From an uncultured bacterium (lineage in GTDB: Bacteria; CAYUVA01): DNA of 53,284 bases. The DNA is taken from the NCBI GenBank assembly GCA_964448115.1, contig CAYUVA010000034.1, forward strand, positions 1 to 53,284. Reading direction: 5' to 3'. This document shows positions 1 through 53,284 of the stretch, one piece after another (position 1 is the stretch's first letter; each line of letters opens with the position of its first letter). The notes under the pieces were generated by a model. It saw only the letters and a list, made by a program, of their open reading frames with translations, had not been told where the DNA came from and ran no database searches. The translations under genes and the position numbers were made by a program.

Positions 1-2
1 AT

Positions 3-251
3 ACAGAGTCTTATGGCGCTGGTTGTACTGATGTCTATCTTATCAAGACCGATGCTAATGGAAATATGCTCTGGCAGAAGACATTCGGAGGAAGTATGTA
101 TGATGAAGGCTATAGCGTGGCCCAGACCACGGATGGGGGATATATAATCGCTGGTTCTACATCTTCTTATGGCGCAGGTTCTGCTGATGTCTATCTAATC
201 AAGACCGATGCGCAAGGCGACACCGGTCCCCCACCGCCGGAGAAGAAGTGA
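3..251 (+). CDS. 3' end of a beta-propeller-type repeat protein (partial, runs off the left edge of the window)
   Basis: Frame is open from base 3 (TESYGAGCTDVYLIKTDANGNMLW...). Two copies of the repeat SYGAG..DVYLIKTDA.G are present, with DNA similarity between about 9-55 and 165-211. Confidence 0.8.
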   Translation, partial: TESYGAGCTDVYLIKTDANGNMLWQKTFGGSMYDEGYSVAQTTDGGYIIAGSTSSYGAGSADVYLIKTDAQGDTGPPPPEKK

Positions 252-282
252 TACCGTGGTATCGTGGTACCGTGATATCGTG
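248..282. repeat. Octamer tandem repeat (GTGRTAYC x4)
   Basis: GTGATACC GTGGTATC GTGGTACC GTGATATC GTG read directly; related copies at 39797-39828 and 50404-50414 (reverse strand). Confidence 0.85.
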
Positions 283-289
283 TACAAGG

Positions 290-317
290 TTAACTGTTTC
301 AGCGCTGAAACAGTTAA
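290..317. repeat. Perfect 28-bp palindrome
   Basis: TTAACTGTTTCAGC|GCTGAAACAGTTAA, with no spacer. Confidence 0.95.
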
Positions 318-345
318 AACATCACTCTGCCACTTTGTAAAGTTA

Positions 346-373
346 CTGGATTCCCGCCTGGGGGGGAATGACA
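346..373. repeat. REP-like element, ATTCCC-N8-GGGAAT type
   Basis: CTGG ATTCCC GCCTGGGG GGGAAT GACA. Confidence 0.7.
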
Positions 374-463
374 GTGAGGGGGAAACGCTCGCGCCGCATC
401 AAGTGCCAGGTAAACTTCGGCGGGCATCCAGCCCTTACCCATGAGGTGCATGATCAACCTATA

Positions 464-520
464 TGTCATCCCGTGCGGAGTCCAGATTTTTTAAAAATAG
501 GGACTCCACACAGGATGACA
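464..520. repeat. REP-like imperfect inverted repeat
   Basis: TGTCATCCCGTGCGGAGTCC (464-483) pairs with GGACTCCACACAGGATGACA (501-520) with 2 mismatches. Confidence 0.75.
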
Positions 521-663
521 GGGGGTATATTGTTGCGGCTACGCTGACCTAGGCTTTAGTCTCCTGCATTAAGTCTATTGGGTTTGTTCATCTTTCCTGA
601 TAGCGAAAAGAATACTCAAAATAAGTCAGAATAGAAATCCTCAAATACATGAATATTGAACAC

Positions 664-691
664 TTGACATTTAATTTTATTTAGCTAACAT
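664..691 (+). promoter_or_regulatory. Putative sigma70 promoter for the RRM gene
   Basis: TTGACA (664-669), 16-nt spacer, TAACAT (686-691). Confidence 0.5.
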
Positions 692-820
692 ATATGATCG
701 TTAGTTGTTCACCTGCTATTAAGTAATCAATGCTTTCGCTAGGAAAACAATCGCTAAATGCTAATGTCCTCCAGTCGAGCATTTAGATACTTATAGGCAA
801 GAATTGTAAAGGAGTGCAAG

Positions 821-1102
821 ATGCAAGGAAGTAAACTCTATGTCGGTAACTTGGATTACTCGGTAACCACGGACCAGTTGAGAGAATTATTCGCAAAATA
901 TGGCGAAGTTAAGAATGTAAACATTATCGAAGGAAGAGGTTTCGGTTTTGTTGAATTTAACAGTGAAGCTGATGCCGAGAAAGCCAAGGATGAATTGGAT
1001 GGAAAGGAATTCAGCGGCAGACAAATGAAGGTCGATGAAGCCCGTCCTCCCAAAAACCGATCACGAAGAGACTTCGGTGGAGGCGGCGGAAGAAGGTTCT
1101 AA
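821..1102 (+). CDS. RRM-domain RNA-binding protein with Gly/Arg-rich tail
   Basis: RNP2 LYVGNL, RNP1 RGFGFVEF, C-terminal RRDFGGGGGRRF; RBS AAGGAG at 809-814. Confidence 0.95.
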   Translation: MQGSKLYVGNLDYSVTTDQLRELFAKYGEVKNVNIIEGRGFGFVEFNSEADAEKAKDELDGKEFSGRQMKVDEARPPKNRSRRDFGGGGGRRF

Positions 1103-1140
1103 CTTTACCTCGCCAAGATCGAAGAATATCAATTGTTTAC

Positions 1141-1179
1141 AAAAAGCTCCCTCGAACACCTTCGAGGGAGTTTTATTTT
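1141..1179 (+). terminator. Intrinsic terminator, possibly bidirectional
   Basis: A5, then CTCCCTCGAA-CACC-TTCGAGGGAG (10-bp perfect stem), then TTTTATTTT. Confidence 0.9.
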
Positions 1180-1403
1180 AGATAAAAAGCAATTCCTTTA
1201 GCAATTTGCTGTGGAACCGGCTATCATTTGGCTATTGGTCAAAGGAAGGCGATGGTCTCCTGGGGGTGGATGTAACGAAACTGGAGCAAAGGAAGATACC
1301 GCTTAGCACCGGCTGGGTGCCTGCGGTTGGCTGGCTGAATTTGGGAACCGATACAATATTTAAGTATCATGGCACTTATTTACTTGAATGATGAGGTGAT
1401 GAT

Positions 1404-1556
1404 ATCAAAAACCTGCATAACATCGTAAAGGCTGTATCGTTGGCGATGCATACTATGGCATTGCTAGCCAAAACGCCCGATCAACCGCACTCAGTTAAGG
1501 AGCTAGCTGATGTAATGCAAGCATCGAAAAATACGCTTTCAAAGGCATTGCAAAGG
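1404..1556 (+). pseudogene. Truncated Rrf2-family transcriptional regulator (N-terminal HTH only)
   Basis: IKNLHNIVKAVSLAMHTMALLAKTPDQPHSVKELADVMQASKNTLSKALQR resembles the Rrf2 N-terminus but stops before the wing (RG..GG). RBS-like GAGGTG is followed by ATC where ATG would be expected. Confidence 0.7.
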
Positions 1557-1699
1557 ATCGGCGTATCAGTAGGAGTCCCCGGCGGTGGTCTTGGCGTTGC
1601 AGTCGGTGTGCTGGTTGGCTTATCAGTTGATGTACATGAAGGAGTGCATGTGTATGTACGAGTCGATGTATTGGTATGGGGCGGAATTATAGAGCACAT
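1557..1699 (-). pseudogene. Orphan Pro/Thr-rich linker fragment
   Basis: Minus strand reads PPHTNTSTRTYTCTPSCTSTDKPTSTPTATPRPPPGTPTDTP, with no signal peptide or domain attached. Confidence 0.55.
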
Positions 1700-1845
1700 A
1701 ATTTTTGTGATTGCCTTAAATGGTATTTACTGCTATCCTTGTATTGAAAATAGAGGAAGCGGATTTACTATTGAAGAGCTAGTAGAGTGCCACATTGTTT
1801 AACAAGGGAAGGGTCAAATTCCCACAAAGGGATCATATTGAAAAA

Positions 1846-3684
1846 ATGAAAACAGAAAATATAAAAAAGATCCTAGAATTATTGCATTTACCATCTGCGA
1901 TCATTAGACATGAAACTGAAAACAAGTCGAAAATCGAATTCATAAATTCAAGCCTTGCAGCACTGCTTGATCTCAAGGATAAAAGTTTTCACTACAAGGG
2001 CTTATCCTTAAAAGAGCTTGAGAAATTGGTAAAAGAAAAGTCTCCTGGTTATGATTTTATCAGGCTTGCCCTCAATGAAAAATTTACTGCGTATATCTTC
2101 AATGAAAAGCAAACTCTAGATGCTGAACAACAATTCCTGATAGATCATCAATGGCGAGAGATCTTATATTACATGCCTTATGGTTTGGGACTGATCGAGG
2201 AAAAAAGCGATGGTTCCCTGGGGCTTACCCAATGCAATGATCGTGCAAAAAAGCTATTAAAGCTCGCTTCGATCAAGAGTGATGGTGTCGGCTTGGAGGA
2301 TCTGTTTGACAAAGAGGAGTATCAGCAGATCCATCAGAAGGCAAGGCATACGATGAAAAGTAGGGAGGTCTCCTTTATCGCGGCTGTTAAACTAAGACAA
2401 GATGATCCACAGAAAGGGGCTACCCAGTGTTGGCTGGATATGGCTTTTTTCATCTCCGGCTCCCATCTATTCGCCATCTTCGAGGATGTAACCGAACAAA
2501 AGCTATCTGATCTTAAGCGTGTTTCCCTGGAGAAGCAACTGTTTTTATCCCAACGGCTTGAAGCCATAGGCAAGCTGGCAGGTGGCATCGCTCATGACTT
2601 CAATAACATGCTTACCTCAATAATTGGCTATTGCAGCCTGGCAAAGAGAAAATACTCTCAAGAGAAGAGCTTAAACGAGCTACTCGATAAGATCATGCAC
2701 TCCGCAAATCAAGCCTCCCACCTTACCAGGCAGCTCCTGGCTTACAGCAGAAAACAGATCGTAGAACCCAGGGTGATAAATATAAACAATGTGATAAATG
2801 AGATGGCAAAGATGCTTCGTCGCATGTTGGGCGAGGATATAAAACTAGTGCTGGCATTGCAAGAAGACTTGGATAATGTGCGCATAGACCCCGCTCAACT
2901 AGAACAGGTAATAATCCAGACCCTGGTCAATGCCAGGGAAGCGATGCCTGAAGGTGGAAGCCTTACGATTGAGACCAAGAATGTTTATCTGGAGGAGGAA
3001 TACTTCGAATCGCAAACCCTGATAAAGGACGGACCCTATGTGATGGTAACCATCTCAGATACCGGTATTGGTATGAGCCAAGAGGAAAGGGATAGGGCTT
3101 TCGAGCCTTTTTTTTCAACAAAAGAATCGACCATGAGTTCAGGTCTTGGGCTGGCTATGGTCTATGGCATAGTCAAGCAGAATAATGGCTATATATGGAT
3201 CTATTCCGACAAAGGACAGGGAACATCGATAAAGATCTACCTCCCCTCGGTAAGCGAGGTCTCCCCGGAAATTCGAGGCATGGAAGAAAAGGTGGAAGCC
3301 TCGGAAATAGAAGGAACCGAGATTGTACTATTTGCCGAAGATCAGGAAATGGTGAGAGACATTACGGTCGAGGCGCTCGAGGAATATGGATACAAGGTCA
3401 TTCAAGCCATTGATGGTCAGGATGCGCTCCAAAAGGCGACTGAATTTAAAGGTAATATCGATATGCTTGTTAGTGATGTCGTTATGCCTCGAATGAACGG
3501 GGTACAGCTTGCTGAAGCCATAAAGAAGCTCTACCCCGGTATCAAGATATTGTTTATCTCAGGTTTCACGGATGAATCGGTGATCAGACATGGAGTGGAG
3601 CGAGATAGCGTCAACTTCTTACAAAAGCCATATTCTCCTATCAAGTTAGTTAAACTGGTGCGAAAGATACTTGACCAGCAGTAG
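1846..3684 (+). CDS. Hybrid sensor histidine kinase / response regulator (PAS-like, HisKA, HATPase, REC; CckA-like)
   Basis: H-box AHDFNN, NAREAM, DTGIG, FFSTK, GLGL, and REC domain AED...SDVVMP...KP. ATG at 1846 preferred over TTG at 1795. Confidence 0.92.
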   Translation: MKTENIKKILELLHLPSAIIRHETENKSKIEFINSSLAALLDLKDKSFHYKGLSLKELEKLVKEKSPGYDFIRLALNEKFTAYIFNEKQTLDAEQQFLIDHQWREILYYMPYGLGLIEEKSDGSLGLTQCNDRAKKLLKLASIKSDGVGLEDLFDKEEYQQIHQKARHTMKSREVSFIAAVKLRQDDPQKGATQCWLDMAFFISGSHLFAIFEDVTEQKLSDLKRVSLEKQLFLSQRLEAIGKLAGGIAHDFNNMLTSIIGYCSLAKRKYSQEKSLNELLDKIMHSANQASHLTRQLLAYSRKQIVEPRVININNVINEMAKMLRRMLGEDIKLVLALQEDLDNVRIDPAQLEQVIIQTLVNAREAMPEGGSLTIETKNVYLEEEYFESQTLIKDGPYVMVTISDTGIGMSQEERDRAFEPFFSTKESTMSSGLGLAMVYGIVKQNNGYIWIYSDKGQGTSIKIYLPSVSEVSPEIRGMEEKVEASEIEGTEIVLFAEDQEMVRDITVEALEEYGYKVIQAIDGQDALQKATEFKGNIDMLVSDVVMPRMNGVQLAEAIKKLYPGIKILFISGFTDESVIRHGVERDSVNFLQKPYSPIKLVKLVRKILDQQ

Positions 3685-3768
3685 CGTCTATCGCTTATGA
3701 CTTTGAAATGGCGGTGGTAATGTATCAACATGTTTAGTTACACCACTTACTTTATTTGCAACCAGCCC

Positions 3769-5313
<1,545 letters not shown>

Positions 5314-5393
5314 CAATTGACCTGGCTAGGGGACTAAGGCAGCATAGCATTTTAAAAAACAATGGCTGCTATAAGAGACAAAACCATTTGTAC

Positions 5394-5421
5394 CTTTGTG
5401 TCTTTGTGCCTTGGTGGTTAA
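5394..5421 (-). repeat. TTAACCAC(AAAGACAC)n-type interspersed repeat
   Basis: Reverse complement TTAACCACCAAGGCACAAAGACACAAAG; sister copies at 39762 and 50440. Confidence 0.75.
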
Positions 5422-5448
5422 TTGACTCTCGAACCTTATGCCTAAAGC

Positions 5449-6180
5449 CTAATATGAACACTCGAAGCCGAAGTGGATGCCGAGCATCTCTCCCTCGAAG
5501 CCGTAAGGTAGCCTGGGAAATGGAGCTGAGACCAATACCGCACGCAATGCCGAGCGATCCAACTGCGAAATGCCCGAAGAGACCTCAACTTGGGTATCAG
5601 AAATGCTTCCATCAGCGAGGATCTTGAAGTAGATTATCACCCGGGAGACGCTCCCGGTTGGTATGCTGCCGTAAGGGGGTATCCAGTTGCGGCTTATCTT
5701 GTTCTTGATGATCTCCAGGTAGTAATAATAATCGAAATTCTCCACATCGAGCGCCAACGAGCCCCAGGACTGCCCGCCGCCAGGCGCACTGGAGCCATCA
5801 TCGATGATGAAGCTGTCAGTCTCGGTCTGCCCGCTGGATTCTGGCTCATCTGTTTTCTTTGGGGGAGCCGATTTTTTCTCCTTGGTTATAGGAACCGCCA
5901 CCTTGTCTTTGGCGTGTGGCTTTTGCTTAACCGGAGTGCTTTGTTCTTTGGGCTTATGTTTTGCTTTAATCGGCGTGGAAACAGGCTTGGGCGTTATTAC
6001 CGCGGCTGCCTTTGCATCCTTCGAACTCGCCGGGGGCGCATCGACCAGGTTGACTCGGATAACGCTATCCAAGGGTAGGCGATTTGGCTTCAACTGAACT
6101 GGAATGGTTAGATAATAGACCAAAGCTAAGTGCAATATGAGCGATGATATCAAGGCAATCGGCGCCAGGAGGTGCTCCAT
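5449..6180 (-). CDS. TonB/TolA-family energy transducer
   Basis: N-terminal TM with SLILH, Lys/Pro-rich linker, C-terminal YYLEIIKNKISRNW...VEVSSG...LDRSALRAV..SAPFP.LP. Start taken at MEHLL. Confidence 0.88.
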   Translation of the reverse strand: MEHLLAPIALISSLILHLALVYYLTIPVQLKPNRLPLDSVIRVNLVDAPPASSKDAKAAAVITPKPVSTPIKAKHKPKEQSTPVKQKPHAKDKVAVPITKEKKSAPPKKTDEPESSGQTETDSFIIDDGSSAPGGGQSWGSLALDVENFDYYYYLEIIKNKISRNWIPPYGSIPTGSVSRVIIYFKILADGSISDTQVEVSSGISQLDRSALRAVLVSAPFPRLPYGFEGEMLGIHFGFECSY

Positions 6181-6314
6181 GGTTAACTCTTTTTCTGTTG
6201 TTGAGTACGACATCCTCGATTTATATTTTAGCATATTTGATCAATGAACCTGAAAACGGGTATTATCTTGTTGAAAATAGTCTATTACGAAAGGAAAGGA
6301 GTTCGAGCATCAAG

Positions 6315-6667
6315 ATGAAGGTCTTTTCCACCTCGCCATTTTTGCCCGCTTCAATCGACAGGTTGAAGGAACTATACACTTTCGAGCACTATTCCAAGCT
6401 ATACCCCCCGTGTACTCATCAAGAGCTTCTGATGGAAAAGATCGTAGATATGGACGGTCTTTTGTGCCACCTTGCCAGTAAGATAGATGCGAGGCTCATA
6501 GATCATGCTAGAAACCTTCGAATCCTAAGCACCGTAGCTGTAGGCTACGATAATATCGATGTCGATGCAGCGCATCAGCAGAGACAAGGCGCGCAATGTT
6601 CGATCTGGCGGTCGATAACCTCATCGATGGTCTCAGCGGTCGCAGACCAGCCAACCTGGTAACCTAG
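6315..6667 (+). pseudogene. D-2-hydroxyacid dehydrogenase (glyoxylate reductase-like) with internal deletion and frameshift
   Basis: N-terminus ...LRILSTVAVGYDNIDVDAA is joined out of frame to the family C-terminus [32 protein letters not shown] (TAG 6665-6667). The NAD-binding domain is absent. RBS AAGGAG lies upstream. Confidence 0.85.
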
Positions 6668-6684
6668 AAGAAACAAAAGGCATA

Positions 6685-8535
6685 ATGAGGGTAAATGATG
6701 CTTCATGGCGCTTGCTGCTACTGTTTTATGCTGTATTGCTTGTTATAAGCATCGTTTGCCCTATCACTAGGCATGGTTACGCCTTATGGCAAGTCGCCGC
6801 CTTGGATGGCAACATAACCGTCACCCCGACCAGCAGCCCCACCTCGACTCCCACGGCGGGTCCGTTTCTGGGCACCGCTTTTGCCGAGCTTTACTCATCG
6901 TTCGGCGGCAGCCCAGAAGAGGGCGTAGTCGAGTTCTACTGTTATGTCGATGAGAACATGAGCCGCATCGTAACCGAGGATGGCTATGAGCCGTGGCTGG
7001 GAGTGAATCGCGGATACAGGCTGACTGGACAGACCGGCTGGTGGCTGGTCGATTTTTCGCCATTCAAAGGCTCTGCGCCGAACCATCCCTACTGGGTGCG
7101 CTTTTTCACTCCCATTGAGCAAGCCGAGTTCGAGGGCTTGATACCAAACAACCTTGAGTATGCCGGCGAGCCGACATACCTTCACCTGACCCAGGCTCCG
7201 CTTCCGCCATCAGCTATCTCTGCTCAGCTTGCAGAGAGCGGCATCCTTCTGACCTGGGTGCCTAATATGGCGCATCAGTATTTTATCTATCGCTCAAGCA
7301 CTCCGTCTGGAGCGGATAACGGGCGCTCTGACGGGTTCTATGAGCTATTGATAGGGGGACTTTATGGGGATAGCTATCTCGATGAGGATGATATGGCGCC
7401 TGGACGCACATATTATTATGTGCTCATCGCTCAGGATCATTACTTTCGCTTCAGCAGCCACAGCAAGGAGGTAAGCGCCACCTTCTGGTATCCCACGCCA
7501 ACCCCGACGGTTACAGACACGCCGACCCTAACTCCAAGCGCCACCCCCAGCCTTACCCCCAGCGCCACGGCTACCTCATCTCCCACCGGCACACCGAGCC
7601 TGACGGCGACAGCATCTCCATCGAGCACCCCATCGAGCACTCCCAGCATAACGCCGACCGCAACCATGACTCCGAGCATAACGCCGACCGATACAGCCAC
7701 AGCTACCCGCACCCCGACTCGAACCCGCACACCCACTATGACTCGGACTCCGACCGCGACGCCGACCAAGACCGCTACCCTGCTCCCCACTCGCACCCCC
7801 TCGGTTACGCCAACCGCTACCCTTTACCCCAGCGCCACGCCTAGTGCAACTGCAACCATTACGGCTACATCGCTCCCCACCTCAACAGCCACTGCTTCCC
7901 CGACCGCGACGCCGACCACGACCTTGACTCAAACCCCGACCATCACGCCGACCTTGACCCCGGAGCAGATCCCGCCCCCAGTAATAGACCCACTGCCTAC
8001 ATTTAGCGTTGGCACATGCACCACTATTGGCTGGAGCGATCCCAGCGGGCTGGCGGAGAGCTTCTGGGCGGAGTGCAGCCCGGATGACCAGTTCACCCTA
8101 CGCATGATAAGCGATTGGATCTATTCGATGAACTATACATTCTGCCAGCTCGAGGACTCGATGCGCTACCATTATCGTGTGCGCTCATCGTATCATGGCA
8201 GGGCGAGTTCCTGGAGCGAGTCGGTCAGCTCCATGCAGGACTCCAAGCCCCCGCGCATAGAGGCTGCTGGGTTCTTTGACAGCGTTGTAGGCTCACAATA
8301 CGGCGGAACTTTGATCATCCAGGCGATCTCTGGCGAGCCTTACATGGAGCGGATCAGGGTCTATATTGACGGTATCAATAGCGGTGCATCCCTGGGAAGG
8401 ATCGGTGAGTCATTGTATATACTTATACTACAGTTTCCACCGAGTGATCCCGGTATGTTGTTTATTGAGCTTCAGACAATGGACCTGGCTGGGAACAGCG
8501 CGTTCGGCTGGCCTTATCTTTGGGTGGATGAATAG
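6685..8535 (+). CDS. Secreted modular protein: FN3-like domains, long Pro/Thr linker, C-terminal WPY domain
   Basis: N-terminal hydrophobic signal, LTW...IYRS...YYYV FN3-like pattern, PT linker at about 7492-7962, C-terminus AAGFFD..GG..WPYLWV. Confidence 0.85.
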
Positions 8536-8538
8536 CTG

Positions 8539-9384
8539 ATGTTTATCCCTTTTTTCATTTCAGGCGTGCTTCACGGTAACACGCCACATGAGCACACGCT
8601 TCTATATACCCTGCTCAAGCCATTTTCCAAGCCAAATAGCCGGCTACGCAGGCTATCGCTTTATATATTCGCCCGCTTTATCGAGCTGCCCATGCTGCGC
8701 CTTGCATACCATGTTTGTAAGGGTAAGCTGGCTTGGATAAACAAGATTCCCTTGGCAAACAAGCTGATAGGGAGGCTTATCGTATATTACATCGGCAACT
8801 ATGGCGATACGGCAAAGCCGGTGCCTTATGAGCAGCTTTTATCGATACTTGATGACCTTGGAGGAGAGATGGCGGTAGGGAGCTGTCGCTGTCGCCTGGC
8901 AGTGCGAGCTTGCGATCATCCGCTGGAGACCGATATCGTGATCAAGATAGGCGTTAAGCCCTTCAGCAAGGCGTTCCCCGATGATTACAAGCCGGCCGGT
9001 AAGGATGAAATAATAAGGATCATCACCCACTGCCATGAGCTTCGCATGTTTCACCTCGTATTCGTGCACTGCCCGGTCAACCTGGACAACGAGTATGTTA
9101 TCTGCAACTGCTGCACCTGTGGATGCATCCCCTACATGGTGCATCGGCGCTTCGGGCAGAGAAACCTCCCCTTGCTCACCTACTATCGGGTGGAGATGAT
9201 TGATGGCAGGTGCGCTAAATGCTGGGATTGCCTTGAGGATATTTGTCCCTTCGATGCCAGGGTGATGGGCGATGATGGGGTGGTTGTCCAGGGGTGTATG
9301 GGCTGCGGGTTGTGCCTGTCGGTCTGCGAGAACCAGGCAATGCGCCTGGTCAAAGTAAAGCCGATCATTAAAAAAATTGATTGA
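8539..9384 (+). CDS. 4Fe-4S dicluster-binding protein
   Basis: CRCR, ICNCCTCGC, CAKCWDC...CPF, CMGCGLCLSVC. Confidence 0.85.
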   Translation: MFIPFFISGVLHGNTPHEHTLLYTLLKPFSKPNSRLRRLSLYIFARFIELPMLRLAYHVCKGKLAWINKIPLANKLIGRLIVYYIGNYGDTAKPVPYEQLLSILDDLGGEMAVGSCRCRLAVRACDHPLETDIVIKIGVKPFSKAFPDDYKPAGKDEIIRIITHCHELRMFHLVFVHCPVNLDNEYVICNCCTCGCIPYMVHRRFGQRNLPLLTYYRVEMIDGRCAKCWDCLEDICPFDARVMGDDGVVVQGCMGCGLCLSVCENQAMRLVKVKPIIKKID

Positions 9385-9501
9385 CTTAGATGCCTATGAT
9401 GCTATAGTTGGGCGCTGGGATACAGCGAAGAAACTATAATGAAAGCTGAAGTGGAAACTAACAGATCATCTATATAGCAAATACTTGACCTGTAGGCGGA
9501 C

Positions 9502-11646
9502 ATGATACGAAAGATCTTCCCCTTCTTATCGTGGTTTGATGACTTCAACCTGGCAACCCTGCGCGCAGATTTCATAGCCGGGTTAACCATAGCGCTGGTG
9601 CTCATCCCTCAATCGATGGCTTATGCCCAGTTGGCGGGCTTGCCACCGTATTATGGATTATACGCATCTTTCTTGCCACCGATGGTCGCTTCATTGTTCG
9701 GCTCAAGCAGGCTGCTAGCCACGGGACCGGTGGCGGTGGTATCTATGATGACCGCTGCCTCGCTGGAACCATTGGCGACCGCTGGTAGCCAGCAATATAT
9801 CGCTTATGCATTACTACTGGCGCTGGTGGTCGGCTTATTCCAGTTCGCGCTGGGAGCCTTCAGGCTCGGTTTCGTGGTAAATTTCCTTTCGCATCCGGTG
9901 GTAAACGGCTTCACTAATGCAGCGGCAATAATAATAGCCACCTCGCAGTTGTCCAAGCTATTCGGCGTCTATGTTGACAAGGCACCCCACCATTATGAGA
10001 CCCTTATCAGGGTGATAAGGGCTGCATTTCACTATACACATATTCCTACGCTCTTGCTCGCTGTGTTAGCCATCGGGATAATGTACGGTCTGCGCAAGAT
10101 AAACCCCCGCATCCCTAATGTCCTGATAGCTGTGATTATTACCACCATCATCTCCTGGGCTATCGGCTTCCAGAAAAACCAGGCTACCAGTATCGATAAT
10201 CTGATGGATGCAGCCATAAGCGAACAGATCCGTAAGTTCAACCAAACACTTGAGGAAATTGATAACCTGGGAGCAGAGCGCAGTAAGCTAAATGCAGAGC
10301 TTACCAAGGTACAAAAAGAACAAGGGAAAAAATCTATCCCTGCTTTAGAGCTTCGCCATCGAATTGCGGTTATCAATCTTAAGATCAAAGAACTAAAGGA
10401 TATTGAGGAAGCTCAGCGCACCAAGCTTCGCTTAATAAAGTTTGGCATGATCGAGGATGCCGGGGGCAATCCGAGATTTTATCAAAAAGATAATATACCG
10501 GATGGCTCTGTTGCCAAGGGTGGTATCTGGCGCCTGAAAATAGGTAATAAAAAGCTAAATGAAACGGAGCTTCTATTCATCGGTGGTGGAGCTGTAGTGG
10601 GAGTGATCCCTCGCGGTATCCCCAAGCTGAAGCTGCCCATGCTCGATCTATCCTTGATATTGCAACTCCTTTCCACAGCGGTTATCATTTCACTTCTCGG
10701 CTTCATGGAGGCGATCTCCATAGCCAAGGCGATAGCAGCAAAGACCCACCAGCGCCTTGATCCCAACCAGGAGTTGATCGGTCAAGGGCTGGCTAATATT
10801 ATCGGTTCCCTTGGACAAAGCTATCCGGTTTCCGGCTCCTTCTCCAGGTCAGCGGTTAACCTTCAAGCCGGGGGGATCACCGGTCTATCCAATGTGTTCA
10901 CCAGTTGCATCGTGGTGATCACCTTGCTTTTCTTCACCCCGCTTTTGTACCATCTTCCCCAGTCGGTCTTGGCTTCCATCATCATGATGGCGGTGATCAA
11001 CCTGGTGAACATACCGAGCTTCATTCACACCTGGCGAGCACAACGAGCTGACGGCGCTATATCCATCATCACATTCGTTTGTACCCTAGGCTTTGCACCC
11101 CACCTTGACAAGGGGATCATGATCGGAGTCGTGCTGTCGCTCTGGATCTACCTATACAAGCACATGCGTCCCAAGGTGAGCCTGCTCTCCAAGACCGAGG
11201 AGGGAACCTATAAGGACCAGGATGAGTACGGCTTGAAGCAGTGCCGCCGCATAGCAGCCATCCGCTTTGCCGGCTCACTTTTCTTCGTCAATACAAGCTA
11301 TCTTGAGGACAAGGTGCTGGAGGTGGTCGCCTCCATGCCAAACCTGAAGCATATACTTATTGTGGGCAATGGCATAAACCTGATCGATGCCTCCGGCGAG
11401 GAGCTTCTGTCCCTGCTGGTTGATCGGCTCAGAGACGCCGGCTACGAGGTATCATTCAGCGGGTTGAATCCATCGGTGATAAAGGCGATGAAACGAACAC
11501 ATCTTTACGAGAAGATCGGCGAGCATAACTTCTTCCCCAATGTGGCAACTGCCATTAGCGTCATCCACGCCGAGGCGCACCGCGACTCAAGGGAGGATGT
11601 CTGCCCGTTGCTCACGGTTGTCAAAAGGGATGAAAGTGAAGAATAA
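9502..11646 (+). CDS. SulP (SLC26) inorganic anion transporter with STAS domain
   Basis: IPQSMAYAQLAGLPP..GLY, NQELIGQGLANI, GSFSRSAVN, STAS region LFFVN...IDASG. Confidence 0.95.
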   Translation: MIRKIFPFLSWFDDFNLATLRADFIAGLTIALVLIPQSMAYAQLAGLPPYYGLYASFLPPMVASLFGSSRLLATGPVAVVSMMTAASLEPLATAGSQQYIAYALLLALVVGLFQFALGAFRLGFVVNFLSHPVVNGFTNAAAIIIATSQLSKLFGVYVDKAPHHYETLIRVIRAAFHYTHIPTLLLAVLAIGIMYGLRKINPRIPNVLIAVIITTIISWAIGFQKNQATSIDNLMDAAISEQIRKFNQTLEEIDNLGAERSKLNAELTKVQKEQGKKSIPALELRHRIAVINLKIKELKDIEEAQRTKLRLIKFGMIEDAGGNPRFYQKDNIPDGSVAKGGIWRLKIGNKKLNETELLFIGGGAVVGVIPRGIPKLKLPMLDLSLILQLLSTAVIISLLGFMEAISIAKAIAAKTHQRLDPNQELIGQGLANIIGSLGQSYPVSGSFSRSAVNLQAGGITGLSNVFTSCIVVITLLFFTPLLYHLPQSVLASIIMMAVINLVNIPSFIHTWRAQRADGAISIITFVCTLGFAPHLDKGIMIGVVLSLWIYLYKHMRPKVSLLSKTEEGTYKDQDEYGLKQCRRIAAIRFAGSLFFVNTSYLEDKVLEVVASMPNLKHILIVGNGINLIDASGEELLSLLVDRLRDAGYEVSFSGLNPSVIKAMKRTHLYEKIGEHNFFPNVATAISVIHAEAHRDSREDVCPLLTVVKRDESEE

Positions 11647-11675
11647 TATCGGATCGATATGATTGGAGAAAACAG

Positions 11676-12500
11676 ATGCCTATAATAATTATTACATGTA
11701 GCTCGAAAAAGATTTGCCAAGAGCTTGGAGAAGAGGTAGCTAAGGCTCTCAATTACGATCTTATAAACGATCAGGTGCTCCAAGCCGCCTCGCAAAGATA
11801 CGATGTAGAGGTGGAAAAACTGCGCAAGGCATTGAATGAACTGCCCTCGCTGTTTGGCTTATCCGCTGAGACCATAAAACGATACCTGGCTTATATAAGG
11901 GCTAGCTTTGCCCAACTCATCCTCAAGGGAGACCTGGTCTATAATGGACCCGCTGGGCATCTGTTCATAGATGGCGTCTCTCATGTCATCAAGGTAAGGG
12001 TGATCGCACCGCTCGATATGTTAGCCGAGGAGCTTGCCAATGAAAGTAAAATACCCCTAGCTAAGGCAAAAAAACAGGTGCTAAAGGGAGAAAAGACATA
12101 CCACAAGTGGGTCAAGCTATTTTTCCATACCGATGATACAGATTCCAGGCGCTATGATAAGGTGATCAATCTTGCCCAAACGACCGTTGCCAAAGCAACC
12201 AAGACCATAGTGGAGATGGTGAGCCAACCGAGATACCAACCGATGACCTACTCGGAGCATATCCTTAAGGATACCGAGCTAGCCTACAGAGCCATTGCCG
12301 AGCTGGTTGATCTCGACCCCGATATTCAGGTGAAGGCAAGAGAAGGCGCCCTGGAGGTCTATACCAGAGCCAAGTCAAAGCAGATCCAAGCACATAGTGA
12401 GCTGATAAAAAAGAGGCTGGAAGCGCTTGATGACATTACCAGCCTGGAGATCCATGTCAGCGAGGATCTCTTTGACCGCATGGCAGGAACCATGAGGTAG
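11676..12500 (+). CDS. Cytidylate-kinase-like family protein
   Basis: MPIIIIT..., VAKALNY, HVIKVRVIAP, YDKVINL pattern; directly downstream of SulP. Confidence 0.75.
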   Translation: MPIIIITCSSKKICQELGEEVAKALNYDLINDQVLQAASQRYDVEVEKLRKALNELPSLFGLSAETIKRYLAYIRASFAQLILKGDLVYNGPAGHLFIDGVSHVIKVRVIAPLDMLAEELANESKIPLAKAKKQVLKGEKTYHKWVKLFFHTDDTDSRRYDKVINLAQTTVAKATKTIVEMVSQPRYQPMTYSEHILKDTELAYRAIAELVDLDPDIQVKAREGALEVYTRAKSKQIQAHSELIKKRLEALDDITSLEIHVSEDLFDRMAGTMR

Positions 12501-12549
12501 TAAGCCCAAAAGTCTTAAGCTTTGCGAACCAAGAAACAAAGTGACTAAA

Positions 12550-12578
12550 TAGACTTTTGCATAACAAGGTTATAAAAT
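12550..12578 (+). promoter_or_regulatory. Putative promoter of the MNT-HEPN pair
   Basis: TAGACT, 17-nt spacer, TAAAAT; the small inverted repeat ATAAC-AAG-GTTAT (12561-12573) overlaps it. Confidence 0.4.
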
Positions 12579-12605
12579 GTTACTTGTACTCGAGAGATTT
12601 CAGAT

Positions 12606-12923
12606 ATGAGCACAGTAACCGAAGATTACCTGGAGATTATAAAAAATAGGATAGTAGAAAAATTTAGACCACTGCGTATTATACTATTTGGCTCTCATGC
12701 CCGCGGTGATGCCAGCGAAAACAGCGACTACGATCTGCTAATTGTCTTTGGGAAGATCGAGGATAAAAGGAAACTGCGCGTGGAGATAAGGAGACTTTTA
12801 GCTGATTTACCGATCTCGAAGGACATAATTGTTACTACTCCGGATGAAATTGAAGATATTGGCGATATGGTTGGTACAATCCTGAAACCTGCATTGAGTG
12901 AGGGATTAGTAATTTATGGATAA
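12606..12923 (+). CDS. Minimal nucleotidyltransferase (MNT), putative antitoxin
   Basis: LFGSHARGDASENSDYDLL (GS-x10-DxD); 105 aa; overlaps the HEPN gene. Confidence 0.9.
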   Translation: MSTVTEDYLEIIKNRIVEKFRPLRIILFGSHARGDASENSDYDLLIVFGKIEDKRKLRVEIRRLLADLPISKDIIVTTPDEIEDIGDMVGTILKPALSEGLVIYG

Positions 12924-13332
12924 GAAATCAGCCACCGTAAAGAAATGGCTTCAATATGCAGAAGAGGATTTACTAGCAGCTGAAAAGATTATTCAATTTA
13001 ACTATGCACCACCGAGACTTAGTTGTTTTCTCGCTCAACAATCGGTCGAAAAGGCTATTAAAGCTATATTGATCTATTTGCAGAAGCCCTTTCCCAAAAC
13101 ACACGATTTAGATCGTCTTTTAATACTGATACCAGACGATTGGTCATTTAGAAACAAATACACTGACTTATCATTCTTAACAGATTGGTCTCAGGTTGAA
13201 CGATACCCAGATACAGTATTCGATGCTAGCGAAGAAGCAACTGAGATTGATGCAATAGAAGCAGTCCAACAAGCCAGAGATATATTTGAATTGGTGGTTA
13301 ATGACTTTATCGCAAAAGGATTTAATTACTAA
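12916..13332 (+). CDS. HEPN-domain protein, putative toxin
   Basis: WLQYAEEDL..A, CFLAQQSVEKAIKA, PKTHDL, RYP. Confidence 0.9.
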   Translation: MDKKSATVKKWLQYAEEDLLAAEKIIQFNYAPPRLSCFLAQQSVEKAIKAILIYLQKPFPKTHDLDRLLILIPDDWSFRNKYTDLSFLTDWSQVERYPDTVFDASEEATEIDAIEAVQQARDIFELVVNDFIAKGFNY

Positions 13333-13395
13333 CTCAAACATGGAACGCAAGAATTCGACAATTTGTTTCACCTAAAGCCTAACAAGGAGTCTTTC

Positions 13396-13800
13396 ATGTC
13401 CGAGAAGGATGAACATCTGGAGTGCCTGCTTCTGGAGGATGAGACCGAGGTAGGCATAAAGCTCGGAGAAGCCTTAGAAAAAGCCGGCTGCAAGGTGGAG
13501 GTCTTCGATGACCCCATCTTGGCTTTAAGGCGAATCACTGAGAAGCGTTTTCATATCGTGATCACAGATATTTTTATGGAGGGCATGGATGGACTTCAGG
13601 TGCTTGAGAAGGTGATGGAGAAGCATCCACAAACCAAGGTGATCATGATTACCGGCTACGCGATGATGGAGATGGCTAGAAAGGCTATGGAAAAAGGCGC
13701 ATTTGACTTCATAGAGAAGCCGTTTAAGCCAAAGGAGCTATGCCAGGGAGTAGCAAGGGCTGCTAAGGATCTAGGCATGGGCGACAAGATCAAGTGCTGA
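13396..13800 (+). CDS. Stand-alone response regulator receiver
   Basis: LLEDE, ITDIFM, ITGY, IEKPF; RBS AAGGAG at 13384-13389. Confidence 0.9.
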   Translation: MSEKDEHLECLLLEDETEVGIKLGEALEKAGCKVEVFDDPILALRRITEKRFHIVITDIFMEGMDGLQVLEKVMEKHPQTKVIMITGYAMMEMARKAMEKGAFDFIEKPFKPKELCQGVARAAKDLGMGDKIKC

Positions 13801-14012
13801 AGAATGTTATTGGCTGTTTTTTATCCCTTGCCGAGATGTTTTCATCCTTATTTTACGATCTGTCGAATTATTAAAATATGGATCAATTCTCCACTCTCAT
13901 TGTATATCATATAGCTTGTCAGTTTCCTCATTTGCCCCCTGCTGGCTGCTATGCTAAAATCTTTGCGCTAGTTAAAATAACAGATAACAGACTGATTATC
14001 GGAGATGTTAAT

Positions 14013-15542
14013 ATGTACGATTTCCTGGATGATCTTCGTATAGGAAAGGTTAACTCGGGCGCCTGTTATGGCGAGTGGATTGAGCATCCCAGCGGTGGAG
14101 AACTGGTCTCTTACAACCCGACCAATGGAGAACCGGTAGCAAAGATACTTATGGCTTCAGAGGATGACTACAATACGGTGATGGAAAAGGCTCTCGAAGC
14201 CTTCGAGGAATGGCGAATGATGCCTGCGCCAAAGCGAGGTGAGATAGTCCGTCAGATCGGGCTTGAGCTGCGCAAATACAAGGAGCCGCTCGGCAAACTG
14301 GTCAGCCTGGAGATGGGCAAGATATATCAAGAAGGGCTTGGCGAAGTGCAGGAAGCGATCGATATCGCTGATTTTGCAGTTGGTCTCTCACGACAACTAT
14401 ATGGCTTGTCGATGCACAGCGAGCGCCCGATGCATCGCATGTACGAGCAGTGGCATCCTCTCGGAGTGGTGGGCATAATCACCGCCTTCAACTTTCCGAT
14501 TGCTGTATGGGCGTGGAACTCGATGATCGCAGCAGTCTGCGGGGATACGATGCTCTGGAAGCCATCATCAAAAGCCCCGCTATGCGCAATCGCGGTACAG
14601 CATATAATGAACGATGTCTTTGAGCGCAACAGCTTGAGCGGGATCATGAGCCTGGTCATCGGCAGCGGTCGTTCGGTCGGCGAGATGATGCTTAACGATA
14701 GCCGCATCCCACTGATCTCAGCAACCGGCAGCACTCGCATGGGAAAGCGCATCGGGCAGGTGGTAGGACAGAGGCTGGGACGCACTATCCTGGAGCTGGG
14801 CGGAAACAATGCAATCATACTTGCTGAGGATGCCAACCTGGATCTCGCTTTGCGCGCAATACTGTTCGCAGCAGTGGGAACCACCGGGCAAAGATGCACC
14901 ACCTTGAGGCGCTTGATAATTCAGGAGACGATTGCTGATGAGTTTATTGAGAAACTGAAGAAGGCTTACTCTCAGGTGCGCATCGGAGATCCTCTTGATC
15001 CTGATACGCTTATGGGACCTATGATTGATCAACCGGCGGTCGATGAGATGATGAGCGCGCTCGAGACCATTAAACGGCAGGGCGGAAAGATCGTGTATGG
15101 CGGCAAGCGTCTCACCGATGGTGCTTATGCCAAGGGTGCATTCGTGGAGCCTACATTGGTCGAGGCGCCGCCCGAACTCCCACTGATGCAAGAGGAAGTC
15201 TTCGCTCCCATCCTGTACATCGTGCGCTTCAAGACCCTCGACCAGGCGATTCGTATCCATAACAGCGTCCCCCAGGGGCTTTCATCAGCGATTTTCACCA
15301 ATAATCTACTCTCGGCAGAGGAGTTCCTTAGCCACCGGGGAAGCGACTGCGGCATAGCCAATGTCAACATCGGCACCAGTGGCGCCGAGATCGGCGGTGC
15401 CTTCGGCGGCGAGAAGGAGACCGGCGGGGGAAGAGAGGCTGGCTCCGACTCATGGAAGGCATACATGAGACGGCAGACCTGCACCATCAACTGGAGCAGT
15501 GAACTTCCGTTGGCACAGGGGATCAAGTTCGATATAAAGTAA
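14013..15542 (+). CDS. Aldehyde dehydrogenase family 7 (alpha-aminoadipate semialdehyde / P6C dehydrogenase-like)
   Basis: ITAFNFP, WKPS, ATGS, LELGGNNA, GQRCTT, GAEIGGAFGGEKETGGGRE, LPLAQGIKF. ATG at 14013 follows GGAG. Confidence 0.93.
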   Translation: MYDFLDDLRIGKVNSGACYGEWIEHPSGGELVSYNPTNGEPVAKILMASEDDYNTVMEKALEAFEEWRMMPAPKRGEIVRQIGLELRKYKEPLGKLVSLEMGKIYQEGLGEVQEAIDIADFAVGLSRQLYGLSMHSERPMHRMYEQWHPLGVVGIITAFNFPIAVWAWNSMIAAVCGDTMLWKPSSKAPLCAIAVQHIMNDVFERNSLSGIMSLVIGSGRSVGEMMLNDSRIPLISATGSTRMGKRIGQVVGQRLGRTILELGGNNAIILAEDANLDLALRAILFAAVGTTGQRCTTLRRLIIQETIADEFIEKLKKAYSQVRIGDPLDPDTLMGPMIDQPAVDEMMSALETIKRQGGKIVYGGKRLTDGAYAKGAFVEPTLVEAPPELPLMQEEVFAPILYIVRFKTLDQAIRIHNSVPQGLSSAIFTNNLLSAEEFLSHRGSDCGIANVNIGTSGAEIGGAFGGEKETGGGREAGSDSWKAYMRRQTCTINWSSELPLAQGIKFDIK

Positions 15543-15550
15543 ATGGAATG

Positions 15551-15585
15551 CCCTCTCCCCAGCCCTCCCCCATAGGGAGAGGGAG
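15551..15585. repeat. REP-like element CCCTCTCCCCAGCCCTCCCCC...GGGAGAGGGAG between convergent genes
   Basis: Pyrimidine-rich/purine-rich hairpin; may also act as a terminator. Confidence 0.7.
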
Positions 15586-15603
15586 CGGATTTAAGGTTGC
15601 GCC

Positions 15604-18213
15604 CTATTCGTTGCATATCAGGTACGGCCAGGTGGGGCTTTTGCTTGTGCCTAGTATTGCCCTGAACTCGATGAGCAGCCTCGTTGAACTCCCCGGCGCA
15701 TCGATAGCCGTGCTGTACCCAAAGATACTATCTTGAGGCGCAAAGTCCCCGTTCTCGCCATCATCGTTGAGCCTGATCCCCAGCTCCCTGCCATAATAGT
15801 AGGTGGCGATATAATCGGCATTTCTGAACAGGAATACAGCAACCATAGTCAGCCTCCCCCCATGCTGAGCGGTTAGCGAGGTATCCCAGTATCCAGCAGC
15901 ATCAATGGAGAAGAAATAGCCAGCGGTGGGGGTTGGAGTGAAAGTAGGCTCGGCGGTATATGAAGGGTTCATGGTCGGGGTCGGCGTGTTGGTCGGTGCA
16001 GGAGTGTGGCTACCGGTTGGCGTGGGCGTATCGGTTGGCTCTGGCGTCCAGGATCCGGTCGGGGTCGGCGTTGCGCTATAATCGGGCGTATTGGTAACCG
16101 TTGGTGTTGGCGTCGGTGTCGGCGTCTCCGCGGGGAGCGCATACCCGCAGATCCCTATATCATCGATGTTCCAGCCGGTGTACTGGAAGATGCCACCCCC
16201 GGTCTTCAATCCCCAGCGCAGCTTGACGAATCCCCTGCCCGCTGCCTGTTCGGTTATATCTATACTTACCTCGTTCCAGGAATCATCGGTGATCTCGCCG
16301 GATGAGCGCCAGACCTGTACCCAGTTGCCCCCTGAGAAAACCTCGACCGTAGCCTCATCTGAGCCTTGGCAGTTGAGCCAGCGCCAGAAGATAAGCTCCA
16401 CGGAGACCATGTCGGTAAAATCGAGCGCCGGCGTGGTTACATAGCTGGTCGTGTTTGGCGTATAGTTGCCGTTCAGGTTGTTACCATAAACATTGGGTCC
16501 GGTATGTCCGCCGTCCGGGTCCGGATTGCCGCTCATGAAGCCACCCCCCTGCCCCGTGGGATGACCGAAGGCGAAATCCCCGCTAACCGTCCAACCCGGA
16601 TTAAAGTTAAGATTCCAATAAACCCGCGGGCACTGATAGACCGACCTGGTGATGAGCAAGGTTACCGGCACCTCGAGATGAACCCCCAAGCCAGCGGTGA
16701 TGCTATAACGCAAGGTGGCTAGAGTCCCCTCAGGGGCGCTCGGATGGCAGACGATGCCGATAGGCTGCGCGTTCCCCTCTGCACCCATGGGGAGATTGGC
16801 TATGCTAATGTTGGCATCGAGCACGGTGATATATTGACTTTCACTGCTTACACGAGCGGTAGGATTCATCACATTATACAATGAGTTATTCTTGAAGCGC
16901 ACGGTCAGAAGCCCCTCCTCCCCGGGATCCACCTGCCCATCATCATCTCCACTGCCCTCATCGAAGATCTTCTCCTTCACATCGAGGAAAGGACCAGCGA
17001 TCTCAGCCAAATATAGGCTCGGCTCGAAGACCTCCATGATAAGCGGAATGCGAGCGCTATCCGGTGGGATGAAGGTGCTGCCGACCTCGAAGGTAACTCC
17101 GTAGGTCTTCGGCTTGGCGGTCTGCTCGCCGTACCACCAGTCGTCCGCATCGCCGTTGGTGTTATATATGACTCCCATGCGCGGGTTGCCATACTCGTAG
17201 TTATTGTCCTTGCACATCTCGGACATGAATTGCATGAAAATATCGTGATCCGGGGTATCGCTGTTGATATATCCCCAAGGGCAGAGCAGTAGCCTGCCGT
17301 AGCTATGGTAAGATAAAGCCAGCTTGAAGTCGTGAGCCAGGCACAGGTCCCTCACCGCCTGGTTCTCCGGCTCAGAGAATGCGCTGGGACCTCGATAGGT
17401 CTCGTCTCCTGTATAAGGGCTGGAACCGCTGTTGTCATAGCCCCACATGTATCCCCAGTTGCGGTTGTTATCCACTCCCCAGGTGCCATCGCCGTTGTTG
17501 CGGCAGTTCTTGCGCCAACCGGTGGAGCCGTTGGCCACCCGATTATGCCCGTCCGGGTTCATCATGGGAACGAACCAGAGCTGACGCTCGTTGACCAGAA
17601 AGGTCGCCCTCTGGTCGCTGCCGTAGTTTTCAAGCAGCCAGTTCATTATATAAAGCGGTATCTCAGGGGTGATGATCTCGCGAGCGTGATGACAGCCGAC
17701 ATAGAGCGCCTCCGGCTCATCTTCCTGTACATCCACATTATCCGAGACCTTCATGGCCCAAACATCCCTCCCCTCGTGGGTTGTGCCCAGGCTGACCAGC
17801 TTTGCCAGATCAGGGTAGTTGTTTGCCAGCATCTGCATCTCCAGCAGCATCTCGTTGTAGGTGTGATACTCGCCGAGATCCCCCTTCTCGTAAAGCTGCT
17901 CGGCAGCATAATATACATCCTCGTAAAGAATATAATATTCATCGAAGCCCTCGGAAACTAATATATCCAGCTCATCCTTTACGATAACTGCATCGAACCA
18001 CTTGCACGGCTTGTAGCCTGCTATATCGAGCGATCCAGCCAGCGACGATTGCGTAAGCTCCCTATCCTCCAGGTTGAAGCGAACCAGCATCTTGCCGGTG
18101 AGGGCATGAGAGGAGCCGGTGAGAATCAACATCGCTATTAAAACAGTAAAACAAGACAGCCCAAGCCTGCGTGATCGAGTCTTTACCTTTATTGCACGAC
18201 TAAGAATGCCCAT
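15604..18213 (-). CDS. Secreted M14 zinc carboxypeptidase (carboxypeptidase T-like) with accessory beta domains, PT linker and C-terminal WPY domain
   Basis: HHARE, NPDG, WRKN, NRN, SYHSYG, TFEVG; signal peptide ending SSHA; C-terminus AAGYWDT...DDGENGDF...WPYL. Confidence 0.93.
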
Positions 18214-18345
18214 TTTAGTTTCCTTTCAGCTACCTGGTTGCACAATACTAATAGCACCGATGAATTGAACTTTCAAAATCAAGGGATTGCAAAAAAGAAA
18301 AGAGAGATGAGAAGATTGTAACCTAGCGCTTCAGTTTTGGGGGTG

Positions 18346-18500
18346 TTAAGTTGGTGTATTGCTTGGAGTGGCTGTAAAAGTAATTAAGGGTGTAATTATG
18401 GGAGTGGGGCTTATGGACGGTGTAATGGTAGGGGTTTGGGTTTCAAAGTATTACTCATCAGCGCCTATATCAGAAAGAGCAGTATTGGGATTGGGACCAT
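18346..18500 (-). pseudogene. Remnant of a secreted PT-linker protein (DIGADEY-type motif plus linker, with in-frame stops)
   Basis: Minus strand reads [49 protein letters not shown] (stop at 18451-18453). Confidence 0.65.
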
Positions 18501-18588
18501 GCATCTATCCAACCCGATATGAGAGTGATCGTCGAAGTCAAGCACTACTCCGCCATATAGAACCGTCATTTTAGCACCTTTACCATTC

Positions 18589-18618
18589 TTGACTTCTGAC
18601 AGTCTTCGAAAATATAAT
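18589..18618 (+). promoter_or_regulatory. Putative sigma70 promoter for the clostripain gene
   Basis: TTGACT, 18-nt spacer, TATAAT. Confidence 0.65.
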
Positions 18619-18664
18619 ACCCTCTGTTTGATGGTACATTAACCTTCTCAAAGGAGTATCCCTA

Positions 18665-20380
18665 ATGAACAGGAAAAGATTATCCACGGGCATTATTTTT
18701 GCTTTTATCATCATTCTCGCTGGAGCATTTCCTGGGTGTGATAAGGATGATGATGACAATGATGGCGCCCAGTGGACTTTCATGGTCTATATGGCTGCTG
18801 ACAACAGTCTCTCTTACATGGGCGTTTTCGATATCCTGGAGATGGAGAAGGTCGGCTCCACGGACAAGGTGCACATCATAGTGCAGGCTGAGTTCGCTGC
18901 CGGGCAACCTGGAGTGCCTGCCGAGGGGACTCTTCGCGGGCGCATTACAAAAGGAAGTAGCACTACCGGCATCACATCCGATCTCCAATCTTTGGGCAAC
19001 AAAGACATGGGAGATCCGGCTACTTTGAGCGAGTTCATCAGTTGGACAGCGGATAACTACCCTGCTGAGAAGTATGCACTCATCATCTGGGATCACGGCG
19101 GTGGCTGGAAAGAGGGGAGAAAGGGCGCTTGCGAGGACCAGACGAGCGGAACCTGGATGACCCTCCCCGAGCTTAGACAGGGAATGGAGGACTCCGGGGT
19201 GCGCCTCGATCTCATCGAGTTCGATGCCTGCCTGATGGGCATGTACGAGGTCGCCTACGAGTTTGCGGGACTCGCAGATGTTATGACCTTCTCCGAAGAG
19301 GTGGAAGCCGGCGAGGGAGATCCCTATGATTCCATACTCGCTATATTGATCGATGATCCAGGCATGTCGGCAGAGGACCTGGGGAAGCACATTGTTGAGG
19401 AATTTTACAAGTTTTATCAAGGTGGTCGCTCCAGTGCCACTAAAAGCGCTGTCAGCCTTTCCTACATGGACGATCTTCACCCCAAGATACAAGATATGGG
19501 AGCTAGGCTAAGCATCGCCCTGGAAACCTACCGCTCGCAGATCGAACAGGCACAAAGAGACACCCAGGAGTATGCCTATCCATCGAATATCGATCTCGGA
19601 CACCTGGCATCATTGCTCAGGGCTTCGCCAGACTCGGGAGTAGCGAATAATGCAGCAGAGATCTATAACATGATAAATCAAGGTGAACTCATTATAGCAA
19701 ATCGAGCATATAGCGGCACTGCCGATAGCGATGTGAGTAGATCTAGCGGCTTAGCCATCTGGTTCCCGGCACCAGGAGAAGCCTCCAGAAGGGAGCTGGA
19801 GGAGTACTATAACCTGAAGATCAACCAAAGCTCTACGACTTGGCTACAATTCCTGATCGATTTTTTATCCGGCTCAACGACCGAGGATGCCGTAGGTCAA
19901 TGGCGTTGCCGAATCTATTGGGATACTGACTCGGATCTTGATCTGTATATAGGGGAGATAGATCCCTATAATCTTTATGCACCCTGGATGGGTCCATCCA
20001 CGCCCAACGGGTTGTTCAGCGCCGATTCGGTCGATTCCGGCGTCTCCCAGGAGGCATACTATGCCAACGACTATGTCCAGGCAGGAAATTATTATATCTT
20101 GGTAAACTACTACGAACACGGAAGCACAAATTATGCCAATGTTTATTTCGAGTTCTACGATGACTACTGGGGTGGTTACGAGAAGTACGGTCCGGAATAT
20201 ATGAACCTGGCGTATCCGCTTGATCCTTACGGCGATCCTTATAACGACGAGTGCAGCGACTGGTGGTATGTCGGTTATGTACAGAGATCCTCTGCTGGTC
20301 AGGCGCGTTTTATCCCCTATAATGGCGAGCCGACCGGGTTTTCTGGAACTTTAAAACGAAGACAAAAGACGGCAAACTAG
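18665..20380 (+). CDS. Clostripain-family (C11) cysteine peptidase lipoprotein with YfaP-like C-terminal domain
   Basis: WTFMVYMAADN, IWDHGGG (catalytic His), FDACLM (catalytic Cys), lipobox-like FPGC, WDTDSDLDLY; RBS AAGGAG. Confidence 0.92.
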   Translation: MNRKRLSTGIIFAFIIILAGAFPGCDKDDDDNDGAQWTFMVYMAADNSLSYMGVFDILEMEKVGSTDKVHIIVQAEFAAGQPGVPAEGTLRGRITKGSSTTGITSDLQSLGNKDMGDPATLSEFISWTADNYPAEKYALIIWDHGGGWKEGRKGACEDQTSGTWMTLPELRQGMEDSGVRLDLIEFDACLMGMYEVAYEFAGLADVMTFSEEVEAGEGDPYDSILAILIDDPGMSAEDLGKHIVEEFYKFYQGGRSSATKSAVSLSYMDDLHPKIQDMGARLSIALETYRSQIEQAQRDTQEYAYPSNIDLGHLASLLRASPDSGVANNAAEIYNMINQGELIIANRAYSGTADSDVSRSSGLAIWFPAPGEASRRELEEYYNLKINQSSTTWLQFLIDFLSGSTTEDAVGQWRCRIYWDTDSDLDLYIGEIDPYNLYAPWMGPSTPNGLFSADSVDSGVSQEAYYANDYVQAGNYYILVNYYEHGSTNYANVYFEFYDDYWGGYEKYGPEYMNLAYPLDPYGDPYNDECSDWWYVGYVQRSSAGQARFIPYNGEPTGFSGTLKRRQKTAN

Positions 20381-20495
20381 GCTAGCTGAAGATGCGGTTG
20401 AAATTTGGTTGTATTTTTTCTGATACCAGACTCGTCTTATATAGCGATCAAAGATACTGTTAACTTGGCAGGCATTCATGGTATGATACATCCCG

Positions 20496-21611
20496 ATGGT
20501 TGAAAACAGGGGAAAAAACAAGAAGAAAACCTTCCTGTTCACAGGCGTACCTGGATTTATAGGTAATCGTTTGCTTGAGGAGGCTGCGCCGGATGCCGAC
20601 AGGATCTACCTGCTGGTGCTTCCTGAGATGATAGGCGATGCACAGGCACTGATCCAGGAGCTTAAGCAAAAAAAGCAGCTCGAAAAGGAAAAAGTGCGGA
20701 TCATCGAGGGGGATATCACCGAGCAGGATCTCGGCCTGGACGAGATCACCAAGCGAAAGGTTAGAAATGAGGTTACCCATTTCTTTCACCTCGCTGCCTT
20801 GTATCGTCTCGATGTCGATGAGCAAAATGCCCGCAGGGTTAATATCGAGGGGACAAAGGTGATCTTGGGATTCCTGGAGAGCATCGAGCAGTTGGAGCGA
20901 TTCCTTTATGTATCTACATGCTATGTAAGTGGCACGAGATCTGGTCGCATATTGGAGGATGAACTGGACAAGGGGCAGGGATTCAAGAATTTCTACGAGG
21001 CGACCAAGTTCTTTGCTGAACTGGCTGTACGCAAAAAATTTGAACATATCCCGACTACCATAGTTCGTCCAGCAATAGTGATCGGAGACTCAAAGAGCGG
21101 ACAAACCATCAAGTATGACGGCGCCTACTATGTCATAAAGATCCTGCACAAAGGCAGGTTTTTCATATTGCCAAAGGGGAGTTCGGCAAAGATAAATGTG
21201 GTTCCAGTGGACTTCGTGGCAAGAGCAATCCGATTCCTTGCACAGCATCCGGAAACGGTAGGTATGACCTTCCACCTGGCTGATCCTAATCCACCCAGCG
21301 CGGAGCGATTCGTTAAATTGGTGGCTAGCAAGTTGAAATCTAAGGTTCCGATTATACCGGTAAAGAAGGATCTCCTTGAAAAAATCTTGCAGATAGATCC
21401 TCTAATGAAGGCGGTCGGTTTCTCCACTGAGCTTGCCGGATACTTTTTATGCGATGCCGAGTATGATACGACTAATGCCCAGAAATACCTTAATCCAGCG
21501 CGGTTGGGATGTCCACCCCTGGAGTCTTATATCGATGCTATAATCGAGTTTTACAAGGCAAACCCACGCCTTAGAATAAAGGAGTATAAGAAACTTGAGA
21601 AAAGTGCTTGA
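20496..21611 (+). CDS. Extended SDR oxidoreductase (thioester-reductase / male-sterility-like)
   Basis: TGVPGFIG, GDIT, HLAA, VSTCYV, YEATK, RPAIVIG, VPVDFVA. Confidence 0.9.
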   Translation: MVENRGKNKKKTFLFTGVPGFIGNRLLEEAAPDADRIYLLVLPEMIGDAQALIQELKQKKQLEKEKVRIIEGDITEQDLGLDEITKRKVRNEVTHFFHLAALYRLDVDEQNARRVNIEGTKVILGFLESIEQLERFLYVSTCYVSGTRSGRILEDELDKGQGFKNFYEATKFFAELAVRKKFEHIPTTIVRPAIVIGDSKSGQTIKYDGAYYVIKILHKGRFFILPKGSSAKINVVPVDFVARAIRFLAQHPETVGMTFHLADPNPPSAERFVKLVASKLKSKVPIIPVKKDLLEKILQIDPLMKAVGFSTELAGYFLCDAEYDTTNAQKYLNPARLGCPPLESYIDAIIEFYKANPRLRIKEYKKLEKSA

Positions 21612-21636
21612 CAAGAACACGATACTGAATTATATT
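21608..21636 (+). promoter_or_regulatory. Near-consensus sigma70 promoter
   Basis: TTGACA (21608-21613), 17-nt spacer, TATATT (21631-21636). Confidence 0.75.
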
Positions 21637-21702
21637 TGTATCGTTGTCTTAGATTGGTCGATTATGAATAAACCGAAATATTAAGCTTTAGGGAGGTTTT
21701 AA

Positions 21703-23202
21703 ATGATGGACAAAAAGGGGTTATCCAAGCTAACAAAGGTGGCTACGGGACTCATGCTACTTGCTCTGGTCGCATTCTTCATGGTTTCTACCCAGACTTT
21801 CGCCGAAAAGGGAAAGCTCAAGGTGATGAATACCAGTGAGGATCAGGCGATAAGCGCAAAGGTATTCAACTACCTGAAGGGACTCTTCGCCCCCACTACC
21901 ATGAAGAGGGATCTGGTAGCAAAAAGACCACACAATATGGTACTCAAGGCGCTTAGCGAAAAGAACCTTGAGGGTGTCAAGAGAACTAAAAACATCATCA
22001 ATGAGAGCAGCTTTGGCATCACCAGCAAAACTGCCAATCACGGCGGCGCTGCCTATTCATGGACCAAGTCATACTTGGCTTCGGATCTTACTTTGACCAA
22101 GGCAACCGAGGTGGACATATCATCGCCCAAGTATCCCTGCACCCCGATAGAGCCGGATCCGGTAGATGACGAGGAAGATGTTACTTACAAGAACCTCACT
22201 CTCTATTGGAGCTGCGCGGTTACAGAGCCGGTTGTATATTCGGTGTATCTTGATACCAACGAGACCCCAGAAACCCTTTTGGCAGAGGATCTGCACGAGC
22301 CATTCTACGGTCCCATCGAACTTGAACCGGATACCGACTACTACTGGCAGGTTGTCAGCACCACCGAGTCGCTCGATGAGGCTGAGAGCGAGATCTGGCA
22401 CTTCAAGACCATGGCTCGTCAAGACCCGCCCTTCATCAACCTGGCAGGATACTACATGACTCATGTAACACAGGCTGAAGGGGGCACGCTGAACCTGATC
22501 GCATGGGTAACCGATGAAAACAATGATGTGGATTATGTGGAGTTGATGTATCAGGGCGCTCCGCTAGATCCCAGGATGTACCTGGTGGATGATGGTGCCC
22601 ATGGCGACTTCGATCCCGGAGATAACATCTATGGCATGGAGATACCAGTTGGACCAGGCATACCGAGTGGATTAGAAGTGCTGCTTATGCTCCAGGCTTA
22701 CGATCAATTTGGACATATTACCGCGCTGTGGCCATTCCTCGAGGTCTGGGAACCGGCAACATCAAAGGCTGGATGCGAGAGATACGCTTCCTATATGAAC
22801 GCTGAGATAGCCATCAAGCACGAGTTCGATTTCAAGCGCCTGATGGATGAGGCGATCTCTGGCAAGGCAGCAACCGATGCTCCAAAGATCCTCCTTGCCG
22901 GCTACATGACCACAACCCTTTATACCGATATCGGCGGCAATATCACCCTGCTGGCAGCGGTCATTGATCCCCAGGGGGATACCAGCAGCGTGGAACTATA
23001 CTTCGACCACATGCCGACTGGTATTGCCCTCCTTGACAATGGCACACAGGGGGACTTCGGTCCTGGTGATAATGTCTATGGCTGGCAGTTCTTCCTGCCT
23101 GGTAACACATTCACCGAGTTCACCAGGATTCTACTGGAGATAAAAGCGATAGATAACCAAGGCAACGAAAGCACCATCTGGCCTTATTTCAAGGTTTACT
23201 AG
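21703..23202 (+). CDS. Secreted protein with an FN3-like domain and two tandem WPY domains
   Basis: Signal peptide ending TFA, YSVYL...YYWQV..S.IW.F.T FN3-like module, two copies of AGY..GG..D[DN]G..GDF.PGDN.YG..WP[FY]; RBS GGGAGG. Confidence 0.85.
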   Translation: MMDKKGLSKLTKVATGLMLLALVAFFMVSTQTFAEKGKLKVMNTSEDQAISAKVFNYLKGLFAPTTMKRDLVAKRPHNMVLKALSEKNLEGVKRTKNIINESSFGITSKTANHGGAAYSWTKSYLASDLTLTKATEVDISSPKYPCTPIEPDPVDDEEDVTYKNLTLYWSCAVTEPVVYSVYLDTNETPETLLAEDLHEPFYGPIELEPDTDYYWQVVSTTESLDEAESEIWHFKTMARQDPPFINLAGYYMTHVTQAEGGTLNLIAWVTDENNDVDYVELMYQGAPLDPRMYLVDDGAHGDFDPGDNIYGMEIPVGPGIPSGLEVLLMLQAYDQFGHITALWPFLEVWEPATSKAGCERYASYMNAEIAIKHEFDFKRLMDEAISGKAATDAPKILLAGYMTTTLYTDIGGNITLLAAVIDPQGDTSSVELYFDHMPTGIALLDNGTQGDFGPGDNVYGWQFFLPGNTFTEFTRILLEIKAIDNQGNESTIWPYFKVY

Positions 23203-23233
23203 GGTATCTAGTTACCGTAGATTGAACACTATC

Positions 23234-23272
23234 AGGGATCGGGTAAGGTACCACTTGCTCGATCCCTTTTTG
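23234..23272 (+). terminator. Intrinsic terminator
   Basis: AGGGATCGGGTAAG / CTTGCTCGATCCCT 14-bp stem with G-U pairs, followed by a T-tract. Confidence 0.85.
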
Positions 23273-23333
23273 TTTGATGTATTTTAGGATCGGAGCTAGG
23301 TTAAAATAATACTTACGAATGCGATGATAAACC

Positions 23334-25724
23334 ATGCAAGACTTCAGTCTTAATCTCGTCGAGTTCGATGCCATAAAAGGGATTCTATCCTCTTACTGCG
23401 CTTCCAGCTTAGGAAGGGGGCATGTTGACCAACTAGCTCCGTTGGCAAATATCTCTTCGATCGTCCACTTGCATCGCTGTGCTCAGGAGATGATCTACCT
23501 GCATCAAGATGGCAATGAACCGCCAATGCAGGGATTAAAGGATCTTAATGGAATACTGGATAGAGCATCTATCGAGGGTGCAGCACTCGATGCCGAGGAT
23601 TTTTCGGATCTCGAGAGCATGGTACTTGCAGGTCGCCGGCTGCGGAAGTTCATCCTCTCCCAGCAAAGGGAGCTGCCATTACTCACTGAAAGGGTGATGC
23701 CCGTTCAGGGGTTTAGTCATATTCTGCAAGAAATAAATCGTATCTTTGATGAACAATATAGAGTCAAAGATAATGCCAGTCCCCAGTTATCCAGGATAAG
23801 AAGACGCATCGAGAGCATCCAGGGCAAGATACAGGATATCCTTAATCGCTATCTCAAGGACTCCCGATATGCAAGCATGATCCAGGATGCCTTTATAACT
23901 ACCAGGGATGGTCGCTATTGCCTGCCGGTCGATTCGAGCTTCAAGGGGAGGATAAAGGGCATCGTGCACCAGGTATCCGCAAGCGGCGCTACTACCTTCA
24001 TCGAGCCGGAGGATATCGTGCCCTTGGGCAATGAGTTGACCGAGCTTGCCGAGGCGGAGGCTGATGAGATACACCGCATCATGGTCTCTTTGACCGATAA
24101 GGTCAGGGAAAACATTGATGATCTTAAAATTTTACAGCAAGCCTGCGCATGGCTCGACTTCAACAATGCCAAAGCGCGCTTTGCCAACGATTATATGATG
24201 AGCATCCCAAAGATGCAGGGATCGCCCGTAGTCGAGCTTAAAGGAGCACGCCATCCTTTACTGATAAAGACCAAAGGTTTCGGCGAGGTTGTGCCGATCA
24301 ATGTCATTCTGGGCAGGGCTTATCGATGCCTGGTGATAACCGGACCCAACACCGGCGGTAAAACAGTGGCGCTCAAGACGGTCGGCTTGCTCTGCACAAT
24401 GGCGCAAGCCGGGCTACCCATCCCAGCATCTCCGGATAGCACCCTGGGCATCTATGGCCATATCTTAGCCGATATCGGCGAAGAGCAGGATATCGTCCAA
24501 TCGCTGAGCACCTTCAGCAGCCATATCGAGCGCATTCGTGAGATAACCCGCAAGGCAAAGCCCGGTGCGCTTATCCTATTGGATGAGCTTGGCGCCGGCA
24601 CCGATCCCGCCGAGGGATCAGCGCTGGGGATCGCCATATTGCGTTACCTGCTTGCCAAGGGGGCGCACATAATAGCCACCACTCATCACGACTCACTAAA
24701 GGCGTTCGCTTATGCGGATGAAGACGCGGAGAACGCCAGCGTCGAGTTCGATCCCAAGACCCTGGAGCCTAAGTACAGGCTAAATATAGGTGTGCCGGGC
24801 AGGAGCAACGCCTTTATTATCGCCGAACGTCTCAGGATGCCATCTCAGATAATCCAGGATGCGAGGAGCCTAAAACAGATAGGCTCCACGGTTACCCAAG
24901 ACCTGGTCGATAAGCTGCAAGAGGACGCCCAGGAGCTGGAGAGGAAGGTCGCTGAGTATCGACAACGCCTGAAGGAACAGGAAAACGCGCAGCAGGAATT
25001 GAAGGAAAGCCTTGAGCAAGCTCGCATCGAGGCGGAGAGCATAATAAACAAAGCTAACCAAGAGGCTGCATCCATCATCGCCGATGCGATCGCCGAGTAC
25101 AAAAAAGCTCTAAAACAAGCATCACAGACTACATCCAGGCAACTGGAGCTAAAGATGCAAAGGCTCAAAGCGAAACACGAGGAAACCGCATCCGAGGCTA
25201 GCATGGCGAATACCCCAGCAGAAGTCCCCCAATATACAGATAGCCTCAAAGCGGGCGACTTCGCTGCCCTGAGGGGAAGCTCACAACCGGTTAAGATAGT
25301 AGAGCTTGACTATAAACAAGGCTATGCTGTGGTTTTAGCCGGGAGCTTGAAGATGAAGGTCCCTTATGAGCGCCTGGAGGCGCTGGATACAGGCAAAGCC
25401 GATGATGCGGAACAGCCTGATGCATCAAGAGATTATGAGCACGAGGGGGTGAGCCTGGATAGCGATGGTTTTTTGGAGCAATCAGGTACCAAGCTCAATA
25501 TCATCGGCAGGCGAGTCGATGAGGCGATCCAACTGATCGATAGATTTCTCGATCAAGCGCTGCTCGAAGGCTATGAGAAGGTGCATATCATCCACGGCTT
25601 GGGCGCCGGCAAGCTGATGCGGGGCATACATGAGCATCTTGCCGGTCAGCCTTTTATCAAGCGTTTCTATCAAGATACCGATGTTCCCGGCGGCGGTGGG
25701 GTTACCATCGTGGTTTTGAAGTAA
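23334..25724 (+). CDS. mutS2: Endonuclease MutS2
   Basis: SASGATTFIEP, ITGPNTGGKT, QSLSTFSSH, LDELGAGTDP.EG, TTH, C-terminal Smr domain IIHGLGAG...GGGGVT. Confidence 0.96.
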   Translation: MQDFSLNLVEFDAIKGILSSYCASSLGRGHVDQLAPLANISSIVHLHRCAQEMIYLHQDGNEPPMQGLKDLNGILDRASIEGAALDAEDFSDLESMVLAGRRLRKFILSQQRELPLLTERVMPVQGFSHILQEINRIFDEQYRVKDNASPQLSRIRRRIESIQGKIQDILNRYLKDSRYASMIQDAFITTRDGRYCLPVDSSFKGRIKGIVHQVSASGATTFIEPEDIVPLGNELTELAEAEADEIHRIMVSLTDKVRENIDDLKILQQACAWLDFNNAKARFANDYMMSIPKMQGSPVVELKGARHPLLIKTKGFGEVVPINVILGRAYRCLVITGPNTGGKTVALKTVGLLCTMAQAGLPIPASPDSTLGIYGHILADIGEEQDIVQSLSTFSSHIERIREITRKAKPGALILLDELGAGTDPAEGSALGIAILRYLLAKGAHIIATTHHDSLKAFAYADEDAENASVEFDPKTLEPKYRLNIGVPGRSNAFIIAERLRMPSQIIQDARSLKQIGSTVTQDLVDKLQEDAQELERKVAEYRQRLKEQENAQQELKESLEQARIEAESIINKANQEAASIIADAIAEYKKALKQASQTTSRQLELKMQRLKAKHEETASEASMANTPAEVPQYTDSLKAGDFAALRGSSQPVKIVELDYKQGYAVVLAGSLKMKVPYERLEALDTGKADDAEQPDASRDYEHEGVSLDSDGFLEQSGTKLNIIGRRVDEAIQLIDRFLDQALLEGYEKVHIIHGLGAGKLMRGIHEHLAGQPFIKRFYQDTDVPGGGGVTIVVLK

Positions 25725-25753
25725 CCATTATCTAGCACTATAATAAAAAGATC

Positions 25754-26131
25754 GTGTACAAGGTTTCGATAAAGACTGGCTTCTCGGCAGCGCACAGACT
25801 TCGAGGTTATAAGGGTAAATGCGAGAATATTCACGGACATAACTGGATCGTGGAGGTAACCGTTGCCTCGCAGGTGCTCGATGAACTCGGAATGGTGGTC
25901 GATTTCAAGGAGTTAAAGACCATGGCTGAATCGGTTATCAATCAACTCGACCACCGTGAAATGAATGAATTGCAGTATTTTATTCAAAACAATCCGAGTG
26001 CAGAGAATATCGCCCGTTACATATACGATAGCCTTGAAGCAGAGATACAAGACAGGCTGTCATGCAAACTTGTCGAGGTGAGCGTCTGGGAGAACGAGCA
26101 TAGTAAAGCCACATACAGCAGGGAGGCTTGA
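25754..26131 (+). CDS. queD: 6-carboxy-5,6,7,8-tetrahydropterin synthase
   Basis: FSAAHRL...GKCENIHGHNW, GMVVDF, LDH, NPSAENIA, VWE. Confidence 0.95.
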   Translation: MYKVSIKTGFSAAHRLRGYKGKCENIHGHNWIVEVTVASQVLDELGMVVDFKELKTMAESVINQLDHREMNELQYFIQNNPSAENIARYIYDSLEAEIQDRLSCKLVEVSVWENEHSKATYSREA

Positions 26132-26135
26132 GATA

Positions 26136-26783
26136 TTGGCAGAGGACATGCTGACCGTTAATGAGATATTCTACAGCATCCAGGGCGAGGGATCATACAA
26201 TGGCTACCCGTGCATCTTCATCAGGCTGACCGGCTGCAACCTGCATTGTAGCTACTGCGATACACATTATGCCAGAGAGGGCGGGGATGAACTCGCCATC
26301 AGCGAGATCTTGAAACGCATCAAGGGATATCCCTGTCGCCTAGTGGAAGTTACCGGCGGGGAGCCGATGATCCAACCACAAACTCCCACCTTGCTCAAGG
26401 CGCTCAACGATGCTGGATACAAGCTTCTCCTGGAGACCAACGGCAGCATATCACTGGAGAGCGTCCCCAACCAGGTCATCAAGGTGGTGGATCTCAAGTG
26501 CCCCTGGAGCGGGATGAATGGGCATATAAACTGGGATGTCCTGGGGCAGATGAGCGCCCACGATGTTATCAAGTTCGTGGTCTGCAACTGGGGAGACTTC
26601 GAGTGGGCATGTAATGTGATGAAAAAGCATCGATTAAACCGGCGATTCCAGGTGTACTTCTCGCCTGCCGACGGATACCTCGAACCCAAGCAGTTGGCGC
26701 AGTGGCTGCTTGAGCATGGCGAGGATGTGCCGATGCAGCTTCAAATTCACAAGATAATCTGGGGATCCCAAAGGGGGCGATAG
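26136..26783 (+). CDS. queE: 7-carboxy-7-deazaguanine synthase (radical SAM)
   Basis: EIFYSIQGEG, FIRLTGCNLHCSYCDT, TGGEP, ETNG, QIHKIIW. Confidence 0.95.
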   Translation: MAEDMLTVNEIFYSIQGEGSYNGYPCIFIRLTGCNLHCSYCDTHYAREGGDELAISEILKRIKGYPCRLVEVTGGEPMIQPQTPTLLKALNDAGYKLLLETNGSISLESVPNQVIKVVDLKCPWSGMNGHINWDVLGQMSAHDVIKFVVCNWGDFEWACNVMKKHRLNRRFQVYFSPADGYLEPKQLAQWLLEHGEDVPMQLQIHKIIWGSQRGR

Positions 26784-26784
26784 T

Positions 26785-27528
26785 TTGGCAAAGGATAAGC
26801 CGAAAGCCCTGGTGCTGCTCAGCGGCGGTATGGATAGCGCGGTTACGGCTGCCTATGCGATCGACAGGGGATACGAGGTATATGCTCTCACCTTTGACTA
26901 TCAACAGCGCCACCGCATCGAGATCGAGTATGCGAAGCGGATAGCACAATCACTCGGCGTGGCAAGGCATATCGTTTTCGAGCTTGATCTAAGGCAGATA
27001 GGCGGCTCCGCTCTGACCTGTGATGAAATCCCAGTATCAAGGGGCAGCGATGATGGACCGCTCGCTCACGCTCACGGCTCGGATTCGGAAAACCAGAGCC
27101 ACGACCATGAAAATATAAATATCCCCATAACTTATGTGCCGGCGCGCAACACCATCTTCTTATCGATAGCTCTGGGATTTGCTGAAGTGCTAGAATGCGA
27201 TGCAGTATTCATCGGTGCCAACGCCATCGACTACTCCGGCTACCCGGACTGTCGCCCGGAATACATAAGGCGCTTCCAAAGCCTGGCTGATATTGCCACC
27301 AAGGCGACTGCTCAGGATGCAAAGAAAATCAAGATAGAGGCACCCTTGCTGAATCTAAGCAAAGCACAGATCATCGGTTTGGGCATAAGCCTGGGAATAG
27401 ATTTTGCAAAGACATGGAGTTGCTATGATCCTTTAAAAGATGGCACCCCATGCGGCAAATGCGATGCCTGCCTTCTAAGGGAGCGCGGATTTAATGAATA
27501 TCAACGACAATTGGCAGAAAGGAAATAA
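26785..27528 (+). CDS. queC: 7-cyano-7-deazaguanine synthase
   Basis: LLSGGMDS, TYVPARN, YPDCR, TWSCY, CGKCDACLLR. Confidence 0.96.
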   Translation: MAKDKPKALVLLSGGMDSAVTAAYAIDRGYEVYALTFDYQQRHRIEIEYAKRIAQSLGVARHIVFELDLRQIGGSALTCDEIPVSRGSDDGPLAHAHGSDSENQSHDHENINIPITYVPARNTIFLSIALGFAEVLECDAVFIGANAIDYSGYPDCRPEYIRRFQSLADIATKATAQDAKKIKIEAPLLNLSKAQIIGLGISLGIDFAKTWSCYDPLKDGTPCGKCDACLLRERGFNEYQRQLAERK

Positions 27529-27531
27529 ACC

Positions 27532-27879
27532 ATGCCTAATAAAGAGTCAGACAAGCGCAGCCTGCAACCGGCGATCATCGAAGACCTGGCTGCTATGGTC
27601 GATTACTCTGCCGGCTCCATTGTGAGTCGTATCCTGATGAAAAACAGTGCTGGGTCTGTAACGCTGTTTTCCTTTGATGCCGGGCAGGAGCTTAGCGAGC
27701 ACGCCGCGCCCTTTGATGCGCTGGTTCAGATACTTGAAGGCAAGGGAGATATCATCATCGACAAGAAAAAGCACATCCTGCAAGCAGGCGAGATCATCCT
27801 CATGCCAGCCAATATACCTCACGCGGTCAAAGCGCCGCAGCGCTTCAAAATGCTTCTTGTGATGTTAAAGGGAGAATAG
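27532..27879 (+). CDS. Cupin-domain protein
   Basis: VTLFSFDAGQELSEH..PFDA.VQILEG, MPANIPHAVKA...FKMLL. Confidence 0.9.
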   Translation: MPNKESDKRSLQPAIIEDLAAMVDYSAGSIVSRILMKNSAGSVTLFSFDAGQELSEHAAPFDALVQILEGKGDIIIDKKKHILQAGEIILMPANIPHAVKAPQRFKMLLVMLKGE

Positions 27880-27934
27880 ACTCAAGATAGATTGAACTAT
27901 CTCAAACTGGATAGGGAGAACGTATCATCACATC

Positions 27935-30196
27935 TTGACAAAGCGATCGAAAAAGAAGAGCCAGAGTTTCAACCATGCATTGGTAATCCTTTTTTTCGCA
28001 CTTTTTCTTCGTGTTCTTTATTATCAGGAAAATCTGCAAGATCCATTATTCGGCTTCGCCTTTGTTGACAGCAAGAACTTCGATGATACCGCTATGAGCT
28101 TCGCATCCGGTCGGCTAACCTTCGACACACCTTTCTGGAAGCCGCCTGGGTACAGCATTTTCTTAGGTTTGCTTTATTATTTTGTAGGCAGAGATTTTAC
28201 TGTAATAACTATGGCGCAACATATCCTGGGTGCCTTAAGCTGCTTATTGGTATATTTTTTGGCTTTGCGCTTCATGCCTGGTTACTATGCCTTTATGGCC
28301 GGCCTTATCAGCGCCTTTTATGGTGTGTTCATATACTTTGAGGGAGAGATACTCTATCCATCTTTAAGCATTTTTTTTAATCTCGGCGGGTTAATCCTTC
28401 TCCACAAGGCAGTTTATGGCGCAAGTAAAGACATAAGGGAAGACTTTGAGGGCACAAAGAAAGGAACTTGGCTAACAGCAGGGCTTGTGTTCGGTCTGAG
28501 CGCCATAACCAGACCGAATATACTGATATTCCTCGTGCTTGTACCGCTGCTTGTTCAATTATTAGGGGTAAAGCATCGTGTATTGGTGAGTCTGCTTTTC
28601 GTGCTCGGCTGGCTGCTTCCCATAATGCCGATCACCGCGCATAATATCTACTTCGGTAAGGATACTATTCTGATTTCGTGCAATACTGGGGTAAATTTCT
28701 GGGTGGGGAACAATCACCAATCGGATGGCAAGACACCCCCATCGCCGGGGAGCCAATGGACGCGACTGGTCGCAGAGCCGTTCAAGGATGATCCCGATAT
28801 GAAGCCGTCTGCGCAATCGAGATACTTCTATAACAAGACGCTCCAGGATATTGCTCAGCATCCGCTTCGCTGGGCTGGGCTTATGGCGCGGAAGCTCTAT
28901 TATTTACTGCATGGATACGAGATCCCTAACAACAAGGACATTTATCGCGTGGTGGCGGACAAGTTTCCCCTCAATATTTTGATCGGAGACAGCATAATAT
29001 ATTATCCCTTCGGGTTGATTATGCCGCTAGGGCTGATCGGGCTTGTTATCAGCGTAAAACAGTGGCGCAGGTTCGTGCTTTTATATCTCTTTGCAGCATC
29101 TTACGCAGCAAGCATCCTCGCCTTCTTCGTCTGCGCCCGCTATCGTCTGAGCATGATCCCGGTAATTATCATCTTCGCTGTGATCGCCCTGCAGCGAACG
29201 ATATCGCTGGCTCAAGGCGGTCAGTTCAAGCGCTTATTATTTAGCATAGCAGCACCTCTAATCCTGCTGGTATTGCTCAATGCGCCGCTATTGGGAGTGA
29301 TTAGAGCCGATAAGATGCCGGAGCACGATATGCTGCTGTCCATGGCATATCTTGAGCGGGGCGATTATCAGAAGGCGGAGGCTGCGATAACCGAAGCGCT
29401 ATCCAAGAATCCCAGCTATCCCGATGCCTACTTCTACCGCGGCAAGCTGCTAGCTAAACATGGGATGCTTACCGAGGCTGAGCAGGCATTTAAAAAGGCG
29501 ATTGCCTTGTACCCCGAATTCGCCGCTGCCTACAGTGAGCTGGGGAATGTATATATGCTGATGGGGGACTATGCGCAAGCCTCCATGAACTACATCCGAT
29601 CCCTTGAGCTGGTGCCGGACTCCGCTGAGACAGCCTTCAACCTCGGCATCGCCTACAGCCAGGTGGGGATGTTGCAGCAGAGCCTTAAGGCGTTCTATAA
29701 TGCTTACCGGCTGAGACCAGATGACCCTCGCTATAACTCGTATCTAGGTATGGCATTCGCTAGGCTAGAAAAGACGGACCAGGCGCTTGCCTACGGGAAA
29801 AGGGCGGTGTTGCTGGACTCGCAATATGTGGAGGGGTACTTGACACTGGGAAGGATCTACCTGATGGCAAAATGGCTCAATAAAGCCATTGATGCCTTTG
29901 AAAAGGCATCATGTCTCGATCCGGATAGCTTCGAGGCGCACCAGTTTCTCGCCATGATTTACTCGAAAAAGGGAGATATCGATAAAGCAATAGCTGAGCT
30001 TGAACAAGCCCTCCAGCTTAGTTTTGAGGCATCTCTTGCGGTGAACCTGGCGATTATGCTACAACAACAGGGTAACGTTGAGGAGGCTTTGCAATGGCTT
30101 GAGAAGATACCGCTCGATGAGGTTGATCCTGCAACCGGTGAGTCAATTCAGAAGATGATGCTTCGACTGCGCACGAAAAAGGGTGGGATGGAATGA
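27935..30196 (+). CDS. GT-C fold (family 39 / PMT-like) membrane glycosyltransferase with C-terminal TPR array
   Basis: Multiple TM segments, D-containing first loop, PPGY..FL, TRPN, NFWVGNN, ARYR, then several TPR repeats. Confidence 0.82.
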   Translation: MTKRSKKKSQSFNHALVILFFALFLRVLYYQENLQDPLFGFAFVDSKNFDDTAMSFASGRLTFDTPFWKPPGYSIFLGLLYYFVGRDFTVITMAQHILGALSCLLVYFLALRFMPGYYAFMAGLISAFYGVFIYFEGEILYPSLSIFFNLGGLILLHKAVYGASKDIREDFEGTKKGTWLTAGLVFGLSAITRPNILIFLVLVPLLVQLLGVKHRVLVSLLFVLGWLLPIMPITAHNIYFGKDTILISCNTGVNFWVGNNHQSDGKTPPSPGSQWTRLVAEPFKDDPDMKPSAQSRYFYNKTLQDIAQHPLRWAGLMARKLYYLLHGYEIPNNKDIYRVVADKFPLNILIGDSIIYYPFGLIMPLGLIGLVISVKQWRRFVLLYLFAASYAASILAFFVCARYRLSMIPVIIIFAVIALQRTISLAQGGQFKRLLFSIAAPLILLVLLNAPLLGVIRADKMPEHDMLLSMAYLERGDYQKAEAAITEALSKNPSYPDAYFYRGKLLAKHGMLTEAEQAFKKAIALYPEFAAAYSELGNVYMLMGDYAQASMNYIRSLELVPDSAETAFNLGIAYSQVGMLQQSLKAFYNAYRLRPDDPRYNSYLGMAFARLEKTDQALAYGKRAVLLDSQYVEGYLTLGRIYLMAKWLNKAIDAFEKASCLDPDSFEAHQFLAMIYSKKGDIDKAIAELEQALQLSFEASLAVNLAIMLQQQGNVEEALQWLEKIPLDEVDPATGESIQKMMLRLRTKKGGME

Positions 30197-32370
30197 GGGA
30201 TCGCATTGCTATAATAGCCTTGTTTGTCTTTATTTTGTTGGTTGCAATCTATTGTGAAAAGCAAACCAGCAACGATAATGAATATCTAATCTACTGCTTT
30301 GGCGATTCGCATGTTTCCGGAGCCGGTTCGCTTCCGGGGCTTGGATACCCGGAGATCCTCCAGAAGATCTTCAAGCGCCATTGCCCTGGGTTCAAAGTCA
30401 AGATTGTCAACTTCGGTGTGCCAGGACTGAACAGCTCATGTACGCTTCGGATGATGGAAGAAAAGATATCAAAGACCAAACCTGACCTGGTCATGGTTTT
30501 GACTGGACACGCTCCGGCAACGCTTGATAACTCTAATATCAGAGAGGCTCTTGTGGAAAAGCGAGGGCTGAAGCCAACTGAGATATCGGAGCGGATCTGG
30601 TCTGATGATGAAAGGCAGGCGCTGGTCGAGTATGATACGGAGCGGATGATTGATTTGGCGCGGTCTCAGGGATTCAAGATTATTTTTTTAACTTATCCTT
30701 TTGATATCAGTGTATTAAATGAGACGCTTTTTAAACTAAAAGTTTTCCAGGTAATAAATAGTGATTTTTTTGAGCAATATTTGAAGAAAATTCCCGATGT
30801 TGTGCTTTGTCCTGGAGGGCATCCCAATGTAATCGGTTATAGCCTTATGGCATATAATGTTTTTGTAAATCTAGCAAGGGATAACGGTCTATTTTTTGAT
30901 AATAATTATTTTAAGTATATTAAATTACCTTATTTAACAGAAGATCTTAAAGATAATATTCATAAGATACTTGACTTTATATTTGATTTTGATAGTTCTA
31001 TAGAAATATTAAAGCAGTTCTCAGATGACAAGAACAGGTATAGTTTACTGCATGTATTAGATGATCATCGAGACAGATCACTAGTGTTTAGAAATGGAAG
31101 GCTTTTTATGGTAAACTATGTCGATCTAAATTATAATATAATCTTTGAGCATGATCCTAAGCCATTTTCTGAAAATTTACCGGTTAATTTTGTCGATTAT
31201 TTGCTTGGAAAGCCTAATGTAAAAATTAGTTATGATAATAATGATAAAAATATCAGTTTATTTGATGAGAGATGGGTGTATGTAGATGGAATGAATATAT
31301 TTACTATATTATTCAAAGATAATTATTCATTGGTTGCAATGGTACATAACAGGAGCAGGTTTACTGATGAGCATTTAATATTTCTCAATATGAAACCTAA
31401 TTTAGATGAGCTATTAGAAGTATTTATTGAACCTAAAAAGGTTGATAAAAATACCGTTTATTTCTATTTGACAACAGATACCCTGAAGATTAATATTAAA
31501 AATAATAAAGTGGCATCCTGGAAGATGATTCCAACAAATAAATTAGTTAAGTATGATGAGTCATTTATGAGTGATCTAAATAACTATTTTATTTCTGGAC
31601 TTCATAATGAAATAATATCAGCATTTGGTGAAGCTGATTATTCCTTCAATATTTGGATAGAAAGTGAGTATCAAATTAGGTATTTCGATAATGTTTGTAT
31701 ATTGTTGAATGGTAATAAGGTAGAAAAAGTACTATATTATCTCAATAAATTTAATTTTGAGGAAATATTGCCAAACGATAAGCCAATAATCAATAGAAAA
31801 AAGCTCATTAAAAATTATATTAATAATAACAATCCACTTTTATGGAATTTTGATAATTTTCATTTCAATAAAGAACCTTTCATTATAAAATATAATCTAT
31901 TTTGCTCTTATGGATATAGTAATTTAGATTTTTTGGACTTAATCTCTATATTAACTCAACTGCCTTATGAATTTCAAAATATGCTCTATGAGAATTATGC
32001 AATTTTTAAAATAAAAAGAAATGATGATATATATGATTATTTTGAATATAGATATAATAATAGCTTCATATCATTTAGTATTATTCAAGGCAGACTAATA
32101 ATTAACTATGTGGATATTGATGGAAAAATATTTGAGAAAGAAAGTAATTGTAAGATCTATAATATATTTTATAATAAATATCTTAAACAAAAACCCTTTG
32201 AGGTTATTAAATTTATATTCGGTGAAAAATATTTAACAAAACAGCAATCAAATAAAAAATCTCAGATTACTTATTTCATTAATTTGCATCATTTACCTGA
32301 TGATTTTATTAAACCAGAAATCACCGTAAAAAATAATAAAATAATTGCTGTAAACCTTAATTGCCAATAG
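30193..32370 (+). CDS. SGNH/GDSL-hydrolase-like N-terminus fused to an AT-rich C-terminal region of unknown function
   Basis: CFGDSH, NFGVPG.NS, PDLVMVL.G, HPN..GY; start overlaps the upstream stop (ATGA). Confidence 0.7.
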   Translation: MRDRIAIIALFVFILLVAIYCEKQTSNDNEYLIYCFGDSHVSGAGSLPGLGYPEILQKIFKRHCPGFKVKIVNFGVPGLNSSCTLRMMEEKISKTKPDLVMVLTGHAPATLDNSNIREALVEKRGLKPTEISERIWSDDERQALVEYDTERMIDLARSQGFKIIFLTYPFDISVLNETLFKLKVFQVINSDFFEQYLKKIPDVVLCPGGHPNVIGYSLMAYNVFVNLARDNGLFFDNNYFKYIKLPYLTEDLKDNIHKILDFIFDFDSSIEILKQFSDDKNRYSLLHVLDDHRDRSLVFRNGRLFMVNYVDLNYNIIFEHDPKPFSENLPVNFVDYLLGKPNVKISYDNNDKNISLFDERWVYVDGMNIFTILFKDNYSLVAMVHNRSRFTDEHLIFLNMKPNLDELLEVFIEPKKVDKNTVYFYLTTDTLKINIKNNKVASWKMIPTNKLVKYDESFMSDLNNYFISGLHNEIISAFGEADYSFNIWIESEYQIRYFDNVCILLNGNKVEKVLYYLNKFNFEEILPNDKPIINRKKLIKNYINNNNPLLWNFDNFHFNKEPFIIKYNLFCSYGYSNLDFLDLISILTQLPYEFQNMLYENYAIFKIKRNDDIYDYFEYRYNNSFISFSIIQGRLIINYVDIDGKIFEKESNCKIYNIFYNKYLKQKPFEVIKFIFGEKYLTKQQSNKKSQITYFINLHHLPDDFIKPEITVKNNKIIAVNLNCQ

Positions 32371-32376
32371 CTTAAT

Positions 32377-32667
32377 ATGGGTAAAATGATTATCAGGACA
32401 ATCGAGGAAAAGGACTACGATGGGCTAATTCCGCTATGGCAGCAAGCCGAGATACCGGTTGATATTGAAGGGCGAGAGAGAAAAGATGTTATTAGAAAGG
32501 AAGTAAGGCGAAATAGAGAACTTATGATGGTCGCTTGTGATGATGGACATATTATAGCCTCAGTAATTGGTGCCACCGATGATAGAAAGGGCTGGATAAA
32601 TAGGCTAGCAGTGCATCCGGAATACCGCAGGCAGTCATTCGCTATTGATTCTGGCGCAAGCCGGTGA
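32377..32667 (+). pseudogene. Truncated GNAT acetyltransferase
   Basis: IRTIEEKD, GWINRLAVHPEYRRQSFA (motif A), then a stop. A short LLILAQAGEEL* continues in another frame; motif B is missing. Confidence 0.65.
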
Positions 32668-32748
32668 GGAACTCTAGATGACATTTTGGGGACTGTAGAT
32701 TTATCCATAATGTGGTTGTCATTTTTTCTTGTGCCAATATAATGGTTT

Positions 32749-34191
32749 ATGCTGATGAAAAAACGATCTGTCTTTATATCATTTACTCTTCTATGCCTGC
32801 TTATTGCAGCCTGTGCCACCTCGACTCTGTTCGTCCCTTATCCTGTAGTGCTGGAAAAGTCGCTGCGCAAGTTCGAGAGCGGTGAGATAGATGAGGCGAC
32901 CAAGCGCCTGGAGAAGCTCTCCGGCGAGGAACAGAACCGCGTCCTTTACAAGCTGGAACAGGGGATGCTTTACCATATAGTCGGCGACTTCGAGTCGAGC
33001 ATCGCCAGCCTGGCACAGGCGGAAAAGACAGCTATAGACTACGAGAAAAAGCCGATAATAAGCCTAACCGACACCGGCGCCAGCCTATCCACCGCCTTCA
33101 CCAACGACAATGCCATACCATATCGAGGTTATGGCTATGAGCGAGTTATGCTCAATACCGTCCTTGCGCTCAACTACCTTTTCTTAGGCAAGGTGGAGGA
33201 TGCCGCGGTCGAGGTGCGCCGCGCTGATTTGCAGCAGAAACGGCAGCTCGAAAGACACCGCGAGGAGATGCTTCGAGCCAAGGAGGCTAGAAAAAAGGAG
33301 AAGATCGATCCGGGCAGCGATGACAAGGTCTTGCAGCGCTACCGTGAGATGGGCGCTCACTATGAAAATGTTGCCAATAGCTTCATGAATGCCTTTACTT
33401 ACTACATCTCTGGCGTTATCTACGAGCTTTATGGTCAGCCGAATGATGCCTATATCGACTACAAGAAGGCTTATGAGCTGCAACCTGATCTGAGCTTCTT
33501 AAGGCGCGATCTGCTCAGGCTATCAAGAAGGCTCGGCTTTCACCAGGAGCATCAACAGTGGCTCGATGCCTTTGGCGGAGTCGGCTTCACCGCTCCAACC
33601 GATGTCGGCGAGCTTATCGTTATATACCAGTGCGAGGATATCCCCGCCAAGAAAGAGGTGCGCATGGACTTCTTCGTCGGCAATAGCTGGGTCTCAATGG
33701 CAATGCCTATCTATGATGTCTTCTACTTCCCCGGCTATTACCTAAAGGTCGAAAGCGAGGGGAGGATGTTGGGCGAGACAGAGATAGTGGTCGATCTGTA
33801 TCCGCTGGCCGTGAAGTGCCTTGAGGAACAAGCGCCCATCATCGCAGTGCGCCAGATACTCAGGCTGATCACCAAAAGCACGATGAGTGCAATAGCCAGC
33901 GAATATGATCGAAGACGACAAGGCTGCCCGGTCGCATCTATATGCACCAGCATGTATAATGTCATCTCGGAGAACGCTGACTTGAGGTCATGGCTCACCT
34001 TGCCCCACAACATCCAGATCTACCGCGGTTATCTTAAACCAGGGCAGACACAGCTCGACCTTCGGGTGTTCATTGATTCGAGGTTCATCAGCTCCAGGCG
34101 GGTTACCATCGATGTGCAAACAGGTAAGACTTCGCTGGTGAATCTGCGCTCCTGCTATGGTAAGATGTTTGTGCAGACAGTAACACTCTAA
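32749..34191 (+). CDS. COG3014-like TPR lipoprotein
   Basis: Lipobox IAAC, PYRGYGYERVMLN, A.VEVRRA, ADLRSWLTLP; adjacent to lpoB. Confidence 0.8.
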   Translation: MLMKKRSVFISFTLLCLLIAACATSTLFVPYPVVLEKSLRKFESGEIDEATKRLEKLSGEEQNRVLYKLEQGMLYHIVGDFESSIASLAQAEKTAIDYEKKPIISLTDTGASLSTAFTNDNAIPYRGYGYERVMLNTVLALNYLFLGKVEDAAVEVRRADLQQKRQLERHREEMLRAKEARKKEKIDPGSDDKVLQRYREMGAHYENVANSFMNAFTYYISGVIYELYGQPNDAYIDYKKAYELQPDLSFLRRDLLRLSRRLGFHQEHQQWLDAFGGVGFTAPTDVGELIVIYQCEDIPAKKEVRMDFFVGNSWVSMAMPIYDVFYFPGYYLKVESEGRMLGETEIVVDLYPLAVKCLEEQAPIIAVRQILRLITKSTMSAIASEYDRRRQGCPVASICTSMYNVISENADLRSWLTLPHNIQIYRGYLKPGQTQLDLRVFIDSRFISSRRVTIDVQTGKTSLVNLRSCYGKMFVQTVTL

Positions 34192-34234
34192 AGAGAAACG
34201 ATTGTAAACAAGAAAAGCGCTAAGGAGGCTTTCG

Positions 34235-34831
34235 ATGCGAAGGATACTGATATCGCTATTGATTATAAGCATGGCTTTTATGCTCGCCTGCTGTGCATCG
34301 ACACGCAGCGAGGTCAGGTATGTTGATACCTCGGAAACGGAGATGGTTACCGTGGAGTTCGGCAGCACAGATCTACATACCATCGCAGAAGAAATGGTCG
34401 ATTCGCTGCTTGCCTCGATGGTTACTGGTGATAAGAAGCCAGTGATCTTCGTTAGCAGAGTGAAAAACAAGACCACCGAGCATATCGATACCGAAGCGAT
34501 CACCAACAAGATCAAGGTCAGGCTGATAAAGTCGGGCTTAGTGAAATTCACCGCTGCAAAGGACATCCGCGAGGAGGTGCTGGATCAGCTCGAATACCAG
34601 GCAGGATCCGGACTGGTAGATCCCAACACTGGTAAGGATTACGGCAAACAGATCGGAGCTGACTATATCCTGTACGGCGATATTTCCTCGATCGTGAAGG
34701 AGAGGAGGAGCATTACCGACATTTACTATGTCATCACCCTGAACCTGGTCAATATAGAAACCGGTATCATCGAGTGGGCTGAGGAGACCGAATTCAGGAA
34801 GCAAGAGACCAGGCAGAAGGTCGGTTTCTAA
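34235..34831 (+). CDS. lpoB: Penicillin-binding protein activator LpoB-family lipoprotein
   Basis: Lipobox, FGSTDL...MVDSLL, VKNKTTEHIDT, GKQIGADYILYG.I, LV..ETG.IEW. Confidence 0.85.
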   Translation: MRRILISLLIISMAFMLACCASTRSEVRYVDTSETEMVTVEFGSTDLHTIAEEMVDSLLASMVTGDKKPVIFVSRVKNKTTEHIDTEAITNKIKVRLIKSGLVKFTAAKDIREEVLDQLEYQAGSGLVDPNTGKDYGKQIGADYILYGDISSIVKERRSITDIYYVITLNLVNIETGIIEWAEETEFRKQETRQKVGF

Positions 34832-34841
34832 CAGTCATTGC

Positions 34842-34870
34842 AGGCTCGATACTTCGATGTTCGAGCCTTT
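34842..34870 (+). terminator. Possible terminator after lpoB
   Basis: AGGCTCGA ... TCGAGCCT stem followed by a short T run. Confidence 0.5.
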
Positions 34871-34901
34871 GATAATAACGCTTTAATAGCGGAGGTGTTA
34901 C

Positions 34902-35642
34902 ATGATCAAAGTGTATTCATGGTTTATAGTCGCGCTGGCAGCGGCAGCGATGATGCTTGCGGCATGCAGCGGCGATGATGACAATTCAGGAGGCGTGATC
35001 ATTCCGCTCAAGATCGGAAAGACCTGGTATTACCAGGAGGTCATGGGGGAAACTGCCGCCAAGGCGCCACCATCGGATTATGTCTTTTTCCTTAGTGTAC
35101 TCAGCACAAAGGAGATAAGGGAACAGACCACTTATGCTGTTTTGGCTGGCGATCCGTGGGATTACTATTATGCCGACTATTTCCGTAACAAGGATGATGG
35201 CATTCATTACTATGGATATTATGACTACTGGGATATGGAGGAATATATCTACAATGCGGAAGGGCTGCTTTGGAAGTACCCTTGCAAGGCGGGTGATACC
35301 TACCAGGGATTCTATGATGAATTCCGTGAAATCACGGTGGTCTCCACAAATGCCAAGGTTACCGTGCCAGCCGGCACTTATACCTGCGTGCAATACGAGG
35401 TTCCCTGGTACTCGAATGAGTATGGTGAATCTTGGTCTTACAAGTACTTCGCCCCCGATGTCGGCTTGGTCAAAGAGGTTGTTCACGATATCTGGGAGGG
35501 GGTCGAAGAGGTATATGGCTTGGAACTGATAAAGATTGACAACGATGGACCACCTTATAATAGCACTGTTGTCTCGCCGAGAACCGATCAGGAAAGATCA
35601 AAAAGAATAGGATTACTGGGGATCTATTATTCCAAGAGGTAA
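34902..35642 (+). CDS. Lipoprotein of unknown function (beta-sheet, TVPAG...APDVGLVK motif)
   Basis: Lipobox LAAC, PLKIGKTWYY, VTVPAGTY.CV, YFAPDVGLVK; RBS GGAGG. Confidence 0.8.
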   Translation: MIKVYSWFIVALAAAAMMLAACSGDDDNSGGVIIPLKIGKTWYYQEVMGETAAKAPPSDYVFFLSVLSTKEIREQTTYAVLAGDPWDYYYADYFRNKDDGIHYYGYYDYWDMEEYIYNAEGLLWKYPCKAGDTYQGFYDEFREITVVSTNAKVTVPAGTYTCVQYEVPWYSNEYGESWSYKYFAPDVGLVKEVVHDIWEGVEEVYGLELIKIDNDGPPYNSTVVSPRTDQERSKRIGLLGIYYSKR

Positions 35643-35670
35643 TTCTACTTCTTCATCGAACTTGAATATA

Positions 35671-35706
35671 CCCCGTGGATGCTTGAGTCTGCGGGGCTTT
35701 TCTTTT
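35671..35706 (+). terminator. Intrinsic terminator
   Basis: CCCCGTGGAT / GTCTGCGGGG stem followed by CTTTTCTTTT. Confidence 0.75.
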
Positions 35707-35722
35707 ATCATCCATTGATAGC

Positions 35723-37420
35723 TTGGAAAAGATTGAGCAAACAAAAAAGACCATTCTTCTGTTAGCCATTCTCTTTGTTTTCATCCTTGTTTGTCTGATC
35801 TCATCTTCGAGGACCTCGCTGACTTACGATGAGATAGTCTATATCCCGCTTTCATATTTATTTCTAAGCAAGGGTGAGATTCACATCTCCACGCCGCTGG
35901 TGCTTGTGTTTCTGGGGCTTCCGCAGTATTTGGCAAATCCGAAAATAGATGATCGGACGATCGGCGCTTATCGGATAGGGGATCTTTCGGATCTGATAAA
36001 CCAGGTTTACTTTGGTCATGTATATCTTGGTTTGATGGGCAATGACCGCCAGTCGCTGATTGCGCTTTCCAGGCTTGGGAATATCATCGCCGGGGTGCTT
36101 TTGATCTTAGTAGCCTATTTCTGGAGTGTACTTCTGTTTGAGGGAGGTGGTCTTCTGTCTGCCGCGCTGGCTGCCACTTGCCCTGCCATTATAGGGCTTG
36201 CATCGGTCGCTACCTCGGATATGCTGGTAACCCTTGGCATCGCTGCCACCTGTTTTTTCTATTACTTGTATCTATCCGAGCAAAGGTTCTTGTGGCTTTT
36301 TTTATGCGGCGCATCCTTTGGTTCAGCGCAACTGTGCAAGCAATCAGCATTCCTTCTGCTGCCGGTGCTGCTTCTGATGTCCGCAGGGGAGCTATTATTT
36401 GCCAGGAAAGAGGCTCTACAGGCAATCAAAAGGATGCTGTTCGCCCTAGTCGTGATCGCTTTTATGGGATGGCTTATCCTGAATACAGGCTATTTGTGGC
36501 GGGGGAGCTTCGATACGTCGTGGAGCCATCGCTTCAACAGCAATTTTATGAGGGGCTTATATGTAAAGCTGTGGCCAGGATGGCTGCCCACCCTGCTCCC
36601 CGGCGATTATCTTGAGGCGATCGACTTCAACATGGGTATCAGCGAGGATGGCTGGCCGGCGTATTATCTCGGCAAGGTGAGCAAGGATTATATCTACGGC
36701 TATTATGCCCTGTCATTGCTGGTAAAGACGCCGATCACAGCCCTTGTTGCCGCTCTGTTGGCGCTAATAATTGCTTGCAGAAATCACGAAAAATGGAGGG
36801 ATTACTACCACCTGCTCATTCCGGCAATCTTTTACTTCATGTACTTTTCCTTCATCGGCAAGCGCTACCAGGGGGTGAGATATATCTTGATCTGTTACCC
36901 GGTTCTATGTATTCTGCTCGGCCTGCTTTCTCGTGTGAAGCTGTCAACGCCATTACGCAGCATGGCAGCCCTTATCTTGATCGTTGGTTACCTTGTCGAG
37001 GTTTTCAGCGCGCATCCTAATTATCTTAGCTACTACAATGCCTTAGCCGGCGGGCAGAAGGGCGGTTATAAGCTCATGGTCGATTCCAACACCGACTGGG
37101 GGCAGGGGCTGGTACAGCTCAAGGAATACATGGATAAGCACAAGATAGACTCGGTATATTTATCCTACTTTGGCATGGCTGATCCAGAATGGTACGGCAT
37201 CGAGTACGAGCAGCTTCACACCTTGTCAAATCAGCCCTGGACATGGCTAAATGGCAAGGATGATCTTGGTTGCGAGCCAAGGGTGCCTGGTGTCTATGCC
37301 ATAAGCGCCACCAATCTGTGGGGTGTTTTCCTTGCCGACCAGGAGTGCTATAAATGGTTATGGGGCAAGGAGCCAAATGCGGTCATCGCCGGCTCCATCC
37401 TAATCTATGGTGTGCCATGA
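35723..37420 (+). CDS. ArnT / GT39-like GT-C glycosyltransferase
   Basis: TYDE in the first loop, multiple TMs, VKTP, GVRY, HPNYLSYYN, DSNTDWGQ.L, AISATNL.G. Confidence 0.85.
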   Translation: MEKIEQTKKTILLLAILFVFILVCLISSSRTSLTYDEIVYIPLSYLFLSKGEIHISTPLVLVFLGLPQYLANPKIDDRTIGAYRIGDLSDLINQVYFGHVYLGLMGNDRQSLIALSRLGNIIAGVLLILVAYFWSVLLFEGGGLLSAALAATCPAIIGLASVATSDMLVTLGIAATCFFYYLYLSEQRFLWLFLCGASFGSAQLCKQSAFLLLPVLLLMSAGELLFARKEALQAIKRMLFALVVIAFMGWLILNTGYLWRGSFDTSWSHRFNSNFMRGLYVKLWPGWLPTLLPGDYLEAIDFNMGISEDGWPAYYLGKVSKDYIYGYYALSLLVKTPITALVAALLALIIACRNHEKWRDYYHLLIPAIFYFMYFSFIGKRYQGVRYILICYPVLCILLGLLSRVKLSTPLRSMAALILIVGYLVEVFSAHPNYLSYYNALAGGQKGGYKLMVDSNTDWGQGLVQLKEYMDKHKIDSVYLSYFGMADPEWYGIEYEQLHTLSNQPWTWLNGKDDLGCEPRVPGVYAISATNLWGVFLADQECYKWLWGKEPNAVIAGSILIYGVP

Positions 37421-37431
37421 AGCTGTAAAAA

Positions 37432-37482
37432 ATCAACCGCGGGCTTTAGCCCGTTGCCAGAGGGCTGAAGACCGCTGTTGAT
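37432..37482. repeat. REP-like inverted repeat (GCGGGCTTTAGCCC type)
   Basis: ATCAACCGCGGGCTTTAGCCC pairs with GGGCTGAAGACCGCTGTTGAT (21 bp, 3 mismatches). Confidence 0.75.
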
Positions 37483-37524
37483 GAAAGAGTAGATTGAAAT
37501 GATGGTAAGAGAGAACCTTATTAT

Positions 37525-38967
37525 ATGAAAAAAATACTGTTTCTCAATCCGCCGCTTAGCTTAGAGGACCTGTACGAGGATCTCGCCGAGGGTGGTAGCG
37601 AGCTGCCGCCGCTGAACATTGCTGTACTGGCTGCGGTAGCGCGGGACCACTGCTATCAGACAACCATTGTCGATTCGCTGGCTGAGCGCCTCGACTACGA
37701 TAAAACCCTTGAACGCATCCTTGACTTCGATCCCGATTATCTCGGCATAACCTCGACCACTATCTCCATCTTCTACGCAGCAGAGATGGCAAGACTTGCC
37801 AAGCAGAGCTTGCCGGGACTGAAGGTGATCCTCGGCGGAGCACATATAACCGCTGCACCACAGGAGACGATGCGACGATTCCCCCAGTTCGATATAGGCG
37901 TCATCGGCGAGGGGGAAGATACACTCATAGATCTTCTGCATACCCTGGAAACGGGCAAAAAGCCTCTACCTGATGTGGAGGGTATTATCTATCGGGATAA
38001 CGGTGAGATAAGGATGACTCCCCGCCGCGCCTTCATACAGGATCTCGACCGCATACCCTATCCCGCCTGGGATCTGCTTCCCGACCTGGTCAGGTACTAC
38101 CAGCCGGCGGTTGACAGCCTCTATCGCTCCCCGGCAAGCTCGCTGGTTACCTCGCGCGGGTGCCCCGGGCAGTGCGTGTTCTGCGACCGAGCCGTCTTTG
38201 GCAACCGGGTGCGGGGATACTCGGCAGGCTATGTGCTGGGGATGATCAAGAGGCTGCGCTATGAGTATGGCATAAGGGACTTGTTCATCCATGATGATAA
38301 CTTCGTGGTGCTGCGTAAGAGGCTCAAGCAGATATGCAATGCCATAATCAAGGAGAAGATCGACATTACCTGGTCGTGCCTGGGGCGGCTGGATAGCCTT
38401 GATTTGAGCTTGCTACCCCTTATGAAAAAGGCTGGCTGCTGGCAGATAAACTACGGCGTGGAGAGCGGCAGCCAGAAGATACTCGACCTGATGAACAAAA
38501 AGATAAAAGTCGAGCAGGCAGCCAAGGTGATAAATGCCACCCGGCGAGCCGGCATCAGGGTCAAGGGACTCTTCATCATCGGCAGCTTCGGAGAGACCAC
38601 GGAGACAATAAAGGAGACGCTTGATTTCATAAAGAAGGTCAAGATGGATGACTTCCATGCCTGCTGTTACACCCCATTCCCCGGTACCGAAGCGGACCGT
38701 ATAGCCGAGCAGTACGGCACCATAGACCGCGACTGGCGCAAGATGAACATGTTCACCCCGGACAAGTTCATCCCTCATGGCATGACCAAAGAGGAGGTTG
38801 ACTACTGGTACCGCAAGGCTTATCGCACATTCTACATGAGACCATGTATAATATGGTATTATTTTAAGAAGATGAGACATCCGGCAATGGCAAGGAAGAT
38901 CCTGCGCGGTTTTTCAGCCTTTATGAGATTCACCTCAAACAACAAACGAAAGAGCCGGGTATCATGA
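37525..38967 (+). CDS. B12-binding-domain radical SAM protein
   Basis: PPL.IA.LAA, ILGGAH.T, GEGE, TSRGCPGQCVFC, DDNF, GVESGSQ, PFPGT. Confidence 0.93.
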   Translation: MKKILFLNPPLSLEDLYEDLAEGGSELPPLNIAVLAAVARDHCYQTTIVDSLAERLDYDKTLERILDFDPDYLGITSTTISIFYAAEMARLAKQSLPGLKVILGGAHITAAPQETMRRFPQFDIGVIGEGEDTLIDLLHTLETGKKPLPDVEGIIYRDNGEIRMTPRRAFIQDLDRIPYPAWDLLPDLVRYYQPAVDSLYRSPASSLVTSRGCPGQCVFCDRAVFGNRVRGYSAGYVLGMIKRLRYEYGIRDLFIHDDNFVVLRKRLKQICNAIIKEKIDITWSCLGRLDSLDLSLLPLMKKAGCWQINYGVESGSQKILDLMNKKIKVEQAAKVINATRRAGIRVKGLFIIGSFGETTETIKETLDFIKKVKMDDFHACCYTPFPGTEADRIAEQYGTIDRDWRKMNMFTPDKFIPHGMTKEEVDYWYRKAYRTFYMRPCIIWYYFKKMRHPAMARKILRGFSAFMRFTSNNKRKSRVS

Positions 38968-39755
38968 TATCCGAGTACCTGCGCCGCTACATGGAGGTGG
39001 CACCTGTAGCGCTATCCGTGGTCAGGGCTGCCGAGTGCGAGCTGTTCAGCCAGCAGGAGATCATCAGCCCCTCAATGGACATCGGATCCGGCGACGGACT
39101 CTTCGCATCAATAGCCTTCGAGCATAAGATAGATGTGGCTCTTGACCTGAGCCCCAGAGAACTTGAGCTTGCTAGAAACAAGGACGCATACCGGCTATAT
39201 GTAACCGCAAATGCAGGAAGGATACCCTTCCTCGATGACACCTTCCAGACCGTGATCTCCAACTGCGTATTCGAGCACCTGACCAACCTCACCGATGCCT
39301 TTGCCGAGATATATCGCGTGCTCAAGCCGGGAGGAGCCTACTACTTCACCTGCCACAGCCACCTATACAGCGAATACCTCTTTTATTATCGGCTACTAGC
39401 CAAGCTGGGATTAAACGGCATCAAACAGAGCTATCTGAATGCGATAAACGGGCTGTTCAAGCACTTCAACTGCTTCCATCCCGATCGCTGGAAGCGGATG
39501 CTTGTCGATGCCGGCTTCAAGGAGATCGAATACCGATATTATCTACCCAAGCAAGTGGAAAGCCTGTTTGACCTGTTTCTGCCCCTGGCTGGAATCAGCT
39601 ATGTAAGCAAAAAGCTAACCGGCAGGTGGACGCTCACCAGCAGGCGGTGGCTCCATGCTCTGATCGGCAAATGGCTGAATGCGAGGCTCAGCGATGATTA
39701 CGACCTCGGCGGAGCGCTATTCTTCATCGCCCGCAAGGGAAAGACCAAGGCTTGA
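38964..39755 (+). CDS. Class I SAM-dependent methyltransferase
   Basis: MDIGSGDG, PF.DDTF..VISNCVFEH, YRVLKPGG. Confidence 0.9.
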   Translation: MISEYLRRYMEVAPVALSVVRAAECELFSQQEIISPSMDIGSGDGLFASIAFEHKIDVALDLSPRELELARNKDAYRLYVTANAGRIPFLDDTFQTVISNCVFEHLTNLTDAFAEIYRVLKPGGAYYFTCHSHLYSEYLFYYRLLAKLGLNGIKQSYLNAINGLFKHFNCFHPDRWKRMLVDAGFKEIEYRYYLPKQVESLFDLFLPLAGISYVSKKLTGRWTLTSRRWLHALIGKWLNARLSDDYDLGGALFFIARKGKTKA

Positions 39756-39761
39756 GAGTTG

Positions 39762-39828
39762 TTTAACCACAAAGACACAAGGGCACAAAGAAAGAAGTGA
39801 TACCGTGCTACAGTGATAAAGCGATAGA
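39762..39828 (+). repeat. Composite octamer repeat (TTTAACCACAAAGACAC... plus GTGATACC...)
   Basis: TTTAAC CACAAAGA CACAAGGG CACAAAGA AAGAA GTGATACC GTGCTACA GTGATAAA GCGATAGA. Confidence 0.8.
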
Positions 39829-39858
39829 GGAAAGGAAGATCCCCTCCCAAGCAAAGAG

Positions 39859-40043
39859 GAGTTTGTCTAAAAATGTCCAAAAAGTCCCAAACCCTGTTAT
39901 TCCAAGCGAGTGAAGCTCTGGCAAGCGAGTCGAGGAATCTCATTAGAATCAACATGTTAAAGAGATCCCTCGATTTTTTCCCTATTTGTAAGAAATATCG
40001 GGACTCCACGCAATGACATGTTGAGGGGTTTTGAGACTGGCTC
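39859..40043. repeat. Nested inverted-repeat element (REP or MITE-like)
   Basis: Inner TCGAGGAATCTC / GAGATCCCTCGA; middle TGTTATT...AATGACA; degenerate outer GAGTTTGTCTAAAAA / GTTTTGAGACTGGCTC. Confidence 0.6.
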
Positions 40044-40065
40044 CAGAGGGCGAGGGAGTAGGTAA

Positions 40066-41127
40066 ATGAAATCATACCCAAAGGTCGCTATTATCGAGCT
40101 TACCAATCGCTGCAACCTATCCTGCATATTCTGCCCGCATAGCAGCGATGACTTCGCAGCGACCGACATGCCCGCCGAGCTTATCAGCAAGCTGGAACCG
40201 ATGCTGCCATACCTCGATGAAGTGGGAATATTCGGGCTGGGCGAGACATTCCTTGCCAAAACATGGAGGGAGTTCTTTGTAAAGATCAAATCTCATAGGG
40301 CTATGACCAGGATATTCACCAGCGGCACCATGTTGAGCGATGATGACATTGAGCTTCTGATAAAGCACGGTCTGGATAACCTCACCTTCTCCATTGATAC
40401 GACCGACGCGGAGCAGTACAAGGCTTTGCGCCCTCATGGACAACTCGATACGGTTCTGAAAAACATTGACCGGTTAAATGAGCGCAAGGCTGCTCACAAG
40501 ACCGACAAGCCGGCGCTCTGGCTCAATGCAGTGCTGTTCAACGGTAATTCGAGCCAGATGCCCAAGCTGGTGGAGCTTGCCAGGGACAAGGCAATGGACA
40601 GGGTCGATATCGTGGACCTGTTCGAGTATTCCCCATTCACAGCTCCATTCGGATTTCCATCAGAGAGCGATGCACATGTGGCTGAGAACATCTCTCATGC
40701 CTCAAACCTGGCATCGAGGTACGGCATTGCATTCTCTGCACCACGCAGGTTCGACTGGATTAAGAATGCAGGGAGCTGGCACAAGATGCTCAATTATTTT
40801 AGGATAATGCGATATCGTTTGATAAATAGCGCTAACCGATTGGAGCAATTCTACATCCTATTTCAAAGAATGACCCGAAGGTTTAATAATAGAATTTTAT
40901 TTGAATATCGACATCGAAGAGCCTTTTGCACGGACCCATTTAGCATGGTGGTTATAACCTGCAAGGGTGAGGTGCTTCCCTGCTGCTACCCGCATGCCCC
41001 GACCATGGGAAGTCTCTCCGAGTCGAGCCTTGATGAAATCTGGCAGGGACAAGCCTTTGAGAACTTGCGCTTAAGATTACAAAGAGGAGAGCCACCAACG
41101 GTGTGCCGTCAATGTAAAAAGGATTGA
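40066..41127 (+). CDS. Radical SAM protein with SPASM/twitch domain
   Basis: ELTNRCNLSCIFC, GLGE, FSID, C-terminal CTDPF...G.V.PCC...C..C. Confidence 0.9.
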   Translation: MKSYPKVAIIELTNRCNLSCIFCPHSSDDFAATDMPAELISKLEPMLPYLDEVGIFGLGETFLAKTWREFFVKIKSHRAMTRIFTSGTMLSDDDIELLIKHGLDNLTFSIDTTDAEQYKALRPHGQLDTVLKNIDRLNERKAAHKTDKPALWLNAVLFNGNSSQMPKLVELARDKAMDRVDIVDLFEYSPFTAPFGFPSESDAHVAENISHASNLASRYGIAFSAPRRFDWIKNAGSWHKMLNYFRIMRYRLINSANRLEQFYILFQRMTRRFNNRILFEYRHRRAFCTDPFSMVVITCKGEVLPCCYPHAPTMGSLSESSLDEIWQGQAFENLRLRLQRGEPPTVCRQCKKD

Positions 41128-41152
41128 TATATAAATAGCAAAAATTTCAATT

Positions 41153-43378
41153 CTACTTCCTTCTGACCTTGCGTATTCCCTTGATCTGCTTGAGTGAATC
41201 TATGACCCTCTGGAGCTGATTGACGCCGGTAACCTGGATAGTAACATGCCCTTTAGCAGTCCTGGTATCGACCACCCTGAGCACGGTGTCTGTAATATTG
41301 ATGTCCATCTGGTGTATGATATCGGAGATCTCCTTTAGCAAACCCCTTCTATCCAATGCATCTAACTCCAGGTGAACCGGAAAACGCGTCTTATCTGAGT
41401 CTATCCACTCCACATCTATTATTCGAGATGGATTATGGTACCGGGATGTGAAGTTTGGGCAATCCCTCCGATGTACGGAGATGCCATGTCCTTGGGTGAT
41501 GAATCCTATTATCGGATCCCCAGCGATTGGATTACAGCACTTTGCTAAATGACTCATAACATTATAATAACCAGCCACCTTTATGTTTTCCGATGGTTTG
41601 GGGATCTTGCGATCATCTTGCGATGACTTCCTCGTCCTGGTCGGTTCTCTGGGGATGATCCCCATAAGTTCCATCTTCCTAATCACATCATTAACATTTA
41701 TCTTTTTAGAACCGATTCTATTATACAGATCATCAGTATTCTCGAACTCGTTCTCGGAAACGAACTGGTTAAGCTTACCTGAGCGTGATAGTTTCTGTAG
41801 CCCTATCCTGCGTTTCCTAAGCTCCATGTTGAGCAGCTCTTTTCCGACCTTTATATTATCCTTTACCTCGATTTCGCTAAGAAACCGGCGGATCTTACTT
41901 CTAGCCTTCGGTGTTTTTACGAATCGCAGCCAATCTCTGCTGGGATACTGATTGCGATCAACGATGATCTCGACTGTATCGCCGTCTTTCAACTCATAGC
42001 TCAAGGGTACCAGTCTGCCATTTACTTTAGCTTGCTTGCAATGCAGACCGAGGTCGCTATGAATAGTGAATGCGAAATCAATCACCGTCGAGCCTTTTGG
42101 CAAGACCTTGATATCATTCTTTGGGGTCAGCACATATACATCCTTGGTTACGAACAAAGAGTGCTCCACGTTCTTTACGAACACAGTCGATTCATCATCA
42201 GGGTCGGAACTATCTTGAGCATCTTGTATCTTATCTTGTTGGAACTGGCTGACCATGTCTCTCAACCATTGAAACATTGCCGGATTGGCGATTTTCCCTC
42301 CTTCCTTATAGAGCCAATGAGCAGCGATCCCCTCCTCGGCTATTCGGTGCATCTCCTCGGTGCGGATCTGGATCTCCAGCTTAAAGTTTTCGTAGCCGAT
42401 GACGGTCGTATGCAATGATTGGTATCCATTGGACTTGGGTAGGCTGATGTAATCCTTGAACCTGCCGGGAACAGGCTTCCATAGGTCATAGACCGCAGCG
42501 AGTGCGTGGTAGCAATCTTGCCTGGACCCAACAATCGCCCTTAAGCCAAGTATATCGTGAACCTGCTCGAAGTCTATCCCTTGTGCTATCATTTTATGGT
42601 AAATACTATAAAGATGCTTTGAGCGCCCGGTAACTTTTGCCTCGATGCCATACTCTTGCAGTTGTTCCTTGAGGATCTGCACTGCTTTATCGATATATTT
42701 CTGCCGATCAGCCTCGGATTCCTTCAATCTAGTTTTAAGTCTTGTAGCCTCTTCTGGATTTATGAACTTAAAAGAAAGATCCTCCAATGTATTCTTCATC
42801 CAGCCGATGCCGAGACGATTGGCAAAGGGCGCGTAGATCCTTAAGGTCTCCTCAGCGATTCGCTTTTGCTTGTGTTCCTTAACATACTTTAATGTCTGCA
42901 TGTTATGGAGCCGATCGCACAATTTGATCAGGATTACGCGCACATCCCTTGCGATAGCGAGCACCAGTTTGCGGAAGTTCTCCACCTGGTATCGCTGGTA
43001 ATCGGAATACTTGAATCTACCGACCTTGGTTACCCAATCGACCAGGTTGGCAATTTGTTCGCCAAAGGCATTCTTCAGATCAATGTAGTCCGCATAAGTA
43101 TCCTCGATAGTATCATGTAGAAGCCCTGCGCTTAGGGTAATATCGTCCATACATAATAGAGCTAGTATCTGCGCGGTTCGGAATGGATGAACAAAAAAGG
43201 GATCACCATTGTTTCTGACCTGCTTTTCGTGGTGTTTCTTGGCATAGTCGTAGGCTCTCTTTAATAGATCGAGATCTGATTCGTCATTATACATCGCAAT
43301 TAGACCAGAAAGTTCTTTAAATTCAGGGATTTCTTTCGAGGTCGGATGCAATAATACTTTATCTGCAACTGATAGCAT
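41153..43378 (-). CDS. rel: Bifunctional (p)ppGpp synthetase/hydrolase (long RSH, Rel)
   Basis: Hydrolase HP...LLHDTIEDT; synthetase GRSKH, RFKDYI..PK.NGYQSLHT, EIQIRT; TGS, AKCCNP and ACT domains. Confidence 0.96.
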   Translation of the reverse strand: MLSVADKVLLHPTSKEIPEFKELSGLIAMYNDESDLDLLKRAYDYAKKHHEKQVRNNGDPFFVHPFRTAQILALLCMDDITLSAGLLHDTIEDTYADYIDLKNAFGEQIANLVDWVTKVGRFKYSDYQRYQVENFRKLVLAIARDVRVILIKLCDRLHNMQTLKYVKEHKQKRIAEETLRIYAPFANRLGIGWMKNTLEDLSFKFINPEEATRLKTRLKESEADRQKYIDKAVQILKEQLQEYGIEAKVTGRSKHLYSIYHKMIAQGIDFEQVHDILGLRAIVGSRQDCYHALAAVYDLWKPVPGRFKDYISLPKSNGYQSLHTTVIGYENFKLEIQIRTEEMHRIAEEGIAAHWLYKEGGKIANPAMFQWLRDMVSQFQQDKIQDAQDSSDPDDESTVFVKNVEHSLFVTKDVYVLTPKNDIKVLPKGSTVIDFAFTIHSDLGLHCKQAKVNGRLVPLSYELKDGDTVEIIVDRNQYPSRDWLRFVKTPKARSKIRRFLSEIEVKDNIKVGKELLNMELRKRRIGLQKLSRSGKLNQFVSENEFENTDDLYNRIGSKKINVNDVIRKMELMGIIPREPTRTRKSSQDDRKIPKPSENIKVAGYYNVMSHLAKCCNPIAGDPIIGFITQGHGISVHRRDCPNFTSRYHNPSRIIDVEWIDSDKTRFPVHLELDALDRRGLLKEISDIIHQMDINITDTVLRVVDTRTAKGHVTIQVTGVNQLQRVIDSLKQIKGIRKVRRK

Positions 43379-43487
43379 TTTATTTAGTGTTTATCGAGGT
43401 TTTCTTGTCGAGCTTTTTGGTTCTTCTTTGCTCATTTTCGCCCATTCCTTACCTGGGCGCTTACATTATGCTTACTTCTTTAGTACT

Positions 43488-43516
43488 AATATAATACATG
43501 GAAAATTCCCTGTCAA
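43488..43516 (-). promoter_or_regulatory. Near-consensus sigma70 promoter for rel
   Basis: Minus strand TTGACA (43516-43511), 17-nt spacer, TATATT (43493-43488). Confidence 0.75.
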
Positions 43517-43677
43517 GCGAATCGACTTCATTTTTTAACCTTAATTGAAATCAATGTAAAATTTAATATTTATGGATTATTGTATAAATAATATAAGCTA
43601 GATAAGAGGCTTTCCCATGTAATATCTGCTTTCAGGCACCATTTTGATGTTCAGGTAGTATTAAATAATCTCCTGGA

Positions 43678-45039
43678 TTAAAGCCAGTTATCTTTGTTCT
43701 CTTGTAGATATTTTATTGCCTCAACCTTGTTTTTTACCAGACCGGACACCTGCGCCTCAAGAAGCTGATCTTGAATCTTCGAGATTATGGAGCCGGGTTT
43801 AACTGACATATACTTCATTATCTCCAGACCGTCCAGCAGTAAGCCATCATCCCTTATAGGAGCGATTCGAGAATAATAGTGTTTCCTCAATTTCTGGAAA
43901 CATAGCCTTCTGACTGGATGCAATCGCTTTACTCCAGAATGGATAAATATACAGTAAAGCACTTGTAGAAGTCCGTTAACTCCTTCCTTATAAAGCACAT
44001 AGTTCACTTCGGGGACGAGCGGGTTTCCCAAAGTGAATCCTGAATTATTGACCGCCTTTATAGTTCTTGACAAGCTTTTAAGAAAACGCACCTCGAATCG
44101 GGATAGGTGCAAGAGACGACCATAGTAACCGATACTTGTCTTAATCGAGGTGTCCTGAAGCATATCCTCGATTATGGCTGCGAACTTTAGTATAGAGTTC
44201 AAGCTCCTTAGATTGTTGGAAGTATCGCTTAGAAGATGTTCATATAGATTCCCTTCTCGCATCCGCCGTATCCAGGGTAAAGTCTTTTCCCATAGCTTGA
44301 GCCTGCTGAACATATGTGGTGCTTTTGGAAGGCTGAATATCTCCTTGAGCAAGCCATGGTTATTTATCTCTTCAATGTATCTGTGGCACTCCGGCTCTTC
44401 GAGGATCTTGAATAACTCGTCCCGGATCCTCTCTATGGCAGGCTTTTGAATGAGCTTAGCGTTTGAGCGAATCAATGATAAGGTAGCTGTAGTTATAGAG
44501 AATGACAGTGTGCAGGCGAAGCGAAATGCTCGTAACATGCGCAGCGGATCATCGATGAAGCAGCGATCATATACCGCCCTTATCTTGCGATGTCGAAGAT
44601 CCTTCAATCCACCAGTGGGATCGATGATACCGGTTGGTTTGCCATCCATAAGCGCCAAAAAATCTACCGCCATCGCGTTTATAGTGAAATCTCGCAGCCT
44701 TAAGTCCTCCTCTATTGAACTTCCTCTCAAGACTGCTAGGTCAACAATCGTATCCTCCTTCTTGAAGACAACCCTTGCTATATCTTGTTTTTCATCAAGA
44801 GGAACAAATGCGCCCCGGGCAGCTTGTGCGTACTTCTCTGCCAGCTTAAGGGCAGAGACCCCCTTGACAGCAAGGTCGATGTCTAAAGGTCCTTTATGCC
44901 CTCCGAAATCGCGTACACACCCACCGACCATGTAAACCTCTATTCCCAGCGGTTTTGTCAATCCATGGAGACGACGCATCAATCGATTATAGATCATGGA
45001 ATCCTTCAGTTTCTCTAATCTAGCTTCCCTCATAATCAT
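43678..45039 (-). CDS. Class II tRNA nucleotidyltransferase, probably CC-adding type
   Basis: VGGCVRD, DIDL, EEDL.LRDFTINAMA, DP.GG..DL, DDPLRMLRAFRF, ERIRDELFKIL. Confidence 0.9.
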   Translation of the reverse strand: MIMREARLEKLKDSMIYNRLMRRLHGLTKPLGIEVYMVGGCVRDFGGHKGPLDIDLAVKGVSALKLAEKYAQAARGAFVPLDEKQDIARVVFKKEDTIVDLAVLRGSSIEEDLRLRDFTINAMAVDFLALMDGKPTGIIDPTGGLKDLRHRKIRAVYDRCFIDDPLRMLRAFRFACTLSFSITTATLSLIRSNAKLIQKPAIERIRDELFKILEEPECHRYIEEINNHGLLKEIFSLPKAPHMFSRLKLWEKTLPWIRRMREGNLYEHLLSDTSNNLRSLNSILKFAAIIEDMLQDTSIKTSIGYYGRLLHLSRFEVRFLKSLSRTIKAVNNSGFTLGNPLVPEVNYVLYKEGVNGLLQVLYCIFIHSGVKRLHPVRRLCFQKLRKHYYSRIAPIRDDGLLLDGLEIMKYMSVKPGSIISKIQDQLLEAQVSGLVKNKVEAIKYLQENKDNWL

Positions 45040-45058
45040 TCAGAGATATTACATGCCT

Positions 45059-45077
45059 ATCCTGACTTTGTCAGGAT
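45059..45077. repeat. Short perfect inverted repeat upstream of the nucleotidyltransferase gene
   Basis: ATCCTGAC-TTT-GTCAGGAT. Confidence 0.6.
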
Positions 45078-45132
45078 GCACATTTCATGCTCAAGGGGCG
45101 CTTGCTCAGCCCTTTACCTCAATGGCTCGCTT

Positions 45133-48100
45133 TTATAAAGCGTGGTAACAGACCTTCTTGAGCCAGCATTCGCGGCAATCCCTGTTTTTCTCAGGCTCGA
45201 AAGCTCCAAGACTTATACCAGAGATAACCTCATTTAGCCAATCCTCTGCGGAAGCAATCATTGAATCGTCCAAGGTCATAGCATCCAGTGAGGCGGTGTA
45301 AAGGTAATAGATACCAACTTCCTCAGGGGTGATGCCAAAGACCTTTTTATACAAGACTGCATAAAGTAGTAGCTGATTCCGATAGCGTTGGCTTCTTCGT
45401 CGTATCTTTGATTTGCTGATACGGTCGCTCTTGTAATCGTATAGGGAAACGAAACCTCCAGCATCTATCGTAACCATGTCAATATCTCCCCGTATGGTCG
45501 CAGGGTCGAAAAGCACCGAAAGAGGAAGCTCCTTTTGGACAATGGTGGCGGCTCTTACTCGTTCGATAAATGGACTGCTAATAAGGGCTTTAAGAAGTTC
45601 CAGTGCCTGGTCGCTCTCCTTGGGATCCATAAGGTAACCAGATACGATCTCTTGAGGGAGCTGGCTATCAGTCTGCCACAAATGCCAATCTTCCCGCTCC
45701 AGAAGATTATGCATGGCTGAACCAAAGTCCGTGCGAGCACCCAAGCTCTCTCCAATGCTGGATACGGAGAAAGGATCATTGCTCAAGCCATGATCTTGTT
45801 TTAGTTTATAGAGGTAGGGACAATAGCGGTAATCGAGTATATCGGTTATCGATAGGTGGAGTCGGCGGTATGTATTTTTACCATGACCAGAAATAGTTAG
45901 GACTCTATTTACGGGTGTTTGACCTATTGAAAGCTCTTTGTCAGGTTGAATATATTTTTCTTTTGCCGCTAGTTCGACCCCTTGAGGGATTTCTGAACCT
46001 GCCAATAGGTTGTCAAAGGACGCTATGATAACCTTTGAGGTATAGTCGTTCTCATCACGATAAGTTTGAACGCAAGGGGTTGTACCAGGTAGGTCCAAGA
46101 AGTTGAACAACCAGGCGCCATGGGAGGTATCGTTCCTGGCTTCCTTGGCTAGCTCTTTTTTATGTGCACCGCTTAATACCAGGTATTTCTTCGCCCGGGT
46201 CATGGCAACATACAACAGCCGTTTTTCCTCCTGGAGGGTGCGTTGTTTAGCCTCTTCTTTGGCTTGAATGTGGGTTTGCGGCTCATAGGAGCGATCCTCG
46301 ATGATGTCATCGATTAGTTTCATGGTCAATCCGAAGTCTCGCGTGTAGGTAATCCTGCTCGTCCATTTTGAAGCCTGATGATCTACCTTTCTGAAGATAT
46401 CCGGAATTATAGCTACGGGAAATTCCAAGCCCTTTGCTTTATGTATGGTATAAAGGCAGACCGCCTCACCCTCGGCTGCGGTCTGCGCTTCTTCAGCTCT
46501 TATCTCGCCGGCTCGCAGCTCCTTGATATAGCGTGTGAAGTCCTCCAGTTTGCTGTAGCCGGCATTCTCGAACCGAATGGCAGATTCAATCAGCTTGATC
46601 AGGTTTGAGTAACCCCGAATAGTCCACTCGCTAGCGCGAACCCGACTTGCATAATCGAATTGCTCGATGATGTGCTCGATAAGACGCCAAACGCTCTGAT
46701 TTGTTATCTGGCATGAAATCTGCTCAACAAAGGAATCGAAGTGCTCCAGCCTGCTTCGTTGCTCATTATCAAGCCTGGAGCTTTTCAATAGGGATTTTAT
46801 ACCCTTGTAAAGAGGTTTGTTGCCATCATCATGCTTGCCAGCAGCATCAGCAAGCCAGAAGATAGCCGAATCATCCAAGCTGACCAGGCGACTCTTAAGA
46901 ACCGCCATTAGTGCGAGATCATCCCTTCTATTCTCCAGGAAGCTGAGAAGATTGATTATGTCGATAACCTCCTGCCGGTTATAAAACTCGCCACCACTGA
47001 TCACAAAATAGGGTATATCAGCCTCGCGAAGGGCATCCTCATATAAGCCAATCGAGGTGGTGGCTCTGAATAACAGGGCAAAGTCCTTGTAATCCAGTGC
47101 GTATTTATTGTCCCCCAACAATGCACAATCGCCATTTTTCATCGATTTTATCAGTTCAGCGATGCATCTTGCCTCCAGCTCCCTGGCATCATTTATCCCC
47201 TCTCCTTCATCGCAGCGGCTAAGAAGAACTAATACCGATGGCTCATCCATAATCGCCTGGTCGCTCGGCAGCCTAAGTGCCTCGTACCTGATATCGGTGC
47301 CCTCGAATAAGCGATCGGAGAAGCAGTTCACGAAGCCAATAATACTGGAAGTAGAGCGGAAGTTTTCCACTAGAGAGATCGGTTTTTTACCTGCATTCTC
47401 CATCTCGCTTTGCAGCTCAAGGAATACTCGCACATCAGCATTGGTAAACTCGTAGATCGATTGCTTCACATCACCTACCGCAAAGAAGTTATCCGGGCTG
47501 CGAATAAGATCGAATATCTCCCTCTGGAGGTAATTGGTGTCCTGGAATTCATCCACCATTATATATCTGTACCTGTCTTGCAGCTTCCCCCGGAGATAGT
47601 CATTATTTTTCAGGCTATCACGCAGCAGGATAAGTAGTTCGTCATAGTCCATGCGACCCTGATCCCTAAGCGCCTTACGATAAAACTCGTTGAAGTCCAG
47701 TATCGCATGCTGCAGCTTTTGTTTTATGGGGATAAATAATTCTTCGGCTAGAACCTGGGATAGCCCGTTATGAGCCTTTTCAAGATCCCCTATGTATTCC
47801 TTCAAATCTTTGCCGGTGTTTTTTCTATAAGTCTTCTTCTTGGGGGTTGGCTCCTTGAGCTGATCAAGGGTTCTTAGCATCTCCATGTCAGCCGGTTTTT
47901 TTTGAACTATCCCATTTATATACTCTGCTATTCTTGATATCTGGTTGAGCTGATGCAGTTGGTTATCGCTTGTTTTTGATCGCTTGGAGACAGCAAGTGA
48001 ATATTGATCGAAGGCATGGTTGAACTCCTCAATCGCCTTAGTTTTATGCATCGAAAGCTCGATATCAGGCTGCTGGGGAAAGCTGTACCCATAGCCCCGG

Positions 48101-48603
48101 ATATGTCTCAACCCGCTGAGGATAATATCGCGGATATAGTCTCTTCCATAGGCTATGATCAGGTTGACCAGCTTCTCATCCTTTACCTCATAGACTCCCT
48201 TTAACCAGTCCAGGTAACAGCGACTGACAAAAAGTCGTTGCTGGTCTTGATCGAGCAGGATGAATTCGGGATCGATTCCAAGGCTTATAGCATTCTCCCT
48301 GAGAACACGATTGCAAAAGGAGTGTATAGTCGAGATGTCAGCCAGTTCCAGCTCCTGGCGCAGCGATCTATCGGTCAGATCCATGAACCTATTGCTCAGC
48401 TTCCTTTTCATATTGAAGGCAGCCTTATGGGTGTAGGTTAGCGCAAGGATATTGGTCGGTCTGACCCTTCGCGATTCGACCAGGTTGACGTATCTTTCGA
48501 CCAATACCGTTGTCTTGCCGGTGCCAGCCCCGGCTCTTACGCACACATCGGCATCGAGCTTGTTGATCGCCTCTTTTTGTCCCTCATTAAACTGTATTGT
48601 CAT
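45133..48603 (-). CDS. AddA-like UvrD/REP helicase with C-terminal PD-(D/E)XK nuclease
   Basis: AGAGTGKT, STIHSFC, DEFQD, VGDVKQSIY, ENFRS, TIHKAKGLEF, LLYVAMTRAK, RGDID...DYKS. Start could be GTG at 48633. Confidence 0.92.
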   Translation of the reverse strand: MTIQFNEGQKEAINKLDADVCVRAGAGTGKTTVLVERYVNLVESRRVRPTNILALTYTHKAAFNMKRKLSNRFMDLTDRSLRQELELADISTIHSFCNRVLRENAISLGIDPEFILLDQDQQRLFVSRCYLDWLKGVYEVKDEKLVNLIIAYGRDYIRDIILSGLRHIRGYGYSFPQQPDIELSMHKTKAIEEFNHAFDQYSLAVSKRSKTSDNQLHQLNQISRIAEYINGIVQKKPADMEMLRTLDQLKEPTPKKKTYRKNTGKDLKEYIGDLEKAHNGLSQVLAEELFIPIKQKLQHAILDFNEFYRKALRDQGRMDYDELLILLRDSLKNNDYLRGKLQDRYRYIMVDEFQDTNYLQREIFDLIRSPDNFFAVGDVKQSIYEFTNADVRVFLELQSEMENAGKKPISLVENFRSTSSIIGFVNCFSDRLFEGTDIRYEALRLPSDQAIMDEPSVLVLLSRCDEGEGINDARELEARCIAELIKSMKNGDCALLGDNKYALDYKDFALLFRATTSIGLYEDALREADIPYFVISGGEFYNRQEVIDIINLLSFLENRRDDLALMAVLKSRLVSLDDSAIFWLADAAGKHDDGNKPLYKGIKSLLKSSRLDNEQRSRLEHFDSFVEQISCQITNQSVWRLIEHIIEQFDYASRVRASEWTIRGYSNLIKLIESAIRFENAGYSKLEDFTRYIKELRAGEIRAEEAQTAAEGEAVCLYTIHKAKGLEFPVAIIPDIFRKVDHQASKWTSRITYTRDFGLTMKLIDDIIEDRSYEPQTHIQAKEEAKQRTLQEEKRLLYVAMTRAKKYLVLSGAHKKELAKEARNDTSHGAWLFNFLDLPGTTPCVQTYRDENDYTSKVIIASFDNLLAGSEIPQGVELAAKEKYIQPDKELSIGQTPVNRVLTISGHGKNTYRRLHLSITDILDYRYCPYLYKLKQDHGLSNDPFSVSSIGESLGARTDFGSAMHNLLEREDWHLWQTDSQLPQEIVSGYLMDPKESDQALELLKALISSPFIERVRAATIVQKELPLSVLFDPATIRGDIDMVTIDAGGFVSLYDYKSDRISKSKIRRRSQRYRNQLLLYAVLYKKVFGITPEEVGIYYLYTASLDAMTLDDSMIASAEDWLNEVISGISLGAFEPEKNRDCRECWLKKVCYHAL

Positions 48604-48698
48604 AATTGAATCAGTTCTTAATAGCCTTGGCACGAAGTCTTCACAAGATTAAAACCAACCTTAATTGAAGATACAAGAAATTAAAATAAAACTAGCAA

Positions 48699-50306
48699 TC
48701 ACATCCTGAACACGCCGTACTTCTGGTCTGGAATCGGTGTGTTTAGCGCCATGCTTATCCCCAGTGCCAGTATAGTCCTTGTGTCCAAGGGATCAATGAT
48801 GCCATCATCCCAGATCCGCGCCGAGCTATAATAGGGACTTCCCTCGTGTTCGTATTTTTTATAGATAGGCTCCCTAATCGCAGCCTCCTCTTGGGCGCAA
48901 AGCTGTTTTCCCTGCGCTTCGAGCTGATCCTTCTTGACTCTGACCAGCACATCAGCAGCCTGCTCCTTGCCCATGACGCTGATGCGTGCATTGGGCCACA
49001 TCCAGAGCAGCCGGGGGAAGTATCCCCGCCCGCACATTGCATAGTTCCCCGCACCGTAGCTTCCCCCTACGATGACGGTGAACTTCGGTACCTGAGCATT
49101 AGCCACCGCATGAACCATCTTGGCGCCATCGCGGGCTATCCCACCATGCTCGTATTCCCTGCCTACTATGAAGCCGGTTATATTCTGCAGGAATACCAAA
49201 GGGATCTTGCGTACAGTGCAAAGCTCGATGAAGTGCGCGCCCTTGAGAGAGCTTTCGCTGAATAAAACACCGTTGTTGCCCAGGATGCCGACCGGATAGC
49301 CCATTATGCGTGCGAAACCTGTAACCAATGTCTGACCGTAGAGCGGCTTGAACTCATGGAACTCGCTACCATCGACCAGGCGAGCGATTATCTCCCTTAT
49401 ATCATAAGGCTTCCTGAGATCAGTGGGGATGATGCCGTAGATCTCCTCGGGATCATAAAAGGGATCCTGGACTTCAGCCATATCCAGCTCAAATTTCTTT
49501 GGTCGGTTCAGGTTCTGGATGATATTGCGGGTGATCTGAATGGCGTGCTCATCGTTGAGGGCATAATGGTCGGAGACGCCGGAGATGCGGCAGTGGACAT
49601 CGGCGCCACCAAGCTCCTCCGGGGTCACATCCTCGCCGGTGGCAGCCTTTACCAAGGGCGGCCCGCCGATGAAAATGGTGCCCTGCTCCTTCACTATGAC
49701 CGTCTCGTCGCTCATGGCGGGAACATAAGCCCCTCCAGCGGTGCAGGATCCCATCACAACAGCGATCTGCGGGATATTGCGTGCCGATAGCTGTGCCTGA
49801 TTATAGAAGATGCGTCCGAAGTGATCCTTGTCCGGAAAGGTGCCCGCCTGCTCAGGTAAAAAGATACCCCCAGAATCGACCAGATATACGCAGGGAAGGT
49901 TATTCTCCAGCGCTATCTGCTGAGCGCGGACATGTTTCTTGATGGTCATCGGGAAGTAGGTTCCGCCCTTGACCGTGGCATCATTGGCTACCACCAGAAC
50001 CTCCTTGCCGTGCACCACTCCAACTCCGGTCACGATACCAGCACCAGGTGCCTGGTTATCGTACATGCCATAAGCAGCTAGGGTTGAGAACTCCATAAAT
50101 GGAGTGTTGCGATCGAAAAGCCTCTCCAGCCTTTCCCGAACCAGCAGCTTCCCGCGCTCCTTGTGGCGCTGGCGGTGTTTTTCCGGACCGCCTAGTTTAG
50201 CCTCTTGCAGCCTTTGTTTCAGCTCCTGACGCAGATTCAGGTGGTGTCGGCGGTTCTCCTTGAATTCCCTTGAGTTGGTGTCTATCTTGCTTTCTATTCT
50301 GAACAT
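48699..50306 (-). CDS. Methylcrotonyl-CoA carboxylase beta-like carboxyltransferase
   Basis: [66 protein letters not shown]. Confidence 0.93.
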
Positions 50307-50357
50307 AAACGCATCTCCTTGAAAGGCTTTAGGCTTTATTTAAGAATGAAGGAGGAT

Positions 50358-50440
50358 CACGCAAAGGCGCAAAGGCGCAAAGTGAAAGAATCTTAAAAGG
50401 TAACACGGTATCACCCCTTCTTCGTGTCTTTGTGGTTAAA
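50358..50440. repeat. Octamer repeats: (CGCAAAGG)x3 plus an inverted TTTAACCACAAAGACAC...GTGATACCGTG copy
   Basis: 50360-50382 on the plus strand; 50401-50440 is the reverse complement of TTTAACCACAAAGACACGAAGAAGGGGTGATACCGTGTTA. Confidence 0.8.
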
Positions 50441-50453
50441 GAACTAACAAGCC

Positions 50454-50849
50454 TCAAGCCTGCAGTACAGCCTTGTAGCCATAGACGATGACTCCTGCCT
50501 CTCCTTCCTGCTGTACGGCGCGGAATTCGAGCTTGACCGGTTTGCCAATATCGAGATCCTCCGGCGCACAATCGGTAACCTGGCAGGTTAACCTCACCCC
50601 ATTATCAAGCTTGATAATCGCAATGGCATAAGGCGCCTGGTCAACGAACTGGCTCGGCGGCACGCGGATGATCGTGTATGTCTCGATGGCTCCCTGGTCG
50701 GGAAGCGCGATGGTCTCGAACTCCCTTGCTCCGCAGCGGGCGCATATTAGCCGGGGCGGGAAGTGGACCTTGCCGCACTTAATGCACCTGCCAGCCTCGA
50801 GACGGTATCTTTGGGGGAATTCCCTTTTATATTTTGCTGATGTTGACAT
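50454..50849 (-). CDS. DUF35 Zn-ribbon / OB-fold protein
   Basis: CIKCG..HFPPR.IC..CG, G.IETYT, PY.IAII.L, YGYK. Confidence 0.93.
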   Translation of the reverse strand: MSTSAKYKREFPQRYRLEAGRCIKCGKVHFPPRLICARCGAREFETIALPDQGAIETYTIIRVPPSQFVDQAPYAIAIIKLDNGVRLTCQVTDCAPEDLDIGKPVKLEFRAVQQEGEAGVIVYGYKAVLQA

Positions 50850-50851
50850 GG

Positions 50852-52009
50852 TTAGATCACCTCCAGGATGTGGATTATGCTGCTTCCGCCGGAACCGCCC
50901 ATGTTCTGAGCGAGAGCGACGCGTGCATTTGAAACCTGGCGTTCGCCGGACTGTCCGCGCAGTTGCTCGGTCAGTTCCACTATTTGCGCAATGCCGGTTG
51001 CTCCGACCGGGTGTCCCTTGCTCTTCAAGCCACCGCTGGTATTGACCGGGATCTTGCCGCCCAGTTTAGTCAATCCGCTCTCAGCAGCCGTTCCGCCCCG
51101 TCCTTTTTCCACGAAACCGAGCGCCTCGATGACCATGATCTCCGCGATGGTGAAGCAGTCATGCACCTCAGCCACATCGATATCGCCAGGTCCCTTGTTT
51201 GCCATGCTATAAGCCCTTTGGGCAGCGATCTCCACAGCCCTTAACTCATAGAGGTTCTTGCGGTCGGCAAGGGCTATGCTATCGGTTGCGTGTCCGAATC
51301 CGATGACCTTTATTATCGGCTTTTTGGCCAGCTTTTTTGCCAACTCCAGGGGAACTACGATGGCAGCGGCAGCTCCGTCGGTGATCGGCGAACAATCGAG
51401 TATATTCAGCGGATCAGCGACCTTGGTCGAGTTTATCACCTGCTCGACGGTTATCTCGAAGGGATACTGCGCTCTTTTATTCATGGCGCCGTGGTAGTGG
51501 TTCTTGACCGCCACATGTGCCAATTGCTCCCTGGTTGTACCATATTTTAACATGTGCGCTCTTGCCATCAGGGCATAGAGTCCAGGGAATGTGGCGCCGT
51601 GGAAGCCCTCGTACTCGATGTCCGCAGCAGTAGAGAGCGCAAAAGTCGCTCCATCTCCGCCGATATCGGTCATCTTCTCCACGCCGAGCGCCATGACTAT
51701 ATCCGAGGCGCCGCTTGACACTTCGAGCACCGCTGACTTGAAGGCTGCGCCACCGGAGGCACAGGCTGACTCGACCCTGGTGGCTGCTATGTTCTTATTG
51801 CCAATGTAGTCAGCGATGAGCGATCCCAGGTGCTCCTGTCCCACGAACAGCCCGGAGGTCATGCAACCGATATACATGGAGTCGAGCTTATCTACTCCGC
51901 TATCATCTATGGCAGCCAGGGCAGCCTGCACGGCGAGCGTCCTCAGTGAGCTTTCCCACAGCTCACCGAACTTGGTAATTCCGATTCCGATTACTGCAAC
52001 TTCTCTCAT
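50852..52009 (-). CDS. Archaeal-type acetyl-CoA C-acetyltransferase (thiolase)
   Basis: [54 protein letters not shown]. Confidence 0.93.
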
Positions 52010-52018
52010 GGCGTCCTC

Positions 52019-53068
52019 CTATTCAGCCTTGCGGATCTTCTTGCGGAACTTGGCATATTCGCCGTACTGTAGATAGATTGGGTTCTTCTCTAGTAACTCT
52101 CTGGTCTTAGGCGCCAGGTCCCTCACCTTATCGATGCGCTCGCTAACCTTGAAGATGAAGCCATCGCTACCGGCACCGGAGCCGAAGGAGACCATAAGGA
52201 TCATGGCGCCAGGCTTTGCTATGTCAAGGGCTGCGGTCAGCCCCATCGGCGATGAGCCTGAGTAGGTGTTTCCCAGCCAGGGGCAGAGCCAGCCAGGCTC
52301 GATCTGCTCCCTGCTAAAGCCGAGCATCTGCCCGACTCGCATGGGAAACTTGCCGTTGGGCTGGTGGAAGATGGCGTAATCGAAGTCCTGTGGCTTCATT
52401 CCCGCCTTTTCCATGATCGCCCTTGCGCAGCCGGTTACATGCTTGAAGTAAGCTGGTTCGCCAGTGAACCTGCCGGCATGTCGCGGGTAGTGCATGTATT
52501 CTCTGCGCCAGAAATCTGGCGTATCCGACATGAACGAGTGGGTGAAGAGCAGCTCGGCGACCAGGTTCTCGCTTCCGAATATGAAGGCTGCTGCGCCCGC
52601 GGATGCTGTATATTCGAGCGCATCACCGGGCGCTCCCTGCGAGGTATCTCCACCGATGGCAAGGGCGAACTTTACCTCGCCTGCCTTTACCTCGCAGGAG
52701 GCGACGAACATCGCCTCGGAGCCAGCCTTGCAGGCGAACTCGTAATCCGCGCAGTGGCAATGCGGGAAGGCTCCGATAGCCTCTCCGACCACGGTTCCGC
52801 TCGGTTTGACTGCATAAGGATGACTCTCCGACCCGACATAAATTGCGCCAATATCAGCAGGGTCGATAATAGCCCTTTTCAGCGCGTTTCTGGCTGCCTC
52901 GACCGACAAGGTTATGGTGTCCTGATCCGGTGAGGGCACTGATTTCTCGAACACGGAAAGTCCTTTCTTATAGGAGGCTGCGTCAGCGCCCCAGACCTTG
53001 GCTATCTCCTCGACCTTTATCCTGTATCGAGGTAGGTGGGCGCCGTAGCCGACAATTCCGACTGTCAT
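52019..53068 (-). CDS. Archaeal-type hydroxymethylglutaryl-CoA synthase
   Basis: [79 protein letters not shown]. Confidence 0.93.
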
Positions 53069-53284
53069 GTTGCGATCTCTCCTTATATTATTCTTGAGAT
53101 TAAACAGTGAACCTAAATATATTGCCTTATTTCAAGTCTGTTTTCAAATTCATTATGCATAGCGGATTGAAACCGATAACAGCTCATTTCATTCATCGAT
53201 TAACTGCTCAAAATAGGCGGAAATAAAGAGTAACTGTTTAGCAACTGGAAGTGATCTTTCATTTTCCGCTTGATAAGGAATTTT

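Follow-up and report, generated by a model that had tools for sequence, protein, structure and literature searches.

On balance we favour the view that a 499-aa gene in the window (the whole stretch of DNA analysed, 53,284 nucleotides) is well expressed and encodes a cargo-less protein belonging to a lineage-specific exoproteome with a C-terminal tag; this protein would act as a surface or matrix component, an adhesin or a spacer. Judged from its sequence, it is probably abundant at the cell surface or in the matrix. The organisation of a cell's surface is defined by large exported families with a common Ig-like tag at the C-terminus, and the model case is the set of T9SS cargo proteins in Bacteroidota. 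The tag described here, the WPY domain, marks about 160 proteins in a diderm bacterium without a detectable T9SS and is also found in a small number of other deep lineages. The 499-aa gene is the best handle on this tag: its product is small, has no enzyme head, is probably abundant, and contains one internal WPY copy besides the terminal one. If binding of the tandem module to itself, to a polymer of the cell wall or to a receptor were demonstrated, this would account for where the entire exoproteome is localised; if the module shows no such binding, the gene is simply that of a well-expressed modular surface protein.

The first-pass annotation had described a near-consensus promoter, a strong ribosome-binding site and a 14-bp terminator for this gene, and all of these are present (Table 1). 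The promoter matches the consensus at 11 of 12 positions, and its -35 hexamer contains the stop codon (21609-21611) of the upstream, reductase-like gene. Because no terminator was found for that upstream gene, co-transcription by read-through is possible. The terminator hairpin of the 499-aa gene occupies 23234-23267, has 7 G-C pairs in its stem and is followed by TTTTTGTTTG. Its folding energy is -24.3 kcal/mol, as compared to -10.1 +/- 2.45 kcal/mol for shuffled sequences, and none of 200 shuffles folded as well.

Table 1. Coordinates of the 499-aa gene, its expression signals and protein domains, and of WPY domains in neighbouring genes of the window
Feature	Position	Strand	Remarks
Promoter, sigma-70-type, TTGACA-17-TATATT	21608..21636	+	-35 at 21608-21613, -10 at 21631-21636
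Shine-Dalgarno sequence GGGAGG	21691..21696	+	ATG 6 nt further on
CDS, 499 aa	21703..23202	+	
Sec-type signal peptide, aa 1-34	21703..21804	+	predicted from sequence; AF2 helix 4-31
N-region, aa 35-146	21805..22140	+	no family; low pLDDT
FN3-like beta-sandwich, aa 147-240	22141..22422	+	AF2 strands 149-236; weak Pfam matches
WPY copy 1, aa 242-348, internal, ending WPFLEVW	22426..22746	+	99.2 bits, rank 54/198
Inter-domain linker, aa 349-392	22747..22878	+	two helices predicted (360-367, 377-386)
WPY copy 2, aa 393-499, terminal, ending WPYFKVY-stop	22879..23199	+	117.3 bits, rank 14/198
Intrinsic terminator, including T-rich tail	23234..23277	+	14-bp stem, 6-nt loop
Single C-terminal WPY of neighbouring M14 carboxypeptidase (gene 15604-18213)	15616..15909	-	77.2 bits
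Weak C-terminal WPY of 616-aa protein (6685-8535)	8248..8526	+	47.4 bits; protein without Pfam family

Genome-wide, 168 sites match the promoter consensus at 11 or more of 12 positions, and 102 of them lie 5-200 nt upstream of a same-strand ORF start, where only about 12 would be expected by position. Therefore, the consensus is meaningful in this host. Within the 15-30 kb part of the window, neither promoter-like sites (15 vs 18.0) nor terminator-like sites (11 vs 12.2) were above shuffles. About 100 genes have promoter matches that are equally good, and GGAGG precedes 201 of 2570 ORFs genome-wide. Both signals together were found for only 15 ORFs (counting ORFs of at least 100 aa), two of which also possess a terminator, scored by script as a hairpin of at least 14 bp followed by a T-run. 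The composite signals place the 499-aa gene at about the top 0.5% of ORFs and are the strongest within the WPY family, which upholds the earlier proposal that the gene looks, from its sequence, to be independently and strongly expressed. Its CAI (0.781) ranks 119th of 2562 and is the highest among 160 WPY ORFs; codon adaptation is a weak hint here, since the reference genes (average 0.752) barely separate from the genome median (0.738). A metagenomic homologue at locus L049 (438 aa, 29% identity over query residues 110-499) resides in an unrelated gene context with housekeeping neighbours and repeats the same arrangement, with a TTGACA-17-TAAAAT promoter (11/12, with TG), an AGGAGG Shine-Dalgarno sequence and an 11-bp terminator. 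This homologue supports strong independent expression of the 499-aa gene.

The predicted protein starts with a signal peptide that has a lysine-rich n-region, a hydrophobic stretch at residues 13-29 and a probable cleavage site between TFA and EK, after residue 34; no lipobox cysteine was found in it. The mature form of about 465 aa (51.9 kDa) would be acidic overall, with a pI of 4.41. Its N-region is basic (pI 9.7) and falls below a pLDDT of 50 in the AF2 model, the sole exception being a helix at residues 45-62, and for about one quarter of the mature protein the model offers no confident structure. This region returned no family match and no usable ESM Atlas match, and homologues retain the motifs YDYxKSFFSP and STETDISRxxYPC within it. 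The low model confidence may stem merely from an alignment of just 3 homologues, and the region could still contain a fold or an activity. Next come an FN3-like module, modelled as a sandwich of 7 strands at pLDDT above 90, and the two WPY domains, which also exceed 90 in the whole-protein model; the terminal copy reaches 90.0 when modelled alone. The helices of the linker between the WPY copies have pLDDT values of 52-69, and equivalent linkers in other tandem WPY proteins measure 23-71 aa and often contain a W/F-centred helix. Sequence and AF2 model together confirm the layout claimed at first pass, namely signal peptide, N-region, FN3-like module and two WPY domains. The protein carries no PT-rich linker and no enzyme or propeller head. 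It had no match in PADLOC or, by sequence, in the PDB, and no catalytic family emerged from these searches or from Pfam and NCBIfam, in agreement with the earlier statement that a catalytic motif could not be recognised.

According to the models, the WPY fold is a generic Ig/FN3 beta-sandwich. A fold search with the whole model returned generic tandem Ig/FN3 chains only. With a single WPY domain, Foldseek gave nothing at E <= 0.001 and VIA-align gave a best Z of 7.5 with no standout family, the best matches being accessory domains of glycoside hydrolases and sulfite oxidases (Z <= 7.5). Similarly, the WPY profile retrieved only spurious ankyrin matches from PDB sequences, and the tandem module matched only unnamed 'hypothetical protein' clusters in the ESM Atlas.

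Both WPY copies of the protein contain a D-rich loop, L-x-D-D/N-G-x-x-G-D-F-x-P-G-D-N-x-Y-G, that matches the 37-position NCBIfam model NF041940, 'choice-of-anchor X'. The full protein scores 31.1 bits against this model (E 1.4e-07, in two stretches; cut-off 25), and 13 of 22 members of the WPY family match it at E <= 1. The match is partial, however: the best stretches cover model positions 3-20 and 1-20, the terminal copy alone scores 19.3 bits and stays below the cut-off, a WPY unit spans about 107 aa as compared to the 37 positions of the model, and many WPY members lack the D-rich loop altogether. The 'choice-of-anchor' name implies that the domain is followed, at the C-terminus, by a sorting signal of its own. 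Unlike choice-of-anchor X, if its name is taken in this sense, the 499-aa protein stops with the last strand of its terminal WPY copy, and no separate signal follows. Among the papers listed for 'choice-of-anchor', none dealt with type X or WPY, and a search on C-terminal sorting domains in uncultured bacteria brought up nothing relevant. The D-rich loop is a candidate site of Ca2+ binding.

Within the 4-Mb genome the WPY domain occurs in 198 copies distributed over 161 ORFs, or about 5% of the genome's ORFs, and has the tail consensus S..WPYLxV(E/D/Q). In 139 of these 161 ORFs a copy ends no more than 5 aa from the C-terminus. By a crude rule, signal-peptide-like N-termini were counted in 142 of the 161, as compared to 941 of 2484 background ORFs. 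The WPY-capped proteins are otherwise unrelated and include peptidases, propellers and PLD proteins, among others. A search of 301 diverse genomes located WPY in 5 of them, each with tens of candidate copies, and in a set of the 150 best representatives drawn from other data, WPY was C-terminal in 37 of the 44 tandem proteins from outside the host. Non-terminal copies number 51 in the host, of which 15 are single internal domains and 36 are the first of a tandem. These copies and the confident models of both domains in the 499-aa protein are consistent with the first-pass view of WPY as a folded module rather than just a cleavable tail; given the number of such copies, WPY may be no more than a plain binding or spacer domain. 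A division into distinct first-copy and second-copy subfamilies was only partial, with nearest neighbours of the same class for 18 of 36 first copies and 23 of 36 second copies.

The genome encodes 4 Omp85 and 6 secretin ORFs, and the cell is therefore a diderm. Searches for the T9SS components SprA and PorV gave 0 matches in this genome (94% complete), and the SprA search found matches in 71 of 221 other genomes, which served as a positive control. TIGR04183 had no match in the genome, in a search whose built-in controls also gave none. None of 22 WPY domains matched TIGR04183 or Por_Secre_tail (PF18962) at E <= 1, and the 499-aa protein likewise matched neither model. WPY resembles the type A CTD of T9SS cargo in being an Ig-like sandwich of about 100 aa, placed at the very C-terminal end of a large and mixed set of Sec-exported proteins. 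It differs in its lack of a match to CTD models, in its frequent tandem and internal copies, and in a host genome where SprA and PorV were not found.

The source genome is the sole member of its phylum in the searched collection. The closest full-length homologues of the 499-aa protein are P0011, P0086 and P0103, and one homologous-protein search returned only the protein itself. A full-length orthologue was not found in any of the four other WPY-bearing representative genomes. Such patchy conservation is what the first-pass annotation had named as counting against its proposal, although the collection contains no close relative of the source genome.

Several other readings of the protein were considered. 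Its terminal WPY might be an export signal, recognised by an as yet undescribed translocon or by one of the six secretin systems, with this small, abundant protein as a major substrate or as an accessory or regulatory component of that route. Such a role would suit a diderm that has six secretins and no detectable T9SS, and it would suit the strict C-terminal position of the domain. It would also be consistent with two distant genomes in which a free-standing WPY protein of 186 aa is encoded near a conserved pilin-like gene, at a distance of 2.3-3.4 kb. Yet secretin and prepilin genes have no excess of WPY genes around them (7 within 10 kb vs 13.6 expected), and tandem and internal copies would be unusual for a pure signal, leaving this a very unlikely explanation. 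The failure to find dedicated machinery, be it SprA, PorV, TIGR04183 or proximity to secretins and prepilins, would fit a plain modular adhesin or binding protein, secreted or at the surface, in which WPY, as one more Ig-like domain expanded in this lineage, serves as a spacer or binds glycans or proteins but neither sorts nor anchors, and the conserved N-region with FN3 forms the functional end. In line with this, WPY has a generic sandwich fold that matches accessory domains best, single internal and first-of-tandem WPY copies exist, and binding-type modules (propellers, FG-GAP, BNR) predominate in the tandem-WPY paralogues. A mere spacer, however, would hardly explain why WPY is terminal in most of its ORFs with a conserved WPYLxV tail, or why the terminal position is kept in other organisms as well, and we regard this reading as possible but on the unlikely side.

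The first-pass annotation had instead suggested a hub or S-layer-like scaffold, in which WPY domains self-associate, perhaps with Ca2+, into a lattice that single-WPY enzymes such as the M14 peptidase would join by docking. Support for this idea comes from the two WPY copies, which would make an otherwise enzyme-free protein bivalent, from the D-rich loop kept in both of them, and from the closeness of both to the family consensus (Table 1). The acidic mature protein and the strong, conserved, monocistronic expression signals, which resemble those of major surface proteins, point in the same direction. Nothing singles the gene out for a hub role, however: 34 further proteins carry at least two WPY copies, and among their 20 shortest, 11 likewise lack any Pfam family. 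The lack of a full-length orthologue in the other WPY-bearing genomes would be unexpected for a core structural hub, and the share of the mature protein without confident predicted structure also speaks against one. A two-copy complex prediction for the terminal WPY domain scored 0.40, with the mark at 0.42, and speaks neither for nor against self-association. Known S-layer types include SLH-bearing S-layer proteins and RsaA-type Ca2+-dependent lattices. The 499-aa gene resembles genes for S-layer and major surface proteins in being monocistronic, with a strong promoter, Shine-Dalgarno sequence and terminator, and in encoding an acidic, secreted, non-enzymatic product. It departs from them in its modest size, in its poorly modelled N-region and, contrary to the S-layer-like label, in the absence of any S-layer family or SLH domain from Pfam and NCBIfam searches of the protein. 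The genome contains one marginal SLH match, in another protein. Taken together we consider the hub quite improbable. Equally doubtful is a broader version of it, in which WPY would be the address tag of an undescribed surface-display system of diderm bacteria without T9SS, and the 499-aa protein an abundant matrix or scaffold, cellulosome-like or S-layer-like, where about 125 single-WPY enzymes and binding proteins dock through Ca2+-dependent WPY-WPY contacts. Such a system would be reminiscent of cellulosomal scaffoldins with their cohesin-dockerin pairs, given a shared C-terminal module on secreted enzymes and a possible non-catalytic, multi-module gatherer; unlike in the cellulosome, no cohesin or dockerin match was found in the protein, and the putative scaffold carries the enzymes' own module rather than a complementary one.

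Returning to the preferred reading, that of a well-expressed, cargo-less member of the tagged exoproteome, the sequence and models suggest the following course. A non-catalytic protein would be made in large amounts and exported by Sec, after which its signal peptide would be cleaved. The mature protein would then begin with a basic, probably flexible segment some 110 aa in length, followed by a single FN3 spacer. Its C-terminal module, about 260 aa long, is predicted to comprise two acidic Ig-like WPY sandwiches with a short helical linker between them. The basic N-tail could bind anionic polymers of the envelope or matrix. WPY, whether single or in tandem, would be the common C-terminal 'address' module of this lineage's exported proteins, and most likely sorts them to, or retains them at, the surface of a diderm without T9SS. 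The gene anatomy, the expression signals and their rarity, the size and terminal position of the WPY family, its fold class and the negative searches for T9SS markers are observations; high abundance, surface location, the address function of WPY and Ca2+ binding by the D-rich loop are what we infer.

The FN3-like module of the 499-aa protein gave weak matches to the Pfam FN3 clan (13.6-13.7 bits), and its homologue P0103 reached 26.5 bits against fn3 (PF00041; cut-off 25). Relatives from FN3 arrays score up to 125.6 bits with PF00041, and arrays of 5-18 FN3 copies occur in giant proteins.

The first-pass annotation described the product of the studied gene, P0001, as a signal peptide followed by a family-less N-region, an FN3-like module and two WPY domains (Ig-like domains of about 107 aa), with nothing catalytic, and this anatomy proved correct. 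Residues 1-34 (lysines, a hydrophobic core and TFA|E, with no lipobox) read as a putative Sec signal peptide, and the AF2 model places a helix at residues 4-31. The following N-region (residues 35-146) has no family match and is basic, with a pI of 9.7 (4.41 for the whole protein); its pLDDT is below 50 save for a helix at 45-62, and short motifs within it are conserved in the full-length homologues P0011, P0086 and P0103. An FN3-type sandwich at residues 147-240 is modelled confidently. It scores under Pfam thresholds in P0001 itself, homologues reach PF00041 (P0103 at 26.5 bits), and giant proteins carry the module in arrays of 5-18, with fn3 scores up to 125.6 bits. Between the WPY domains lies a linker of 44 aa, for which two helices are predicted at low confidence. 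Searches of P0001 against Pfam, NCBIfam, PADLOC and PDB sequences identified no catalytic family.

Features of the P0001 gene and its product. Nucleotide positions refer to the window, residues to P0001.
Feature	Position	Strand	Detail
Promoter TTGACA-17-TATATT	21608-21636	+	11/12 consensus positions matched
RBS GGGAGG	6 nt 5' of the P0001 ATG		
P0001 ORF	21703..23202	+	encodes 499 aa
Terminator	23234-23267		3' of the ORF; 14-bp hairpin, then T-run
MutS2, next gene after P0001	start 23334		
WPY1	residues 242-348		HMM; AF2 pLDDT above 90
WPY2	residues 393-498		HMM; AF2 pLDDT above 90

Similarly, the promoter and terminator that had been claimed as the gene's own are both present. The terminator folds at -24.3 kcal/mol (z = -5.8), which none of 200 shuffles equalled. 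The stop codon of an upstream NAD_binding_4 reductase-like gene falls within the -35 hexamer; a hairpin scan of the window revealed no terminator of that gene's own, and read-through from it may therefore occur alongside initiation at the P0001 promoter. A second promoter with 11/12 matches (TTGACT-18-TATAAT, 18589-18618) lies directly 5' of a C11 clostripain-family peptidase gene (18665-20380), whose product carries a signal peptide and a lipobox-like Cys and has no WPY domain.

How unusual are these signals in the genome of the window, G000? The local count of consensus-like promoter sites showed no excess over shuffles. Genome-wide, 102 of the 168 sites with at least 11/12 matches sit 5-200 nt 5' of a same-strand ORF start, where position alone predicts about 12, and the consensus is clearly used across G000. 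With so many sites preceding ORFs, about 100 genes have promoters equal to that of P0001, and the P0001 gene does not stand out by its promoter alone. Of 2570 ORFs of at least 150 aa, 201 are preceded by GGAGG, a lower bound because the choice of start codons was crude. Both signals (a promoter of at least 11/12 and GGAGG) coincide at only 15 ORFs of at least 100 aa, among them what we take from their N-termini to be an Hsp70 and a small heat-shock protein. By a simple script, a hairpin of at least 14 bp with a T-run follows within 90 nt in only two of these 15: that of P0001 and one for a secreted protein of 150 aa on another contig (G000:C33:17604-18056). The second ORF has a signal-peptide-like N-terminus, a promoter matching 12/12, GGAGG and a terminator-like hairpin of 14 bp, and probably encodes another very highly expressed secreted protein. 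The codon adaptation index of P0001 is 0.781, ranking 119 of 2562 ORFs and highest among 160 WPY ORFs; the 29 reference genes average just 0.752 against a median of 0.738, and codon adaptation agrees only weakly with strong expression.

The whole of P0001 gave 2457 matches at E <= 0.001 in a library of 1.84 billion proteins, many via the FN3 module. Four full- or near-full-length homologues were found in metagenomes: P0011 (516 aa, 34% identity), P0086 (502 aa, 31%), P0103 (439 aa, 29%) and a 438-aa protein on contig L049 (29% across query residues 110-499). The neighbours of the L049 gene are unrelated housekeeping genes (GMC oxidoreductase, epimerase, dehydroquinate synthase). Its promoter, TTGACA-17-TAAAAT, matches 11/12 positions and is accompanied by an upstream TG; AGGAGG serves as RBS, and a hairpin of 11 bp with a T-run directly follows the stop. 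Therefore, in this one case, the monocistronic strong-signal layout goes with the protein rather than with its neighbourhood.

A WPY HMM of 107 positions, iterated on six-frame ORFs of G000 (3.98 Mb, 86 contigs, 94% complete), yielded 198 copies in 161 ORFs. In 139 of these ORFs the C-terminus is no more than 5 aa from the end of the last copy, with a tail consensus of S..WPYLxV and then one or two residues that are mostly acidic or polar; by a crude rule, 142 of the 161 have a signal-peptide-like N-terminus, as compared to 941 of 2484 background ORFs. The recognisable heads are diverse, including M14 carboxypeptidase (in the window), PQQ-like and BNR propellers, FG-GAP, beta-helix, PLD with a lamin-tail domain, and a DMFA2_C-like domain. 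WPY is without a Pfam family. NCBIfam NF041940 ('choice-of-anchor X') matches it solely at the D-rich loop (positions 1-20 of the 37 in the model), scoring 31.1 bits for P0001 against a cut-off of 25 and matching 13 of 22 sampled WPY domains at E <= 1; many WPY members lack that loop. The AF2 model of WPY2 (pLDDT 90.0) is an ordinary Ig/FN3-type sandwich. Foldseek returned nothing for it at E <= 0.001, and an exhaustive structural aligner gave a best Z of 7.5, in the range it labels 'common arrangement', to accessory domains of glycoside hydrolase and sulfite dehydrogenase and to FN3 modules. No description of WPY turned up among the papers listed in searches on 'choice-of-anchor' and on C-terminal sorting domains of uncultured bacteria.

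Two structural subtypes occur in G000, one with a D[DN]G..D..D loop and one in which the connection is shorter and loop-less (LPVLD, for example); by regular expression, the loop is found in 43/110 single terminal, 17/36 first tandem and 28/36 second tandem copies. Also in the window, two adjoining ORFs (6685-8535, 616 aa; 8539-9384, 281 aa) have no Pfam family, and the former ends in a weak WPY domain (47.4 bits).

Is P0001 special within this family? Mostly it is not. Another 34 G000 proteins carry at least two WPY copies (two in 33 of them, four in the other), joined, save for one split pair, by linkers of 23-71 aa in which a helix centred on W or F is frequent, as in P0001. A Pfam scan of the 20 shortest found 11 without any family and mostly binding-type modules, not enzymes, in the remainder. 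First and second tandem copies form just partly distinct classes, and both P0001 copies lie near the family consensus (ranks 14 and 54 of 198). The P0001 gene differs from the others, as far as sequence can tell, in how strong and how conserved its predicted expression signals are and in its consensus-like WPY copies. The tandem pair itself extends further: it is present in 59 of the best 150 library matches, with the last copy within 5 aa of the end in 50 of the 59, and after removal of G000 proteins it is C-terminal in 37 of 44. The C-terminal tandem module is therefore a conserved unit in several organisms.

We lean towards P0001 being an abundant, non-catalytic surface or matrix component, with WPY as a shared surface address or retention module. 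The protein would be made abundantly; WPY, single or tandem, would retain diverse proteins at the cell surface; the basic N-tail of P0001 may touch anionic polymers, and the D-rich WPY loops may bind Ca2+. A simple adhesin, in which WPY serves no address function, is unlikely; it would fit the binding-type modules of other tandem proteins. The hub or lattice proposed in the first-pass annotation, which joined strong expression to the want of an enzyme, we consider improbable: tandem WPY proteins are numerous in G000, and no full-length orthologue was detected in any of the other four representative genomes that bear WPY. The best P0001-profile matches there start no earlier than profile position 128, and the ORFs concerned are of unrelated size. 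By domain profile (E <= 1e-10), WPY is present in 5 of 301 genomes (G000, G022, G041, G191 and G209); first-look candidates number 24-62 in each of the latter four, and scoring covered only 15 per genome. No other genome of the phylum of G000 is in the collection, and the available relatives are related to it only at the taxonomic level of domain.

Least probable of all, to our judgement, is that WPY belongs to an unrecognised export route. G000 encodes four Omp85-family and six secretin-family ORFs in 4 Mb, and its organism is diderm on this gene content. SprA, PorV and the type-A CTD model had no match in G000, in a search validated for SprA by matches in 71 of 221 genomes (47 of the 71 over cut-off). 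SprA was found in 0/5 WPY-bearing genomes versus 71/216 others, which is not statistically meaningful and too few to judge mutual exclusion with T9SS. WPY genes in G000 showed no enrichment near secretin or prepilin genes, with 7 observed within 10 kb against 13.6 expected.

G000 also encodes a free-standing 186-aa protein with only a signal peptide and one WPY domain (G000:C4:99847-100407; L061 6848-7408), whose domain score, 130.8 bits, ranks second in the genome. Nearly full-length orthologues at 39% and 32% identity are found in two other WPY genomes (L062 8315-8869; L063 6314-6805). A prepilin-like gene, 51% identical between G000 and G191 and one of only 14 such ORFs in G000, lies 3.4 and 2.3 kb, respectively, from the 186-aa WPY gene.
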